Shown in pieces: positions 1-64,000 of a stretch of DNA of 64,000 nt. The notes beneath the pieces are model-generated. The model worked only from the letters and a program-made list of their open reading frames with translations. It searched no databases and had not been told where the DNA came from. Origin of the DNA: an uncultured Oscillospiraceae bacterium (GTDB lineage: Bacteria > Bacillota > Clostridia > Peptostreptococcales > Anaerovoracaceae); NCBI GenBank assembly GCA_964486295.1, contig CAZAMF010000011.1, forward strand, positions 494 to 64,493, written 5' to 3'. Both the position numbers and the translations under genes were made by a program. Each line of letters starts with the position of its first letter. Position 1 is the stretch's first letter.

Positions 1-459
1 TTTCGCGTCCGAATGGAACAGGATAAACTGATTGCTTCCCTGAAATGGAGAGGCAAGTGCGAAGGTGCGTTGCATAAACGTGAAGAAATCAATGTCCCTG
101 TAGATAATCCGGATTGTTTTTTAATGCCGGATCCGGGGATTTTCAAGGAGAGCGAAATCGGGAAAGAAGTTATGAGGCTCGTAGAAGGGAAACCTCTCGT
201 TTCCATAATGGAAATCGTTTTCATGAGAAGCCGTTTTAAAGTCGATACCGGCGGCAGTATTGTTGAAGTTTCTTTAGATGTAGGTGAAATTATGACTGAG
301 GCGGGCAACCAGCAATTTTGTGAGTTGGAGCTGGAGTTATACTCCGGCAGCGAAGAGGAACTTATGGTGCTGGGGAACAAATTGTCCGAGCAGTATGGAT
401 TGCATGGCAATCCCGAGAGTAAGTACGTGAGAGGCTTGCGTTTACTGGGTATACGATGA
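1..459 (+). CDS. CYTH-domain (CyaB/ThTPase-like triphosphate tunnel) protein, 5' end outside window
   Basis: Frame is open from base 1. C-terminal part has alternating acidic strand motif FCELELELY typical of CYTH enzymes. Hairpin terminator follows. Confidence 0.55.
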   Translation, partial: FRVRMEQDKLIASLKWRGKCEGALHKREEINVPVDNPDCFLMPDPGIFKESEIGKEVMRLVEGKPLVSIMEIVFMRSRFKVDTGGSIVEVSLDVGEIMTEAGNQQFCELELELYSGSEEELMVLGNKLSEQYGLHGNPESKYVRGLRLLGIR

Positions 460-463
460 CTTT

Positions 464-486
464 AAAGGGCTGATAAAGCCCTTTTT
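464..486 (+). terminator. Intrinsic terminator
   Basis: AAGGGCT-gataa-AGCCCTT stem-loop followed by T run. Confidence 0.6.
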
Positions 487-619
487 CATTGTCATTTTCA
501 TTTACTTATATATAAATATAGGTTATAATAATATGCGTTCTGCGCCCGGATCAAGAATCCGGCTATATAATCGTTAAGAGATCTGAAAAAATGAATAATA
601 TATGGAGGATAAATAAACA

Positions 620-1903
620 ATGAAGGCAACATTTATAGCAAAAGAAAAAAATGACGTCAAATTTTCAATGGAGTTTACAGCAGAAGAATTTGAGAAGGCC
701 GTCAACACTGCATATCAGGAAAACAAGGGCAAGTTTACGGTAGATGGCTTCAGAAAAGGCAAAGCTCCAAGAAAAATCATAGAAGCTCGTTATGGAGCTG
801 AGATTTTCTTCGATGATGCCATCGATAAACTCTTTTCTGAGGAATATGGCAAAGCAATCGAGGAATTGAAATTGGAAGTGATCGACAGACCAAGAGTCGA
901 GCTGGGCCAGATCGAAGCAGGTAAAGGTTTTACAGCTACGGTTACTGTAGAAACTTATCCGGAATTTGAAGTGAAAGACTATTTCGGGATAAAGATCGAC
1001 AAAATCGAAGAAGTTGTGGATGATGAGAGAATCGAAGCGGAGATGAAGAAGCTTCAGGAAAGAAATTCCAGAATGGTCAACGTCGAAAGACCTGCACAGA
1101 ACGGCGACACTGTGCTGATCGATTATTCCGGATTTGTAGGAGACGAGCAGTTCGAAGGCGGCACAGCCGAGAGATATCCGTTGAAAATAGGATCAAACAC
1201 ATTTATTCCGGGATTTGAAGAACAGCTGATCGGGGCTACTGTGGGTTCTGACATGGATGTCAAAGTAACCTTCCCGGAAGAGTACCATGCGGAAAATCTG
1301 GCCGGCCAGGAGGCCGTGTTCAAATGCCATATACACGAAATCAAAGAAGAACAGCTGCCTGAACTGAACGATGAATTTGCAAAAGACATCAGTGAATGGG
1401 ATACGCTGGAGGATCTTAAAAAAGATACCCGTGCAAATTTGGAGAAGGCAGCCGCAGCAAGATCTACAGACAAAATGAAGAATGCGGTTCTTGAAAAGAT
1501 CTATGAAGCAAATGACATCCAGGTTCCGAATGCAATGGTTGAAGAGGAAATCGACAATATGATGACTGAGTTCGACCAACAGCTCAGATATCAGGGACTC
1601 GACCTGAACAAATATTTTGAGTATCTCAACAAGGAGCCAAAAGAGTTCAGAGAAGAGATGCGCGAAGACGCATATAAGAAAGTGAAGACCCGCATGATCG
1701 TAGGAAAAATCTCCGATCTGGAAAAGATCGAAGCCTCAGAAGAGGATCTTGACAAGCATTTTGAGCTGCTGGGAATGCAGTATCAGATGGATGCGCAGAA
1801 AGTCAGAGAAGTCGTGGGCGAAGCGAACAGAGGTCTTTTTGAAAAAGATATCAAGATGAAGAAAGCACTGGATCTGATATTTGAAAAGGCGGATATCAAT
1901 TAG
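620..1903 (+). CDS. tig: Trigger factor
   Basis: 427 aa with GGAGG RBS. Ribosome-binding GFRKGKAP motif and central FKBP-type PPIase region. Canonical tig-clpP-clpX order. Confidence 0.95.
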   Translation: MKATFIAKEKNDVKFSMEFTAEEFEKAVNTAYQENKGKFTVDGFRKGKAPRKIIEARYGAEIFFDDAIDKLFSEEYGKAIEELKLEVIDRPRVELGQIEAGKGFTATVTVETYPEFEVKDYFGIKIDKIEEVVDDERIEAEMKKLQERNSRMVNVERPAQNGDTVLIDYSGFVGDEQFEGGTAERYPLKIGSNTFIPGFEEQLIGATVGSDMDVKVTFPEEYHAENLAGQEAVFKCHIHEIKEEQLPELNDEFAKDISEWDTLEDLKKDTRANLEKAAAARSTDKMKNAVLEKIYEANDIQVPNAMVEEEIDNMMTEFDQQLRYQGLDLNKYFEYLNKEPKEFREEMREDAYKKVKTRMIVGKISDLEKIEASEEDLDKHFELLGMQYQMDAQKVREVVGEANRGLFEKDIKMKKALDLIFEKADIN

Positions 1904-1951
1904 TGCGTATATGCTTATTATAACAGCGATAAAGAAAGGGAGGGCTCACAA

Positions 1952-2533
1952 ATGGCTTTAATACCTTATGTTGTAGAACAGACATCCAAAGGTGAAAGAT
2001 CATATGACATCTATTCCAGACTGCTTAAAGACAGGATCATATTTATCGGTGAGGAAATCGATGAGCATTTGGCCAGTGTAGTAGTTGCGCAGCTTCTCTT
2101 TCTTGAAGCTGAAGACCCGGACAAAGATATCAGTATTTATATCAACAGCCCGGGGGGCAGTGTAACAGCGGGAATGGCTATTTATGACACGATTCAGTTC
2201 ATCAGACCGGAGGTGTCCACGATCTGCATGGGGATGGCCGCCAGCATGGCAGCGTTCCTTCTGGCAACAGGTGCGAAAGGAAAGAGATTTGCTCTGCCGA
2301 ACGCCGAAATTATGATCCATCAGCCTTTGGGAGGGATTTCGGGACAGGCGGAAGACATTAGGATCCATGCGGAGCATATATTAAAAACCAGAAGCAAGCT
2401 GAATAAAATATTATCGGAAGTCACGGGGAAGACACTGGAAGTAATAGAGAAGGATACGGATAGGGATAACTTTATGAGTGCGGATGAAGCCAGGGAATAC
2501 GGCATCATTGACAGCGTCAAAAAGTCCAGGTAA
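1952..2533 (+). CDS. clpP: ATP-dependent Clp protease proteolytic subunit
   Basis: 193 aa with ClpP motifs [11 protein letters not shown] (catalytic Ser) and IMIHQPLGG (His). Confidence 0.97.
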
Positions 2534-2546
2534 CGGGGGAACAATA

Positions 2547-3857
2547 ATGTCAAAATATGATGACGAAAAACAGCTTTGCTGCTCTTTCTGCGGAAAGCCG
2601 CAAAGCAAAGTCAGAAGATTGATTGCGGGGCCAAATGTATACATTTGTGATGAATGCATCGAGCTTTGCATGGATATCATCGAGGGGGAACTGGAAGAAA
2701 CATATCGTGAATCCGAAAAGGACAAAAATTCGGATATGGTTTTGCTTAAGCCGAAAGCGATTATGGAAAAATTATCGGAATACGTCATTGGGCAAGACGA
2801 AGCTAAAAAGGCTTTGGCAGTTGCCGTATACAATCATTATAAAAGAATCAACAATCTGAAGATGAAGGATGATGTTGAACTTCAGAAGAGCAACGTGGTC
2901 ATGATCGGACCGACGGGCTGTGGTAAAACCTTGCTTGCCCAGACCCTGGCTAAAATACTTCAGGTACCTTTTGCCATTGCTGATGCGACAGCATTGACCG
3001 AAGCGGGATACGTGGGTGAAGATGTGGAAAATATCCTCCTGAAACTGATTCAGGCAGCGGACTATGATATTTCAAAGGCCGAGAAGGGTATTATATACAT
3101 TGATGAGATCGATAAGATCGCAAGGAAATCAGAGAACGTTTCGATCACAAGGGATGTCAGCGGAGAAGGTGTTCAGCAGGCGCTTCTGAAAATAATTGAA
3201 GGCACTATTGCCTCTGTACCGCCACAAGGCGGCAGGAAGCACCCTCAACAGGAGTTTATTCAATTTGACACCACGAATGTCATGTTCATATGCGGCGGTG
3301 CTTTTGACGGCCTTGACAAGATCATACAGCGGCGGATCGGAGAAAAAACTATCGGGTTTAATTCCGAGTTGAAAAAAGGTGCTGAAGACGAAAACAACCT
3401 CATCAAAATGGTTCAGCCTGAAGACCTTCTGAAGTTCGGACTGATACCGGAGTTCATAGGAAGACTTCCTTCTATCGTTACGTTGGATGAACTTTCAAAA
3501 GAAGCGCTGGTCAAAATCATTACGGAACCGAAAAATGCGCTGATGAAGCAGTATAAAAAGCTTCTGGAGATGGACGATGTAGAGTTTGAAATCGAAGAGG
3601 AGGCTCTCCAGGCAATCGCCGAAAAAGCCATAGAAAAGAAAACCGGCGCCAGAGGTCTCAGGAGCATTCTTGAAAAAACAATGACTGACATCATGTTTGA
3701 GATTCCATCCAGACAGGATGTAGTCAGATGCACAATCACCAGAGAAACCATCATGGATAACGAAAAACCGAATCTGACACTTATCGATAAGGTGCCTAAG
3801 CCTGCAACAGTATCAAAAAAAGCAAGAATCAGCAAGAAGCAGGAGTCGGCATCGTAA
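2547..3857 (+). CDS. clpX: ATP-dependent Clp protease ATP-binding subunit ClpX
   Basis: C4 zinc finger CSFCGK..CDEC and Walker A GPTGCGKT. Start set at ATG 2547 (MSKYDD); the ORF-track start at 2478 would overlap clpP. Confidence 0.95.
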
Positions 3858-3872
3858 AATGGGGGGAGATTT

Positions 3873-6359
3873 ATGAACAAAAAAGAAAAAGATTATGAAG
3901 ATAAAATAGAAAAAGAAACTCAGCAAGAGGAAAAAGAACCGGCAGAAAAAACAGAAGCTGAAGACCAGATGGAAGAACTCCTGGACAACGAAGACAGCAC
4001 ACTAAAGACTCTGCCGATGATCCCGCTGAGAGGACTTGCTATATTTCCGAATATGGTGCTTCATTTCGACATAGGCAGGGAGAAATCCATCAACGCGCTG
4101 GAAAAAGCCATGATACTGAACAAGCACATATTCCTTGCTACTCAAAAAGACGAGAATACGGATTTGCCTACATCAGCCGATTTTTATCACATCGGTACAG
4201 TGGCAAAAATCAAACAGATGCTGAAACTGCCCGGGGATAACATCAGAGTGCTGGTTGAGGGAATTGCCAGAGCAGAGATTAAGGATATCGTTTTTGAGGT
4301 GCCTTATTTCAGATGTGCCGTCAATACGATCCCGGATGTTGAGCCGGATATTGACGATCCAACGATTCAGGCATTGATCCGGCTTGCCATTAATTCTTTC
4401 GATGAGTATATGGAGTTGAAGCCGAACGGGCAGAGAGACCTGCTCCCAACGATTATGAGCATCAAAGAGCCGGGCCGTCTTGCCGACATGATCGCCTCTC
4501 ATATTGAAATCAAGATCGAGGACAAGCAAGCGATCCTCGAGGCATTTGATGTGAAGAAACGTCTGGAACTGATCAATGATATTCTGGCGAGAGAAATAGA
4601 AATCCTGAACATCGAACAGGATATCAACTTCAAAGTCAAATCACAGATCGACAAGAATCAGCGCGAATATTATCTGCGCGAGCAGATGCGTGCGATCCAG
4701 GACGAACTGGGTATGGATGAAGACGTTGAAAGCGAGATGGATGAATGGTTCAAGCAGCTTAAAAAACTGAAGCTTCCTGAAAAAACAAATGACAAAGTTG
4801 AAAAAGAGATCAAACGTTTCGGAAAGATGATGCCTTCATCGGCAGAAGCCTCTGTCAGCAGGACCTATATTGAAACCATACTGGCATTGCCTTGGAATAA
4901 AAGCTCTAAAGGCAAAATCGATATGAAAAAGGCCGAAGAAATTTTGAACAGCGACCATTACGGCCTGGAAAAAGTCAAAGAGAGAGTACTGGAATATCTT
5001 GCGGTGGTCCAGCTTTCCAAGGGATTGAAAGGACCGATCCTTTGTCTCGTCGGCCCTCCGGGCGTCGGCAAAACATCAGTCGCAAAATCTGTAGCGCGGG
5101 CAATCGACAGGGAGTTTGTCCGTATGTCCCTGGGAGGCATGAGGGATGAAGCGGAAATAAGAGGACACAGAAGGACATACATCGGAGCCATTCCGGGAAG
5201 GGTCATTTCTTGCATCAAAGATGCTGGAACCAACAACCCGGTATTCCTTTTGGATGAGGTCGATAAGATCGGTGCAGACTTCAAGGGGGACCCTGCATCA
5301 GCACTGCTGGAAGTTCTCGACCCGGAACAAAACAAAGACTTCACGGATCACTATCTTGAAGTTGCTTTTGACTTGTCCAAAGTCATGTTTATCACTACAG
5401 CTAATACCACAGATACCATCCCGAGGCCTCTTTTGGACAGGATGGAGGTCATTGAGGTTCCCGGCTATACTTCGGAAGAAAAAGTCAGGATCGCTATGAA
5501 CTTCCTTTTACCGAAAAAGATTGCTGAGCATGGACTCAAAGATGAAGACATCCAGATCCCGGAAGAGACCGTCCGTGATATTATAAACTATTACACTAGA
5601 GAATCAGGCGTAAGAAATCTCGAGAGAGAGATCGCAAATTTGTGCCGCAAGGTTGCTCGAAAGATCGTAACGGATGGAAGAGCCCGCTTTGACATCACGC
5701 CGGAAATGCTGGAAAGCTATCTGGGCAAACGCAAATACAGATACGATATTATTGAAGGGGACGAGGAGATCGGCGTTGTGACAGGCTTGGCCTGGACCGT
5801 CGTCGGAGGGGACACTCTCTTTATCGAAACTTCGGCAGTTCCGGGCAGCGGGAAACTGGAGCTCACCGGACAGATGGGAGACGTCATGCAGGAATCTGCC
5901 AGGGCAGGGATCAGCTACATCAGAAACAAGGCAGCTGCATTCGGTATCGATGTGGACTTCTATAAAAAACTGGACCTTCATATTCATATTCCTGAGGGCG
6001 CGGTACCGAAAGACGGACCGAGCGCAGGAGTAACCATGTGCACCGCCATGATTTCAACCCTGACCGGTATAGCTGTCAGGAAGGATGTTGCCATGACAGG
6101 CGAAGTGACCCTTAGGGGGAAAGTACTTCCTGTCGGTGGTATCCGGGAAAAAGTACTGGCCGCTCACAGAGCCGGAATCAAGAAAGTGCTTTTACCTGTG
6201 GAAAATGAAAAAGATCTGGATGACCTCCCTGAAAATATCAGAGCAGCCATGGTCTTTGTGCTGATCAAGACGGTGGATGAAGCTTTGGAAAACGCTCTGG
6301 TCAGAAAGCCAAAGGCAAAAGTGCAGAAAAGCAGCGCTGAAAAGGTCAAAGAACAATGA
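3873..6359 (+). CDS. lon: Lon protease (LonA)
   Basis: 828 aa with Lon N-domain, Walker [10 protein letters not shown] and protease Ser motif PKDGPSAG. Confidence 0.96.
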
Positions 6360-6955
6360 TTATTAAAAAAGCCGAACTGGTGGCTGTTGCAGTCAAGCCG
6401 ACACAATATCCCAGTGATGATAAAAAGGAAATAGCTTTTGCCGGCCGATCAAACGTCGGGAAGTCTTCTCTTTTGAATCTGCTGACGAACCGAAAAAACC
6501 TGGCCAGAGTATCCGGGAACCCCGGCAAAACCAGAACGATCAATTTCTATGAGATCAACGAGGGTTTCAGGATCGTGGACCTTCCCGGGTATGGATATGC
6601 AAAGGTATCGAAATCTCTGACAGAATCCTGGGGCGAAATGATCGAAGCTTATCTGAATGGCAGAAAAGGGCTTCTAAAAGTGATCCAGCTTGTTGATATC
6701 AGACACATACCATCGGCCCAGGACATTCAGATGTATGAATATCTGAGGCATTATGGCCTTGACGGGGTCGTTGTAGCGACCAAGGCCGATAAAGTGTCCA
6801 ACAACGACTTGCTCAAATGCATGAGCGTGATCAGAAAAACTCTGAACCTCTCGAATGAGGATATCGTTATTCCGGTTTCAACGCTCAAGCGCACCGGTAT
6901 AGACAAATTAACGGAGGTTATGGATGCCATATATCAGCTTCCAGGTGATCGTTAA
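6356..6955 (+). CDS. engB: Ribosome biogenesis GTPase YihA/EngB
   Basis: G1 motif GRSNVGKSS and G3 DLPGYG. ATGA overlap with the lon stop. Confidence 0.93.
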   Translation: MIIKKAELVAVAVKPTQYPSDDKKEIAFAGRSNVGKSSLLNLLTNRKNLARVSGNPGKTRTINFYEINEGFRIVDLPGYGYAKVSKSLTESWGEMIEAYLNGRKGLLKVIQLVDIRHIPSAQDIQMYEYLRHYGLDGVVVATKADKVSNNDLLKCMSVIRKTLNLSNEDIVIPVSTLKRTGIDKLTEVMDAIYQLPGDR

Positions 6956-6977
6956 AAGAATCAAAGCAATCAAATTT

Positions 6978-7280
6978 ATGATGAAGGATCCTAAGGTTAA
7001 AAGAAGAAAAAAGCTTCTCGTAATTGCAGGCTTGTTTTATCTGTTTCTTCCGATCGATCTGATCCCGATAGCAATTTTCCCGCTTGGACTATTGGACGAT
7101 ACCCTTTTATGGATCTGGATTTTATGGTACTTGAGAGAGACGCTGGACACTTATTGGCTGGGCGAGAAGACCGTGGATTTATCCAGAACCTATCGAGGCA
7201 AGACCATTATCGACGATGTCGAATATGAAGTAAAGGAAGAGGGCTCCGTTAAAGCCGATACCGAAAAAAATAAGGGGTAA
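6978..7280 (+). CDS. DUF1232 (YkvA-like) small membrane protein
   Basis: Motif YLFLPIDLIPIAIFPLGLLDD is typical of DUF1232. Start at ATG 6978 chosen to avoid overlap with engB (the ORF extends up to 6924). Confidence 0.7.
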   Translation: MMKDPKVKRRKKLLVIAGLFYLFLPIDLIPIAIFPLGLLDDTLLWIWILWYLRETLDTYWLGEKTVDLSRTYRGKTIIDDVEYEVKEEGSVKADTEKNKG

Positions 7281-7284
7281 GTGA

Positions 7285-7815
7285 ATGAACAACGATTATC
7301 AGATCGGAACAACATTGATTACTGAAGAGCAGATCCGCGTGAGAGCTAAGGAGATCGGAGAACAGATTACAGCGGAATTCAGAGGTCAGGAAGTTCTTTT
7401 TATAGGAATTCTTAAAGGCGCCATATTATGGCTTGCAGATGTTGTCAAGAATGTGTCTTTGGATACAAAACTGGATTTTATGGCTGTGTCAAGCTATGGG
7501 GCGGAGACCAGGACTTCAGGAGTAGTCAGGATTGTAAAGGACCTCGACTCCAGCATTGAAGACAAAAATGTCATCATCGTTGAGGATATTGTCGATTCAG
7601 GAATCACCTTGAATTATTTAAAGGGATATTTGAACGGCAGAAAACCGAAAAGTCTGAAGATATGCACACTTCTGGATAAGCCGGCTGGCAGAAGAATAGA
7701 AATTCAGGCTGATTATGTCGGTTTTGAAGTGGAGGATAAATTTATTGTGGGTTATGGTCTTGACTATAACCAGAAATACAGAAATTTGCCATATATCAGC
7801 TATCTTGAAGAATGA
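7285..7815 (+). CDS. hpt: Hypoxanthine phosphoribosyltransferase
   Basis: 176 aa with PRPP-binding loop VIIVEDIVDSGIT and C-terminal FIVGYGLDY. Confidence 0.94.
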   Translation: MNNDYQIGTTLITEEQIRVRAKEIGEQITAEFRGQEVLFIGILKGAILWLADVVKNVSLDTKLDFMAVSSYGAETRTSGVVRIVKDLDSSIEDKNVIIVEDIVDSGITLNYLKGYLNGRKPKSLKICTLLDKPAGRRIEIQADYVGFEVEDKFIVGYGLDYNQKYRNLPYISYLEE

Positions 7816-7875
7816 AGGCGGAGCCGGTAAAATTTATCAATCATTAATATTAATTAATACAAAGGAGATATCGAA

Positions 7876-8448
7876 ATGGGTTACAAAGTACAAATAGGTT
7901 TATCAAACAAACACTTGCATCTTTCTTCAAAAGATGTGGAAACCCTGTTCGGCAAAGGATACAAGCTTACCCCGTCCAAGGATCTTGTTCAGCCGGGTCA
8001 GTTTGCTGCCGAAGAAAAAGTGGACATCGTAGGCCCTAAAGGCACGCTGAAGGGAATCAGAGTCCTGGGTCCTGAAAGACCTGAAACTCAGGTTGAGCTA
8101 GCCATGACTGATGCAAGAGCTATTGGAATCAAAGCTCCTGTCAGAGAATCAGGCAAGCTGGAAGGGACTCCGGGATGCACGATCGTTGGCCCGAACGGCA
8201 GTGTTGATATTGACCATGGCGTTATCGTAGCCATGCGCCATGTCCATCTTTCCCCAAGCGAAGCCATAGAAGCCGGGGTAAAGGACAAGGATTGTGTCAG
8301 CATCAGAGTTGGCGGTGAAAGGGGCCTGATATTCGAGAATGTATTGATCAGATCAGGAGAAGGCCACAAAAGAGAATGCCATCTGGACACCGATGAGGGG
8401 AACGCAGCAGGATGCGGCCCGGATGCAGAATGTGAAATATTAGTTTAG
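7876..8448 (+). CDS. pduL: Phosphate propanoyl/acetyl-transferase PduL
   Basis: 190 aa. Duplicated PduL motifs SNKHLHLS and AMRHVHLS. Good RBS. Confidence 0.85.
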   Translation: MGYKVQIGLSNKHLHLSSKDVETLFGKGYKLTPSKDLVQPGQFAAEEKVDIVGPKGTLKGIRVLGPERPETQVELAMTDARAIGIKAPVRESGKLEGTPGCTIVGPNGSVDIDHGVIVAMRHVHLSPSEAIEAGVKDKDCVSIRVGGERGLIFENVLIRSGEGHKRECHLDTDEGNAAGCGPDAECEILV

Positions 8449-8475
8449 TACCCAAAAGAAGCACTTAGCCAGAAC

Positions 8476-8505
8476 AAAGCCCGCTTGTTTTCAGCGGGCT
8501 TTATG
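8476..8505 (+). terminator. Intrinsic terminator
   Basis: AAGCCCGC-ttgttttca-GCGGGCTT followed by a T-rich tail. Confidence 0.7.
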
Positions 8506-8544
8506 ATAGATTGAGAAAGTTCTTCCCAAAAGCAGGAGGGAATT

Positions 8545-9216
8545 GTGAAACCGTTAAACAAATATTTTGATCATACTTTACTGAAGGCCGAAGCCACCAC
8601 TGAACAGATCAAACTGCTATGTACGGAAGCCAGGGAATACGATTTCTACTCAGTGTGCGTCAATACTTGCTATGTACCCCTGGCGGTTTCAGAACTCAAG
8701 GGAACGGATATCAAAGTGGCTGCAGTGGTAGGATTCCCATTGGGCGCGATGTCCACGGAAGCTAAAGCTTATGAAACGGACTGGGCTTGTGAAAACGGTG
8801 CGGCTGAGATCGACATGGTGATCAATATCGGAGCGCTGAAGGAAGGTCGTCATGAGTATGTAGAAGGCGATATTTCCGCTGTCTGCTCATTCGCTGCGCA
8901 ATACAAGGCCAAGGTTAAAGTAATACTGGAAACTTGTATGCTGACGGACGAAGAGATCGTAACCGCATGCGCTATCGCTGAGAAAGCGGGAGCTGATTTC
9001 GTTAAAACATCCACCGGATTCTCCACCGGCGGAGCAACAGCCAAACAAGTTGAACTGATGAAAAAAGCAGTCGGAAACAGACTGGAAGTTAAAGCATCCG
9101 GTGGAATTCGCGACTATAAAACAGCGAGAGAAATGATAGAGGCAGGTGCTGACCGACTTGGCGCATCCGCATCGGTGTCGATCATGAAAGAAGCCGGACT
9201 ATATAACAAGGAGTAA
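8545..9216 (+). CDS. deoC: Deoxyribose-phosphate aldolase
   Basis: 223 aa with GTG start. DeoC motifs FDHTLLK and DFVKTSTGF (Schiff-base Lys). Confidence 0.92.
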
Positions 9217-9219
9217 ATT

Positions 9220-10005
9220 ATGTTCATTCCTGATCCGATAGCATTTACAATTCTGGGGTTGGAAGTTCGCTGGTATGGCATTTTAATAGCGGCTGGAATG
9301 ACTCTGGGAACCCTTGTGATGTACCGTCGTGCGGAAAAGCATCAGATCGATCCGGAAAAAATCCTCGATTTCATTATAGCGGGCATTCCGGCAGGGGTAA
9401 TCGGCGCCAGAGCTTATTATGTCATATTCAATTGGTCGAATTATCTCAATCCTGACGGAAGCGCTGACTGGGGCAAAATCATAAATATCCGACTTGGAGG
9501 CCTTGCCATTCATGGCGGGCTGATCCTGGGTTTTGCGGCTGTGTACCTGTTGTGCAGATCGAACAAATATAATGCGGTTAACGTGCTGGACCTTGCCGCT
9601 CCCGGTATCGCCCTGGCTCAGGCTATCGGAAGATGGGGCAATTTTTTCAATTCCGAGGCTCATGGCGGGCCTACGGACTTGCCCTGGGGGATATTGGTGG
9701 ATGGACAGATGGTTCACCCAACCTTCCTTTATGAGTCGATCTGGTGTGCCCTGTTATTCATCTTCCTGATATTTATAGATAACAGAAGAAAATTTACAGG
9801 ACAGACAGTGTTGCTCTATGCTTTTCTCTATTCATTGGAAAGATTTTTTGTGGAAGCACTGAGAACAGACAGTCTTATGATCGGTCCATTTAAACAGGCA
9901 CAGGTTTTCAGCCTGATTGTAATGATCTTTTCAGCAGCCGTGTATTTCTACCTGAATCGTAAATCAAAAAATCTGAATACGGAGAAAAACCCAACCGTTA
10001 AATAA
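9220..10005 (+). CDS. lgt: Prolipoprotein diacylglyceryl transferase
   Basis: Polytopic membrane protein with Lgt signature GRWGNFFNSEAHG. Confidence 0.93.
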   Translation: MFIPDPIAFTILGLEVRWYGILIAAGMTLGTLVMYRRAEKHQIDPEKILDFIIAGIPAGVIGARAYYVIFNWSNYLNPDGSADWGKIINIRLGGLAIHGGLILGFAAVYLLCRSNKYNAVNVLDLAAPGIALAQAIGRWGNFFNSEAHGGPTDLPWGILVDGQMVHPTFLYESIWCALLFIFLIFIDNRRKFTGQTVLLYAFLYSLERFFVEALRTDSLMIGPFKQAQVFSLIVMIFSAAVYFYLNRKSKNLNTEKNPTVK

Positions 10006-10028
10006 ACAAAATCGAAGGAGAATCTGGA

Positions 10029-11126
10029 ATGAAGCTGGGCATAGTTGGTCTCCCGAATGTAGGGAAAAGTACATTGTTTAATGCAATCACAAAGGCTGGA
10101 GCGGAAGCGGCGAATTATCCGTTCTGTACGATAGAGCCGAATGTCGGTGTTGTAACAGTACCGGATGAGAGAATAGATGTACTTCATAAGATGTATAACT
10201 CAAAAAAAACAGTATATACAACCATTGAATTCTATGATATCGCAGGTCTTGTTAAAGGTGCGTCCAAAGGAGAGGGACTCGGGAACAAGTTTCTGGGACA
10301 TATCAGAGAGGTTGCAGCAATTGTCCATGTTGTCCGCTGTTTCGAGGATGAAAATGTCGTCCATGTTGACGGGAAAATAAATCCTTTGTCTGATATAGAT
10401 ACCATCAACACAGAATTGATCTTGTCGGATTTGGAATTGCTGGAAAGACGGATATCAAAAACCGAAAAAAGCCTGAAAGCGGATAAAAATCTCGGAACGG
10501 AACTGGATATCCTGCGGACGGTATATGATACGATGGCGCAAGGCAAATCTGCAAGAGCGCTAGCTGATTCTTTTTCAAAGGATGAGGATGAATTTGTAAA
10601 ATCTTTGGATCTGCTTTCCTATAAACCGGTGATTTATGCTGCCAACGTTTCAGAAAAAGATGTCGCTTCAGGTGACAATGATTTTGTGAAGGCCGTAAAA
10701 GAGTTTGCTGCAGCAGAAGGATCCCAGGTTGTTGTGATTTGCGCAAAAATAGAGGAAGAATTAGCGGAATTGGAAGAGGATGAAAAAAAGATTTTCCTGG
10801 AAGAACTGGGGATCGCCGAATCCGGGCTTGATCAGTTAGTCAAGGCTTCCTATACTCTGCTGGATCTGATTTCGTTCCTGACGGCCGGAGAACCGGAAGT
10901 CCGTGCATGGACCATAAGAAGAGGGACTAAAGCGCCTCAGGCGGCCGGCAAGATCCATACGGATTTTGAAAAAGGCTTTATCAGAGCCGAAACCATTGCT
11001 TACGATAAACTGATTGAATGCGGCGGCAACCTGGCGCAGGCCAGGGAAAAAGGTCTGGTCAGATCTGAAGGCAAGGAATATGTCATGAAGGATGGCGATA
11101 TTGTGCATTTCCTGTTTAATGTTTAA
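10029..11126 (+). CDS. ychF: Redox-regulated ATPase YchF
   Basis: G1 GLPNVGKST, coiled-coil insert, and C-terminal TGS-like domain ending DGDIVHFLFNV. Confidence 0.95.
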   Translation: MKLGIVGLPNVGKSTLFNAITKAGAEAANYPFCTIEPNVGVVTVPDERIDVLHKMYNSKKTVYTTIEFYDIAGLVKGASKGEGLGNKFLGHIREVAAIVHVVRCFEDENVVHVDGKINPLSDIDTINTELILSDLELLERRISKTEKSLKADKNLGTELDILRTVYDTMAQGKSARALADSFSKDEDEFVKSLDLLSYKPVIYAANVSEKDVASGDNDFVKAVKEFAAAEGSQVVVICAKIEEELAELEEDEKKIFLEELGIAESGLDQLVKASYTLLDLISFLTAGEPEVRAWTIRRGTKAPQAAGKIHTDFEKGFIRAETIAYDKLIECGGNLAQAREKGLVRSEGKEYVMKDGDIVHFLFNV

Positions 11127-11174
11127 TACAAATATTGTGCATTTATATTTATCAAAAAGGAGGGTCAACAGTCA

Positions 11175-11996
11175 ATGAGCAGAAACATCATCACCTTTTA
11201 TTTCAGCGGAACCGGAACGACCAGGAAGGTGGTTCAACAACTGGCGAAAAGCCTTGCCGACAAAATGGGCAAATCTGTGGAAATCAAAAATTTGGATTTT
11301 TCTCTGCCTGAAGTAAGAGAGAATACCCCGATCTTCAGTAAAGAAGATATCGTAATTGCAGGCGTGCCGGTTTATGCCGGAAGAGTCCCGAATGTTCTTT
11401 TGAAATATTTGAATACGATCCAAGGAAACGGGGCGCTTGCTGTTGCTGTCGTTCTATACGGCAACCGCAATTATGACGATGGGCTGATTGAATTGACTGA
11501 TATCCTTACTGAAAAAGGCCTCACAGTCATCGCGGCGGGCGCATTTATCGGTGAACATTCCTTTTCGAATATTCTTGCACAAGACCGCCCGGATGCAAGC
11601 GACATGGAAAAAGTTGAAGCGTTTGCAGGGGATATCTCTGCAAAAATGCTAAAAAATGAAGATTTTACAGCAATATCTGTGAAAGGTGAAAGGCCGTACA
11701 GAAAATATTACCAGCCTAGAGACCGATATGAAAATCCTTTTGACTTCAGATTGATCACCCCGAAGACAGATAAAGAACTTTGCACAGACTGCAAACATTG
11801 TGCGGAAATCTGCCCAATGGGTTCGATATCCTATGATGAACCATCTGTTTTGCAGGGAATATGCATTAAATGTTGTGCCTGTGTTAAAGATTGTCCGGCA
11901 GGAGCGAAATATTTTGATGACGAGAATTATAATAAACATAGACGGGAGCTGGAAGAAATTTATTTTGAACGCCGGGAACCGGAAATATTTGTTTGA
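11175..11996 (+). CDS. Flavodoxin-like domain fused to 2x[4Fe-4S] ferredoxin domain (EFR1-type)
   Basis: N-terminal FYFSGTGTTRKV flavodoxin-like loop. Two cluster motifs, CTDCKHCAEICP and CIKCCACVKDCP. Confidence 0.75.
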   Translation: MSRNIITFYFSGTGTTRKVVQQLAKSLADKMGKSVEIKNLDFSLPEVRENTPIFSKEDIVIAGVPVYAGRVPNVLLKYLNTIQGNGALAVAVVLYGNRNYDDGLIELTDILTEKGLTVIAAGAFIGEHSFSNILAQDRPDASDMEKVEAFAGDISAKMLKNEDFTAISVKGERPYRKYYQPRDRYENPFDFRLITPKTDKELCTDCKHCAEICPMGSISYDEPSVLQGICIKCCACVKDCPAGAKYFDDENYNKHRRELEEIYFERREPEIFV

Positions 11997-12071
11997 CCGT
12001 ACTTCTGATCCGGGATCCGGATAATATACATTAGTGATTAAAAATAAAAAGACTCACATGAGCGAATTAAA

Positions 12072-12106
12072 AACCCCGAATGCTTCGAAAGATTTGGGGT
12101 TTTGCT
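12072..12106 (+). terminator. Intrinsic terminator
   Basis: AACCCCGAAT..ATTTGGGGTT hairpin (one G-U) followed by TTTGCTTT. Confidence 0.6.
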
Positions 12107-12153
12107 TTATAATTTTCAAATGTAACTATGTTACAGAGAATTGTTCAGATTAA

Positions 12154-12270
12154 GGGTATATTATCGCATCGGAAGACACAATCACAAGCCAGGCCGGTGT
12201 TTTTGCCCCCGGAGATGTCGCAGTCGCTGCGATCACTGCAGAAAAGTATATAAGTTCAACCAAAAAATAG
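12154..12270 (+). pseudogene. Remnant of the C-terminus of a thioredoxin-reductase-like FAD/NAD(P) disulfide oxidoreductase
   Basis: Start-less frame reads ..TSQAGVFAPGDVAVAAITAEKYISSTKK*. This resembles the TrxB C-terminal GVFAAGDV...A..G..AA.....Y segment, and no upstream body is present. Confidence 0.5.
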
Positions 12271-12293
12271 GCGGATACTATGGCGGATCCACT

Positions 12294-12336
12294 AAGCCTG
12301 AAATTTTGACAAACGTTAAAATTTCAGGCTTTTCTG
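12294..12336 (+). terminator. Intrinsic terminator retained behind the gene remnant
   Basis: AAGCCTGAAATTTT-gacaaacgtt-AAAATTTCAGGCTT long perfect stem followed by TTTCTGT. Confidence 0.7.
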
Positions 12337-12512
12337 TATATTCAGCAAAGTATTTTTTCGGCGAGAAATCCACTAAAAGGTTTCAAACTATGTTGACTTT
12401 CGAGAATGCTTCTAGTAAACTTATTGAATGACAAAATTAGTGGTGTTGTTTCAATAGAAGCAACTTTTACTATAAACAAGCAATTATAGTATTAATGAAA
12501 GAGGTGTATTAA

Positions 12513-14930
12513 ATGTCTAAAAGAATGAAGGGTTTACTAGCGACATTATTTGTGCTATGTTTGCCAGCCACTTCGTATGCCAGTGAGGCCGATCTCGCAA
12601 TTCCGGTATTGAATTCATTTCAGACCACGCTGATCATGTTGGGAATCGGTATCAGTGTACTTGGCATGCTCTTCGGATTTTACCAGTTTAACAAGGTAAA
12701 GAAGTTGAGAGCGCATCAGAGTATGCTTGATGTAGCAAACACGATTTATGAAACATGTAAAACCTATCTGATCCAACAAGGAAAATTTCTTGCAATCTTA
12801 TTCGTATTTATCGGCGTATGTATCGCTTTCTATTTCGGATTTCTGGAAGGGAAAGGAATCGGCGGCGTAGGGATGATACTCTGCTGGACAATAGTCGGTA
12901 TATTGGGTTCATATGGAGTATCTTGGTATGGAATCAGAATGAATACAATGGCTAACAGCCGTATGGCATTCGCTTCCCTGGAAGGTAAACCAATTAAACT
13001 TTTAAACATTCCTTTAGATGCCGGAATCAGCATCGGCGTACTGTTGGTCTGCGTCGAACTGTTCATGATGCTGACGATTTTGATCTTTATCCCGAGAGAC
13101 CTTGCTGGCGCAAGCTTTATCGGATTTGCCATAGGTGAATCTTTGGGCGCTTCCGCTCTGAGAATAGCAGGCGGAATATTTACGAAGATCGCGGATATCG
13201 GTTCGGACCTGATGAAAATCTTCTTCCAGATCGATGAAGACGATCCGAGAAACCCAGGTGTTATTGCCGACTGTACAGGAGACAATGCCGGAGACAGCGT
13301 TGGCCCTACAGCTGACGGTTTTGAGACTTATGGTGTAACAGGCGTTGCTCTGGTATCCTTTATCGTCCTTGGTGCTGTTGTAGAATTCCAGACGGATCTG
13401 CTTGTATGGATATTTACAATGCGTGTGCTGATGATCCTGACATCTATCGGAGCATATTATATTAATAATGCCTACACCAGCATGAAATACCAGAATGCGA
13501 CAGATATGGATTTCGAAGAACCGTTATCCACATTGATCTGGATCACTTCGATTCTGTCGATCATTGCCACTTTTGGCGTAAGCTTCTTCCTGCTGGGACC
13601 TGGAACAACTTTTGCCGAATCCGGTGCTAACCTTTGGGCAGTACTTGCAACGATCATAAGCTGCGGTACGGTTGGAGGCGCTTTGATCCCTGAATTCACA
13701 AAAATATTCACCAGCCCGAAATCCAAACATGTTAACGAAGTTGTGAACTCTTCAAGAGAAGGCGGCGCTTCCCTCAATATTTTATCCGGATTGGTAGCTG
13801 GAAACTTCAGCTCTTTCTGGATGGGTATGGTATTCCTGCTTTTGATGTTTATTGCGAACTTTGTAAGCGGATTCGGACTTGCCGATATCATGATGTATCC
13901 TTCCATTTTCGCTTTCGGTCTGGTTGCTTTTGGACTTCTTGGAATGGGACCGGTAACAATAGCTGTAGACAGCTACGGCCCTGTTACAGACAATGCTCAG
14001 TCCATTTACGAACTTTCATTGATTGAAAAAATCGACGGCGTCGATAAAGAAATCGAGAGAGACTTCGGCTTCAAGCCTAATTTTGAAGTGGCAAAGCATT
14101 TCCTGGAAGCCAATGACGGCGCAGGCAATACATTCAAGGCAACCGCAAAACCGGTGTTGATCGGTACTGCTGTAGTGGGAGCGACAACGATGATATTCTC
14201 CCTGATCCTGGTTATCGACAAAGTACTGGGAATAAAACCGGAAGAAATATTGAATCTGCTGAATCCTTATACAATACTCGGATTCATATGCGGCGGCGCC
14301 ATTATCTATTGGTTCACCGGAGCTTCTCTGCAGGCAGTTACTGCCGGCGCATATAAAGCAGTTGAATATATTAAAGAAAATATACGTCTTGATGAGACTG
14401 CCGACTTAAAAGCCTCCACTGCAAAATCCAAGGAAGTCGTTAAGATCTGCACGCAATATGCTCAAAGCGGAATGCTCAATATCTTCATCACCCTGTTCTG
14501 CTTTACGCTGGCATTTGCATTTTTCTCGGCACCGGCAAGAGGTGTTGAATCCGTATCGTTCTTTATTTCGTACTTGATCTCCATTGCAGTATTCGGACTT
14601 TTCCAGGCTATTTTCATGGCCAATGCCGGCGGATGCTGGGATAATGCAAAGAAGGTCGTTGAAGTTGATCTGAAGCAGAAGGGAACCCCTCTTCACGATG
14701 CCACTATCGTTGGCGATACCGTTGGCGATCCGTTCAAGGACACTTCTTCCGTTGCATTGAACCCGATCATCAAGTTCACCACCCTGTTCGGAATGCTCAC
14801 TATGGAAATCGCTATTACTGAAGCATTCAGGAATATCGCTCCAATCATCGGACTTGTTTTCTTCGCCATAGGGCTGGTGTTCGTTTACCGCTCCTTCTAT
14901 TCAATGCGTATCAAACGTACCAACGTGTAG
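12513..14930 (+). CDS. hppA: Membrane-integral pyrophosphatase (M-PPase), divergent long form
   Basis: 805 aa and polytopic. Motifs GDNAGD, DNAKKVVE and GDTVGDPFKDTSSVALNPIIKF. GNTFKATAK carries Lys at the K+-dependence position. Confidence 0.9.
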   Translation: MSKRMKGLLATLFVLCLPATSYASEADLAIPVLNSFQTTLIMLGIGISVLGMLFGFYQFNKVKKLRAHQSMLDVANTIYETCKTYLIQQGKFLAILFVFIGVCIAFYFGFLEGKGIGGVGMILCWTIVGILGSYGVSWYGIRMNTMANSRMAFASLEGKPIKLLNIPLDAGISIGVLLVCVELFMMLTILIFIPRDLAGASFIGFAIGESLGASALRIAGGIFTKIADIGSDLMKIFFQIDEDDPRNPGVIADCTGDNAGDSVGPTADGFETYGVTGVALVSFIVLGAVVEFQTDLLVWIFTMRVLMILTSIGAYYINNAYTSMKYQNATDMDFEEPLSTLIWITSILSIIATFGVSFFLLGPGTTFAESGANLWAVLATIISCGTVGGALIPEFTKIFTSPKSKHVNEVVNSSREGGASLNILSGLVAGNFSSFWMGMVFLLLMFIANFVSGFGLADIMMYPSIFAFGLVAFGLLGMGPVTIAVDSYGPVTDNAQSIYELSLIEKIDGVDKEIERDFGFKPNFEVAKHFLEANDGAGNTFKATAKPVLIGTAVVGATTMIFSLILVIDKVLGIKPEEILNLLNPYTILGFICGGAIIYWFTGASLQAVTAGAYKAVEYIKENIRLDETADLKASTAKSKEVVKICTQYAQSGMLNIFITLFCFTLAFAFFSAPARGVESVSFFISYLISIAVFGLFQAIFMANAGGCWDNAKKVVEVDLKQKGTPLHDATIVGDTVGDPFKDTSSVALNPIIKFTTLFGMLTMEIAITEAFRNIAPIIGLVFFAIGLVFVYRSFYSMRIKRTNV

Positions 14931-14954
14931 TAAAACATTTTAAGAATAAAACTA

Positions 14955-14994
14955 ACGGGCTGTATCGATTTGAATCGATACAGCCCGTTTTTTA
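14955..14994. terminator. Bidirectional intrinsic terminator between convergent genes
   Basis: ACGGGCTGTATCGAT-ttga-ATCGATACAGCCCGT perfect stem, flanked by an A-rich run upstream and a T run downstream. Confidence 0.85.
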
Positions 14995-15024
14995 GTATGG
15001 GACCTTAGTGCAATATATTTGTTT

Positions 15025-17544
15025 TTAGATGAACAGATTGACGTTGGATTCTTCTGCATCTCCGAGATAGGAAGCGACTCCACCAAGTTCCACACCATCG
15101 ATCAACTCTTCTTTAGTGATCCCCATGATGTCCATGGACATCGTGCAGGCAATGAGCTTCACGCCGTTGGCCATGGCCTGCTGCATGAGTACCTCAAGGG
15201 AATTGACATTTTTATCTTTCATGACCTTTTTCATCATAGTGGTTCCCATGCCGCCCATGTTCATGTTTGAAAGTGTAAGCTTGGATGTGCCCTGCGGCAT
15301 CATCGCTCCAAACATTTTTTCGATCAGTGTTTTATTAATGTTCACTTTTTCAGACCTTCTTAAAGCGTTCAGCCCCCAGAAAGTGAAGAACATGGTGACC
15401 GGCCTTCCCATTGCCGCCGCGCCGTTTGCGATGATGAAGGAGGCAAGAACCTTATCAAGATCCCCGCTGAACACGATGATCGTCTTCCCCTGAGGCAAAG
15501 CAGCGGTCGGAGCCGGACTTGGATGTGCTGTTGAAGACACCGGCTGATAAGCGCCGCTTTCTACCAAACCCTTTTTGATCCAGACGATATTTTCTTTGCC
15601 CTTTCTTTCTGTTTTGAGGAGGGTATTGCCCGTTCTTCTGCACCAGGCTTCGACATCTCTCGAGAACCCCATATCCGTTGCAGAAACCTGCAGCACTTCG
15701 CCATCGAACATCGATTTGAGCACCTCGTTGACTTTCATGATCGGGCCGGGACACTGAAGACCGCTGCAGTTCAATATCTTGATTTCAGCGACGACCTCTG
15801 ACTTGGCCTCAACTTCATTGCCGGTATCTGTAAATGCCGGAGTCACAGTCACCCCGGAATCACTCTTTAAATCCAGATAGTGACCGGATTTGTAGAAAGT
15901 CGTTCCGCCGGAAAGAACCTTAACATCTTTAAAACCGTTCTGCATCAGAATTCTTGCGGCATTATAGGACCTGACGCCGATAGCGCAGTAAACCATAATA
16001 GATTTGTTTTTATCAAGCTCGCCGATCCGTTTGCGCAATTGCCCCAAAGGGATGTGATAGGAACCCGGGATACTATAGACGATTCTTTCCATATCTTCGC
16101 CGACATCGAGGATCAGATGCTCCTGGCCACCGGCCGCAGCAATTTTATCCATCTCCGAATACTCAACAAATGAAACCAATTTCTTCAAAATATTTTCGGC
16201 GACAAATCCCAACATGTTCACCGGATCTTTAGCGGAGGAGAATGGCGGCGCATATGCAAGCTCCAGCTCTTCCAGATCGTAGATGGTTCCGCCCATCCTC
16301 ATGGTGACAGCCAGTGTATCGATTCTTTTATCAACACCTTCCTGCCCGACACCCTGAGCGCCGAGGATGCGGCCGTCTGCATCGAATATCATTTTCAATG
16401 TTAATGGAGTTGCCTGAGGATAATAGCCCGCATGGGATTTCTGATTGATCAGAGCGGTGAAATAATCAGTCCCCTTGACTTTGCCGGAAGCAATCAGCGC
16501 TTTTTCATTCACTCCGGTGCTTGCTGCGGCCAAATCAAACACCTTGGCAATGGAAGTGCCTTGCGTGCCATTATAGGTTTCTTTGCCTCCAACGATATTA
16601 TTGGCACAGATCCTGGCCTGCTTGTTTGCCGGACCTGCCAGCGGAATCATAGCCGGAGTTTTCAGGACAAAATTTTCTACTTCGATGGCATCACCTACTG
16701 CAAAAATATCGGGTTTTGATGTCCTCAAGTGAGCGTCCACCTTGATGCCGCCTTTTTCGTTTAAGTCAAGACCTGCATTTTTAGCAAGCACGCTATTTGG
16801 TTTGACTCCGATGGATAATATGACAAGATCTGTTTCCACCACTGTACCGCTCTTGAGTTTGATGGATGTTGCTCCGTTTTTATCTTCAAAAGATTCGACC
16901 CCATCTCCCAGTATCAGCTCAACGCCATTCATATCCATATTTTCGTGTATGAGCTGAGCCATTTCGTAGTCAAGAGGAGCCATGACCTGATTCAGCATTT
17001 CGATGACGGTCACTTTAGCGCCGGCTTCATGCAGGTTTTCAGCCATTTCCAGCCCAATAAATCCTCCGCCGATTACAGCAGCTCTTTTTGGTTGACGTTC
17101 CTGGATAAAGGTTTTGATGGTGTCGGTGTCCGGGATGGTCCATAAAGTGAAAATATTCGGTCCGTCGATACCCGGAATAGGGGGCTTGAGAGGCGAAGAA
17201 CCGGTTGCGATCACCAGTGTGTCGTAGCCGATTGTGTATTCATTTCCAACCTTGAGATCTTTGACTGAAACCGTCTTGGATTCCGGATCGATTTTAGTCA
17301 CTTCATTTGCTGTGCGTACATCGATATTGAATTTCTGCTTCATCGCTTCGGGTGTCTGCAGCAGAAGCGCGTCCCTACTTTGAATGACCCCACCGATGTA
17401 ATACGGAAGCCCGCAGTTTGCATAAGAAATATAATCGCCTCTTTCGAGTACGACGATTTCCATGTCTTCGTCAAGTCTTCTGAGCCTTGCAGCAGTTGTG
17501 GCGCCTCCGGCGACACCGCCGATGATCACTGTTTTTTTGGCCAT
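15025..17544 (-). CDS. Four-domain fusion: CoA-disulfide/persulfide reductase + rhodanese + TusA-like + DsrE/DrsE-like
   Basis: 839 aa. GGVAGG FAD fold and redox Cys in SYANCGLPYYIGG. Rhodanese loop YCAIGVRS. TusA motif LQCPGPIMKV. C-terminal DsrE-like GKTIIVFSGDLDKV...ACTMSMD. Confidence 0.85.
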   Translation of the reverse strand: MAKKTVIIGGVAGGATTAARLRRLDEDMEIVVLERGDYISYANCGLPYYIGGVIQSRDALLLQTPEAMKQKFNIDVRTANEVTKIDPESKTVSVKDLKVGNEYTIGYDTLVIATGSSPLKPPIPGIDGPNIFTLWTIPDTDTIKTFIQERQPKRAAVIGGGFIGLEMAENLHEAGAKVTVIEMLNQVMAPLDYEMAQLIHENMDMNGVELILGDGVESFEDKNGATSIKLKSGTVVETDLVILSIGVKPNSVLAKNAGLDLNEKGGIKVDAHLRTSKPDIFAVGDAIEVENFVLKTPAMIPLAGPANKQARICANNIVGGKETYNGTQGTSIAKVFDLAAASTGVNEKALIASGKVKGTDYFTALINQKSHAGYYPQATPLTLKMIFDADGRILGAQGVGQEGVDKRIDTLAVTMRMGGTIYDLEELELAYAPPFSSAKDPVNMLGFVAENILKKLVSFVEYSEMDKIAAAGGQEHLILDVGEDMERIVYSIPGSYHIPLGQLRKRIGELDKNKSIMVYCAIGVRSYNAARILMQNGFKDVKVLSGGTTFYKSGHYLDLKSDSGVTVTPAFTDTGNEVEAKSEVVAEIKILNCSGLQCPGPIMKVNEVLKSMFDGEVLQVSATDMGFSRDVEAWCRRTGNTLLKTERKGKENIVWIKKGLVESGAYQPVSSTAHPSPAPTAALPQGKTIIVFSGDLDKVLASFIIANGAAAMGRPVTMFFTFWGLNALRRSEKVNINKTLIEKMFGAMMPQGTSKLTLSNMNMGGMGTTMMKKVMKDKNVNSLEVLMQQAMANGVKLIACTMSMDIMGITKEELIDGVELGGVASYLGDAEESNVNLFI

Positions 17545-17664
17545 TTTGTTTAACCTCCATTTTATAAATATACAAATTGAATGTTTGATTTTGTGTTATT
17601 ATACCCCGAATAATCATATACGTAAGTGACAACATCACATTCGTGAAAAAATAATCATAGGGAA

Positions 17665-17696
17665 TAAAAAACCGGCATCGCTTCGCCGATACCGGT
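17665..17696 (-). terminator. Probable terminator of the lipoprotein gene
   Basis: ACCGG(T/C)ATCG..CGAT ACCGGT imperfect hairpin. The A run on the + strand gives a T run on the - strand. Confidence 0.45.
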
Positions 17697-17708
17697 CCGG
17701 GTTATGGC

Positions 17709-18239
17709 CTATGGGATATATTGTTGAGTCACCAATACAACTTCATTTTTCATCACATAAAAGTAAAATAATTGGAAATCCTGATATTCCGGATTGGAGG
17801 TGCCGAATTCGTTTCTGTCAGCCTGGAGCGCGTCAATAAACTGTTTGGGATGTTCGTACAATACAGCTTTGGCACTGTCTCCTCCCGGGTAGAACACGAC
17901 TCTGGCATCGGAAGCAAGATAAAGATCATAAGTCAGATTCCGATCCGCAATATAGAATCCGTTGGGTTGGTTCGGATCGGTTACAAACTGCTTTTCGTCG
18001 ACGGTGATCATGTAGCTTCCATCCCCGTTGTCTGTAATATTTTCGATCCTGCCGAATTTTTTATCAGCGCCATCGCGGACCAGCTGTTGTGCATAATCAG
18101 TGGTCAGGTACTCCACGGTGAGATCGGGCTCTACATAAGTGTTTCCGATAAGGCCAGATTTGCTGCACCCTGCGAAAACCATTACTGATAATACGATCAA
18201 TAAAAGAATTAGTACTTGCCTGGATCTGCCGACTTTCAT
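17709..18239 (-). CDS. Lipoprotein of unknown function
   Basis: Start moved to MKVGRSRQVLILLLIVLSVMVFAGC (lipobox FAGC), preceded by GGGAGGA RBS. The ORF-track start at 18317 lacks an RBS. Confidence 0.7.
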   Translation of the reverse strand: MKVGRSRQVLILLLIVLSVMVFAGCSKSGLIGNTYVEPDLTVEYLTTDYAQQLVRDGADKKFGRIENITDNGDGSYMITVDEKQFVTDPNQPNGFYIADRNLTYDLYLASDARVVFYPGGDSAKAVLYEHPKQFIDALQADRNEFGTSNPEYQDFQLFYFYVMKNEVVLVTQQYIP

Positions 18240-18480
18240 GATACTTATCCTCCCTGCCCACATGAAATACTCTTTAAGAGGGTGGTTCTTCACCCAAAAA
18301 CCATGGCTTTTATTCATTTTATTGCATTAATTATATTTATTATATATATAACATAAATAGTTGCAAAAAAGCAAACTTGTAATTCGCGTTACTTAATATA
18401 GGAGGCTGTAGGGAATAAACACACAATATCTAGTAAAAAAGGCCAAAATAACGAGTAATGGCCAAAAAAAACCGAACGAA

Positions 18481-18549
18481 ATGGAGTAAATAGTCTAGAA
18501 ATTGGAGTGAGATTGTTGCAAAGTGGAGTGCAATGGTGTAAAGTGGTAT
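18481..18549 (+). promoter_or_regulatory. Candidate MraZ operator: five phased NTGG(A/T)(G/A)T direct repeats overlapping a TTGCAA-17-TAAAGT promoter
   Basis: Repeats start at 18481, 18502, 18523, 18533 and 18543, giving spacings of 21, 21, 10 and 10 bp. They lie immediately upstream of mraZ. Confidence 0.5.
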
Positions 18550-18580
18550 CACTACCATACTATATTTTGGAGGAAACCCG

Positions 18581-19012
18581 ATGCTAATGGGTAAATACCA
18601 AAACTCAATAGATTCCAAATACAGGATGATCATCCCTTCGAAGTTCCGGGAGCAGCTTGGCTACACCTGTGTGCTGACCAGAGGGATTGATAGCTGTCTC
18701 TATATTTATCCGGCTCCGGAGTGGGAAATGCTGATGGGCAAATTGTCGAACCTGCCTATGAGTGATCCGGATGCCAGGGCTTTCGTAAGACACTTTTACG
18801 CCAACGCTGTAGAGTGCGACATTGACAGACAGGGAAGGATGACGATCCCGCAGGAGCTACGTGACTGGGCAGGCATCAAAAAGGAACTGATCACGGTGGG
18901 ACTTCTTGATAAAATTGAAATTTGGAGCAAGGACAACTGGGAAGACGCGAACAACAAAACAGAGCTTGAGCAGAGTGACTTCGCAAAGAAGATGATTGAG
19001 TATGGAATTTAA
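18581..19012 (+). CDS. mraZ: Transcriptional regulator MraZ
   Basis: 143 aa. Duplicated SpoVT/AbrB-like halves with DSKYRMIIP and DRQGRMTIP motifs. First gene of the dcw cluster. Confidence 0.95.
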
Positions 19013-19949
19013 ACACACATCGGTTTTATATGAAGAAGCAATCGAAAGCCTCAACATAAAACCGGAAGGTATTTATGTGGATGGAACACTTGGCGGCGGC
19101 GGACATGCAGCCGGCATATGCGAAAGATTGAACGATCAGGGTATATTCATCGGCATTGACCGGGATCGTGACGCAATAGTCGCAGCAACAAAGAGGCTTC
19201 AGCCGTATGGATGCCGGAAAATATTTGTACAGAGTAATTACGCAGAAATAAAGGCGATTTTGCAAGGGCTCGAAATAGATAAAATTGACGGAGCATTGCT
19301 GGACCTGGGAGTCTCATCTTTCCAGCTGGATCAAGTTCATCGCGGATTTTCCTACATGAATGAAGCACCGCTGGATATGCGAATGAATTCAGAGGACCCG
19401 GTCACAGCTTATGACGTAGTCAATAATTATAGCCAGGAAGAACTCACGAGAATCATTAAAGAGTACGGTGAAGAACGATGGGCTTCGAGAATCGCAGCAT
19501 TCATCGTTAAAGCCAGAGAAAAATCCGCTATCAGCACCACAACTGAACTGGTAGAGATCATCAAAGCAGCGATCCCGGCTTCAGCCAGGAGAGAGGGACC
19601 ACATCCGGCAAAGCGGACATTTCAGGCGATCAGAATAGAAGTCAACGATGAATTGGGCCAACTGGAAAAAGCAGTAACCGAATTTTGCGACGTTCTTGGC
19701 GACAGCGGGCGGCTGGCAATCATCACCTTCCATTCCCTGGAGGACAGAATCGTAAAGGAAACATTCAATAAGAGACTGAATCCATGCACTTGCCCAAAAG
19801 AATTCCCGATCTGTGTATGCGGGAAAACAGCGGATATCAGCAAAATCACAAAAAAACCCGTATCGCCTTCCGAACGGGAAGTGCAGGAAAATCCAAGAGC
19901 CAGAAGCGCCAAATTAAGAGTAATTGAAAAAATAGGGGGTCGCATATGA
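19002..19949 (+). CDS. rsmH: 16S rRNA (cytosine1402-N4)-methyltransferase RsmH
   Basis: HTSVL N-terminus, SAM motif DGTLGGGGH and FHSLEDR motif. ATG 19002 preferred over TTG 18996. Confidence 0.95.
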
Positions 19950-20380
19950 TTGCTGCGGAAAAGTGGTATGAATATCAGAAACAATATAAAAAATACAGTT
20001 TTGATATGAAACCGCCGGAAAAAGCGATTGTAAAAGAAAAGAAAAAGTCGCTGACAACACCAAAAGACCGAGTGATGCTGATGCTTCTGACTATTCTGGC
20101 AGGAGTAATATGTATAGGAATGATTATATCCACAGCCTTTTCAGCGAGCATAAAGTATGATATAAATACAGTAATAAAAGAAAATGCTGTTATTCAAGGG
20201 GAAATCGAAAATCTGAACGTGAAGATCAAAAGCGCGGTCAATATCGGAACGATCGAAGAGAGAGCGACCCAAGAGTTGGGCATGATTTATCCGGATGTCA
20301 CGCAGTTCAAATATCTGGATAATGAAGCGAAAGCTCCTCAGAATTTTGCCTCAATAATAAAAGAAGCCGCATACAACTGA
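19946..20380 (+). CDS. ftsL: FtsL-like cell division protein
   Basis: 144 aa, basic N-terminus, single TM, then a coiled-coil-like region. Positioned between rsmH and the PBP; ATGA overlap with rsmH. Confidence 0.7.
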
Positions 20381-20491
20381 ATGCGGCCGGAATTGAATAT
20401 CAGAGAAACCAGACAACTTAATTAAACCAGATTGAGGTGTACTGGTTTTTATTAATATTTCGGACAAATTTCAACATAGAAAGCTGATCAA

Positions 20492-22489
20492 ATGGACAAA
20501 ACATCTAACAGAACAAAAAAGAGACTGATTGCAGCCTTCGCTATCGTATGCCTGATGATCTCCGCACTGGGATTCAGAGTGGGTTGGGTTCAGATCGTAA
20601 GGGGAGAAGAATATGCCAAGATGGCCACCGGGCAGCAGACAAGAGATGTGTCGATTGCCGCGAAGAGGGGCGCCATTTATGATCGGAACGGAGAAGAACT
20701 GGCCATCAGCGCTGCGACGTTCTCAGTCTGGATCCGGCCGGAAAAGGTCTGGAAAGGCGACAATAAGGATGAAAAGGAGCAGAATGCAGAAAAGGTATTC
20801 AAGGCATTGTCAGAGAATTTGAACATGACTGTGGATGTGATCCGTGAAGCGGCTTCCAAGGACTCGAAGCTCATTAAAATTGCCAAATATCAGACAAAAG
20901 ATACGGCGGACAAGATATCGGGACTGGGATTGTCCGGCGTCGAAATTACGGAAGAAGTCAAACGTTATTATCCTTTGGGGGCCTTTGCCAGCCATCTGCT
21001 CGGCAGCGTTACGGATGACAATACCGGCCTTTCAGGAATTGAACTCGAATATGACAGTCTGCTCAGCGGGGTTTCCGGACGCTGGATCAAAAGTGCCGAT
21101 GTGGAGGGCAATGGCCTCGCATATGGTGTCGAGAAATATTTCGGCGCTGAAAACGGCTTGAATCTGGTTCTGACCATTGATTCGGTCATTCAGTATTACG
21201 CTGAAAAATCAATTGCAGATGTAAAAGAGACAACGGGTGCCGATCGGGTGTGGTGCCTGATGATGGATCCAAAAACAGGTGGAATACTGGCAATGGCAGC
21301 AACACCGGAATTTGATCCTAATGACGCCAGAACCCCTCTTGATCCTCAGGAAGCGGCAACCCTTGCGACTATGTCCAATGGGGATAAAATGAAATTCTGG
21401 AATCAAATGTGGAGAAACTCGATGGTCAGTGATACGTACGAACCCGGATCCACATTTAAACTGATCACCACCGCTGTCGGGCTTGAAGAAGGCGTAACCT
21501 CCTTAAACGATTCATTCGTATGTACCGGTTCGATCGACGTCTATGACACAACACTAAGATGCTGGAGATATCAGGAACCTCACGGACGCGAGACTCTGGT
21601 ACAGGCTGTCGGGAATTCCTGCAACCCGGTGCTGGTGCAGATCGCTCAAAGGATCGGCGAAGAAAAATATTATGAGTATCTTGATCTTTTCGGGTTTTCG
21701 GAAAAGACCGGCATTGATTTCCCGGGAGAAAGCTCATCCATTCTACAGTCGCGCAACGGCGCGAACCCGGTAGGTCTGGCTACCATGGCTTATGGCCAGG
21801 GTATCGCTGTGACACCGGTTCAGATTCTGTCAGCAGTTTGCGCTTTCGGAAACGGCGGGCAGATGATGCAGCCTCACTTGGTCAGTGCACTGACGGATTC
21901 ACAGGGAAAGGTTGTAAAATCTTTCGATCCTAAGATCGTCAGAAGGGTCGTCTCCGAGCAAACCGCGGAAGAAATGTGCTTTATTATGGAGTCTGTCGTT
22001 TCTGAAGGCGGTGGCGGAAAGGCAAAAGTAGACGGGTACAGAGTAGGCGGGAAAACCGGAACGGCCCAAAAGGCCCAGGGCGGCGGCTACAGCAATGAAA
22101 CCTATTCATCCTTTATCGGCATGGCGCCTATGAATGACCCGAAGGTGGCTATATTGCTGGTGGTGGATAATCCGAAAGGCGTGAAATATGGCAGCATCAC
22201 GGCAGCGCCGGGTGCCCAGAAAATTCTTGCGCAGACACTCCGGTATCTGAATGTTGAACCGGAATTCACCCAGGAAGAATTGAGCGCCCTGAAAAGCAAT
22301 ACCGTCACTGTGCCGAATCTTGCGGGACACAGCATCGATAATGCTATAGGCATTCTCGGCGGACTGTCGCTTGGAGCGACAGTGTCTCCGACGCTGGAAA
22401 CCGTAGAAGACGTAATGGTCGTAGATCAGTATCCGAAGCCGGGGGAAAGCATAAAAAAAGGTGAAAATGTTTATTTATACTGGGAATAA
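20492..22489 (+). CDS. Class B penicillin-binding protein (FtsI/PBP2B/SpoVD family) with C-terminal PASTA domain
   Basis: 665 aa with TM anchor. Transpeptidase motifs STFK, SCN (SxN) and KTGT. PASTA-like tail VTVPNLAGHSIDNA..VVDQYPKPG. Confidence 0.92.
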   Translation: MDKTSNRTKKRLIAAFAIVCLMISALGFRVGWVQIVRGEEYAKMATGQQTRDVSIAAKRGAIYDRNGEELAISAATFSVWIRPEKVWKGDNKDEKEQNAEKVFKALSENLNMTVDVIREAASKDSKLIKIAKYQTKDTADKISGLGLSGVEITEEVKRYYPLGAFASHLLGSVTDDNTGLSGIELEYDSLLSGVSGRWIKSADVEGNGLAYGVEKYFGAENGLNLVLTIDSVIQYYAEKSIADVKETTGADRVWCLMMDPKTGGILAMAATPEFDPNDARTPLDPQEAATLATMSNGDKMKFWNQMWRNSMVSDTYEPGSTFKLITTAVGLEEGVTSLNDSFVCTGSIDVYDTTLRCWRYQEPHGRETLVQAVGNSCNPVLVQIAQRIGEEKYYEYLDLFGFSEKTGIDFPGESSSILQSRNGANPVGLATMAYGQGIAVTPVQILSAVCAFGNGGQMMQPHLVSALTDSQGKVVKSFDPKIVRRVVSEQTAEEMCFIMESVVSEGGGGKAKVDGYRVGGKTGTAQKAQGGGYSNETYSSFIGMAPMNDPKVAILLVVDNPKGVKYGSITAAPGAQKILAQTLRYLNVEPEFTQEELSALKSNTVTVPNLAGHSIDNAIGILGGLSLGATVSPTLETVEDVMVVDQYPKPGESIKKGENVYLYWE

Positions 22490-22512
22490 ATCAGAAGAGT
22501 GCAGGTGAAAAC

Positions 22513-23880
22513 ATGAAAGAACTCAAATTGAAAGAAATCGCATCAGCTGTCGATGGTAATATACTGAAAGGCAATGGTGATTATATCATCACCGGAGTAT
22601 CCACCGACTCAAGAAATGTGCATCCCGCCGATCTTTTCGTAGCGCTTATCGGGGAAAAACACGATGCCAATAAATTTGTGCCTCAAGCGGCAGAAAATGG
22701 GTGTAAAGCATGTCTGATAAGCAATCCCGCGGCGGCTGAACCCGTTGAAAACGCAATTTTGGTCGAAAACACGACCACGGCGCTCCAGAAACTGGCGAAA
22801 TATTACCTGACCTTGTTCCCCATCAAAAAAATTGCTGTAACCGGAAGCACTGGCAAAACCACAACGAAGGATATGATCCATGCTGTGGCATCCGTCAGAT
22901 TCAAAAGCGCAAAAACACAAGGCAACTTCAATAATAATATCGGCTTACCGCTAACCATCCTCTCCATAGAAGACGGCACAGAGGTTGGCGTATTTGAGAT
23001 GGGTATGGATAAGCCCGGTGAAATTGATGAACTGGTGGAAATCGTCCGCCCTGATATCGGCGTCATTACGAATATAGGATTATCGCACATTGAGCGTCTC
23101 GGCAGCAGAGAAAACATCTTCAAAGCGAAGATGGAAATAGTGAACTATTTCGGGCCGGACCAAGTGCTGATCATATGTGATGACAACGATCTTCTGACGA
23201 GAAATACAGCATCGGGCGATTACAGGCTGGTCACCATCGGTACAAACGGAAAAAGCAGCTATATTGTTTACAACATAAAAGACAATGAAGAAAACGGACT
23301 CACGTTTGATTTAGAACATGAGCAGAAACTGCATCATGTCACGCTCCCGGTACCGGGAAGGCATAATGCTTTGAACGCTTCCCTTGCCATCGCCTGTGGC
23401 GTCGAACTGGGGATCCCGATGGAAGAGGCTATAGCGGGTCTCACAAAAATCTCACTGACAGAAAAGAGACTCAGTACCATCAACAAAAGCGGGATCAAGG
23501 TGATTGATGATTCATATAACGCGAGCCCCGATTCGATGAGGGCGGCTATTGATGTCCTGGCTTCCAGGAAAGGTTTGAGAAAAGTCGCTGTTCTTGGGGA
23601 TATGTTTGAGCTCGGCCCGGACAGCCCTGAATACCATAGACAGGTGGGGGAATATGCCGCCAATGCCGGCGTTGATTTAGTTGTAACTATAGGAGATTTG
23701 TCATATAATACAATGTTAGGGGCTAAAAGAATTTTAGGCCCTAATAAGACCCTCCATTTTAACAATAGAGAAGAATTCATAGTCAAATTAAAAGACATCA
23801 TCCGGGTAGGGGATGTTATTCTGATAAAAGGGTCCAGAGCTATGAAAATGGATGAGATCACAAAAGAAATTCTTAAATAA
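22513..23880 (+). CDS. murF: UDP-N-acetylmuramoyl-tripeptide--D-alanyl-D-alanine ligase
   Basis: Mur ligase P-loop GSTGKTTTKD. C-terminal domain DDSYNASPDSM is typical of MurF. Confidence 0.92.
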   Translation: MKELKLKEIASAVDGNILKGNGDYIITGVSTDSRNVHPADLFVALIGEKHDANKFVPQAAENGCKACLISNPAAAEPVENAILVENTTTALQKLAKYYLTLFPIKKIAVTGSTGKTTTKDMIHAVASVRFKSAKTQGNFNNNIGLPLTILSIEDGTEVGVFEMGMDKPGEIDELVEIVRPDIGVITNIGLSHIERLGSRENIFKAKMEIVNYFGPDQVLIICDDNDLLTRNTASGDYRLVTIGTNGKSSYIVYNIKDNEENGLTFDLEHEQKLHHVTLPVPGRHNALNASLAIACGVELGIPMEEAIAGLTKISLTEKRLSTINKSGIKVIDDSYNASPDSMRAAIDVLASRKGLRKVAVLGDMFELGPDSPEYHRQVGEYAANAGVDLVVTIGDLSYNTMLGAKRILGPNKTLHFNNREEFIVKLKDIIRVGDVILIKGSRAMKMDEITKEILK

Positions 23881-23893
23881 GGAGCAGTAGTAA

Positions 23894-24850
23894 ATGGATT
23901 ATTTACAAATTGCACTCCTGCTGGCGTTAACTTTTATATTGAGCACGATCGCAACTTCACTCGAGATACCGATTTTGCGTCGCAAACGGGCCGGACAAAA
24001 TATACGTGAAGAAGGGCCGGAATCCCACTTGAAAAAGGCCGGCACCCCCAGCATGGGAGGCATATCGATCATCCTTGCGACTCTGATCACATGCGCGGTC
24101 ACCAGACAATTTTCACCCGAGACATTTATAACCGGCTTTTCATTTATAGCATTCGGGCTGATCGGGTTTGCCGACGACTATATCAAAATTATTCGCCATA
24201 ACAATCTCGGATTAAGAGCCTGGCAGAAGATGGCGCTTCAGATCATCTTCGCAGCAGTGCTCTCCATCCTGATCACGAAATCACCGGAACACGGAACAGA
24301 TGTTATGGTCCCTTTTACCGGCGAATTTTTTGATTTAGGCGGTTTGTACATCCCGTTTTCAATTTTTGTAACAGTCGCTATTGTAAACAGTGTGAATCTG
24401 ACTGACGGGCTTGATGGACTGGCTTCCGGGGTCACGGCTGTAGTCGCTGTGTTTTTTGCTATTGCCGGCGTTATTTTGGGCATGGTGACCGAAGCTTCCT
24501 TTGCAGCCTGCATGGCAGGCGCATGTCTGGGCTTTTTAGTGTTCAACAGGCATCCGGCCAAGGTGTTTATGGGGGATACCGGTTCGCTTGCTTTGGGGGG
24601 CGGTCTGGCGGCTATCGCCGCAACAATGAATATGGAGCTTTTTCTACCCATCGCGGGATTTGTCTATGTAGCCGAAGCTTTGTCGGTATTGATCCAGGTG
24701 GCAAGCTTCAAATTAACAGGGAAAAGAGTGTTCAAAATGGCTCCGTTACATCATCATTTTGAACTATGCGGTCTGAAAGAAACAAGAGTCGTCGCGGTAT
24801 TCTGGGCAGCTGCCCTGATATTCTCCGCAGTCGGAATAGGAGCATTATAA
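23894..24850 (+). CDS. mraY: Phospho-N-acetylmuramoyl-pentapeptide transferase
   Basis: Polytopic. Motifs NLTDGLDGLA, MGDTGSLALGG and PLHHHFE. Confidence 0.96.
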   Translation: MDYLQIALLLALTFILSTIATSLEIPILRRKRAGQNIREEGPESHLKKAGTPSMGGISIILATLITCAVTRQFSPETFITGFSFIAFGLIGFADDYIKIIRHNNLGLRAWQKMALQIIFAAVLSILITKSPEHGTDVMVPFTGEFFDLGGLYIPFSIFVTVAIVNSVNLTDGLDGLASGVTAVVAVFFAIAGVILGMVTEASFAACMAGACLGFLVFNRHPAKVFMGDTGSLALGGGLAAIAATMNMELFLPIAGFVYVAEALSVLIQVASFKLTGKRVFKMAPLHHHFELCGLKETRVVAVFWAAALIFSAVGIGAL

Positions 24851-24851
24851 T

Positions 24852-26219
24852 ATGAGAAAAGAAATTATCGGGAAAAAAGTTCTTATAGTCGGAATGGGCA
24901 GATCAGGGATTGCAGCAACTCAGGCTCTGCTGAAACTGGGAGCGAAGGTTTCCGTTCAGGACTCCAAACATGCGGAGGATTTTGATCAGCAATTCATTAG
25001 ATTCCTTAACAATCTGGATGTAAAATGCTATTTTGGAACTACACCGGGACCGGAAGACCAGTTTGATATGCTGGTTCTTTCTCCGGGGGTACCGCCAAAC
25101 CTGGATTTTATCAATGAAGCAAAAGCAAAGGGATCAGAGATCGTAGGCGAACTGGAAATAGCCTATCGCATCGGGAACGGGAAATATATTGCCATCACAG
25201 GCACGAACGGAAAAACCACTACAACGACTCTGGTAGGAGAAATCTTTAAAAATGCGTGTCGTAGAACTTATGTTGTCGGGAATATCGGAGTTGCTGTGAT
25301 CGGAAGCGCTCTCATCGCAGAACGGGATGCATGGATGATTACGGAAGTGTCGAGTTTTCAGCTTGAAACCACGACATTTTTCAAACCCTTTGTCTCTGCC
25401 ATACTGAATCTGACCCAGGATCATATGGACCGCCATCGTGACATGGAGAACTACGGAAAGGCAAAAGCGCGGATCTTTAAGAACCAGGATGAAAATGATT
25501 ATGTGGTAGTCAATTACGACGATAAAGCCTGCTTTGCCCTGGCAGCGGGAGCAAAAGCCAGAGTTGTTCCTTTCAGCAGACTGGAGGAATTGGAATTCGG
25601 ATGTTACGTAAAAGATGGCGCGATCTGCATCAATGACGGTGTCAATCAGCCTGTTACCATCTGCCAGACGTCCCAGCTGATCATCCCGGGTGCACACAAT
25701 GTGGAGAATGCCCTGGCGGCCGCAGCCATCTCCTATTTTGCAGGTGTGGATAGTGCCGTAATAGGGGAGACTCTGCGTTCATTTCAAGGTGTAGAACATC
25801 GTCTGGAGTTTGTTGAGGAAATTGACGGTATTCGTTTCGTGAATGATTCCAAAGGGACAAATCCCGACTCCTCGATCAAGGCGATCGAGGCAATAAAAGG
25901 AAATATCATTCTGATTGCCGGAGGCTATGACAAGGGGAGCGATTTCGACAATCTGATCAAGTCTTTTGATGGAAAAGTAAAAGCAATGGTGCTTCTCGGT
26001 AAAACGGCGCCAAAGATAAAAGAAACGGCGGAGAGACTTGGATTTACTGACATCAGGATGGCAAAGGACATGGATGAAAGCGTCAAGATCGCTTACAGCC
26101 TCGCCGCTTCCGGTGATACGGTCCTGCTGTCGCCTGCCTGCGCAAGCTGGGATATGTATACCTGCTTTGAGCAGCGCGGTGAACATTTTAAGAACCTGGT
26201 TCACAAACTGGCTAACTGA
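24852..26219 (+). CDS. murD: UDP-N-acetylmuramoylalanine--D-glutamate ligase
   Basis: N-terminal Rossmann GMGRSG and P-loop GTNGKTTTTTL. dcw context. Confidence 0.94.
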   Translation: MRKEIIGKKVLIVGMGRSGIAATQALLKLGAKVSVQDSKHAEDFDQQFIRFLNNLDVKCYFGTTPGPEDQFDMLVLSPGVPPNLDFINEAKAKGSEIVGELEIAYRIGNGKYIAITGTNGKTTTTTLVGEIFKNACRRTYVVGNIGVAVIGSALIAERDAWMITEVSSFQLETTTFFKPFVSAILNLTQDHMDRHRDMENYGKAKARIFKNQDENDYVVVNYDDKACFALAAGAKARVVPFSRLEELEFGCYVKDGAICINDGVNQPVTICQTSQLIIPGAHNVENALAAAAISYFAGVDSAVIGETLRSFQGVEHRLEFVEEIDGIRFVNDSKGTNPDSSIKAIEAIKGNIILIAGGYDKGSDFDNLIKSFDGKVKAMVLLGKTAPKIKETAERLGFTDIRMAKDMDESVKIAYSLAASGDTVLLSPACASWDMYTCFEQRGEHFKNLVHKLAN

Positions 26220-26235
26220 TATTTTGGGATTTGGG

Positions 26236-27423
26236 ATGAAAATTGTTAAGAAAACAAAGGCGACAAAGCCTTTGAATTTAAAAAAATCATTAAGAAATGA
26301 CGGTTTGAAAAGGCGGCCCGGAGATTTTACACTGGTGATCATGACGATGGTCCTGGTCATTTTCGGAGTGATTATGGTGTTCAGCGCCAGCTATTACAGC
26401 GCGCTCAGCGATTACGGCGATCCGTATTATTTTCTGAAGCGGGAAATCGTTTATGCCGGAGTCGGGGTTGTTATTATGCTGGTTGTTGCATCCATCGACT
26501 ATCACTGGTATAAAAAGTTTTCCTGGATGTTTCTCGGTACCAGCGTAATACTGCTTATGCTGGTTTTTACTCCTTTAGGCGTTACGAGGAATAATGCGAC
26601 CCGGTGGATCGGCATTGGAAATCTGACCTTGATGCCGGGAGAACTGGCTAAGCTATGCGCCATTCTCTTTGTGGCGTTTTATCTGAGCAGCGATCCGTCA
26701 AGGATCCGATCCTTCAAATCAGGAGTCATGCCGCTGGTAGGAATCGGCGCCGTTTATTTTGGGCTGATCTACATGCAACCCAATCTTTCTACGGCTATTA
26801 CCGTATTTATGATTATCGTCGGCATGCTGTTCGTGTCCGGAGCAAAAATTTGGCATCTGATCTCCGTCGGCGGTGCGGGCGTCCTTGCAGGCCTGTTTGC
26901 TATATTCGTTGATCCGGATGGTGCCTATCGTCTTGCCCGGGTGACCAGTTTCCTGGATCCGTTTGCAGATCCATTGGGGACGGGATATCAGGTTGTCCAG
27001 TCATTATACGCACTGGGCTCCGGAGGGCTGCTCGGCGTAGGCTTGGGGAAAAGCATACAGAAAAATTTATATCTGCCAGAGGCCCACAACGATTTCATAC
27101 TGGCTATCATCGGAGAGGAACTTGGATTCATCGGAATCCTGGCGCTGCTCTGCTGCTATATTTTTCTGATTTGGCGAGGCGCTCATATCGCCATGAATGC
27201 AGGGGATTTGTATGGCACTCTTATTGCTTCCGGGGTAACACTGATGCTTGGCATACAGGTAGCACTTAATGTGGCCACTGTTACATCCAGTATGCCGCCT
27301 ACAGGGATCACTCTCCCCTTCATCAGTTACGGGGGCAACGCATTGTGGCTCTTCATGGGTTCCATCGGGCTTCTGATCAGCGTATCGCGATATTCCCAAA
27401 ACAGCAGACTGAAGAATTTATAG
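26236..27423 (+). CDS. ftsW: SEDS peptidoglycan glycosyltransferase FtsW/SpoVE
   Basis: Start set at ATG 26236 (MKIVKK) after the murD stop. SEDS motifs PGELAKL, LPEAHNDFI and PFISYGG. Confidence 0.92.
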   Translation: MKIVKKTKATKPLNLKKSLRNDGLKRRPGDFTLVIMTMVLVIFGVIMVFSASYYSALSDYGDPYYFLKREIVYAGVGVVIMLVVASIDYHWYKKFSWMFLGTSVILLMLVFTPLGVTRNNATRWIGIGNLTLMPGELAKLCAILFVAFYLSSDPSRIRSFKSGVMPLVGIGAVYFGLIYMQPNLSTAITVFMIIVGMLFVSGAKIWHLISVGGAGVLAGLFAIFVDPDGAYRLARVTSFLDPFADPLGTGYQVVQSLYALGSGGLLGVGLGKSIQKNLYLPEAHNDFILAIIGEELGFIGILALLCCYIFLIWRGAHIAMNAGDLYGTLIASGVTLMLGIQVALNVATVTSSMPPTGITLPFISYGGNALWLFMGSIGLLISVSRYSQNSRLKNL

Positions 27424-27438
27424 ACCGGAGATCTGAAT

Positions 27439-28542
27439 ATGAAGATTATTATGACATGCGGAGGTACCGGGGGGCATATATATCCCGCCATTGCCATCGC
27501 AGATAAAATCAAAGAAATGAGCCCTGATGCCGAGATCCTTTTCATAGGAACCGGAAGGCCGCTTGAGAAGCAGCTGATCCCTTCGGCGGGATATCAGCTG
27601 GTCTTTATAACGGCCAGCGGCTTCAACAGAAAAAACCTCCTGAAAAACTTCCGGACCTTTTTTGATGTGATAAAGGGCAGCAGGGAAGCGGCTGAAATCA
27701 TCAGAGAGTTTTGCCCTGACGCTGTGATCGGCACGGGAGGCTATGTTTGCGGACCTGTGATCTTCGAGGCTCACCGGGCCGGGATCAAGACCTATCTGCA
27801 TGAGCAGAATGCCGCTCCGGGTATGACAAATAAATTGCTTGAGCCGATTGTAGACAGAGTTTTCCTCGGATTTCAGGCTGCGGCGCAGGCTTTCAGAAAC
27901 AAAGGCAAATTGATCGTAAGCGGAAACCCGGTCAGGAAGACATTTGGCACCCAAAACAAAAACTCGGCCCGGGAACAACTTGGGATCGATCCGAATTCAT
28001 TCGTGATCCTGGCCTTCGGCGGCAGCCAGGGGGCCGGCATGATCAACAAAGTCATGCTGGAATCCATGCCTATGATTGCAGGGATGGAGCATACGATTGT
28101 CTTTTTCGGAACCGGGGATAAATATTATGACGCTGTGATGGCTGATCTTAACGAAATGGGGCTGGCAGGCAGGGACAACATTAAGATCATGAGATATATC
28201 AGCAGTATGGAAAGATATCTCGCCGCCGCTGACATCGTTATTTGCAGATCCGGCGCATTGACCGTTGCTGAACTCGCCGTCACAGGAACGCCTGCTGTTC
28301 TGATCCCTTCGCCCAATGTAACCGGCAATCACCAGTTTTTTAATGCCAGAGCGGTTGCCGATCACGGCGGAGCCCTGATCATTGAAGAAAAAGAACTGGA
28401 AACAGTAAGCCTCGGTTCGATCCTGTATGAGCTGTACAAAGATCCACAGAAGCTGGCGCAGATGTCCAAGGATATGAAAAAACTGGGCAACATGGAAGCG
28501 GCCGATGTCATTTACGAAAACCTTGAATTGCCAGAGGTGTAG
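27439..28542 (+). CDS. murG: UDP-GlcNAc:lipid I N-acetylglucosaminyltransferase
   Basis: GGTGGHIYPAIA N-terminal motif and GALTVAEL C-terminal motif. Confidence 0.95.
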   Translation: MKIIMTCGGTGGHIYPAIAIADKIKEMSPDAEILFIGTGRPLEKQLIPSAGYQLVFITASGFNRKNLLKNFRTFFDVIKGSREAAEIIREFCPDAVIGTGGYVCGPVIFEAHRAGIKTYLHEQNAAPGMTNKLLEPIVDRVFLGFQAAAQAFRNKGKLIVSGNPVRKTFGTQNKNSAREQLGIDPNSFVILAFGGSQGAGMINKVMLESMPMIAGMEHTIVFFGTGDKYYDAVMADLNEMGLAGRDNIKIMRYISSMERYLAAADIVICRSGALTVAELAVTGTPAVLIPSPNVTGNHQFFNARAVADHGGALIIEEKELETVSLGSILYELYKDPQKLAQMSKDMKKLGNMEAADVIYENLELPEV

Positions 28543-28545
28543 GCG

Positions 28546-29295
28546 ATGGCAACCAAAAAGGAAAAGAAAAACAGAAAAAGAAAAAAGAAACGCTATTCTC
28601 TTATATTCCTTGGAGCAATAGCTTTTCTCGTATTACTCTATTTATTTTTTAGCTCGAGCCTGTTCAATATTAAATCCATCGAGGTGTCGGGGAACAATTT
28701 TCACACCGCCGGCGAGATAATAAAAATGTCCGGCGCCAAGCTGGGAATGCCGATTTTTAAAATCGACAAGAAGGAAATGATGGAGCCGTTGACAGAAGAT
28801 CCGTATATCAAGGGTGTCGCGATAGGGCGAAAGCTGCCTTCAACCCTGACTATCAAGGTGACAGAACGAAAAGAAGAAGCAGCGGTGGCTTACGGCAATT
28901 CTTTCATCATTATTGATCCGCAGTGCACCGTCCTGAGAAGAGTAGACTCGCAGCCCGAGGTCCCTCTTCTGATCGGGATGACGATCCTCAATATGCAGCC
29001 CGGAGAGACCCTGGAAGTGGAGCAGGTGAATGTGCTTGAAAACACAATGGCTTTACTTCATGCCATGGACAGCAATGATCTCTATTTTAAAAAAATTGAC
29101 ATTTCCGATGTGATCGTAAAAGCCTATATATACGATGGACTGGTTTGCCAGGGGAAACCGGAAAACATCCTGGAGGCGATGAATAACGGGAATCTTGAAG
29201 CGGTTTTGCTGGACCTGATGGATGAGCATATTGAACGCGGAACGATCAGCTTAGGGGGTAACGGATACTGCTCATTCAGCCCCGAGATAATATAA
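28546..29295 (+). CDS. ftsQ: Cell division protein FtsQ/DivIB
   Basis: Basic N-terminus, single TM, POTRA-like IKSIEVSGNNFHTAGEI. Positioned between murG and ftsZ. Confidence 0.8.
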   Translation: MATKKEKKNRKRKKKRYSLIFLGAIAFLVLLYLFFSSSLFNIKSIEVSGNNFHTAGEIIKMSGAKLGMPIFKIDKKEMMEPLTEDPYIKGVAIGRKLPSTLTIKVTERKEEAAVAYGNSFIIIDPQCTVLRRVDSQPEVPLLIGMTILNMQPGETLEVEQVNVLENTMALLHAMDSNDLYFKKIDISDVIVKAYIYDGLVCQGKPENILEAMNNGNLEAVLLDLMDEHIERGTISLGGNGYCSFSPEII

Positions 29296-29390
29296 AAAAC
29301 ACTAAAAACGGTATATATTTTGAACTTTTATTATGCTATAATACCACATATATATAATTTCCCAGGGAAATTTGCAGGAGGGTCTATTTG

Positions 29391-30533
29391 ATGTTACAAT
29401 TCGAAATGAATCAACAGAATGCTGCCAGGATTATGGTGATCGGCGTCGGCGGCGGAGGTTGCAATGCAGTAAACAGGATGATTGAAACAGGAATCAGAGG
29501 TGTTCAGCTGGTTGCTATTAATACTGATAAACAAGCGCTCGGCGGCTCACAGGCTGAGATCAAAATTCAGATCGGCGATAAGCTTACCCGCGGTCTGGGT
29601 GCTGGCGCAAACCCTGAGATCGGTCAGAAGGCGGCCGAAGAGAGCATTGAAGATATCGTTAAAATCATGGAAAATCTGGATATGGTTTTCATTACTGCAG
29701 GCATGGGCGGCGGTACCGGAACAGGCGCGGCACCTATTATTGCGAAAGCAGCCAAAGAACTGGGGATTCTCACTGTGGGAGTCGTCACTAAACCTTTTAC
29801 CTTTGAAGGCAGAAAAAGGATGAACCATGCCGAACTCGGCATCAAGTTCCTCAAGAAATATGTTGATTCTCTTGTTATCGTTCCCAATGACAAGCTTCTG
29901 CAAATTGCCGAGAAAAACACCACGATGCTGGAAGCTTTCGGCATGGCCGATGAAATACTGAAGCAGGGTGTCAGAGGGATATCGGATATCATCGCAGAGG
30001 CCGGTATTATTAACCAGGACTTCGCTGATGTGGATACAGTCATGAGAGATCGCGGTGTTGCCCATATGGGTGTGGGAAGAGGAAAAGGCGATGAACGCGT
30101 CCAGCAGGCTGTAGTTTCCGCAATCGAGAGTCCACTGCTTGAAACATCTATAAACGGAGCAAAGGCAATCCTATTGAACGTCCTCGGAGGCTATGACCTT
30201 GGGATGGTGGAAGTCAATGAAATCGCGGATCAGGTCCAGAAAGCGGCCGATGATGATGCTATCGTCATTTTCGGAGCTTCCGTCAAGGAAGAGCTGAAGG
30301 ATGAAATCATTGTGACGGTTATAGCTACCGGCTTTGATGAAAGACCTTCAGATGCGCTAAATCGTCTTGTATCCGAGACAGAAGAGGATGACTCCGGCGC
30401 AGAAAAAGCCAGCGCAACAGTGCCGGGCCAGATCGACAATCCATATGACAATGTCGGTACCTTTCCGACTATAAAGCCCATCTTTGATATACCGGTATTC
30501 TTAAAAGGTGGTAAAGACGGCAAGGGCATTTAA
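29391..30533 (+). CDS. ftsZ: Cell division GTPase FtsZ
   Basis: Tubulin signature [10 protein letters not shown] and [11 protein letters not shown] 29391 lies 10 nt after AGGAGG (the track's TTG at 29388 is one codon upstream). Confidence 0.97.
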
Positions 30534-30548
30534 AATTATGACTTGTAA

Positions 30549-30576
30549 AAGAGCCGGTTAATACCGGCTCTTTATC
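30549..30576 (+). terminator. Intrinsic terminator after ftsZ
   Basis: GAGCCGGT-taat-ACCGGCTC followed by TTTATCTT. Confidence 0.75.
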
Positions 30577-30600
30577 TTATTATGAAAGAATCTGGAATGC

Positions 30601-31377
30601 ATGGACAATATTGCTTCACAAAATAGCAACTACTATAAATTGGCTAAACAGCTCTCCGTTAAAAAATACAGAGACAAGTCAGGACTGTATCTGATAGAAG
30701 GGGAAAATCTGGTCAGGGAAGCGGCCATCAACGCTGCGGAAATAGAGTTTATCATTGCAAGGAGCGACTACGACAAGGAAAAATTGTTCGCCTTTATGAT
30801 GCCCGGCGACCGGCCGGGCGTAAAAACCTGCACAATGGATGATAAGCTGTTTCAAAACCTTGCCCAGACAGAAAACAGCCAGGGGATCCTGGCGGTGGTG
30901 AAAAAGCCCGCCCAGGGAAGAATCCGACCCAAAGATAATTACGTTGTTCTGGATCGTCTGCAGGATCCGGGCAACATCGGAACGATTATCAGGACTGCCG
31001 ACGCGGCCGGTTATGGCGGCGCAGTGATCATCAAAGGTACAGGCGACGTCTTTGCACCGAAAGTGGTCAGGGCAGCGGCAGGGTCGATATTCAGGCTCCC
31101 GCTGATCATGGTGGAATCGGCTTCCGCCTGCATAGAACTTCTGAAAAGCGCCAATAAAAAAATCGTTGCGACGATCATGGATACAAGTCACTACTACTAT
31201 GAAGAAGATCTGACTGAAAATGTAGCGATCCTGATTGGAAACGAGGGAAACGGTTTAGACCCGGCTTTGATCGGGAATAGCGATGTTAAAATTAAAATAC
31301 CGATGAACGGAAAAATAGATTCCCTCAATGCGTCGGTTGCCGCCGGCATTCTGATGTATGAGGCTATGAGGAGATAA
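30601..31377 (+). CDS. SpoU/TrmH-family RNA 2'-O-methyltransferase
   Basis: 258 aa. Motifs LDRLQDPGNIGTIIRTA, LIGNEGNGL and IPMNGKIDSLNASVAAGILMYE. Confidence 0.88.
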   Translation: MDNIASQNSNYYKLAKQLSVKKYRDKSGLYLIEGENLVREAAINAAEIEFIIARSDYDKEKLFAFMMPGDRPGVKTCTMDDKLFQNLAQTENSQGILAVVKKPAQGRIRPKDNYVVLDRLQDPGNIGTIIRTADAAGYGGAVIIKGTGDVFAPKVVRAAAGSIFRLPLIMVESASACIELLKSANKKIVATIMDTSHYYYEEDLTENVAILIGNEGNGLDPALIGNSDVKIKIPMNGKIDSLNASVAAGILMYEAMRR

Positions 31378-31380
31378 TTT

Positions 31381-32403
31381 ATGAAAGAAGAATTAAAAAA
31401 GATTCTGGAAGATGCAGCAAACCAGCTCGAGAAAGCGGTATCCATAGCGGATACAGAAGAAGTCCGTGTACGGATGCTGGGGAAAAAGAGCCAGCTTACC
31501 GAAATACTCAGATCAATGGGGAAACTTCCTCCTGATGAAAAAAAGGAACTGGGGCAGCAGGCCAACACTGTAAGAAGCCAAATTGAAGAGATGCTTGAAG
31601 CTAAGTTCGCCGAGGTCAGAGCAAAAGCCAGACAGGAAAAATTCAAGCTTGAAAAAATAGACGTAACAGAACCGGGTGCCACCTGCAATCTGGGCACGAA
31701 GCATCTGATTACAATCACCATTGAAGAGATCTCAAGAATTTTTATGTCTATGGGATTCTCTATAGCAGAAGGGCCGGAGGTTGAGACGGTATTCAACAAT
31801 TTTGATGCCCTCAATGCAGGCCCGAACCATCCTTCAAGGGATCTGACCGATACATTTTATATCACAGAAAACACGCTGCTCCGGACTCAGACTTCCCCGG
31901 TGCAGGTAAGGACTCTGCTGAAACAGAATCCGCCGATCAAAGTCATCTCGCCGGGAAGGTGCTTCCGCTGCGATACGCCGGATGCCACACATTCCCCGAT
32001 GTTCCATCAGATCGAAGGTCTATTGGTGGATGAGGGGATTACCATGGCAGATCTCAAAGGTTGCCTTGACATCATGGCGAAGCAACTCTTCGGGTCGAAT
32101 ACCAGAACCAAATTCAGACCGCATCACTTTCCGTTCACTGAGCCATCCGCTGAGATGGATGTGAGCTGCTTCAAGTGCGGGGGTAAGGGCTGCAGAGTCT
32201 GCAAGGGCTCCGGATGGATCGAGATCCTGGGATGCGGCATGGTGCATCCGAATGTCCTCGCTGTGGGCGGAGTGGATACGGAAAAATATACGGGATTCGC
32301 TTTCGGAATGGGTGTTGAGAGAATCGCAATGCTCAGATATGGGGTTGATGATATTCGTTTGTTCTACGAAAACGATATGCGCTTCATCAACCAGTTCAAA
32401 TAG
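31381..32403 (+). CDS. pheS: Phenylalanine--tRNA ligase alpha subunit
   Basis: 340 aa. Class II motifs FRCDTPDATHSPMFHQIEG and GFAFGMGVERIAM. Confidence 0.96.
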   Translation: MKEELKKILEDAANQLEKAVSIADTEEVRVRMLGKKSQLTEILRSMGKLPPDEKKELGQQANTVRSQIEEMLEAKFAEVRAKARQEKFKLEKIDVTEPGATCNLGTKHLITITIEEISRIFMSMGFSIAEGPEVETVFNNFDALNAGPNHPSRDLTDTFYITENTLLRTQTSPVQVRTLLKQNPPIKVISPGRCFRCDTPDATHSPMFHQIEGLLVDEGITMADLKGCLDIMAKQLFGSNTRTKFRPHHFPFTEPSAEMDVSCFKCGGKGCRVCKGSGWIEILGCGMVHPNVLAVGGVDTEKYTGFAFGMGVERIAMLRYGVDDIRLFYENDMRFINQFK

Positions 32404-32416
32404 GAGGTACCCGGAT

Positions 32417-34855
32417 ATGTTAGTTCCAATTACATGGATTAAAGATTATACAAATATAAATGTTTCTACCGATGAGTTCTGCGAAAAAATGATTATGTCC
32501 GGTTCAAACCTGGAAACCTGCGAAATCATAGGTGAGGGGATTGAAGGGATCGTAATCGGAAAAATAGAAAAGATTGAAAAGCACCCCGATGCCGACAAAC
32601 TGCTAGTCTGCCAGGTCAACGTCGGTAAAGAACGTCCGGTGCAAATCGTAACCGGCGCGTCCAATATATTTGAGGGGGCCGTGATTCCTGTTGCCCTTGA
32701 CGGATCAAAAATACCCGGGCCGCTGCATGGCCAGCCAAAACAGGAAGGCGGCGTAGTCATTAAGAGCGGCAAGCTTCGCGGAGTGGATTCAGAGGGGATG
32801 CTTTGCTCCTGCAGCGAACTGGGCTTTGAGGACAAAGTCGTTCCGACTGTCCACAAGGATGGCATATGGATACTGAACGATATTATGGAGGAACCGTCTC
32901 CGGGAACCGATTTCGCAAAAATCATGGATCTAGAGTGCGCTGTAGTCGACTTTGAAATTACTTCAAACAGACCGGATTGCCTTTCAATGATCGGAATGGC
33001 AAGGGAAGCGGCTGCAACGTTCTGCGAAGCCCTTAGATATCCGGATGTTTGTATCCAGTCAAAAGAAGGAAAAAGCAGCGATTACATTGCTGTGGACATA
33101 AGAAACGCTGAGTATTGCAAACGTTTTGTCGCAAGAGCCGTTACAAACGTCAAAGTCGGGCAGTCCCCTTGGTGGCTTCAGAAAAGACTGATGGCAGCGG
33201 GGATGCGGCCGATCAACAATATTGTCGATATCACCAATTTTGTCATGCTGGAATACGGACAGCCGATCCATGCCTATGATATCAGGGAAATACAAGGCGC
33301 GAAAATTATCGTGGATACCGCTAAGACCGGAGACACTTTTATTACTCTTGACGGAAACGAGAGAAAACTCGCCGATCAGATACTGATGATCAACGATGAG
33401 CAAAAAGCCATCGGCATTGCGGGGATTATGGGCGGTCTGGAGTCCGGAATCGTTTCGGACACAGAGACGATCATCGTCGAGGCGGCAAATTTCAATGGAG
33501 ACAATATCAGATCAAGCTCCAAAAAACTCGGCTTGCGTACGGAGGCCAGCTCCCGGTTTGAAAAAGGAATCGACCCGAACCTTTGCGGCGAAGCAGCTGC
33601 AAGAGTTTGCAGGCTGATTGAAATCCTTGGTGCGGGCACAGTGATGGCCGAGGCGGTAGATCTCTATCCGGAGGTTGAATTGCCGAAGTCTTGTGATGTC
33701 AGAGTCAGCAGAATCAACAGCATGCTGGGGATCACCCTGAACCGGGATGAAATGATCGATATTTTTGAACGTCTGGAAATGAAGGCCGCCGGTGAAGGCG
33801 ATGTTCTTACAGTCATACCGCCGACAGTCCGTCAGGATATGCTGACTGAAGTGGACTATGTTGAAGAAATCGCCAGAATATATGGTTATGACAAATTACC
33901 GACAACGGTACCGAAAGGCAATCTTGCCAGCTCCAAAACCTACGAAAGAAGCATCAGGGATCTGGCTCGGGACACTTTGTGCGCCCTGGGCTGCAACGAG
34001 ATACAGACGTATAGTTTTGTAAGCCCTAAAGGCGTGGATCTGATCGGCATAGATGAAGATTCCTGGGAAAGAAGCTTTGTGAGGCTCATCAATCCGTTAG
34101 GCGAAGAAAACTCGGTGATGAGGACCATCTTAACGCCTAACATGATGGAAGTTCTGGCCAGGAATTATACCAGAAATATTGAAAACGTACGCGCATTTGA
34201 AATCGGGAATACATTCCTCGCCAATGAAATGAATGAAGACGGGCTGCCTGATGAACAGGACTCACTGGCTATCGGGCTTTATGGCAAAGAGGAAACGTTC
34301 TTTACCTTGAAAGGCACTATTATCGAATTCCTGAAAAAACTCGGCATTTCAGATCTGACCTTTGCTGCGGAGAGCGAGTATAAGGTGTACCATCCGGGAC
34401 GCTGCGCAAGAATCCTATGCGGAGAAATCGAATTGGGCATTATGGGTGAGGTTCACCCTGAAGTCACAGAACGATTCGGAATAGCTACGCGGGTCTATAA
34501 CTGCGAAATCATGTTTGATAAAGTGATCAAACAGGCCAACATCAATAAGGCTTACACGCCTCTTGCCAAATATCCATCAACATCAAGAGACATCGCGCTC
34601 CTCGTTACGGAAGAGGAACAGGTTGGTACACTGGAGTCCATTATCAGGGACAGCGGTACGGAGCTGCTTGAAAAAGTTGAATTGTTCGATGTATACAGAG
34701 GCACGCAGGTGGAAGCGGGAATGAAGTCCTGTGCATTTAATCTGGTTTACAGAGCGAAAGACAGAACCCTTACCGATGAAGAAGTGAACGAGATCCATGG
34801 CAAAGTGCTGGCAGCACTCAGGGAAAAGGCCGGCGCAGTGCTGAGAGAGATATAA
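32417..34855 (+). CDS. pheT: Phenylalanine--tRNA ligase beta subunit
   Basis: Start at ATG 32417 (MLVPITWIKDY) behind AGGAGG. tRNA-binding, B3/4, B5 and FDX-ACB regions are recognisable. The track start at 32252 overlaps pheS. Confidence 0.95.
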   Translation: MLVPITWIKDYTNINVSTDEFCEKMIMSGSNLETCEIIGEGIEGIVIGKIEKIEKHPDADKLLVCQVNVGKERPVQIVTGASNIFEGAVIPVALDGSKIPGPLHGQPKQEGGVVIKSGKLRGVDSEGMLCSCSELGFEDKVVPTVHKDGIWILNDIMEEPSPGTDFAKIMDLECAVVDFEITSNRPDCLSMIGMAREAAATFCEALRYPDVCIQSKEGKSSDYIAVDIRNAEYCKRFVARAVTNVKVGQSPWWLQKRLMAAGMRPINNIVDITNFVMLEYGQPIHAYDIREIQGAKIIVDTAKTGDTFITLDGNERKLADQILMINDEQKAIGIAGIMGGLESGIVSDTETIIVEAANFNGDNIRSSSKKLGLRTEASSRFEKGIDPNLCGEAAARVCRLIEILGAGTVMAEAVDLYPEVELPKSCDVRVSRINSMLGITLNRDEMIDIFERLEMKAAGEGDVLTVIPPTVRQDMLTEVDYVEEIARIYGYDKLPTTVPKGNLASSKTYERSIRDLARDTLCALGCNEIQTYSFVSPKGVDLIGIDEDSWERSFVRLINPLGEENSVMRTILTPNMMEVLARNYTRNIENVRAFEIGNTFLANEMNEDGLPDEQDSLAIGLYGKEETFFTLKGTIIEFLKKLGISDLTFAAESEYKVYHPGRCARILCGEIELGIMGEVHPEVTERFGIATRVYNCEIMFDKVIKQANINKAYTPLAKYPSTSRDIALLVTEEEQVGTLESIIRDSGTELLEKVELFDVYRGTQVEAGMKSCAFNLVYRAKDRTLTDEEVNEIHGKVLAALREKAGAVLREI

Positions 34856-34887
34856 TTATTTTCTGTCAGGATGAAGAAAGGGTAGTT

Positions 34888-35442
34888 ATGGACATGAACA
34901 AAGTAAGTGTAAAAATCTACGGGCAGGATTATATTATAGCCGGAGAAAAGTCCAGGGATCATATCATAAAAGTCGCAGATTATGTGAGTACAAGGATGTA
35001 TGAAGTTGCCGCGGCGATGCAGGGTGCACCCCTGTCATCGCTGGCGGTTCTTTCCGCGGTGAATGTCGCGGATGACTACTTTGACGCTTTAGAGGAAGCC
35101 AACCGCCTGAAGATGCTGAATACGCAGCTGGAGAAGGACGCGGAGCATTATGTCCAACTGTGGGAAGAGTCGAAGAGAACCTTTCTGGAGTACAAAAAGG
35201 ATGGCCAACTGCTGATCCAACAAAAAAACGAGATGACCAAAACCATTGAACAACAGTCGGATGAGATCCGAAGGCTCAGAAATCAATCCGAAGATCTGGA
35301 GGCCAAAACAACCATCGCTGCGCAGGAGACCATCAACGAGCTTGAAAGCAAGTGCAGAGAGCTGGAAAACAGTTTCTTTGACATCCAGATGGAAAATATC
35401 AGGCTCAAGAGCGAGCTGGACAGGATGAGGAAGGGCGAGTAA
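34888..35442 (+). CDS. zapA: ZapA-like cell division protein with long C-terminal coiled coil
   Basis: N-terminal VKIYGQDYIIAGEKSRDHIIKVADYV matches the ZapA fold signature. About 100 aa of heptad-rich tail follow. Confidence 0.75.
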   Translation: MDMNKVSVKIYGQDYIIAGEKSRDHIIKVADYVSTRMYEVAAAMQGAPLSSLAVLSAVNVADDYFDALEEANRLKMLNTQLEKDAEHYVQLWEESKRTFLEYKKDGQLLIQQKNEMTKTIEQQSDEIRRLRNQSEDLEAKTTIAAQETINELESKCRELENSFFDIQMENIRLKSELDRMRKGE

Positions 35443-35446
35443 AGGC

Positions 35447-37825
35447 ATGGACCAAAAGGCCAAGCGTGTCCTCGAATATAATAAAATAATCGAACTGTTG
35501 AGGAAGCAGGCGGGCTCCGGCCTGACTCAAGACCGAATTGAAAACCTGGAGCCTGAAACTGATCCAAGAGTTGTTAAAGATTTACTGGCAGAAACCACGG
35601 AAGCGGTTTCTGTTATTGTGCATAAAGGGCCATTGCCGCTGGGGAATTTTTACGATATAAAAAATCACCTGGAACTGGCTAATAAAGGCGGAACCCTGAA
35701 TATGCGGCAGCTTTTGCAGGTGCTGTACAATATCAATACAGCCAGGAACGTCATATCTTTTCTTAAAAGCGATTTACCTGAACTTCCCATTATCAGAGGA
35801 CTGTCTGATTTGCTGGTGGCACCGAAAGATCTGTCCGAAGAAATCGATCGTTGTATTCTGAGCGAAGACGAAATGTCGGACAATGCTTCAAACGAATTAA
35901 GAAATATCAGAAGAAGCATATCGAGACAAAACGAAGCCATACGAACCAAAATGAATCAGATACTGAATTCCGCCGACAACAAGGTTTATCTGCAGGATGC
36001 TATCGTGACCATGAGGCAGGGCCGCTATGTAATACCGGTGAAGTCAGAACACAAGAACAGATTCCCGGGGATCGTACATGATCAATCGGCCAGTGGTTCC
36101 ACGTTATTTATTGAACCGCAGGTCATCGTGAACCTGAACAACGAACTCAGAGAGTTGGAGCTGGCGGAAAAAGCAGAAATCGAACGGATCCTCAGCGAAC
36201 TAACCGCGCAGGTCGCTTTGCGATATCATGAACTGAGTAATAATCAGGAGCTTTTGGTGCAGCTTGATTTTATTTTTGCCAAAGGGAAGCTTTCATACTC
36301 GATGGATGGTGTAGAAGCCATCGTTTCGGATAACAATATTTTGGAACTGTTGGGGGCGAGACATCCGCTGATCGATCCGAAAAAGGTAGTGCCCATCAAC
36401 GTATCCATCGGACGGGGCTATAAGACGCTGGTCATTACCGGCCCCAATACAGGGGGAAAGACGGTTACCCTTAAAACCATCGGCTTATTGACGATGATGA
36501 CGCAAACAGGGCTTCATGTGCCTTGTGTGAGCGGTACACGGATGCCCGTGTTTAAAAAAATATTTGCCGATATCGGAGACGAGCAAAGCATCGAACAGAG
36601 CCTTTCGACTTTTTCATCACATATGACTAATATCGTCAATATCGTTACTCACAGCGACAGTCAGACACTGGCCCTTTTGGATGAGTTGGGAGCCGGAACG
36701 GATCCCACCGAAGGCGCGGCGCTGGCCATTGCGATTCTGAGAAATCTCGATGCAAAAAACGTTACGACTGTGGCTACGACTCATTACACCGAGCTGAAAA
36801 AATATGCCATCTCCACAGCCGGCGTTGAGAATGCTTCCATGGAGTTCAATGTGGAAACACTGAGCCCGACATATAAGCTTTCCATCGGAATACCTGGAAA
36901 ATCCAATGCTTTTGAGATCTCTAAAAAGCTGGGCCTGCCCGGGGACATTATTGATCAGGCCCGGGAACTGCTGGACTCCGATGCGCTGCAATTTGAAGAA
37001 GTGATTTCCGCCATCGTGGAAGACAAGAAATTGGCAGAAGAGATGAAGGACGAAGCTCTTTTCATCAACCTTTCCATGAAAAAGCAGCAAGAGGTCCTTA
37101 AAGAGCAGGAACGAAAGCTGGCCAATCAAAAAGATAAAATCATCGCCGAAGCAAAAGAAGAAGCAAGGCGAATCATCGGAGAAGCGAAGTCCGAATCCGA
37201 TGAGATCGCCAGGGAATTGAAAGAACTGGCGAAAATGGACAGCCTCGGCGAGCGCACCAAAAAATTCGATGAAACAAAAAAGAAAATCAAATCGGCAGAT
37301 TCCAGATACAGGGATAAATTGATCGTAGAAGAAAACACAAATCCGATGAATCCGGGAGATTTGAAAATCGGAGACCGTGTCCGGCTGCTGTCGTTGAATC
37401 AGATGGGAGAGGTCATCGGGCTTCCGGATGACAAAGGTGAGGTTTCAGTCCTGGTCGGCCTGCTCAAGATCACGTCGAAGCTTTCAGACATCGTCCCTGT
37501 GGACGTCCCGCAGAAGAAAAAGACCAAGGTCTCTTACAGCAAATACGGATCGCTGTTCAGCAGCAAGGCTAAATTTTGCCCCATCAGCATCAATGTCCAG
37601 GGGAAGATCCTGGATGACGCAGTGATGGATGTGGACAAATATCTCGATGATGCATATATTGCAGGCCTGAAGCAGGTTACTGTAATACACGGAAGAGGCG
37701 AAGGCATCTTGCGGAAAGGGCTGCATGATTTTCTGAGAACCCATAAGCATGTGGATTCTTTCCGAAAAGGCAGCTATAACGAAGGAGGAGACGGTGTCAC
37801 CATCGTTAAAATAAAAGAAAAGTGA
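35447..37825 (+). CDS. mutS2: Endonuclease MutS2
   Basis: 792 aa. Walker A GPNTGGKT, DELGAGTDP, and C-terminal Smr domain VIHGRGEGILR. Confidence 0.96.
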   Translation: MDQKAKRVLEYNKIIELLRKQAGSGLTQDRIENLEPETDPRVVKDLLAETTEAVSVIVHKGPLPLGNFYDIKNHLELANKGGTLNMRQLLQVLYNINTARNVISFLKSDLPELPIIRGLSDLLVAPKDLSEEIDRCILSEDEMSDNASNELRNIRRSISRQNEAIRTKMNQILNSADNKVYLQDAIVTMRQGRYVIPVKSEHKNRFPGIVHDQSASGSTLFIEPQVIVNLNNELRELELAEKAEIERILSELTAQVALRYHELSNNQELLVQLDFIFAKGKLSYSMDGVEAIVSDNNILELLGARHPLIDPKKVVPINVSIGRGYKTLVITGPNTGGKTVTLKTIGLLTMMTQTGLHVPCVSGTRMPVFKKIFADIGDEQSIEQSLSTFSSHMTNIVNIVTHSDSQTLALLDELGAGTDPTEGAALAIAILRNLDAKNVTTVATTHYTELKKYAISTAGVENASMEFNVETLSPTYKLSIGIPGKSNAFEISKKLGLPGDIIDQARELLDSDALQFEEVISAIVEDKKLAEEMKDEALFINLSMKKQQEVLKEQERKLANQKDKIIAEAKEEARRIIGEAKSESDEIARELKELAKMDSLGERTKKFDETKKKIKSADSRYRDKLIVEENTNPMNPGDLKIGDRVRLLSLNQMGEVIGLPDDKGEVSVLVGLLKITSKLSDIVPVDVPQKKKTKVSYSKYGSLFSSKAKFCPISINVQGKILDDAVMDVDKYLDDAYIAGLKQVTVIHGRGEGILRKGLHDFLRTHKHVDSFRKGSYNEGGDGVTIVKIKEK

Positions 37826-37869
37826 GTGACAGAAGCGCAAATATAACCATGGAGAACGGAGATAAAAGA

Positions 37870-39591
37870 ATGATTAGTTATAAAAATGAGATCGCGAAGC
37901 TTTTAAACGGGCTGATCGACGGGATGGAATATGAAGAGATTTTATCCATTATCGAAATACCAACGGATGAAAAAATGGGGGACTATGCATTCCCGTGCTT
38001 TAAGTTGGCTAAAATTTTAAGAAAGGCGCCTCCCGCCATTGCCCAGGATCTGGCCGTACAGCTTACCGGCAATCAGTTTTTTAGAAAAGTCGAAAGCATC
38101 AATGCCTATCTGAATATGTCCATCAACCGCGAAGAATTTGGCCTGACTGTTGTTGATGAAGTGATGAAATGCCAAGAAAAATATGGGCATTCGGATATTG
38201 GCCAGAACAGAAAAGTGATCGTCGAGTTTTCCTCTCCGAATATTGCGAAGCCGTTCCATATCGGCCATATCAGGAGCACAGTGATCGGAAACTCAATTTA
38301 TAAAATATATGATTGTCTGGGTTATGACACCGTCAGGATCAACCATCTGGGGGATTACGGAACACAATTCGGGAAAATGATCGTGGCTTACCGGCACTGG
38401 GGGAACAAGGAAGACGTCATCAATGCGCCGATAGAAACCCTGCTTTCATATTATGTCAAATTCCATGAAGAAGCCGAAAAAAATCCGGAGCTGGAGAATG
38501 AGGCAAGAGCAGCATTTTCGGCATTGGAAAACGGCGCTCCTGACGAACAGGAACTCTGGAAGTGGTTCCGAGAAGAGAGCCTCAAGGAATTCAGCCGGGT
38601 CTACAAGCTTCTGGATATTGAGTTTGATTCATATGCGGGGGAAAGCTTCTACTCTGATAAAATGACCCGCTTTGTCAAGGAACTGGACGAGAAAGGACTG
38701 TTAAAGGAATCCAATGGCGCGCGCATCGTTGAACTTGAGCAGTATGGTTTGCCGCCGGCGCTGATCACCAAAAGCGATGGCTCCACACTGTATATCACCA
38801 GAGATATCGCTGCGGCAGTTTACAGAAAAGAACACTATGATTTCTACAAGAATCTTTACATCGTAGGGAACCAGCAGATCCTGCATTTCCAGCAATGGAT
38901 CAAGATTGTAGAGCTGCTGGGCTACGAGTGGGCCAAAGACTGTGTCCACATACCTTTCGGGCTTGTAAGCCTTGAAGATGGCGATGCTCTCTCCACAAGA
39001 AAGGGAAAGGTGGTTTTCCTGGAAGACGTTCTGAAAAAGGCGGTGGAGAAAACCAGGGAAATCATTATAGAAAAAAATGTGAATACCGATAATATCGACG
39101 AGACCGCCGCACAGGTTGGAATCGGCGCGATCATATTCAACGAATTATCAAACAGCCGGGAAAAGGATTATGTTTTCTCCTGGGATAAGGTACTGACTTT
39201 CGACGGCGAGACCGGGCCTTATGTGCAGTATACTCACGCAAGAGCCTGCAGTATTATGAGAAACGCCGGAGAGAACGCAGTGAAAAAGGCTATGGACATT
39301 AAAAATGTCAAGCCAGAATACATTATCAGTGAGAATGCGTTCAGACTGGCCAGACTGATCTACGCATATCCGGAGGCTGTGATCGAAGCTGGTGAAAGAT
39401 ATGAACCGAGTTTTGTCGCACGCCACATCGTGGATGTCGCCCAGGCATTCAACAGGCTCTACCACGATGAGCACATACTGGTAGAAAATGAAGAAGAAAA
39501 GATTTCGAAACTGGCCCTGATCATCGCAGCGAAAACCGTTATCCAAAATGGTCTGGGATTGTTAGGAGTACATGCACCGGAGAAAATGTAA
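37870..39591 (+). CDS. argS: Arginine--tRNA ligase
   Basis: HIGH-type motif PFHIGHIRS and anticodon-binding C-terminus. Start at ATG 37870 (MISYKNEI), 6 nt after GGAGA. Confidence 0.94.
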   Translation: MISYKNEIAKLLNGLIDGMEYEEILSIIEIPTDEKMGDYAFPCFKLAKILRKAPPAIAQDLAVQLTGNQFFRKVESINAYLNMSINREEFGLTVVDEVMKCQEKYGHSDIGQNRKVIVEFSSPNIAKPFHIGHIRSTVIGNSIYKIYDCLGYDTVRINHLGDYGTQFGKMIVAYRHWGNKEDVINAPIETLLSYYVKFHEEAEKNPELENEARAAFSALENGAPDEQELWKWFREESLKEFSRVYKLLDIEFDSYAGESFYSDKMTRFVKELDEKGLLKESNGARIVELEQYGLPPALITKSDGSTLYITRDIAAAVYRKEHYDFYKNLYIVGNQQILHFQQWIKIVELLGYEWAKDCVHIPFGLVSLEDGDALSTRKGKVVFLEDVLKKAVEKTREIIIEKNVNTDNIDETAAQVGIGAIIFNELSNSREKDYVFSWDKVLTFDGETGPYVQYTHARACSIMRNAGENAVKKAMDIKNVKPEYIISENAFRLARLIYAYPEAVIEAGERYEPSFVARHIVDVAQAFNRLYHDEHILVENEEEKISKLALIIAAKTVIQNGLGLLGVHAPEKM

Positions 39592-40464
39592 ATGAGATAC
39601 GAAGGAAATATATACAGGCCGCCCAGCGAGGCTTACAGCCTGATCGTACAGGTAACCATAGGATGTGCGCATAATAAATGCACATTCTGCAGTATGTTCA
39701 AAGACAAGAAGTTCAGAGTCAGAAATGTGGAAGAGGTCATCGAAGATCTTAAATCAGCCCGAAGCTATTATCGAAACGTAGATAGGATCTTTCTGGCGGA
39801 CGGCGATGCGCTTTGCCTCTCAAACTCAAAGCTTCTAAAGATTTTGGAAGTGATCCGGGAATTGTTTCCGGAATGTGAACGAGTATCCGTATACGGTTCG
39901 CCGCAGGATGTCCTCAATAAGACTGAGGAGGAATTACGCGAACTTGCGAAAGCCGGAGTAGGCATCGTTTACATTGGAGCCGAATCGGGAAGCGACAAGG
40001 TGCTGGAAAAAATATGCAAAGGCGCTACCAGGCAAGAGATCATTACTGCGGTTAAAAGACTGGAAGTGTCCGGCATCAAGGCATCTGTGACTTTCATATC
40101 GGGTATTGCGGGTCCGGAAGGCTGGAGGGAGCATGCTATAGAGACCGGAACGATGATCAGCGAAATGGAGCCGTCTTATGTAGGCTTGCTGACACTCATG
40201 CTTGAACCGGGCGCTCCGATGACTCAAGACGTTAAGGAAGGCAGATTTGAAATACTAACTCCAGAAGAAGTGGTGGCGGAGACGCTGCTGATGCTGGAAA
40301 ATATTAATGTTAAAAAACCGTGCGTTTTCAGAAGCAACCACGCTTCCAACTACATTTCTTTAAGAGGCGAACTACCGAAAGATAAAGAAAAAATGATCAA
40401 TCAGCTCCGTACCGCACTGGATAACACCCGACTATTAAAAGATGAAAGATTCAGGATGCTATAA
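39592..40464 (+). CDS. Radical SAM protein, function unknown
   Basis: 290 aa with CxxxCxxC cluster motif GCAHNKCTFCSM. Starts the base after the argS stop. Confidence 0.8.
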   Translation: MRYEGNIYRPPSEAYSLIVQVTIGCAHNKCTFCSMFKDKKFRVRNVEEVIEDLKSARSYYRNVDRIFLADGDALCLSNSKLLKILEVIRELFPECERVSVYGSPQDVLNKTEEELRELAKAGVGIVYIGAESGSDKVLEKICKGATRQEIITAVKRLEVSGIKASVTFISGIAGPEGWREHAIETGTMISEMEPSYVGLLTLMLEPGAPMTQDVKEGRFEILTPEEVVAETLLMLENINVKKPCVFRSNHASNYISLRGELPKDKEKMINQLRTALDNTRLLKDERFRML

Positions 40465-40469
40465 AGGGT

Positions 40470-41996
40470 ATGAAAGTATTGCTCACAACGCTTAATTCAA
40501 AATATGTGCATTCATCGCTGGCACTCCGGTGCCTCTATTCTGCTGCAGCAGAAAATCTTCAGAATTACGATATCAAGATCGACATCAAAGAATTTACAAT
40601 CAACAACGATGATGATTTCATTTTAAATGAACTGATCTATTTTGATTATGAAGTGATCTGCTTTTCAATCAATATATGGAACGCAGACAGGATCGCCGGC
40701 ATAACCGAAGTTCTGAAGAAAGCATTGCCAAATGTCAAATTGCTGGCCGGCGGACCGGAAGTCAGCAATGATCCCGTTGCTTTCATGAAGGAAAACCGGC
40801 ACATCGATTTTCTGATCGTCGGGGAAGGCGAGTATGCGTTTACCGCGCTATGCAGCCAGGGCTTTGCCGGCCCGGAGCTGTCCGCTATCGGAGGGCTTAT
40901 TTACAGAAACAGAGCGGATGGCAAAATCTATGTAAATCCGCCGGGGGAGATTCTGAAAATGGAGTCTTTACCCTTCCCGTACCGATATCTTCCTTTTGAA
41001 AAAGACAAGACGATCTACTATGAAAGCAGCAGAGGATGCCCGTTCAACTGCAGCTATTGTATGTCCTCTATCGAAAAATCCATCCGGGGACTTCCGGTGG
41101 AAAGGGTAAAAGAAGATCTGAATCAATTTATCAGCGCTAATGTTGAGCAGGTCAAGTTTGTCGACAGGACTTTCAATTGGGATCGGGAAAGATGCCATGA
41201 ACTATGGCAGCATCTCATCGAAAATGACAATGGAATTACCAACTGGCATTTTGAAATCTGCGCGGAACTGTTAGACCGGCAACTGATAGACTTGCTGAAT
41301 GGAGCCAGAAAAGGGCTTTTTCAAATCGAAGCCGGTATCCAAAGCACAAATGCTAAAACGCTGGCTGCAGTGAACCGAAGTACCGATATCGAACCGGTTT
41401 TTGAAAACCTGAAGGAAATCGTAGCCGTGGGTAATACGCATGTTCATGTTGATCTGATTGTCGGACTCCCCTTTGAGGGCTATAGTGCGTTCAAGGACTC
41501 ATTTAACAAAGTATTTGATATACATGCAGATCACTTGCAGCTGGGCTTTTTAAAACTGTTAAAGGGCACCGCTCTGCGTAACGATGCGGATAAATACGGA
41601 TATGTATTCAGAAAAAATCCGCCTTATCATATCATCAGCAACGATTTCATCTCAGCTCGGGATATCATCCGATTGAAACAGGTCGAAACCGTTTTGAACC
41701 TCTTTTCAAACAGAGGTGGCTTTGAAAACACCGTCGATTATTTCATATCACTGAATACCAGCGCTTTTGACTATTTCGAGGAAATGGCTCTTTACTATTA
41801 CTTAAAAGGCTATCACCAGAAGTCGCACAAGAAAGAAGATCTGTACAGAATACTGAGACAGTATGCGTATTGGAAGGACAGGTCATGCGAAGGTGCATTC
41901 AATAAGGCCACCGAACTGCTTTATATGGATATGGAAAATACGCTGAACCCTGACGCAATAAAAAAATTCAACAAAAAAGGCTGGAAAATAGAATAG
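40470..41996 (+). CDS. B12-binding-domain radical SAM protein (DUF4080-type C-terminus), function unknown
   Basis: 508 aa. N-terminal Rossmann-like B12-binding-type domain, cluster motif RGCPFNCSYCMS, long helical C-terminal domain. Confidence 0.8.
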   Translation: MKVLLTTLNSKYVHSSLALRCLYSAAAENLQNYDIKIDIKEFTINNDDDFILNELIYFDYEVICFSINIWNADRIAGITEVLKKALPNVKLLAGGPEVSNDPVAFMKENRHIDFLIVGEGEYAFTALCSQGFAGPELSAIGGLIYRNRADGKIYVNPPGEILKMESLPFPYRYLPFEKDKTIYYESSRGCPFNCSYCMSSIEKSIRGLPVERVKEDLNQFISANVEQVKFVDRTFNWDRERCHELWQHLIENDNGITNWHFEICAELLDRQLIDLLNGARKGLFQIEAGIQSTNAKTLAAVNRSTDIEPVFENLKEIVAVGNTHVHVDLIVGLPFEGYSAFKDSFNKVFDIHADHLQLGFLKLLKGTALRNDADKYGYVFRKNPPYHIISNDFISARDIIRLKQVETVLNLFSNRGGFENTVDYFISLNTSAFDYFEEMALYYYLKGYHQKSHKKEDLYRILRQYAYWKDRSCEGAFNKATELLYMDMENTLNPDAIKKFNKKGWKIE

Positions 41997-42004
41997 GTGA
42001 TCAG

Positions 42005-43039
42005 ATGACCTTAGTGAAAAACATATCGGCCGGGAATCCGAAAGATTATGATATTCAGATAAGAGCCGACCGGATCGGTAAATATTTCAGGAAATACCTG
42101 GCTGATTTTGTATTTGCCGAGTTTTCTGAAGCGTACCTGGCAGGAGCGGATCTGACCGGGATCATGAAAGAAGTCCCAGTGCCGCTGAAAAAGTCGGATC
42201 TTGAGCATTTTGCAGGTGGCTCAGGCGTCAGTCCGGAAGAAATAGCGGAAAACATGGCATGGGTGATGGGGATCGATCCTCATTTCAAATACACATCTTC
42301 CTACGTCAAGTTCATTGACAGGGTATACAAAGGGGAAGCAGTCGATCACCTTCTGGAAAAGGGTGGTCGGGCATTTGCGGAGAGCAGAACCGACGATGCC
42401 TGTATTTATTTCCGGGCCTGTCTTTGTCTGGAGCCGGAAAACCTCAACGCCATGTACAGCTACGCCTTTTGCTGCAGGGAAATGTACCTCGCCAGCGACC
42501 AAAAGGAGTATACCGGAAATTTCAAGGCGGAGGCACTGCACCTTTTTGAACGGATAACTGAAGCGTTTCCCAAACACGCTAAGAGCCATTATTACCTGGG
42601 TTACATGTACCTGAACCTGGGACTCTATACCAAAGCGCACATCATATGGAACAAGTTCCTGGAGTTGTCCGAAGATCCATCGGATATTGCTGAGATCCGG
42701 CAGCGTATCGGACAGCTGGAAGATCCGGTGAAAATAGAACAGGCAATCAACCATATCATTTCCGGAAGGGATGCAAACGGGTTACCGGTTCTTGAATCGT
42801 ATCGGGACAGCCAATATGGAGACTGGTGGCCGCTTCATTACTATCTGGGACTGGCATATGTCAGCATGGGCCGCCAGGAAGACGCGATCCAATCCTTCAA
42901 GAAAACTTTGGAAAAGAACGGCAGCCATTTGGAAAGCATGCGCCATCTTGCGGAGCTTTATAAAGAATCCGGGAACGTTGAAGAAGAGCGCAAGTATCGA
43001 AAAAAAATGCAGCTAGTTGAACAAAATATTTTGCATTAA
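42005..43039 (+). CDS. TPR-repeat protein
   Basis: 344 aa. Several 34-aa TPR-like units (e.g. AKSHYYLGYMYLNLGLYTKAHIIWNKFLEL and WPLHYYLGLAYVSMGRQEDAIQSFKKTLE). Confidence 0.7.
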   Translation: MTLVKNISAGNPKDYDIQIRADRIGKYFRKYLADFVFAEFSEAYLAGADLTGIMKEVPVPLKKSDLEHFAGGSGVSPEEIAENMAWVMGIDPHFKYTSSYVKFIDRVYKGEAVDHLLEKGGRAFAESRTDDACIYFRACLCLEPENLNAMYSYAFCCREMYLASDQKEYTGNFKAEALHLFERITEAFPKHAKSHYYLGYMYLNLGLYTKAHIIWNKFLELSEDPSDIAEIRQRIGQLEDPVKIEQAINHIISGRDANGLPVLESYRDSQYGDWWPLHYYLGLAYVSMGRQEDAIQSFKKTLEKNGSHLESMRHLAELYKESGNVEEERKYRKKMQLVEQNILH

Positions 43040-43063
43040 TGCATTCAAATAACCACTTTAGTG

Positions 43064-43093
43064 TTGACAGAGCTGTGACTTGTACTGTATAAT
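43064..43093 (+). promoter_or_regulatory. Sigma-A-type promoter for the tRNA cluster
   Basis: TTGACA (43064-69), 18-nt spacer, TATAAT (43088-93), about 30 nt upstream of tRNA-Asn. Confidence 0.65.
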
Positions 43094-43124
43094 AAAGCCT
43101 GTCGCTAGAGATAGGGACTGGTAT

Positions 43125-43199
43125 TCCAAGGTAGCTCAATGGTGGAGCACTCGGCTGTTAACCGATAGGCTGTGGGTTCGAGCCCCACCCTTGGAGCCA
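43125..43199 (+). tRNA. tRNA-Asn (GTT), CCA encoded
   Basis: Hand-folded cloverleaf. Acceptor TCCAAGG/CCTTGGA, D stem GCTC/GAGC, anticodon loop CTGTTAA, T arm GTGGG-TTCGAGC-CCCAC. Confidence 0.9.
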
Positions 43200-43203
43200 A
43201 TTT

Positions 43204-43291
43204 GCCGAAGTGGCGGAATTGGCAGACGCCCGGGACTTAAAATCCCGTGAGCTTTTAGCTCGTACCGGTTCGACCCCGGTCTTCGGCACCA
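43204..43291 (+). tRNA. tRNA-Leu (TAA), long variable arm, CCA encoded
   Basis: Acceptor GCCGAAG/CTTCGGC, anticodon stem CGGGA/TCCCG with loop CTTAAAA, T arm ACCGG-TTCGACC-CCGGT. Confidence 0.9.
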
Positions 43292-43325
43292 AGTTCTTTT
43301 TGGGGATGACCGGATAAATAAACGT

Positions 43326-43401
43326 CGCGGGGTAGAGCAGTTGGTAGCTCGTCGGGCTCATAACCCGGAGGCCATAGGTTCAAATCCTATCCCCGCAACC
43401 A
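43326..43401 (+). tRNA. Initiator tRNA-fMet (CAT), CCA encoded
   Basis: C1-A72 mismatch (CGCGGGG/CCCCGCA) and three consecutive G:C pairs closing the anticodon loop CTCATAA. Both are initiator hallmarks. Confidence 0.88.
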
Positions 43402-43411
43402 TGCATTAAAT

Positions 43412-43436
43412 AATCGCCCTGATGGGGCGATTTTTT
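43412..43436 (+). terminator. Intrinsic terminator after tRNA cluster
   Basis: AATCGCCC-tgat-GGGGCGATT followed by TTTTTT. Confidence 0.8.
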
Positions 43437-43524
43437 AATGCATTAATTATTAGGCAATTATAATAAAATAAGGTATAATAAAAGCTTAGCTATACAAGGA
43501 ACATGAAAATTTGAAAGGAAATTA

Positions 43525-45168
43525 ATGGAAAATTTATTTTTTAAAGACCTGGATTTATCGACTGAAGTGCAAAAAGCTATCACTAAGATGGGATTTGAGG
43601 AAGCGACTCCAATTCAGGCCAGAGCCATCCCCTATATACTTGCAGGACGCGACATTATCGGGCAGGCTATGACAGGTACGGGTAAGACATGCGCCTTTGG
43701 AATACCTGCCGTGGAAATGATCGATAATAACGCATCGGACATTCAAGTCCTAATCCTTTGCCCGACAAGAGAACTCTCTGTCCAAGTAGCGGAAGAGATT
43801 CAAGAAGTAAGCAAGTTCAAAAAAGACGTTAAAGTTTTGCCGATTTATGGAGGCCAGTCGATTGAACGACAAATTATGGCCTTAAAAAGAAAACCTCAGA
43901 TCATTGTAGGAACACCAGGCAGAGTCATGGATCATATGAGAAGGCGTACCATCAAATTGATGAATTTGAAAACTCTTATCCTTGATGAAGCAGATGAAAT
44001 GTTGAATATGGGATTTCGTGAGGATATTGATGTAATCATTCAAGATCTTCCAAAAGAACGGCAAACATTGCTTTTCTCGGCAACCATGTCTCCGGAAATC
44101 AAGGAAATAACGAAGATGTATCTCCATGAGCCGGAATATATACTAACGGTCCATAAAGAGCTAACAATTCCTAACATTGAGCAATTCTATATCGAGGTTC
44201 ACGAATCGTCAAAGCTTGAGCTGTTGTGTCGACTGATCGATGCGAAGAACATCAAACTCGGTCTTGTGTTCTGCAATACAAAAAAACGGGTTGATGAGCT
44301 TACAAGTGCCCTTCAGGGCAGAGGGTATTCAGCAGAGGCGCTTCACGGGGACATGAAGCAATCAGAACGCACTCGCGTTATGACCAAATTCAAACAAGGG
44401 AAAATCGAAATCCTTGTTGCGACTGATGTCGCTGCAAGAGGGATTGACGTAAACAATATCGAAGCAGTCTTTAATTACGATATTCCTACAGATGAAGAAT
44501 ATTATGTTCACAGAATCGGAAGAACGGCCAGAGCCGGCAAAAAAGGGGTGTCATATTCCTTTGTTTTCGGAAGAGACATGTATAAATTAAAAGAAATACA
44601 AAAGTTTACAAAATCCGTCATTCTGCCGATGCAACCACCTAAAATATCTGATATCGAAGAAGTGAAACTAGAAGCAGCGATAAAAAGCGTAGTGACTATG
44701 TTGGAAGCAGGGGGCTATTCGAAATACGATAAAATAATTGAGAAAATCCTTCTGCAAACAGAAGAGGCAACCACACTGGATGTGGCATCGGTTCTTTTTA
44801 AAATCGCTTTTGATGAATTAGATCGAAGCTATGAGGAATCGGACCTTGACAACGTAGAGATCCAATATCGCAAAGCGGATATGGTTCGCCTATTCTTGAG
44901 CATTGGAGAAATGGATAATATCCAGGCAAAGACTATTATGCAAATCATCACATCCAAATCTTCTCTTCCAAAGAAAATGATCGGAGATATTGATGTCAGG
45001 AGGCAATTCTCCTTTGTGGAGGTTCCGTCGGAATATGCAGACAAAGTCATAAATGCGATGATTGATTTTTCATACCGCGGCAAAAAAGTTTCCATTGAAA
45101 AAGCCAGCAAACGTCAAAGACTAAAAGGAAACAAAGGAAGACCTAAACGCGGAAAGAAGAGATACTAA
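43525..45168 (+). CDS. DEAD-box ATP-dependent RNA helicase with DbpA-type C-terminal RNA-binding domain
   Basis: Q motif, AMTGTGKT, DEAD, SAT and HRIGRTARAG. C-terminal DbpA-like domain and basic tail. Confidence 0.93.
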   Translation: MENLFFKDLDLSTEVQKAITKMGFEEATPIQARAIPYILAGRDIIGQAMTGTGKTCAFGIPAVEMIDNNASDIQVLILCPTRELSVQVAEEIQEVSKFKKDVKVLPIYGGQSIERQIMALKRKPQIIVGTPGRVMDHMRRRTIKLMNLKTLILDEADEMLNMGFREDIDVIIQDLPKERQTLLFSATMSPEIKEITKMYLHEPEYILTVHKELTIPNIEQFYIEVHESSKLELLCRLIDAKNIKLGLVFCNTKKRVDELTSALQGRGYSAEALHGDMKQSERTRVMTKFKQGKIEILVATDVAARGIDVNNIEAVFNYDIPTDEEYYVHRIGRTARAGKKGVSYSFVFGRDMYKLKEIQKFTKSVILPMQPPKISDIEEVKLEAAIKSVVTMLEAGGYSKYDKIIEKILLQTEEATTLDVASVLFKIAFDELDRSYEESDLDNVEIQYRKADMVRLFLSIGEMDNIQAKTIMQIITSKSSLPKKMIGDIDVRRQFSFVEVPSEYADKVINAMIDFSYRGKKVSIEKASKRQRLKGNKGRPKRGKKRY

Positions 45169-45185
45169 TCGATTTCCTGAACAAG

Positions 45186-45217
45186 AAAGCCGCCGCTTTC
45201 TAAAAAGCGGCGGCTTT
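45186..45217. terminator. Bidirectional intrinsic terminator
   Basis: AAAGCCGCCGCTTT-ctaa-AAAGCGGCGGCTTT perfect stem with A/T runs on both sides. Confidence 0.85.
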
Positions 45218-45282
45218 TGGACAAAAAAATACCCTAGATAATATCTAAGGCTCACCGTTTGTTCTTTATATAGCTGTTTAGA

Positions 45283-45357
45283 TTATATCAGTTGCAGGCA
45301 TTCGTTTACAACTTCCTGTGTAAGTTCAAATTCAGTATTCTTTTCTTTTGTTTTCAT
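45283..45357 (-). CDS. Candidate 24-aa small ORF (MKTKEKNTEFELTQEVVNECLQLI)
   Basis: Not in the ORF track (too short). GGAG lies 9 nt upstream of the ATG. It sits 38 nt downstream of the 64-aa ORF and upstream of the bidirectional terminator. Confidence 0.3.
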   Translation of the reverse strand: MKTKEKNTEFELTQEVVNECLQLI

Positions 45358-45395
45358 ATACATCATCTCCTTTCTGTATTATGTAAGAACCCCAT

Positions 45396-45590
45396 TTATG
45401 TCAGTTTTTCACTTAAATACGTGTTTAGTATTCCCTCATAAATCTCATCGGTCAGTTCTTCGTCAGATAGAGGCTTTCTGCCTCCAATCCCGAGTTTTTT
45501 ATCCAGCATTTTATCAATGTGGGTCAAAGTTTTCTTTTGGTCAAATCCTAAGTCAATTATTCTTTTTAATAGATCAAGTGTGGTTTTCAT
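45396..45590 (-). CDS. 64-aa hypothetical protein
   Basis: Start moved to MKTTLDLL behind AAGAGGAAAAT. No family recognised. Confidence 0.45.
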   Translation of the reverse strand: MKTTLDLLKRIIDLGFDQKKTLTHIDKMLDKKLGIGGRKPLSDEELTDEIYEGILNTYLSEKLT

Positions 45591-45901
45591 ATTTTCCTCT
45601 TTCTTTAGGTGGACCATAATCAGCTATATATAATAAAAACTCTTGCATAAAAATCACAAGAGTTAACGGTATCTTATGTTCTATTGGGCACTTTTTTACT
45701 TTTTTATTGTATCATAAAATAAAAGATAATGCTATATTATCTGCAATAAATTATTTATCAATCTTGAACCATTGATTCCATATGGCCAATAGTAATGGCC
45801 GCCTTCATAAAATTCTGCTTATATATGATGACAAATGGCTATATATCATATATGATTCATTCGGACCATTACATCGATTTATGAGAAGGGAGATGTTGTT
45901 C

Positions 45902-46621
45902 TTGAAAGCATATAGAAAATATTCGTTAATTTTTCTGACTGTTGCGGCGTTGGTTTTTTCAACATCAGTTATGTCCTTCGGATTACCGGGGCAGGCCGCC
46001 GACCAAGCTGACCAAAACGCTCAGGTCCCGGTAAAAGTTATTGAGATTTCAGATGACCTCACTCAAGTTGTGATCACACACTATGCAAAACCCACGAATC
46101 CGCCTAAACCAAGCGGCGACTCTGGTGGTTATAAGTTGGCCGGATGGTATTTAAGCGACGCTATTACATTTTCATTGGATCAGTCAATGTCAGGCTACGA
46201 CAGTGATTTTACATCAGCATCTCAAGAGTGGGACCATAACACACAAAAGTCATTATTCACACAGACAGCATCCGGAGGCTATGCAAGCGCCTCAATTGAT
46301 GGAATGAATTCCGTCTTCTTCGCAGACCTCAGTGCCGGTGTGATCGCAGTGACTTATGTCTGGTATGATCCACAGACAGACATTCTGCTTGAGAGCGACA
46401 TGGCATTCAATACGGACTTCCAATGGGGCGACTCACCAACTGAAATGAATTTCCTTAACATAGCGACCCACGAACTGGGGCATGTTTGCGGGCTATCTGA
46501 CCTGTATGGTAAGAAATTTTTTCAATTGACCATGTACGGATATTCATGGGAAGGGGATACGTCAAAAATTGATCTGGCGACAGGAGATATCAGCGGACTG
46601 CTAAAAATATACGGAGAGTAG
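45902..46621 (+). CDS. Secreted metzincin-type zinc metalloprotease (matrixin/snapalysin-like)
   Basis: Signal peptide (M)KAYRKYSLIFLTVAALVF..GQAA. Zinc motif HELGHVCGLSD (HExxHxxGxxD) and candidate Met-turn LTMYGY. Start is uncertain: TTG 45902 after GGGAG, or ATG 45881/45893. Confidence 0.7.
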   Translation: MKAYRKYSLIFLTVAALVFSTSVMSFGLPGQAADQADQNAQVPVKVIEISDDLTQVVITHYAKPTNPPKPSGDSGGYKLAGWYLSDAITFSLDQSMSGYDSDFTSASQEWDHNTQKSLFTQTASGGYASASIDGMNSVFFADLSAGVIAVTYVWYDPQTDILLESDMAFNTDFQWGDSPTEMNFLNIATHELGHVCGLSDLYGKKFFQLTMYGYSWEGDTSKIDLATGDISGLLKIYGE

Positions 46622-46692
46622 AAATTGCAGGCTGAAATAAAATATCCTCGAGATAAGATTCAATTTATATAACCAGCAAAACCATTTAATTT

Positions 46693-46724
46693 CAAGGCTT
46701 TCAGACATTTATGAAAGCCTTTTT
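46693..46724 (+). terminator. Intrinsic terminator; left copy of a 32-nt repeat
   Basis: AAGGCTTTCA-gacattta-TGAAAGCCTT followed by TTT. 29/32 identical to 49113-49144. Confidence 0.75.
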
Positions 46725-46875
46725 CCATATTGTTTGACCTATGGATAGACGGTTCAATGAAAAGCTTCTTTGCGGCATCTCGAAACAGGTATATTTAAAA
46801 ATATTTTTGAGGAAGCCGTAAAAAGATGCGATAAAACGGACGTTTCGATTGTTATTATAATAAAGGGATAAGGAC

Positions 46876-47466
46876 ATGATATTCAACGGATATAAATTAC
46901 CGCCAAACAAAAAAGATAAAAATCACCGGGACAAAATCATTGTCGATGAAAAAATATTTGAGAAAATTGCCGACAACGATATGGCGGCGTTCGAGGAATT
47001 TTATCAGATGACAGAACGTAGTGTATATGCCTACCTTCTCTCAATAGTCAAGAATCATGATATCGCGCTGGATCTTGTACAGGATACCTACCTTAAAATC
47101 GGCAGTGCCGCGCATTTATATCAACCAATGGGAAAGCCCATGGCTTGGGTCTATACGATCGCTAAAAATCTTGCAATGACAAGACTGCAATCAGAAAAGA
47201 GGACCGGAAATGCATTGCCGGAGGATATAGAAAACAAAATGTCAATCTCCTGGATCGAAAACATGGAAGACCGGCATGTGCTGCAGATGGCATTAAAAGT
47301 ATTGGATGAGGAAGAAGCCGAGATCATCCTGCTCCATGCGGTTTCTGATTATACATTTCTGGAAATATCAAGAAGCTTAGGCAAGCCGCTGTCCACGGTA
47401 CTGTCGAAAAACCAGCGTGGCTTAAAGAAATTGAGAAAATATTTGTCTGAAAAGGAGGTGCTGTGA
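46876..47466 (+). CDS. ECF-type sigma-70 family RNA polymerase sigma factor
   Basis: Region 2 (DLVQDTYLKI..WVYTIAKN) and region 4 HTH (YTFLEISRSLGKPLSTVLSKNQRGLKKLR). Confidence 0.85.
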   Translation: MIFNGYKLPPNKKDKNHRDKIIVDEKIFEKIADNDMAAFEEFYQMTERSVYAYLLSIVKNHDIALDLVQDTYLKIGSAAHLYQPMGKPMAWVYTIAKNLAMTRLQSEKRTGNALPEDIENKMSISWIENMEDRHVLQMALKVLDEEEAEIILLHAVSDYTFLEISRSLGKPLSTVLSKNQRGLKKLRKYLSEKEVL

Positions 47467-48446
47467 TGAACAACAGAGAAATAATGGGATCCCTGAAGAG
47501 GTCCATAGATCTGGCGCCTTCTGTCGCATTTGAGGATTTGGCAAGGAACACTATGCCAAAGATGCCTGCCCATGACAGCATTACAACACAGACTGTTGAT
47601 TTGCCAGTCCCCGTGAAGAGATCGCGTAACTGGGCACCGGCTTTATCACTCGCGGCGATGTTGATCGTGTTCGTATCCGGCTGGGCCATCGAATACAGAT
47701 TTCCGGATACGATTATAACGCTGGACGTTAATCCGAGTATAGAAATTTCTTTAAATAAGCAACATGAAGTTCTTTCGGTCAAAGCGCTTAATGATGATGC
47801 CGAAAAAATCATTTTAACAATAGACGAAGAAAATAATGATCTTGAAATCACCTGCCAGGAATTGATCAACGTAATGATAGACGAAGAATACCTTACTGAA
47901 ACAAAGAATGTAGTGCTGGCCACTGTTGAAAATAACAATATTGAAAAAGCGACAAAAACAGCAGAAGAAGTGGCTGATATCATTCAGAACAGCCTGATTT
48001 CAAAAAACATCAGCCCTGTTATTATTTTGCAGCATGATAAGATAAATCAAGACGATCGTGATTTTGCTGCGGAATACGGTGTATCCTCCGGCAAGATAAG
48101 ATTAATAAAGGAAATCAGTACAGAGGATCAATCAAAATCGATAAAGGAACTTTCTCAAATGTCGGTCACCGACCTGTACCATTTGATGAAGCAGGACGTT
48201 CAGGATGATATAGATGAAGATTCAGAAGACCTTAATGAAGCAGCCGAATCCAATGAATCAGAAAACAGCATTGAATCTGATGATGGCAACTATGGCGTTA
48301 CAGTTGAAAATGATCAGATGGAAGAGCAAAAATCTGAAATCTATGATGATATGGAGGAATACGAAGAAAATGAAAACGACTCCGTTATCCGGATCGATGA
48401 TTTGGAAGATACCGCTGAAGGAGACCGGGAAGAAACGGTCGACTGA
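47466..48446 (+). CDS. Putative single-pass anti-sigma factor with acidic C-terminal tail
   Basis: Overlaps the sigma stop. One TM (WAPALSLAAMLIVFVSGWAI). Extracytoplasmic VNPSIEISLNKQHEVLSVKALNDDAEKI resembles the RsgI-like middle domain. Start ATG 47466, 7 nt after GGAGG. Confidence 0.65.
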   Translation: MNNREIMGSLKRSIDLAPSVAFEDLARNTMPKMPAHDSITTQTVDLPVPVKRSRNWAPALSLAAMLIVFVSGWAIEYRFPDTIITLDVNPSIEISLNKQHEVLSVKALNDDAEKIILTIDEENNDLEITCQELINVMIDEEYLTETKNVVLATVENNNIEKATKTAEEVADIIQNSLISKNISPVIILQHDKINQDDRDFAAEYGVSSGKIRLIKEISTEDQSKSIKELSQMSVTDLYHLMKQDVQDDIDEDSEDLNEAAESNESENSIESDDGNYGVTVENDQMEEQKSEIYDDMEEYEENENDSVIRIDDLEDTAEGDREETVD

Positions 48447-48539
48447 ACCGACAAGTTAAAGGGATCAAACATTTCCAAAGGAAATGCTTGAATATAGCAA
48501 GCAGTAAAAACCGATTAATTGTGAAAGGAGGAAGTAAAA

Positions 48540-49046
48540 ATGAGAAGAAAATTTTTAATAATCATTGCTTTGTGCGTTCTTGCCCTTGGTAGCACTGTCG
48601 CGGCTTATGCAACGGCACCTGATATGGCGCCGGGGTTTATAAGGGGTACGGTGCAGACGCTCTTTGGAGATCCGGCGGATACGAATGATAGTGAAATAGC
48701 CGATGATCAGACCATCGATGAAGGTGAGCAGGCTATCGAGGATGACCAGGATATCGATATTGATGACAATCAGATCATTGATGATTCGGATTGCGATGAC
48801 GATCAGATCATTGATGATTCGGACTGCGATGACGATCAGACCATCGATGATGACCAGGATATCGACGACGATGATGATCAGAATATTGAAGATGATCAGG
48901 ATGTCGACGATGATGATCAGATTGGAAACGGTAATACCGAAGACGATTTAGACTGCGATGACGACACTGATGATCTGGATGATGACGACGAAGCAACCGA
49001 CGATGATAATGAAGAGGATGATGAAGTTGACTCATTGGAAGATTAG
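48540..49046 (+). CDS. Secreted hyper-acidic Asp-rich repeat protein
   Basis: Signal peptide MRRKFLIIIALCVLALGSTVAAYA. The last ~125 aa are more than half Asp/Glu (hand count about 70/125) with no Lys/Arg/His. Repeated DDQ(I/T)IDDSDCDD units. Confidence 0.7.
   Translation: MRRKFLIIIALCVLALGSTVAAYATAPDMAPGFIRGTVQTLFGDPADTNDSEIADDQTIDEGEQAIEDDQDIDIDDNQIIDDSDCDDDQIIDDSDCDDDQTIDDDQDIDDDDDQNIEDDQDVDDDDQIGNGNTEDDLDCDDDTDDLDDDDEATDDDNEEDDEVDSLED
48772..48837 (+). repeat. Two tandem 33-bp in-frame repeats inside the acidic protein gene
   Basis: CAGATCATTGATGATTCGGA(T/C)TGCGATGACGAT occurs twice, followed by degenerate copies. Confidence 0.85.
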
Positions 49047-49112
49047 TGAGATCAATTTAATGCAGACAGCTTAACGGAAGCAGGAGACGCTATCCCTGCA
49101 ACCATCCAGAAC

Positions 49113-49144
49113 CAAGGCTTTCAGAGATTTCTGAGAGCCTTTTT
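49113..49144 (+). terminator. Intrinsic terminator; right copy of the 32-nt repeat
   Basis: AAGGCTTTCAG-agattt-CTGAGAGCCTT followed by a T run. Confidence 0.75.
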
Positions 49145-49312
49145 TATGGGGAAATCAAAAACAGCCCAACTGTTATTCAACTTTCTATGACCGCCCTTAT
49201 TTAATATTTTATTTGCATATTAACATTAATCCATGCTAATATCGAATATACCTATAAGAAAGATAGGCAATTTGACAATTGTTGAGATAATCAAGAAATA
49301 AGGAGGGTTAGG

Positions 49313-49753
49313 ATGGCAGAGGTACTAGCTGTTTGCATAAGCGAAGAAAAAGGTGTGAGTAAACATACGGTAGATGAAATTTTTGTTCAAAATGAGTTGG
49401 GAGTCCAGGGGGATGCCCATTCAGGCAACTGGCACAGACAGATCAGTTTACTCGGCGAAGAGAGTGTGGATAAAGTGAGGCATCTGCTGCCGCAGATCAC
49501 AGCAGGCGCTTTTGCCGAAAATATTCTGACCAGGGGGATCACCCTTTATGAACTGCCGGTTGGAACGCAGCTTCGTGTGGGAGAGGCACTTTTGGAAGTA
49601 ACACAGATCGGAAAGGAATGTCATGCCGATTGTGCTATACGCCGTCAAACCGGCGATTGCGTCATGCCACGGGAAGGCGTATTTGCAATCGTTTTGGAAG
49701 AAGGACTAATACACCCCGGAGACAGCATTGAAATTGTCACCTCGTTCATCTGA
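49313..49753 (+). CDS. MOSC-domain protein
   Basis: 146 aa beta-barrel-type sequence with GVQGDAHSG..HRQISLL and conserved Cys in QIGKECHADC. AAGGAGGG RBS. Confidence 0.7.
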   Translation: MAEVLAVCISEEKGVSKHTVDEIFVQNELGVQGDAHSGNWHRQISLLGEESVDKVRHLLPQITAGAFAENILTRGITLYELPVGTQLRVGEALLEVTQIGKECHADCAIRRQTGDCVMPREGVFAIVLEEGLIHPGDSIEIVTSFI

Positions 49754-49792
49754 TGATGCGGGGTGATATTTTTTAAAATATTTTTACGCGTA

Positions 49793-49821
49793 TTGACAAA
49801 ATTGAGCGAGAGTAGTATTAT
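49793..49821 (+). promoter_or_regulatory. Sigma-A-type promoter of the metY-cysK leader
   Basis: TTGACA (49793-98), 17-nt spacer, TATTAT (49816-21). Confidence 0.65.
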
Positions 49822-49854
49822 CCTATTAATCTACAAGAAAGGTAGGTAAATAAA

Positions 49855-49920
49855 ATGACACTTATCTTCGGGAAGCTTTTAAGGTCAAATTTTCGTTTTG
49901 GTCGAATGTGTCGATGTTAA
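49855..49920 (+). other. Candidate 21-codon leader ORF MTLIFGKLLRSNFRFGRMCRC
   Basis: ATG lies 8 nt after GGTAGGT and the ORF sits entirely within the ~146-nt metY leader. The last four codons are Met-Cys-Arg-Cys. The stop overlaps the left arm of an AT-rich hairpin. Confidence 0.3.
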
Positions 49921-49973
49921 TTTGAAGCTAATATAGAACAAATTCAGATTAATTGAAACGAAAGGAAATCAAT

Positions 49974-51263
49974 ATGTCAAATAATCAATATAAATTTGAA
50001 ACACTACAGATCCATGTAGGGCAGGAAAATCCGGATCCCGCCACTGATGCGAGAGCGGTTCCGATCTATGCAACGACTTCATATGTGTTCCATGATTCTG
50101 CCCAGGCAGCAGGGCGTTTCGGCCTCACGGAGGGGGGTAATATATACACCCGCCTAATGAATCCCACATCGGATGTCTTTGAAAAGCGCATAGCGGCGCT
50201 GGAGGGAGGCGAAGGTGCACTGGCTACTGCTTCCGGCGCAGCGGCGATTACCTATGCTGTACAGAATATCGCAAAATCGGGCGACCACATCGTTTCTTCC
50301 GAAACACTTTACGGCGGCACTTATAATCTCTTCGCCAATACTTTACAGGAATGGGGCATTGAAACAACCTTTGTTGACGGGGCGGATCCCGGGAATTTCG
50401 AAAAAGCAATCAGACCGAACACGAAAGCTATATTTCTTGAATCTCTGGGAAATCCAAACTCCGATATTATTGACCTCGAGCGGGTTTCGGAAATCGCACA
50501 CAAAAACGGGATTCCCGTTATCATCGATAATACATTCGCAACTCCGTATCTGTTTCGTCCAATCGAACACGGCGCTGACATCGTGGTGCACTCGGCGACT
50601 AAATTCATCGGCGGTCACGGAACAGTGCTAGGGGGAGTCATTATTGACAGTGGAAAATTCGACTGGGCACAGAACGACAAATTCCCCGGGCTATCCAAAC
50701 CGAACCCGTCCTATCATGGAATCATATTTACGGAAGCGGTGGGGAATCTGGCATACATTATAAAAATCCGAACGACATTGATGAGGGATACTGGAGCGGC
50801 CATCAGCCCATTCAATTCATTTTTACTTTTACAGGGATTGGAAACACTCTCGTTGCGTGTAGAGCGCCACGTGGAAAACGCGTTGAAAGTTGTATACTAC
50901 CTTAGCAAACATCCACAGGTCGCGAAGGTCAACCACCCTTCACTGGAATCCGGAAAGACTAAGGAACTCTATGACAGATATTACTCGAAGGGCAGCGCAT
51001 CGATTTTCACCTTTGAAATAAAAGGTTCCGAAGAACAGGCTAGAAAATTTACAGAATCCCTTGAGCTTTTCTCACTGCTGGCAAACGTCGCCGATGTAAA
51101 ATCCCTTGTCATACATCCGGCTTCGACCACCCATTCGCAGATGAACTCTGAGGAAATGCTGCGGGCAGGCATAAAGCCTACAACCGTGAGACTCTCAATC
51201 GGCACAGAACATATTGATGACATTATTGCCGATCTTGAGCACGGTTTTGATTTAATAAAATAA
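49974..51263 (+). CDS. metY: O-acetylhomoserine (thiol)-lyase / sulfhydrylase
   Basis: PLP-dependent Cys/Met metabolism family. [11 protein letters not shown]-terminus and PLP Lys in [11 protein letters not shown]. Start ATG 49974 (MSNNQYKF). Confidence 0.92.
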
Positions 51264-51281
51264 GAAGGAGATAAAAATATT

Positions 51282-52214
51282 ATGTCAAGAATATATAAAT
51301 CCGTTGATCAGCTGATCGGCAGAACCCCGCTGGTAGAGCTGACAAATTTCGAAAAGGTTAACAATCTCAGAGCCACTATACTGGCAAAACTTGAGTATTT
51401 TAATCCCGGCGGCAGTGTCAAGGACAGAATCGCGAAAGCGATGATCGACGATGCGGAAGCAAAGGGACTGTTAAAAAAAGGCTCGGTCATCATTGAACCC
51501 ACCAGCGGGAACACAGGCATAGGTCTCGCCTCGGTAGCTGCGGCAAGAGGGTACAGAATTATCATCACAATGCCGGAAACCATGTCCGTAGAACGAAGGA
51601 CTTTAATGAAAGCATACGGCGCTGAAATCGTTCTGACAGAGGGTTCGAAAGGGATGAAAGGGGCAATTGCTAAAGCCGAGGAGCTTGCAAAAGAAATTCC
51701 CGGCAGCTTTATACCGGGGCAATTTGTGAATCCGGCAAATCCTGCGGTTCATCGTGCGACAACAGGCCCGGAGATCTGGGAGGATACCGATGGAAAGGTG
51801 GATATTTTTGTGGCGGGAGTCGGAACAGGGGGCACGATCACGGGGGTTGGTGAATATCTGAAATCCCAAAATCCTGCGATAAGAATAGTAGCGGTTGAGC
51901 CTGCCGCATCACCTGTTCTTACCACTGGCACAGCGGGAGTACACAAGATTCAGGGAATCGGCGCCGGCTTCGTACCGGAGGTCCTGAACACCAAAATATA
52001 CGATGAGATCATAACAGTTGAGAACGAAGCGGCTTTCGCTGCAGCGAAAGAAATCGGGAAAAGTGACGGCATACTGGTGGGCATATCATCCGGCGCTGCA
52101 GTCTGGGCTGCTGCAGAACTTTCCAGGAGACCTGAAAACAAAGACAAGGTCATCGTGGCTTTACTTGCGGACACCGGAGAGCGATATCTTTCCACGCCGT
52201 TGTTCGCAGACTGA
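51282..52214 (+). CDS. cysK: Cysteine synthase A (O-acetylserine sulfhydrylase)
   Basis: PLP Lys in [15 protein letters not shown] loop and [10 protein letters not shown]. Confidence 0.95.
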
Positions 52215-52248
52215 CTTGAATCAATTAGTTACTAGGAGGTATTGAACC

Positions 52249-52677
52249 ATGATGGTATCAACAAAAGGAAGATATGCTTTGCGTGTGATGGTGGATCTGT
52301 CGGAACACAATACCGGCGCTTACATTCCGCTGAAAGATATTGCTGAAAGACAGGAGATCTCACAAAAATATATGGAAAGCATCATGACAGTGCTGTCAAA
52401 AGGCGGCTTTGTCGATGCGCTCCATGGGAAGGGCGGCGGATATAAGCTGAATAGAAATCCAAATGAATATACCGTCGGAAGTATCCTGAAATTGACAGAA
52501 GGCACTCTTGCGCCAGTCGCATGCCTTGATAGCGGACACAAAAAATGTGATCGTGCAACAAATTGCAGAACACTTCCCATGTGGATAGAATTAGAACGCT
52601 TAGTTAACAATTATCTTGAAGGCATTACCCTGGGAGATCTGTCCCAAAACATTTCATCCGGTGATTATGTCATTTAG
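52249..52677 (+). CDS. Rrf2-family transcriptional regulator (CymR/IscR-like)
   Basis: 142 aa. STKGRYALRVMVDL N-terminal wHTH and three Cys (CLDSGHKKCDRATNC) suggesting a cluster-ligating type. Confidence 0.88.
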   Translation: MMVSTKGRYALRVMVDLSEHNTGAYIPLKDIAERQEISQKYMESIMTVLSKGGFVDALHGKGGGYKLNRNPNEYTVGSILKLTEGTLAPVACLDSGHKKCDRATNCRTLPMWIELERLVNNYLEGITLGDLSQNISSGDYVI

Positions 52678-52701
52678 TATAGCTGCAATGAACCAGATTA
52701 A

Positions 52702-53247
52702 TTATATCCCATATCGCCCGGTGAGGCTTTCTTTGAACCACGGCAAATGAGGTGGAGCAAAGGTAAAAACAATAAAAAGAAGGACGATCAATACAATAGT
52801 TACTATTGAAACATTAAGAGGGAGACCTTCTGAATGTCTGTAGAAATGAATCCCCAGGCATTGCCCGGCAGTGACGGCCAAAAGGAATATTAGTATATCG
52901 ACAACCAGCAGGTGAACGCCCAAAGAGCCTGTATAAAAGTAATAGGCAAATGGGATCACTAATATGGAAACGATCAGGGAAACCAGCAATGCGGTAAACC
53001 ATCGCTGCGAATCGATTTGATTTGAGCCTTTCCTGAAAAGAAAATATAGGGCCCACCAGCCGATCATCGGCAGCAGAATCAGCTTCTGATGTTCCCATGC
53101 GCTTTCATTTACTGCGGCGACGGCGCCCACAATGGCGGATCTGCCGGACCAGGCATATAGAAAATGAAATAGAGATCCGAAAATGAATATGACAGGTATG
53201 CCCAATAATTGGGATTTTTCGTTTGCTGACAGCCCCATGCGTTTCAT
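52702..53247 (-). CDS. Polytopic membrane protein of unknown function (DUF6512-like)
   Basis: 181 aa with about 5 TM segments. ATGA overlap with the upstream SRAP gene. Confidence 0.6.
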   Translation of the reverse strand: MKRMGLSANEKSQLLGIPVIFIFGSLFHFLYAWSGRSAIVGAVAAVNESAWEHQKLILLPMIGWWALYFLFRKGSNQIDSQRWFTALLVSLIVSILVIPFAYYFYTGSLGVHLLVVDILIFLLAVTAGQCLGIHFYRHSEGLPLNVSIVTIVLIVLLFIVFTFAPPHLPWFKESLTGRYGI

Positions 53248-53816
53248 TGGTCCATTCTCCTCGTCAGAATTGGGTGTTCTCCAAATAAAATCTCGTCGAC
53301 GGCGTTATTGTTAAAAAGCCAATCTTTTACATCCGGCTTTTCCAGGACCACCGGCATCCTGTCATGTACATCCGAAACCGATCGGTTGGAGTTCGTTGTG
53401 AGGATCACAAAGCGGTTTTCCCCTTCGAAACGGTTATATAGGCCTGCCATGTACAGGACCCCTGAACCCGGAAGATTGAACAGGAATTTTTTCTTTTCCT
53501 GGTCCCATTCGTAAAATCCGGTGGACGGGATGACACATCTTTTTGCCAGCAGCGAGGATTTAAACATCGGTTTCTCATGTGCGGTCTCGGAACGGGCATT
53601 GATGATCACACTTTTGCCATGAAATGAAGGGTATCCCCAGCAAAACAGATCCGCCGTGATTTTTTCTTCTGACGGGACCAGAACGGGGACCACATCGGTG
53701 GGAAAGATCTCACCGGTTTTCATTTCTTTCGTCTTAATATTATTGCTGACCTGCTCGATGATATCGTCGATTTCTCTTAATTCTTTGTCTGTAAAAAATG
53801 TATATCTTCCGCACAT
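53244..53816 (-). CDS. SOS-response-associated peptidase (SRAP/YedK-family abasic-site processing protein)
   Basis: N-terminal MCGRY (catalytic Cys2), plus NARSET and GFYEW motifs. Confidence 0.9.
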   Translation of the reverse strand: MCGRYTFFTDKELREIDDIIEQVSNNIKTKEMKTGEIFPTDVVPVLVPSEEKITADLFCWGYPSFHGKSVIINARSETAHEKPMFKSSLLAKRCVIPSTGFYEWDQEKKKFLFNLPGSGVLYMAGLYNRFEGENRFVILTTNSNRSVSDVHDRMPVVLEKPDVKDWLFNNNAVDEILFGEHPILTRRMDQ

Positions 53817-53906
53817 TCCTGATCACCACCTTAGTTAATAGTTAACTCCTATACACCTAATATATACCTAATATATACCTTCTATACACTATAAAACCCA
53901 TACGGA

Positions 53907-54170
53907 TCACATTTTATATAGCTCCCAGCGACAATCTGAAATTAAATATTTCAGTTCATAAAGTCTGCATACGCCATCTATTTCGCTCTGGCATCGATAA
54001 ACAAAAGCCCTGACTCCGGCAATTTTGGTTTCTTCAACCAAAAGGATCTGATCGATCATAATTTCGTGTGGGGCGCGGTCCCGATCAATATATCTGAACT
54101 TATAGGGCATTGGTTTTTCCCTGCCTTTGAATTTTACGATAGCGTCAATGGGCTCTGACAATATTTTCAT
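53907..54170 (-). CDS. 87-aa hypothetical protein translationally coupled to the Y-family polymerase
   Basis: ATGA overlap with the polymerase stop. No family recognised, and it does not read like UmuD or YolD. Confidence 0.55.
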   Translation of the reverse strand: MKILSEPIDAIVKFKGREKPMPYKFRYIDRDRAPHEIMIDQILLVEETKIAGVRAFVYRCQSEIDGVCRLYELKYLISDCRWELYKM

Positions 54171-55417
54171 TGCATATAACCTCCCATCATAATAAAATCA
54201 CTGTCATTGGTGCCGCCTTGAACGGGGTTGATGCGGCCATTGGTAAAAACCCCCCTGATAATGGACCGGGTTCCGTATTTTTTGCGTATGGCATCTATTG
54301 CTTCGTCCAGTTTTTCCAGTTGTTCGATATTGCCTTTATCGAAAAAAGAAAGCTGGTGTATGGCCGCCGCCGAGAAGTCCGACAGTGAGACCCCAAGATG
54401 CCGGATGGGCTCACCTTTCCAGCATTGGTCGAAAAGCATGCACACATGATCATAGATTTCACTTGTGACGTTGATGCTGTTGGGCAATTTGACCTGATGG
54501 CTGTAGCGGACAAAGCCATTGGTTTTTACGGAAACAGAGACCAGCGATGCCAGATAGCCTAACTTTCTGAGCCTCATTGCAACCCTTTCGGTAAGCGCAA
54601 GAAGGATCTTGTGGGCTTCGGATCTTTCTGTGACGTCGAAGGCGATGGTAGTGCTATTGCCGACGCCTTTCTGAATGATTTCGCTGTTCATGAAAACCGG
54701 AGAATGATCCAGTCCGTTTGCCAGATCCCGTATAAGCTCGCCCTGGCTCATCAAAAGCGCCTTCATGTGCAAAGGATCCGATTTGGCCAGATCGCCGATG
54801 GTATTGATGTTGATTTTTTTCAGCTTCTGCGCAGTTGCTCTTCCTACCATGAAAAGTTCGCCCACCGGCAGCGGCCAAAGTTTTTCAGGCATTTCTTCCG
54901 GCCATAGGGTATGGACCATGTCCGGCTTTTTAAGCTCGCCAGCCATTTTCGCCAGCAGCTTGTTGCTGGATATGCCGATATTCACGGTAAATCCCAACTC
55001 TTTCCTGATCCCGTCCTTGATCTCATGAGCCGCATTTAGCGGATCGCCGAATGCTTTTTCAGAAGAAGAGTAATCCAAAAAACATTCATCTATACTGTAA
55101 CGTTCCACCAGGGAAGAATAGCGACATAAAATATCATACATTGCATTGCTGCACAACATGTACAGATCATAATCCGGAGGATAAACCGCAAGCTCCGGGC
55201 ACTTTTGCAGGGCTTCAAAAAGGCTTTGCCCGGTTGAAACACCGAATTTTTTTGCGGGGATCGATTTGGCCAGTATGATCCCATGCCGGTTTTCCGGATC
55301 GCCTGAAATCACTGAAGGAATCTCCCGGATGTCAACAGGAAAACCCTTTTCCAGCATGGCGGCCGCCGTCCAACTCAAATATGCGCTGTTTGCATCTATA
55401 TGAAATATGGTCCTCAT
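54167..55417 (-). CDS. Y-family (ImpB/MucB/UmuC-like) translesion DNA polymerase
   Basis: IFHIDANSAYLS and SIDECFLD catalytic motifs, SSNKLLAKMA. Start ATG 55417 behind GGGAGTG; the track start at 55471 would swallow the promoter and LexA box. Confidence 0.9.
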   Translation of the reverse strand: MRTIFHIDANSAYLSWTAAAMLEKGFPVDIREIPSVISGDPENRHGIILAKSIPAKKFGVSTGQSLFEALQKCPELAVYPPDYDLYMLCSNAMYDILCRYSSLVERYSIDECFLDYSSSEKAFGDPLNAAHEIKDGIRKELGFTVNIGISSNKLLAKMAGELKKPDMVHTLWPEEMPEKLWPLPVGELFMVGRATAQKLKKININTIGDLAKSDPLHMKALLMSQGELIRDLANGLDHSPVFMNSEIIQKGVGNSTTIAFDVTERSEAHKILLALTERVAMRLRKLGYLASLVSVSVKTNGFVRYSHQVKLPNSINVTSEIYDHVCMLFDQCWKGEPIRHLGVSLSDFSAAAIHQLSFFDKGNIEQLEKLDEAIDAIRKKYGTRSIIRGVFTNGRINPVQGGTNDSDFIMMGGYMQ

Positions 55418-55441
55418 AACGATCACTCCCTTCGGTAATAG

Positions 55442-55470
55442 TATAGTAACAGAACGTATGTTCTTATTCA
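55442..55470 (-). promoter_or_regulatory. Promoter TTGAAT-17-TACTAT with embedded LexA (Cheo) box AGAACATACGTTCT
   Basis: GAAC-N4-GTTC palindrome at 55450-55463 lies inside the 17-nt spacer, 30-50 nt upstream of the polymerase start. Confidence 0.7.
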
Positions 55471-55612
55471 ACCATAATCTGAACCGGAAGAAATAAAAAA
55501 CTGTGACTCAAATCGTGTCCAACGGAACAGGCTTCCATTCAGCACACGGAAATGGTAATATAAATCTAGCCGGAATTTCTAAATTGAAACAACAGAGAAA
55601 GGTGAGGGGAAT

Positions 55613-56116
55613 ATGGAATTCAAAGAAATCAAAACAGGGGAACTGCTTTTCAATCCTTTTAACAAAATCGGGAAGGAGTGGATGCTGATTGCTGCAGGTG
55701 ACGAAAAGAAGTTCAATGCCATGACAGCCAGCTGGGGAGGTGTCGGTGTGCTTTGGGGAAAGAATGTCGCAACCACCTATCTGCGCCCGCAAAGATACAC
55801 GAAGGAATTCGTGGATGCAAACGAATTATTCACTATAGCCTTCTTTAATTCAAACTTCAGAGAGGCCTTGAATATTTGCGGCTCGGTTTCAGGTCGCGAC
55901 GAAGATAAAATCAAAAAAGCAGGGCTGACCCCGCTTTTTATCGATGGCACCACTTCATTCCAGGAAGCGGAGCTGATTTTGATCTGCAAAAAGTTGTATC
56001 ATGACACCATCAAACCTGCGCTGTTCATCGATCCTGAAATTGACGGGAAGTGGTATCCGGAAAAGGACTACCATACCATGTATATTTCGGAAATCGTGAA
56101 AGTGCTGGTTAAATAA
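55613..56116 (+). CDS. Flavin reductase-like (FMN-binding split barrel) protein
   Basis: 167 aa. NAMTASWGGVG motif is typical of the flavin reductase-like domain. Confidence 0.7.
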   Translation: MEFKEIKTGELLFNPFNKIGKEWMLIAAGDEKKFNAMTASWGGVGVLWGKNVATTYLRPQRYTKEFVDANELFTIAFFNSNFREALNICGSVSGRDEDKIKKAGLTPLFIDGTTSFQEAELILICKKLYHDTIKPALFIDPEIDGKWYPEKDYHTMYISEIVKVLVK

Positions 56117-56999
56117 TCAAGCCGGATTTTGCTTTCTTTAATAATTCTATATCCAATTTTTTCATTTTAAGCATGGCGGCCGTTGCTCTTGTGATTTCAT
56201 CTTTTGTGCCGTCAAACATCAGACCGGACATATTTTCCGGAACGATCTGCCATGAAACTCCAAACTTGTCCTTGATCCAGCCGCATTGTTCCGCCTCCGG
56301 CACAGCGGAAAGCTTCTCCCAGAAATAATCGATTTCCGCCTGATCCCTGCAATTGACAATCAGGGAAAATGCTTCGTTGAATCCGAAATCGGCATCAAAG
56401 CCATGATCCATTGCGACAAAATCAATACCGAACAATTTAAAAGCAGCATATTTGATTTTTGCATTTGCAGCGCCGGCTTCGCCTTTTTCATAAGGGACCA
56501 TGGCCGTGATCTCGCCTTCCCTGAAAACATCCACGTAATATTTCAGGGCCTCTTCGGCTTTGCCATTGGAATCTTTTGAAAAAAGAAAACTTACTTTTAT
56601 TTTTTGGCGGATTTGTTCTCCCTCTGTAAGCATCAATTGCCAGGACAGGCCATATCGATCCTGGATCCACCCATACCACCTGCTGAAAGGATATTCTGCC
56701 AGCGGCATCAGCTCGATGCCATCTTCCGACAAGGCTTTCCATTTGGAATTTACCTCCTCGATGGTATCGCATAAAACCATGAAAGAAATCGAGGGGTTGA
56801 ACTTAAAATAAGGGCCTGCACTGATCGCCATGAATTCCTGGCCTTCCAATTCAAAAGAAATCAATTCTGAATCTCCGGAAGGCGTTCCTTCGATGGTATC
56901 GATTCTCTCTATTTTCGAACTGTTAAACAAACCGGTATAGAAGACTACAGCTTCATGGGCGTTGTTGTCAAACCATAAATGGGGCACGATTTTCTGCAT
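56109..56999 (-). CDS. Duplicated VOC/PhnB-like (glyoxalase-fold, 3-demethylubiquinone methyltransferase-like domain) protein
   Basis: 296 aa. Two halves, each with a (I/V)xPxLWF-type start and DKFGVSWQI / DRYGLSWQL ends. Confidence 0.7.
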   Translation of the reverse strand: MQKIVPHLWFDNNAHEAVVFYTGLFNSSKIERIDTIEGTPSGDSELISFELEGQEFMAISAGPYFKFNPSISFMVLCDTIEEVNSKWKALSEDGIELMPLAEYPFSRWYGWIQDRYGLSWQLMLTEGEQIRQKIKVSFLFSKDSNGKAEEALKYYVDVFREGEITAMVPYEKGEAGAANAKIKYAAFKLFGIDFVAMDHGFDADFGFNEAFSLIVNCRDQAEIDYFWEKLSAVPEAEQCGWIKDKFGVSWQIVPENMSGLMFDGTKDEITRATAAMLKMKKLDIELLKKAKSGLII

Positions 57000-57158
57000 T
57001 TTACGACTCCTCCTTATTTTATGAGCTGCATAAGCCGATATTTATTTATATACACCTCTTTTGCCGCGAGTATTCCCTGTAAAATCAATTGCATCTTGTA
57101 TTATTGACAGCGATATGGTAGAGTCATAACTGAAAAGAAAATGATCAGAATTGAATAC

Positions 57159-57263
57159 AATTTATTGGTGTGCGATTTAAAAGCGCAGTTAAATAAAAGG
57201 GAATGAGGTGGAAATCCTCAGCAGTCCTGCTGCCGTTATAGCCGGAAGACCTGCCAGTAAATT
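57159..57263 (+). promoter_or_regulatory. Cobalamin riboswitch aptamer
   Basis: AAAAGGGAATGAGGTGGAAATCCTCAGCAGTCCTGCTGCCGT core and B12 box TAGCCGGAAGACCTGCC. P1 is AATTTATTGG/CCAGTAAATT. Confidence 0.85.
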
Positions 57264-57334
57264 TTTGTTTTGCGTCTTACAGGCTATAGGGCGTAAAGCG
57301 TTGAAATATTTAAAATTTGCACGAGGATAATTTT

Positions 57335-57368
57335 AAAGCATTCCGATTCAAAGCCGGAATGCTTTTTT
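57335..57368 (+). terminator. Riboswitch expression-platform terminator
   Basis: AAAGCATTCCG-attcaaagc-CGGAATGCTTT followed by TTTT, upstream of the RBS at about 57425. Confidence 0.8.
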
Positions 57369-57433
57369 ATTTAACAAGCCCAACAAGCACAGAAAGCGGC
57401 AACAACCGGATAGCCGGGGAAAGAATAAGGAAA

Positions 57434-58753
57434 ATGATTAGAAAATCTTTAATGAGCATTCTATTGATCATAACAGTATTATGTCCGATGACAAATTTTA
57501 ATGGCGTCTATGCGGCAACGGCAACGACCGATACGCAAACTCGCCAGATTCAAATGGTGATGGATGAAACGGCAAAGCTGCTTGTGGATACTGTAAAGGA
57601 TCCCGTGATATCGCAAGTCGGCGGAGAATGGACGATCCTGGGGCTGGCAAGGTCCGGATACTCCGTACCGGCGGGTTATTATGATCAATATGCACGGAAC
57701 GTTGAAAAGGAACTTGCAGAGAAAAGCGGTGTGCTGACAAGCGTAAAGTACACCGAATACTCCCGTTTGATCCTGGCCATGACGGCAATCGCCCGCGACG
57801 TCGATTCTGTTGGCGGGTATAATCTTCTGGAAAAACTGTCCGATTTTGATAATGTGAAAAAGCAGGGGGTCAATGGTCCGGCTTTCGCACTTCTGGCGCT
57901 GGACTCCCATGGCTATGAAATCCCTGCGGCTGCCGCCTCAAGGACCATTGCAAACGGCGGTACTGTGACCAGCAGAGAAGGGCTCATCGAATACCTTTTG
58001 AACAAAGGCCCGGTTGCCGGAGACGCGGACAGGACCGGCATCATGCTTCAGGCGCTGGCGAAATATAAGGACAGGAAGGAAGTAAAGGCTTTTTCCGAAA
58101 AAGCGTTCCAAATGATCGACGGACTTGAGAACAGCGACGGTAGTTTTCCTTACGGCGGTGTGGCGGCATCGGAATCCATTGCGCAGGTCATTGTTGCAAA
58201 AGCCATGTGGGGGATCGATTGCCGGGAAAACGTCGACGCGCTTCTGACATATCATATGAATGGTGGCGGCTTTGAGCATGTCAGGGGCCAGGGTTTCGAC
58301 CTGATGGCCACGGAGCAGGCCCTGTATGCACTGACAGCTTATGAAAGAAGCATAGCGGGTAAAACGGCCCTTTATGATATGACGGATGTGGTGATCTTTT
58401 CACCGGCAGAGATCAGGGTATCTCTAAATGGAAACTATATTGCCTTTGATCAGCCCCCAGTGATTGAGAACAGCAGGACGCTGGTACCAATGAGAGCTAT
58501 TTTTGAGGTGTTCGGGGCTGTAGTGACTTGGGATCAGGAAACGAAAACAGTTACTGGGACGCTGGACGGCAAAGTCGTTACGCTCACGGTCGGTGATAAA
58601 ACTTCATATGTCAATGGTGAAGCAGCGACATTGGATGTACCGGCAAAAATAATCAACGGACGGACCATGGTGCCGGTCAGATTTATTTCGGAAAGCCTTG
58701 ATGCGGATGTTCAATGGATCCAATCTCCGATGACGGTGGTGATAACAAAATGA
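57434..58753 (+). CDS. Secreted protein: alpha/alpha-toroid (prenyltransferase/squalene-cyclase-repeat-like) domain + copper-amine-oxidase-N1-like stalk domain
   Basis: Signal peptide MIRKSLMSILLIITVLCPMTNFNGVYA. Repeated helical hairpin region (GGEWTILGLARSG.., NGPAFALLALDS.., DRTGIMLQALA.., DGSFPYGG.., MATEQALYALTAY). C-terminal NSRTLVPMRAIFE..INGRTMVPVRFISE. Start reset from 57317, which would span the terminator. Confidence 0.7.
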   Translation: MIRKSLMSILLIITVLCPMTNFNGVYAATATTDTQTRQIQMVMDETAKLLVDTVKDPVISQVGGEWTILGLARSGYSVPAGYYDQYARNVEKELAEKSGVLTSVKYTEYSRLILAMTAIARDVDSVGGYNLLEKLSDFDNVKKQGVNGPAFALLALDSHGYEIPAAAASRTIANGGTVTSREGLIEYLLNKGPVAGDADRTGIMLQALAKYKDRKEVKAFSEKAFQMIDGLENSDGSFPYGGVAASESIAQVIVAKAMWGIDCRENVDALLTYHMNGGGFEHVRGQGFDLMATEQALYALTAYERSIAGKTALYDMTDVVIFSPAEIRVSLNGNYIAFDQPPVIENSRTLVPMRAIFEVFGAVVTWDQETKTVTGTLDGKVVTLTVGDKTSYVNGEAATLDVPAKIINGRTMVPVRFISESLDADVQWIQSPMTVVITK

Positions 58754-59448
58754 GAAACAAAGCAATAGATAAAAGAATTAGAAGGTACTTGATCGTTCTG
58801 TTTTCAATCTTTCTGATGTTTGCCTTTTTCGGCTGCGGAAATGCAGAGCAAAACACGGATGCTCCTGCCGGGGAAATCGCAGTGCAGGACAACCCGGAAC
58901 AAGCAGAAAAGGTAACCGGATCTGCAACAGCAACTCCGGAAGCGATTTCGGATGCAATTCCAGAAGCCGCACCCGAAAACATGCCCGAAAAATCCCAACC
59001 CTCAGAAACCTCCGAAAAGCAGCAGGATAAGCTGACCTGCACCGTTTCGATCACATGCGCCACCATTCTTGACAATATGGGCAACCTGGCCAAGGGAAAA
59101 GAAGAAGTGGTTCCCGCTGATGGAGTTATAATGTCGCCGAAAACAGTCGCTTTTGAACAGGGAGACACGGTGTTTGACGCCCTGGCCAGTGTTACGAAAG
59201 TGCAGAAAATACATATGGAGTTCACCACGACCCCGATCTATAAAAGCGCCTATATTGAAGGGATCAACAATATTTATGAGTTTGACTGCGGCGAACTTTC
59301 CGGATGGATGTACAAGGTGAACGGCGAATTCCCGAGCCGCGGATGCAGTGCTTACGAGCTTTCCGACGGAGACATGGTTGAATGGATCTACTCATGCAGT
59401 CTGGGCAGCGATATCGGCGGGAATTACCTGGAGCAAAAGGGAGAATAG
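58750..59448 (+). CDS. DUF4430 (transcobalamin C-terminal-domain-like) lipoprotein
   Basis: Lipobox FAFFGC, Pro/Glu/Ala-rich linker, then DUF4430 core ..GELSGWMYKVNGEFPSRGCSAYELSDGDMVEWIYS. ATGA overlap with the upstream gene. Confidence 0.75.
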   Translation: MRNKAIDKRIRRYLIVLFSIFLMFAFFGCGNAEQNTDAPAGEIAVQDNPEQAEKVTGSATATPEAISDAIPEAAPENMPEKSQPSETSEKQQDKLTCTVSITCATILDNMGNLAKGKEEVVPADGVIMSPKTVAFEQGDTVFDALASVTKVQKIHMEFTTTPIYKSAYIEGINNIYEFDCGELSGWMYKVNGEFPSRGCSAYELSDGDMVEWIYSCSLGSDIGGNYLEQKGE

Positions 59449-59449
59449 A

Positions 59450-60337
59450 ATGAAGGACGTATTCGGAACGTATCATCCGATCATAAATTTTATGTTTTTC
59501 TGTGCAGTACTGCTGTTCAGCATGTTTTTCATGCACCCGGTCCTGCTTTTGATTTCTCTGATTTCCGGATTTTCATACTATGTGTATCTTACAGGGAAGA
59601 AAGCCCTGAAATTCAGCCTGATATTTTTACTGCCCATGATGATCCTGATTTCATTGATCAATCCGCTGTTCAACCACAGAGGCGTTACGATCATCGGGTA
59701 TGTGATGGGCAATCCGATGACCCTGGAGTCGATCCTGTACGGGGCCGGCACCGGTCTGATGTTCGGCGCTGTCATTCTGTGGTTTTCATGCTACAACGTC
59801 ATCATGACCAGTGATAAATTCATCTACCTTTTCGGAAGGATCATACCGGCCATGTCCCTGATCCTGTCAATGGTTTTACGATTTGTGCCGAGATTCATGA
59901 CCCAGGTCAAAATCATTTCTGATTCCCAGAAATGCCTGGGGCGTGACGTCAGCGACGGCAGGCTGAAAGATCGGGTCGCCCATGGAATAAAAATACTTTC
60001 TGTGATGACCACCTGGGCGCTGGAGAATGCCATTGACACAGCGGATTCTATGAATTCCAGGGGCTATGGGCTCCCCGGGCGAACGGCATTTTCGAATTTC
60101 AGATTTGACACCAGGGATAAAACGATGAATGTTTTCATGCTGGGCTTGTTTGCGCTCATTATCGGAGGGACTGTCACGGGACAGAATACAGTGCAGTATT
60201 TTCCGTCCGTACGCTTTCCCGAGGTTACTGCAGCCGGCATCATCATATACGGAGCGTATTTTATACTTTGCTTTATGCCGTTGATTCTCGATTTGAAGGA
60301 GCAGGCCAGATGGCGACATTTACAATCAAAAATTTAA
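59450..60337 (+). CDS. ecfT: ECF transporter transmembrane (T) component, CbiQ/EcfT family
   Basis: 295 aa and polytopic. Paired coupling-helix-type motifs (ALENAIDTADSMNSRGY). Starts 2 nt after the previous stop. Confidence 0.75.
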   Translation: MKDVFGTYHPIINFMFFCAVLLFSMFFMHPVLLLISLISGFSYYVYLTGKKALKFSLIFLLPMMILISLINPLFNHRGVTIIGYVMGNPMTLESILYGAGTGLMFGAVILWFSCYNVIMTSDKFIYLFGRIIPAMSLILSMVLRFVPRFMTQVKIISDSQKCLGRDVSDGRLKDRVAHGIKILSVMTTWALENAIDTADSMNSRGYGLPGRTAFSNFRFDTRDKTMNVFMLGLFALIIGGTVTGQNTVQYFPSVRFPEVTAAGIIIYGAYFILCFMPLILDLKEQARWRHLQSKI

Positions 60338-62886
60338 CCTTTACATATCCGATGAAAAACACGCCTGTACTGAAAAACATCGATCTCGAAATCGGGTACG
60401 GACAGTTCATAACCATCTGCGGGCAATCGGGATCCGGAAAGACCACCCTTTTGCGAAATCTCAAATCCGCTCTGGCTCCCCATGGCAGCAGATCCGGAGA
60501 GATATTGTTTTACGGAAGGCAGCTGGACAGCGTGGATCGAAGGGAACAGTCTCAGCGGATCGGGTATGTGCTTCAGAATCCTGAAAATCAGATCGTAACT
60601 GATAAGGTGTGGCATGAACTGGCTTTCGGGCTGGAAAGCCTGGGCTACGACAAGAAAACCATCAGGCTGCGGGTTGCTGAAATGGCAAGCTTTTTCGGAA
60701 TCCAAACCTGGTTTATGAAAAACGTCAGCGACCTGTCCGGTGGGCAAAAGCAGATACTGAACCTTGCCGCAGTGATGGCCATGCAGCCGGATGTTCTGAT
60801 ACTGGACGAACCGACGTCGCAGTTGGATCCCATCGCGGCGGAAGCGTTCCTGGAAATGGTCCTGAAAATCAACAAAGAAATCGGGACAACGGTCATCATC
60901 AGCGAACACCGGCTTGAAGGGGTGTTTTCGATGGCGGACAGGGTCATCGTCATGGATGATGGAAGGATCGTTGCAAACGATACCCCTGAAAACACCGGAG
61001 CAATTCTGGCCGCACGGAAGCATAAAATGTTTATGGTGATGCCGGCGCCGCTGAAAATCTATGCGGAGCTTTATGAGCAGAATGTAAGAAGAGAGCTTCC
61101 ATGCCCTGTAACGGTCAGAGATGGACGCAACTGGCTGACAAAGTTATTTGAAAACGAAGCAATTAAAACCACCGCACTGGACGCCACGCCGGTATTAGAC
61201 CAAACCAGACAGGAACCCGTTATTTCCATGAAAGATGTGTGGTTCAAATATAATAAAAATGACAATGACGTGATCAAGGATCTGTCGCTGGAGATTTTCA
61301 GGGGAGAGATGTTTTGTGTTCTGGGAGGCAACGGCACAGGGAAGACCACCACGCTGAAATTGATCAGCGGTATTCAAAAAGCCTATCGGGGCAAAATGAG
61401 ACTCAAAGGCGTCGATATTGAAAAATATAAGAAGAATGAACTATTTTCCGGCATTATGGCCATGTTGCCGCAAAACCCTCAATCGGTCTTTGTGAAAAAC
61501 ACAGTTCGTCTCGATCTCATGGAAATGATGGAAGGCAGAAAAAACCCTGCCGGAATGATCTATACCGATGATGCTGTTGAAAAAATGGTATCGGAAATGG
61601 CCAAACTGGTGGAAATCGAGCATCTGCTGGATATGCATCCATATGACTTGTCCGGCGGGGAACAGCAAAGAGCAGCGCTTGCCAAGGTACTTCTTCTTGA
61701 ACCGGAAATCCTGCTGCTGGATGAACCCACCAAAGGCATGGACAACTATTTCAAGAAAAAACTGGCGGGTATCCTGAAAAAGCTTCTGGATAAAGGAGTG
61801 ACCGTAGTGGTTGTCTCGCATGACATTGAATTCTGCGGCAGCTACGGCGACCGGTGTGCGATGTTCTTTGACGGGAATATTGTTACGCAGGGGGTGCCAC
61901 GGACATTTTTCTCCGGAAACAGTTTTTATACGACTGCGGCAAACAGAATGTCCCGCCACATATTTGAAAATGCCGTGACCTCGGAAGACGTTGTGGCATT
62001 GATTAGGAAAAATCTCGATCTGCCCGAGCCTGTCGGGGAGGACAAGTCGGATGGAGGAGGCGATGTCGAAAATGACCGCCATGAGAAAACCGAAATCAAG
62101 AGCGGGAAAAGCGAATCCGTCAAACCGGCAAAGTCCGAAGCTGCAGCAAAGCCTGAGGCAACAAATCCTGTTCATGCTGCCGCAAAATTAAAAACAGGTA
62201 CCAAATTGGCGACTTTCATCCTGCTGGCGATGGTCCCCATCACATTGTATGCGGGGATGTTCTGGCTGAATGACAGAAAATATTATTTCATCAGTCTGCT
62301 GATCCTGGCCTATTCAATGATTCCTTTTTTTATGGTATTCGAGGGGAAGAAGCCTCGTGCGCGTGAAATAATAATTATCGCCGTGCTGATTGCAATCGCG
62401 GTGATCGGACGGGCTGCGTTCTTCATGGTCCCGCAATTCAAACCGGTGATTGCCATAGTGATCATCGCTGGGGCATGTCTGGGGAGTCAGGCAGGATTCA
62501 TGACCGGTGCCATGACCGCATTCGTTTCCAACTTTTTCTTCGGTCAGGGACCATGGACGCCATGGCAGATGTTCGCACTGGGTTTGATCGGGCTGTTATC
62601 TGGATATTTCATTGAAAAGGGACTTCTGAAAGAAAGAAGAAATTCTCTGATGGTGTTCGGCGCTTTGGCGACGGTTTTCATTTATGGGGGTCTTGTGGAT
62701 CTATGGACGATATTCGGGATGGGGACCGGAGAGGGCCTTCTGCAATGGGCGATCTCTGTCTACACGCTGGCGCTGCCTTTTAACCTGATCAATGCGGCTG
62801 CCACGGTGATTTTCCTCTATTTTCTGGCGAAGCCGATGATAGAGAAAATCGATCGGATCAAGATCAAATACGGTTTGGTATATTAA
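60310..62886 (+). CDS. Fusion of two ECF/ABC ATPase domains (EcfA-EcfA') with a C-terminal multi-TM S-component-like domain
   Basis: Walker A GQSGSGKTT and GGNGTGKTT, signatures LSGGQKQ and LSGGEQQ, Walker B LILDEPTS and LLLDEPTK. A charged linker follows, then about 7 TM from ~62185 with a QGPWTPWQM motif. Confidence 0.8.
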   Translation: MATFTIKNLTFTYPMKNTPVLKNIDLEIGYGQFITICGQSGSGKTTLLRNLKSALAPHGSRSGEILFYGRQLDSVDRREQSQRIGYVLQNPENQIVTDKVWHELAFGLESLGYDKKTIRLRVAEMASFFGIQTWFMKNVSDLSGGQKQILNLAAVMAMQPDVLILDEPTSQLDPIAAEAFLEMVLKINKEIGTTVIISEHRLEGVFSMADRVIVMDDGRIVANDTPENTGAILAARKHKMFMVMPAPLKIYAELYEQNVRRELPCPVTVRDGRNWLTKLFENEAIKTTALDATPVLDQTRQEPVISMKDVWFKYNKNDNDVIKDLSLEIFRGEMFCVLGGNGTGKTTTLKLISGIQKAYRGKMRLKGVDIEKYKKNELFSGIMAMLPQNPQSVFVKNTVRLDLMEMMEGRKNPAGMIYTDDAVEKMVSEMAKLVEIEHLLDMHPYDLSGGEQQRAALAKVLLLEPEILLLDEPTKGMDNYFKKKLAGILKKLLDKGVTVVVVSHDIEFCGSYGDRCAMFFDGNIVTQGVPRTFFSGNSFYTTAANRMSRHIFENAVTSEDVVALIRKNLDLPEPVGEDKSDGGGDVENDRHEKTEIKSGKSESVKPAKSEAAAKPEATNPVHAAAKLKTGTKLATFILLAMVPITLYAGMFWLNDRKYYFISLLILAYSMIPFFMVFEGKKPRAREIIIIAVLIAIAVIGRAAFFMVPQFKPVIAIVIIAGACLGSQAGFMTGAMTAFVSNFFFGQGPWTPWQMFALGLIGLLSGYFIEKGLLKERRNSLMVFGALATVFIYGGLVDLWTIFGMGTGEGLLQWAISVYTLALPFNLINAAATVIFLYFLAKPMIEKIDRIKIKYGLVY

Positions 62887-62922
62887 GCTCTTCGGGCTGA
62901 TATAGATTATGAATTGAATATA

Positions 62923-63100
62923 CTTCATGTTCCTGCAAGCTGTCCTATGAGAAACAGCTGCGGGCTAAGAGGGAAACAGGTTAAAATCCTGTGCGGTACC
63001 GCCGCTGTAAGCGAGGAATCCGGCCAATTTCCACTGGATATGCAATCCGGGAAGGAAGGCAACGGGTGATGATGCGCAAAGCCAGAAGACCTGCATGAAG
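62923..63100 (+). promoter_or_regulatory. Second cobalamin riboswitch aptamer
   Basis: P1 CTTCATG/CATGAAG. AAGAGGGAAACAGGTTAAAATCCTGTGCGGTACCGCCGCTGTAAGC core. B12 box AAGCCAGAAGACCTGCA. Confidence 0.88.
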
Positions 63101-63180
63101 AATGGGAGCCAGCCGGCGGGTTATCGGCATACACTCCTTTCAAACAACATAGCATGTTTGATTAAAAGCAGAAAAAACGG

Positions 63181-63207
63181 ACTGCAGCAAAATAGCTGCA
63201 GTTTTTT
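63181..63207 (+). terminator. Expression-platform terminator of second riboswitch
   Basis: CTGCAGC-aaaata-GCTGCAG followed by TTTTTT. Confidence 0.8.
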
Positions 63208-63246
63208 GTGAGTAACCCAATATAAATACAGGAGGGGAAAAAAACA

Positions 63247-64000
63247 ATGAAAGCACGAAAAGGTTTTAAAAAAGGCATTGCATTTGTGCTGATGCTTGCC
63301 ATGATACTCGGCACATTTGGGGTAGCCGGATGGGGCGCCGGGCCGGTGTATGCTGCAGAAGCAAATGATATTACCGTAACCGTGGTCATAGAGAACAACA
63401 CATATCCGGTGGCCAGTGGAGCTGCCTGGGAAGGAACGCTGTTTACTTCTTCCGTTACGGTATCTGCCGGCGCTACGATGCTGGATGCAATTGAGCAGTC
63501 CCTAAACAATGAAGGCTATTTTGATACGTCTTTGATCGGCGGATCCTACATCAGCTCGATCAATGGGATCGCTGCCGGAGAAACAGGCGCCTATTCCGGA
63601 TGGCTGGGTGCTTTGAACGGGGTTTTGCCAAACGTAGGATTAGGATCTTCATATGTCAGTGACGGAGACACTGTCCGCCTGATGTATTCGCTGCCGTCGG
63701 GTTATTGCGCAGATCCTGCAGTGTCATGGGGAACGTCCAATGCCTCATCGACCGGATTTTCCTTCAGTGACGGGATATGGTCGTCGGAAAGTGACGGCTG
63801 GGGCGGATATGCGATAACGCTGACAGTGCCCGATCCTTTGGAACAAATCGTCGTCAACGAGGTTGCAGGGAGCACTTCGCCGGCATTGCGTATTTATAAA
63901 TATGACAGCAGTACTTATAGCATTGACCAGAGCAATATTTATCGCATCGGAGATGCTATTCCGCTGTCTGGACTCGGCACCACATTTGATTCTCTCTATG
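63247..64000 (+). CDS. Secreted DUF4430-domain protein, 3' end outside window
   Basis: Hand translation is open to the window end. GGAGGGG RBS and signal peptide MKARKGFKKGIAFVLMLAMILG..VYAA. DUF4430 core YSGWLGALNGVLPNVGLGSSYVSDGDTVRLMYS. Confidence 0.75.
   Translation, partial: MKARKGFKKGIAFVLMLAMILGTFGVAGWGAGPVYAAEANDITVTVVIENNTYPVASGAAWEGTLFTSSVTVSAGATMLDAIEQSLNNEGYFDTSLIGGSYISSINGIAAGETGAYSGWLGALNGVLPNVGLGSSYVSDGDTVRLMYSLPSGYCADPAVSWGTSNASSTGFSFSDGIWSSESDGWGGYAITLTVPDPLEQIVVNEVAGSTSPALRIYKYDSSTYSIDQSNIYRIGDAIPLSGLGTTFDSLY

Follow-up and report, generated by a model that had tools for sequence, protein, structure and literature searches.

A cobalamin riboswitch-controlled operon encoding a predicted ECF corrinoid importer and a putative pair of surface capture proteins

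What does a bacterium import with four genes placed behind a cobalamin riboswitch, and do the two surface proteins encoded there capture the cargo outside the cell? We addressed these questions in a 64,000-nucleotide stretch of DNA (the window), on whose plus strand all of the features described here lie. Rfam RF00174 identified a cobalamin riboswitch aptamer at positions 57149 to 57272 (score, 61.9 bits; gathering score, 31.5; E value, 6.7e-13). The aptamer is of a minimal form without the peripheral P6 extension, having 4 nt in place of 73 model positions, and this short form also lies directly 5' of the toroid gene (g1, see below) in the related loci L002 and L004. The expression platform contains an intrinsic terminator (57335 to 57371) with an 11-bp stem, a 9-nt loop, and U6. 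Its hairpin (57335 to 57365) folds with -15 kcal/mol (z, -3.8), and none of 200 shuffled sequences was equally stable; a simple terminator scan missed it because of the 9-nt loop. Four tightly packed genes (g1 to g4) follow. The g2 ATG overlaps the g1 stop codon (ATGA), g3 starts 1 nt past the g2 stop codon, and g3 and g4 overlap by 28 nt. The Rfam match, the RNA fold, and the open reading frames agree with the original prediction of a cobalamin riboswitch with its own terminator ahead of four genes.

We conclude that the locus is a genuine vitamin B12-controlled uptake operon of a Clostridia-type bacterium. As its best explanation, we consider it likely that the operon encodes a dedicated (group I, CbrTUV-type) ECF corrinoid importer, repressed by cobalamin, for which g1 and g2 capture the cargo outside the cell. 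Besides vitamin B12, the cargo probably includes cobinamide-type precursors. What the analysis established directly is that a riboswitch with its terminator precedes a four-gene operon, that g1 and g2 adopt the folds described below (as AF2 models), that the S domain is homologous to CbrT, and that module and riboswitch are conserved across Bacillota.

g1 (57434 to 58753) encodes a secreted surface protein of 439 aa. The public gene call (P0001, 429 aa) uses an internal start codon; when translation is taken from the ATG at 57434, the signal peptide is complete (about residues 1 to 26, ending GVYA/AT). Pfam analysis confirmed the anticipated Cu-amine-oxidase-N1-like stalk domain (Cu_amine_oxidN1, 129 bits) at residues 331 to 437 (58424 to 58744) and matched nothing in the N-terminal 330 residues. 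For this part an alpha/alpha toroid related to the alpha domain of B12 carriers had been proposed. The AF2 model of residues 27 to 319 (pLDDT, 96.3; pTM, 0.93) is indeed a toroid, spanning about residues 27 to 320, and the first three Foldseek matches in the PDB were transcobalamins, with the rat and human proteins on top (best match, 8ixu; E value, 4.4e-4). The proposed kinship holds less well. Farnesyltransferase (FTase) beta and squalene-hopene cyclase had E values within approximately 10-fold of those of transcobalamin and equal or better TM-scores (up to 0.64 for FTase beta). The family profile of the toroid matched squalene-hopene cyclase in the PDB (E value, 2.7e-10). Among 86 family members, SQHop_cyclase_C was found in 47 and Prenyltrans in 34, and Pfam Cobalamin_bind was matched by none. 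The models therefore suggest a link to transcobalamin at the fold level only; apart from their rank, B12 carriers are not favored. The anchor domain of the family varies (stalk, SLH, or LPXTG), as expected of a surface protein, and we counted this in favor of the capture reading.

g2 (58750 to 59448) encodes a lipoprotein of 232 aa. It has a lipobox (FFGC) at Cys29, a spacer of about 65 aa that is acidic and rich in Pro, Glu, and Ala, and a C-terminal DUF4430 domain of the transcobalamin-like beta-grasp (SLBB) type at residues 138 to 215 (59161 to 59394). A lipobox-like motif is present in 61 of 117 homologs. The original assignment, a lipoprotein with a transcobalamin-like DUF4430 domain, was supported both by Pfam (75.6 bits) and by structural comparison of the AF2 model (pLDDT, 87.4). 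The top 17 Foldseek matches in the PDB were all beta domains of transcobalamin (TC), intrinsic factor (IF), or haptocorrin; 3u7z came next, followed by a 100-fold gap in E value. Judged from this model, the domain resembles the beta domain of B12 carriers specifically. Among its best matches were 5no0 (apo) and 5np4 (with cyanocobalamin), which are structures of the isolated TC beta domain; the isolated human domain binds cobalamin.

The transporter is encoded by g3 and g4. g3 (59450 to 60337; 295 aa) was recognized as the expected EcfT/CbiQ-type T component (CbrV type) by Pfam CbiQ (29 bits; cutoff, 25), and its place between the DUF4430 and ATPase (AA) genes is kept in at least 64 loci. The 858-aa product of g4 (60310 to 62886) is an A-A'-S fusion, as the open reading frame, Pfam, and NCBIfam indicate. 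Its N-terminal part (60310 to 62034) comprises tandem CbrU-type ECF ATPases (two ABC_tran matches, 190 bits), and the translation contains canonical Walker A, signature, and Walker B-Glu motifs at both sites. The NCBIfam models ECF_ATPase_1 and ECF_ATPase_2 were passed, with scores of 355.7 for TIGR04520 (cutoff, 315) and 331.9 for TIGR04521 (cutoff, 330). A poorly conserved Lys/Glu/Ala/Gly-rich linker of about 75 aa (62035 to 62259) follows; in L002 it has diverged, and the domains on either side are conserved. The C-terminal part (62260 to 62886) is an S component of the CbrT family that probably carries two additional transmembrane (TM) helices at its N terminus. Residues 684 to 842 of g4 matched ECF-ribofla_trS (PF07155; 40.9 bits) and ECF_trnsprt (PF12822; 40.0 bits). 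When a profile of S-domain homologs was compared with the PDB, CbrT (6FNP chain A) was matched over residues 6 to 177 of 182 with an E value of 6.5e-14, closer by about eleven orders of magnitude than the next S component (4HZU_S; E value, 0.0055). This architecture of two ATPases, a charged linker, and an S-like domain had been foreseen, but with approximately seven TM segments in the S domain. By hydropathy, residues 630 to 844 contain at least five hydrophobic segments, some of which run together, and about 64 N-terminal positions of the S-domain profile were left uncovered by the CbrT alignment, so that the number is probably about eight instead (six plus the two extra N-terminal helices).

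In order to determine how widely the arrangement is conserved, 79 species-level loci were surveyed. The order toroid, DUF4430, T, AA, S was found in at least 64 of them, and a cobalamin riboswitch lies 5' of the module in at least 40 of these 64 (same strand, upstream; 38 by our own model plus two of eight "negatives" rechecked with Rfam). Across genomes, toroid, DUF4430, and ECF genes thus do occur together behind B12 riboswitches. In about one-third of the loci with the module, no riboswitch was detected, which we counted against corrinoid import. Sampling anchored on the S component gave DUF4430 directly 5' of T-AA-S, with a toroid gene nearby, at three of three loci, one of which adjoins btuFCD-like and cbi genes. 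The toroid and DUF4430 domains are fused in one polypeptide, in both orders, in 36/79 loci, including the L002 ortholog of the gene downstream of the present operon. Such Rosetta-stone fusions are a classic sign of physically cooperating domains.

These data suggest the following mechanism. Cobalamin would turn the operon off by transcription termination, and B12 scarcity would permit read-through. The toroid protein g1, associated with the wall, and the lipoprotein g2, tethered to the membrane, would then capture the corrinoid extracellularly, most likely sandwiched between them as between the alpha and beta domains of transcobalamin, and hand it to the CbrT-like S domain. Powered by the two ATPase domains, which would hydrolyze ATP, this domain would topple against the T component g3 and release the corrinoid inside. 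Because a long flexible linker joins S covalently to A-A', the S domain would be held 1:1 with its ATPases and could neither escape to other ECF modules nor be shared by them. In the classical definition, ECF transporters use no extracytoplasmic binding proteins, a point that we counted against this reading.

Parts of this arrangement have counterparts in known systems. In transcobalamin, intrinsic factor, and haptocorrin, a toroid and a beta-grasp (SLBB) domain sandwich B12, the match being specific for g2 and of fold only for g1. The eukaryotic domains belong to one soluble chain that is endocytosed via receptors; those described here are on two chains, both anchored to the cell next to an ABC-type importer. 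BtuG and BtuH, reportedly studied by Wexler (2018) and Putnam (2022), are Bacteroides surface lipoproteins that capture B12. They are functional analogs only: riboswitch-controlled surface proteins passing B12 to a transporter, but of an unrelated beta-propeller fold, Gram-negative, and handing over to the TonB-dependent BtuB. CbrTUV was reportedly predicted by Rodionov and colleagues in 2009 to be a dedicated ECF transporter for B12 or its precursors, with genes said to be under B12-riboswitch control. It is a standard annotation and, as CbrUVT, serves as a signature of B12 uptake (PMC6593275, PMC8123684). g3 and g4 fit this dedicated module (CbrU, A-A'; CbrV, T; CbrT, S), although the scheme has neither toroid/DUF4430 partners nor a CbrU-CbrT fusion. 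ECF-CbrT of Lactobacillus delbrueckii (PDB 6FNP), characterized biochemically and structurally (Santos et al. 2018, PMC5997447), imports cobalamin and cobinamide (PMC5997447, PMC6593275). It too combines a T component with two ATPases, and its S component is homologous over nearly its whole length. However, CbrT, a group II S component of 182 aa, has an ECF module in common with seven other S components and no extracytoplasmic partners, whereas the S domain here has approximately 60 extra N-terminal residues and its own covalently attached A-A', and two surface proteins are encoded alongside it.

The closest counterpart is the "ECF-like" system lsa1836-1840 of Latilactobacillus sakei, for which deletion and overexpression pointed to a role in the uptake of heme (Verplaetse et al., bioRxiv 10.1101/864751). 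By its published description, rather than by sequence, it has the same five functions in the same order (alpha-like secreted, beta-like secreted, T, fused A-A', and S), and its authors also propose an extracellular alpha/beta pair feeding an ECF importer. It differs in that S is separate, in that heme is the substrate linked by experiment, and in that the Cu_amine_oxidN1 domain is a feature of g1; the accessible text of the preprint does not mention a riboswitch. An association of toroid, SLBB, and CbiO/CbiQ was predicted in 2007 to serve B12 scavenging (PMC1796856). That contextual analysis independently drew the inference favored here, and we counted it in favor. Gram-positive genomes commonly have this layout, which had already been predicted and partly studied, and the operon is thus a good example rather than a discovery. 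The original claim that such systems are uncharacterized was only partly right, given the 2007 prediction, the L. sakei mutants, and the work on ECF-CbrT.

The L. sakei results raise the alternative that heme or some other non-corrin tetrapyrrole is the cargo and that the transcobalamin-like pair scavenges heme. According to that preprint, intracellular heme fell in the deletion mutant and rose upon overexpression, heme was docked into the modeled alpha/beta pair, and the S component is stated to have no cobalamin-binding residues. These are the sole genetic data on a co-linear operon, and we counted them against corrinoid import. We nevertheless regard heme import here as improbable, in view of the cobalamin riboswitches at this and at least 40 of 64 related modules, the homology of the S domain to a component of a B12 transporter, and the related locus that lies within a group of btuFCD-like and cbi genes; the flanks of the operon contain no regulator or gene related to heme. 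A less radical departure, unlikely but deserving some weight, is that g1 and g2 form no clamp. The lipoprotein alone would bind the corrinoid, in keeping with the isolated TC beta domain among its best structural matches, and the toroid, whose likeness to TC is generic for the fold and whose gene lies elsewhere in the cluster at some S-anchored loci, would serve in wall attachment or as a scaffold, bind another corrinoid or precursor, or dock the outer fused protein described below. The almost invariant adjacency of toroid and DUF4430, and their repeated occurrence in one chain, as in B12-binding transcobalamin, argue for the clamp.

The cyclase and prenyltransferase matches of the toroid family would also fit a surface enzyme, akin to prenyltransferases or class II terpene cyclases, whose substrate is a lipid or isoprenoid and which is connected with B12 uptake only incidentally. 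We consider this very improbable. The toroid is a single secreted domain of approximately 300 aa without the second barrel of cyclases or a prenyltransferase alpha subunit, it is always encoded together with DUF4430 and an ECF importer, usually behind a B12 riboswitch, and its putative DxDD-like stretch reads D-A-D-R in g1, with only one Asp invariant in the family. A frameshift or assembly artifact joining separate cbrU and cbrT genes in g4 would accord with the 120 closest S-domain homologs among the matches listed, all of which are stand-alone proteins of approximately 240 aa, but it can practically be dismissed. An 867-aa AA-S fusion occupies the equivalent operon position in L002 and L003, two independent assemblies of one relative (g1 about 70% identical). 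Furthermore, AA and S are fused in 28 to 31 of the 79 genome loci and in 119 of the 150 best clusters (50% identity), where S invariably occupies the C terminus and the linker has 7 to 201 aa (median, 63). The fusion has at least three origins, one of them an independent event in the present lineage, and is no peculiarity of this window.

A second, full-length cobalamin riboswitch (RF00174, 112.7 bits) begins 24 nt past the g4 stop codon (62910 to 63112) and is arranged likewise 3' of the fusion gene in L002. It is followed by the 5' part of a gene for a large surface protein (63247 to 64000; DUF4430, 38.3 bits) that runs off the window. The encoded protein is the fused counterpart of g1 and g2. 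The L002 ortholog, of 1144 aa, contains two DUF4430 and three SLH domains in the order DUF4430, divergent toroid, DUF4430, SLH. Anchored by SLH domains, such a fused protein would probably form an outer capture layer feeding the same route. The middle region of the ortholog matched the g1 toroid family by hhalign with a probability of 92.7% (E value, 4e-7).

The four genes of the operon lie on the plus strand behind a cobalamin riboswitch at 57149-57272, which matched the Rfam model RF00174 with 61.9 bits (gathering score, 31.5; E = 6.7e-13). Alignment to RF00174 revealed an intact core and B12 box, with high posterior probability across the core. Because 73 model positions of the peripheral P6 extension are reduced to four nucleotides, this is a minimal-type cobalamin riboswitch. 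An 11-bp terminator hairpin followed by U6 was identified by RNA folding at 57335-57365 (plus strand), 63 nt 3' of the aptamer (-15 kcal/mol; z = -3.8). A consensus terminator scan overlooked this hairpin because its loop is 9 nt, and direct folding recovered it. The hairpin and U6 tract are predicted to form an expression platform able to switch expression. The ORFs that follow are g1 (57434-58753), encoding a secreted toroid protein; g2 (58750-59448), encoding a DUF4430 lipoprotein; g3 (59450-60337), encoding a T component; and g4 (60310-62886), encoding tandem ECF ATPases (A-A') fused to a substrate component (S). Stops and starts overlap or abut throughout, with an ATGA overlap between g1 and g2 and a 28-nt overlap between g3 and g4. 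The original prediction of a riboswitch with its own terminator ahead of four coupled genes was borne out, and the domains it assigned to g1 to g4 agree with Pfam and NCBIfam searches. The upstream flanking genes have no relation to B12 (a DEAD-box helicase, Cys/Met PLP enzymes, a Y-family polymerase, a flavin reductase-like protein and a 3-dmu-9_3-mt family protein). Three tRNA genes are clustered at 43125-43398 of the window.

Pfam analysis of g3 gave a CbiQ match that is barely over the cut-off (29 bits versus 25), and the position of this gene is kept in at least 64 related loci. The g4 product contains two ABC_tran stretches and passes both NCBIfam ECF-ATPase equivalogs (TIGR04520, 355.7 versus 315; TIGR04521, 331.9 versus 330). 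Its S component was recognized by PF07155 (40.9 bits versus 26.7) and PF12822 (40.0 versus 30.7). A profile of the C-terminal domain, built from 56 homologues, matched exactly two solved proteins: chain A of 6FNP (E = 6.5e-14, aligned over residues 6-177 of the 182 in CbrT), a structure that we take to be substrate free, and the distant S component 4HZU_S (E = 0.0055). These matches identify the g4 S domain as a CbrT homologue over nearly the full length of CbrT. 6FNP is ECF-CbrT of Lactobacillus delbrueckii, a vitamin B12 ECF transporter that has been characterized biochemically and structurally (PMC5997447). Compared with CbrT, the S clade of g4 carries approximately 60 extra N-terminal residues comprising two hydrophobic segments; the two additional helices would keep the S N terminus cytoplasmic, as a fusion behind cytoplasmic ATPases requires. 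As a unit, g3 and g4 represent a dedicated CbrTUV transporter, as annotated in comparative genomics (PMC6593275; PMC8123684), in which CbrU (A-A') and CbrT (S) are fused and CbrV is the T component. The S-component-like nature of the g4 C terminus, as originally proposed, is therefore upheld by both Pfam families and by 6FNP.

Textbook ECF importers, unlike canonical ABC importers, have no extracytoplasmic substrate-binding protein. Two extracytoplasmic candidate binding proteins, g1 and g2, are encoded in this ECF operon. DUF4430 (PF14478) was detected in g2 at 75.6 bits (gathering score, 23.8), and the domain was modeled with a pLDDT of 87.4. The 17 best PDB matches of this model were exclusively beta domains of transcobalamin (TC), intrinsic factor (IF) or haptocorrin (HC), the best being 5no0 (E = 5.6e-6; TM-score, 0.76 normalized to target). 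These were followed by 3u7z, the single bacterial DUF4430 protein with a solved structure, and then, after a hundred-fold gap in E value, by generic beta-grasp proteins at E values of at least 2e-2. The predicted g2 beta-grasp resembles the beta domains of B12 carriers rather than generic beta-grasp proteins, and the assignment of g2 as a transcobalamin-type beta domain can be retained. g2 also carries a lipobox (FFGC, Cys29) together with a spacer of approximately 65 residues that is acidic in composition, and a lipobox-like motif is present in 61 of 117 g2 homologues.

The C terminus of g1 is a Cu_amine_oxidN1 domain (129 bits in Pfam). For the N-terminal domain (293 residues of the mature protein), Pfam returned no match even at E <= 10. 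Residues conserved without exception in the g1 family are, in mature-domain numbering, W39, Y59, K78, E81, Y82, R84, Q117, D130, D172, T174, E220, Q224 and H255. An AlphaFold2 model based on an alignment of g1 and 85 homologues, from 706 found at E <= 1e-3, was all-helical (pLDDT, 96.3; pTM, 0.93). Foldseek searches of the PDB with this model placed rat and human TC on top (8ixu, E = 4.4e-4). Within approximately 10-fold of this score were farnesyltransferase beta, squalene-hopene cyclases, IF and complement TED, some with higher TM-scores. Since toroids that are not carriers score this close to TC, the modeling establishes an alpha/alpha-toroid fold for g1 but not a specific kinship with B12 carriers. 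The proposal of a B12-carrier-type barrel therefore stands as to the fold and first-ranked TC, whereas other toroids are roughly equal matches and none of the 86 aligned sequences matched Cobalamin_bind (PF01122). Sequence-only searches of PDB chains returned only the amine-oxidase N domain for g1 and nothing for g2; the g1 family profile found no TC, IF or HC among PDB sequences, and a profile of DUF4430 homologues retrieved low-complexity noise only. Structure prediction was thus needed to reveal the relationship to TC. A signal peptide, together with the exchange of Cu_amine_oxidN1 for SLH or LPXTG anchors within the family, fits a wall-associated protein. The public gene call for g1 (P0001, 429 aa) begins 10 codons too late and so clips the signal peptide; translation from the ATG at 57434, which has AAGGA ahead of it, yields a normal n-region (MIRKSLMS...).

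A toroid-anchored scan was carried out with one genome per species. This yielded 79 loci from Clostridia, Paenibacillus, Peptococcaceae, Tissierellia and others, and purpose-built HMMs for each part were mapped onto all of their ORFs. Identity reached 53% at most, so a close representative of the source organism is absent from the scan. The order toroid, DUF4430, T, A-A', S was found in at least 64 of the 79 loci, and contig ends cut most of the others. All eight loci first checked with Rfam contained cobalamin riboswitches. A covariance model built from these matches detected 69 riboswitches across the set and placed one upstream of the T gene, on the same strand, in 38 of 64 modules. Rfam recovered two more in a recheck of eight modules negative with this model, which is therefore less sensitive than Rfam, and the riboswitch counts are lower bounds. 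Hence, at least 40 of the 64 modules lie behind a riboswitch, and the anticipated co-occurrence of toroid, DUF4430 and ECF genes behind B12 riboswitches is confirmed. Sampling anchored on the S component gave the same picture in three of three loci. Toroid and DUF4430 occur in one polypeptide in 36 of the 79 loci, in either order and often repeated; fusions of this Rosetta-stone kind would be predicted were g1 and g2, as separate proteins, to cooperate.

All of the 120 nearest homologues listed for the S domain stand alone, at approximately 240 aa, which raised the possibility that the fusion in g4 is an artefact. This explanation is very improbable and was rejected: an 867-aa A-A'-S protein is present in two independent assemblies of a relative whose g1 is approximately 70% identical, with a diverged linker and conserved domains relative to g4, and a search of 1.84 billion cluster representatives with the 858-aa query found A-A' and S together in 119 of the best 150 clusters, S always being C-terminal. 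Linkers in the fused clusters span 7-201 residues (median, 63); that of g4 has 75 aa. In the genome loci, the two parts are fused in 28-31 cases and separate in 36. A seemingly stand-alone S gene at one related locus (L001), 96% identical, was considered as counter-evidence and found to be uninformative. The 5' end of its metagenomic contig (3-50) translates to a sequencing-adapter-derived peptide, SLHDALPI, followed by a stop, beyond which linker-like sequence continues in the reading frame of the S domain; given this contaminated start, the 226-aa stand-alone call (P0245) is misleading. In a neighbor-joining tree of S domains, computed without bootstrap support, the fused state requires at least three changes, and the pair formed by the window and a related locus (L002) is nested among unfused relatives, so this lineage would have fused independently of the main fused clade. 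If it indeed had at least three independent origins, the tether, which prevails in the family today, would offer a natural experiment on whether the ECF cycle depends on S being released or exchanged. No description of an A-A'-S fusion was found in the literature searched, although absence there is no proof.

Two further readings were ranked low. The toroid might be an enzyme of the prenyltransferase or class II terpene cyclase type, given that repeat-level Pfam matches are common among g1 homologues (SQHop_cyclase_C in 47 and Prenyltrans in 34 of the 86 aligned sequences). Such enzymes rely on a Zn site with an alpha subunit or on a DxDD acid between two barrels. g1 is secreted, has one barrel only and shows D-A-D-R at the tentative DxDD position; we regard an enzyme as unlikely. 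A heme importer is suggested by Lactobacillus sakei. Verplaetse et al. (bioRxiv 10.1101/864751) studied an operon of that species, Lsa1836-1840, that is colinear with the g1-to-g4 system (S, AA', T, beta-like, alpha-like), built a model of an alpha/beta heterodimer with hand-over to the S component proposed, and found that deletion and overexpression of the operon affect heme content. The experimental link there is heme; for the window, we give heme import a low probability. Earlier still, Burroughs et al. (2007) described a transcobalamin-like SLBB clade in bacteria, fused to alpha/alpha toroids on either side; where B12 synthesis is lacking, its genes share operons with relatives of CbiO and CbiQ (PMC1796856). 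In view of this prediction, the L. sakei work and the characterized ECF-CbrT, the idea of a split transcobalamin feeding an ECF importer is biologically sound but not new, and the original interpretation is partly supported.

The analysis established a cobalamin riboswitch with its terminator, the components of an ECF importer, the homology to CbrT, the modeled folds and a conserved gene linkage; for B12 import by this module, we propose the following model. Upon B12 limitation the operon would be transcribed, and wall-associated g1 and membrane-tethered g2, with its long spacer, would trap a corrinoid between toroid and beta-grasp as TC does and then pass it on to the S domain related to CbrT. 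Hydrolysis of ATP by A-A', relayed via the T component, would topple S and release the corrinoid inside, while the tether would fix stoichiometry and block S exchange. It is conceivable, if rather doubtful, that this ECF importer depends on its extracytoplasmic binding proteins, with a ligand-induced heterodimer of the g1-g2 type docking on the two extra helices of the ATPase-tethered S. Were the pair to bind B12 and hand it over, this would provide the first ECF importer using binding proteins, a Gram-positive equivalent of Bacteroides BtuG/BtuB capture and a way to test whether transcobalamin is of bacterial origin, as has been proposed. Widespread in Clostridia, Paenibacillus and Peptococcaceae, the module brings together an S component from a proven B12 family and bacterial equivalents of the two halves of animal B12 carriers. 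B12 competition among Gram-positive gut and soil anaerobes is experimentally poorly defined, and the identification of B12 transporters in gut genomes has been called an open problem (PMC6593275). The window provides no new principle; it is a clean, compact example with split and fused versions adjoining, of moderate-to-low interest as a discovery and moderate interest as an experimental entry point.

The fused version lies immediately downstream. A full-length cobalamin riboswitch (RF00174, 112.7 bits) occupies 62910-63112 on the plus strand, 24 nt after the g4 stop, and is followed by the 5' part of a large surface-protein ORF that starts at 63247 on the same strand, encodes a signal peptide and then DUF4430, and runs off the window at 64000. 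Its L002 orthologue is a 1144-aa protein with the architecture DUF4430, divergent toroid, DUF4430 and three SLH domains; profile comparison matched the middle region to the g1 toroid family (probability, 92.7%; E = 4e-7). Split and fused candidate "bacterial transcobalamins" are thus neighbors, the riboswitches ahead of them differ in type, and the 63247 gene is possibly cotranscribed with the operon and gated a second time. The SLH-anchored protein may act as an outer capture tier, for which wall-spanning heme relays and BtuG/BtuB follow an analogous logic. The short riboswitch before the ECF operon and the full-length one before the fused gene are found in both the window and L002 (5606-5729 versus 11379-11585), and in the two closest loci (L002, 5606-5729; L004, 8586-8708) the toroid gene is likewise preceded by the short type. 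Selectivity among cobalamins can vary in short (class II-like) cobalamin riboswitches, so the two units might, by analogy, respond to different corrinoids.

Several related loci showed additional features. A single strand holds three to five cobalamin riboswitches within a few kilobases at L057 (1875-7996), L053 (3685-18897), L063 (255-2514) and L042 (3596-8440), some with tandem copies before a single gene (for example, 7767-7957 and 8243-8440 in L042). At L085 (12051-18873), one of the S-anchored loci, the module is directly followed by a btuFCD-type ABC importer (Peripla_BP_2, FecCD and ABC_tran) and then by cobalamin biosynthesis genes (CbiA, CbiC and TP_methylase); a single cluster would thus supply this organism with two distinct B12 importers and part of the synthesis pathway. 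DUF4430 and T share one stop-to-stop ORF at L078 (10564-12351), possibly through an additional fusion or a frameshift. L064 (643-8824) carries two complete modules that diverge in orientation, one of which has an S-S match within one ORF.
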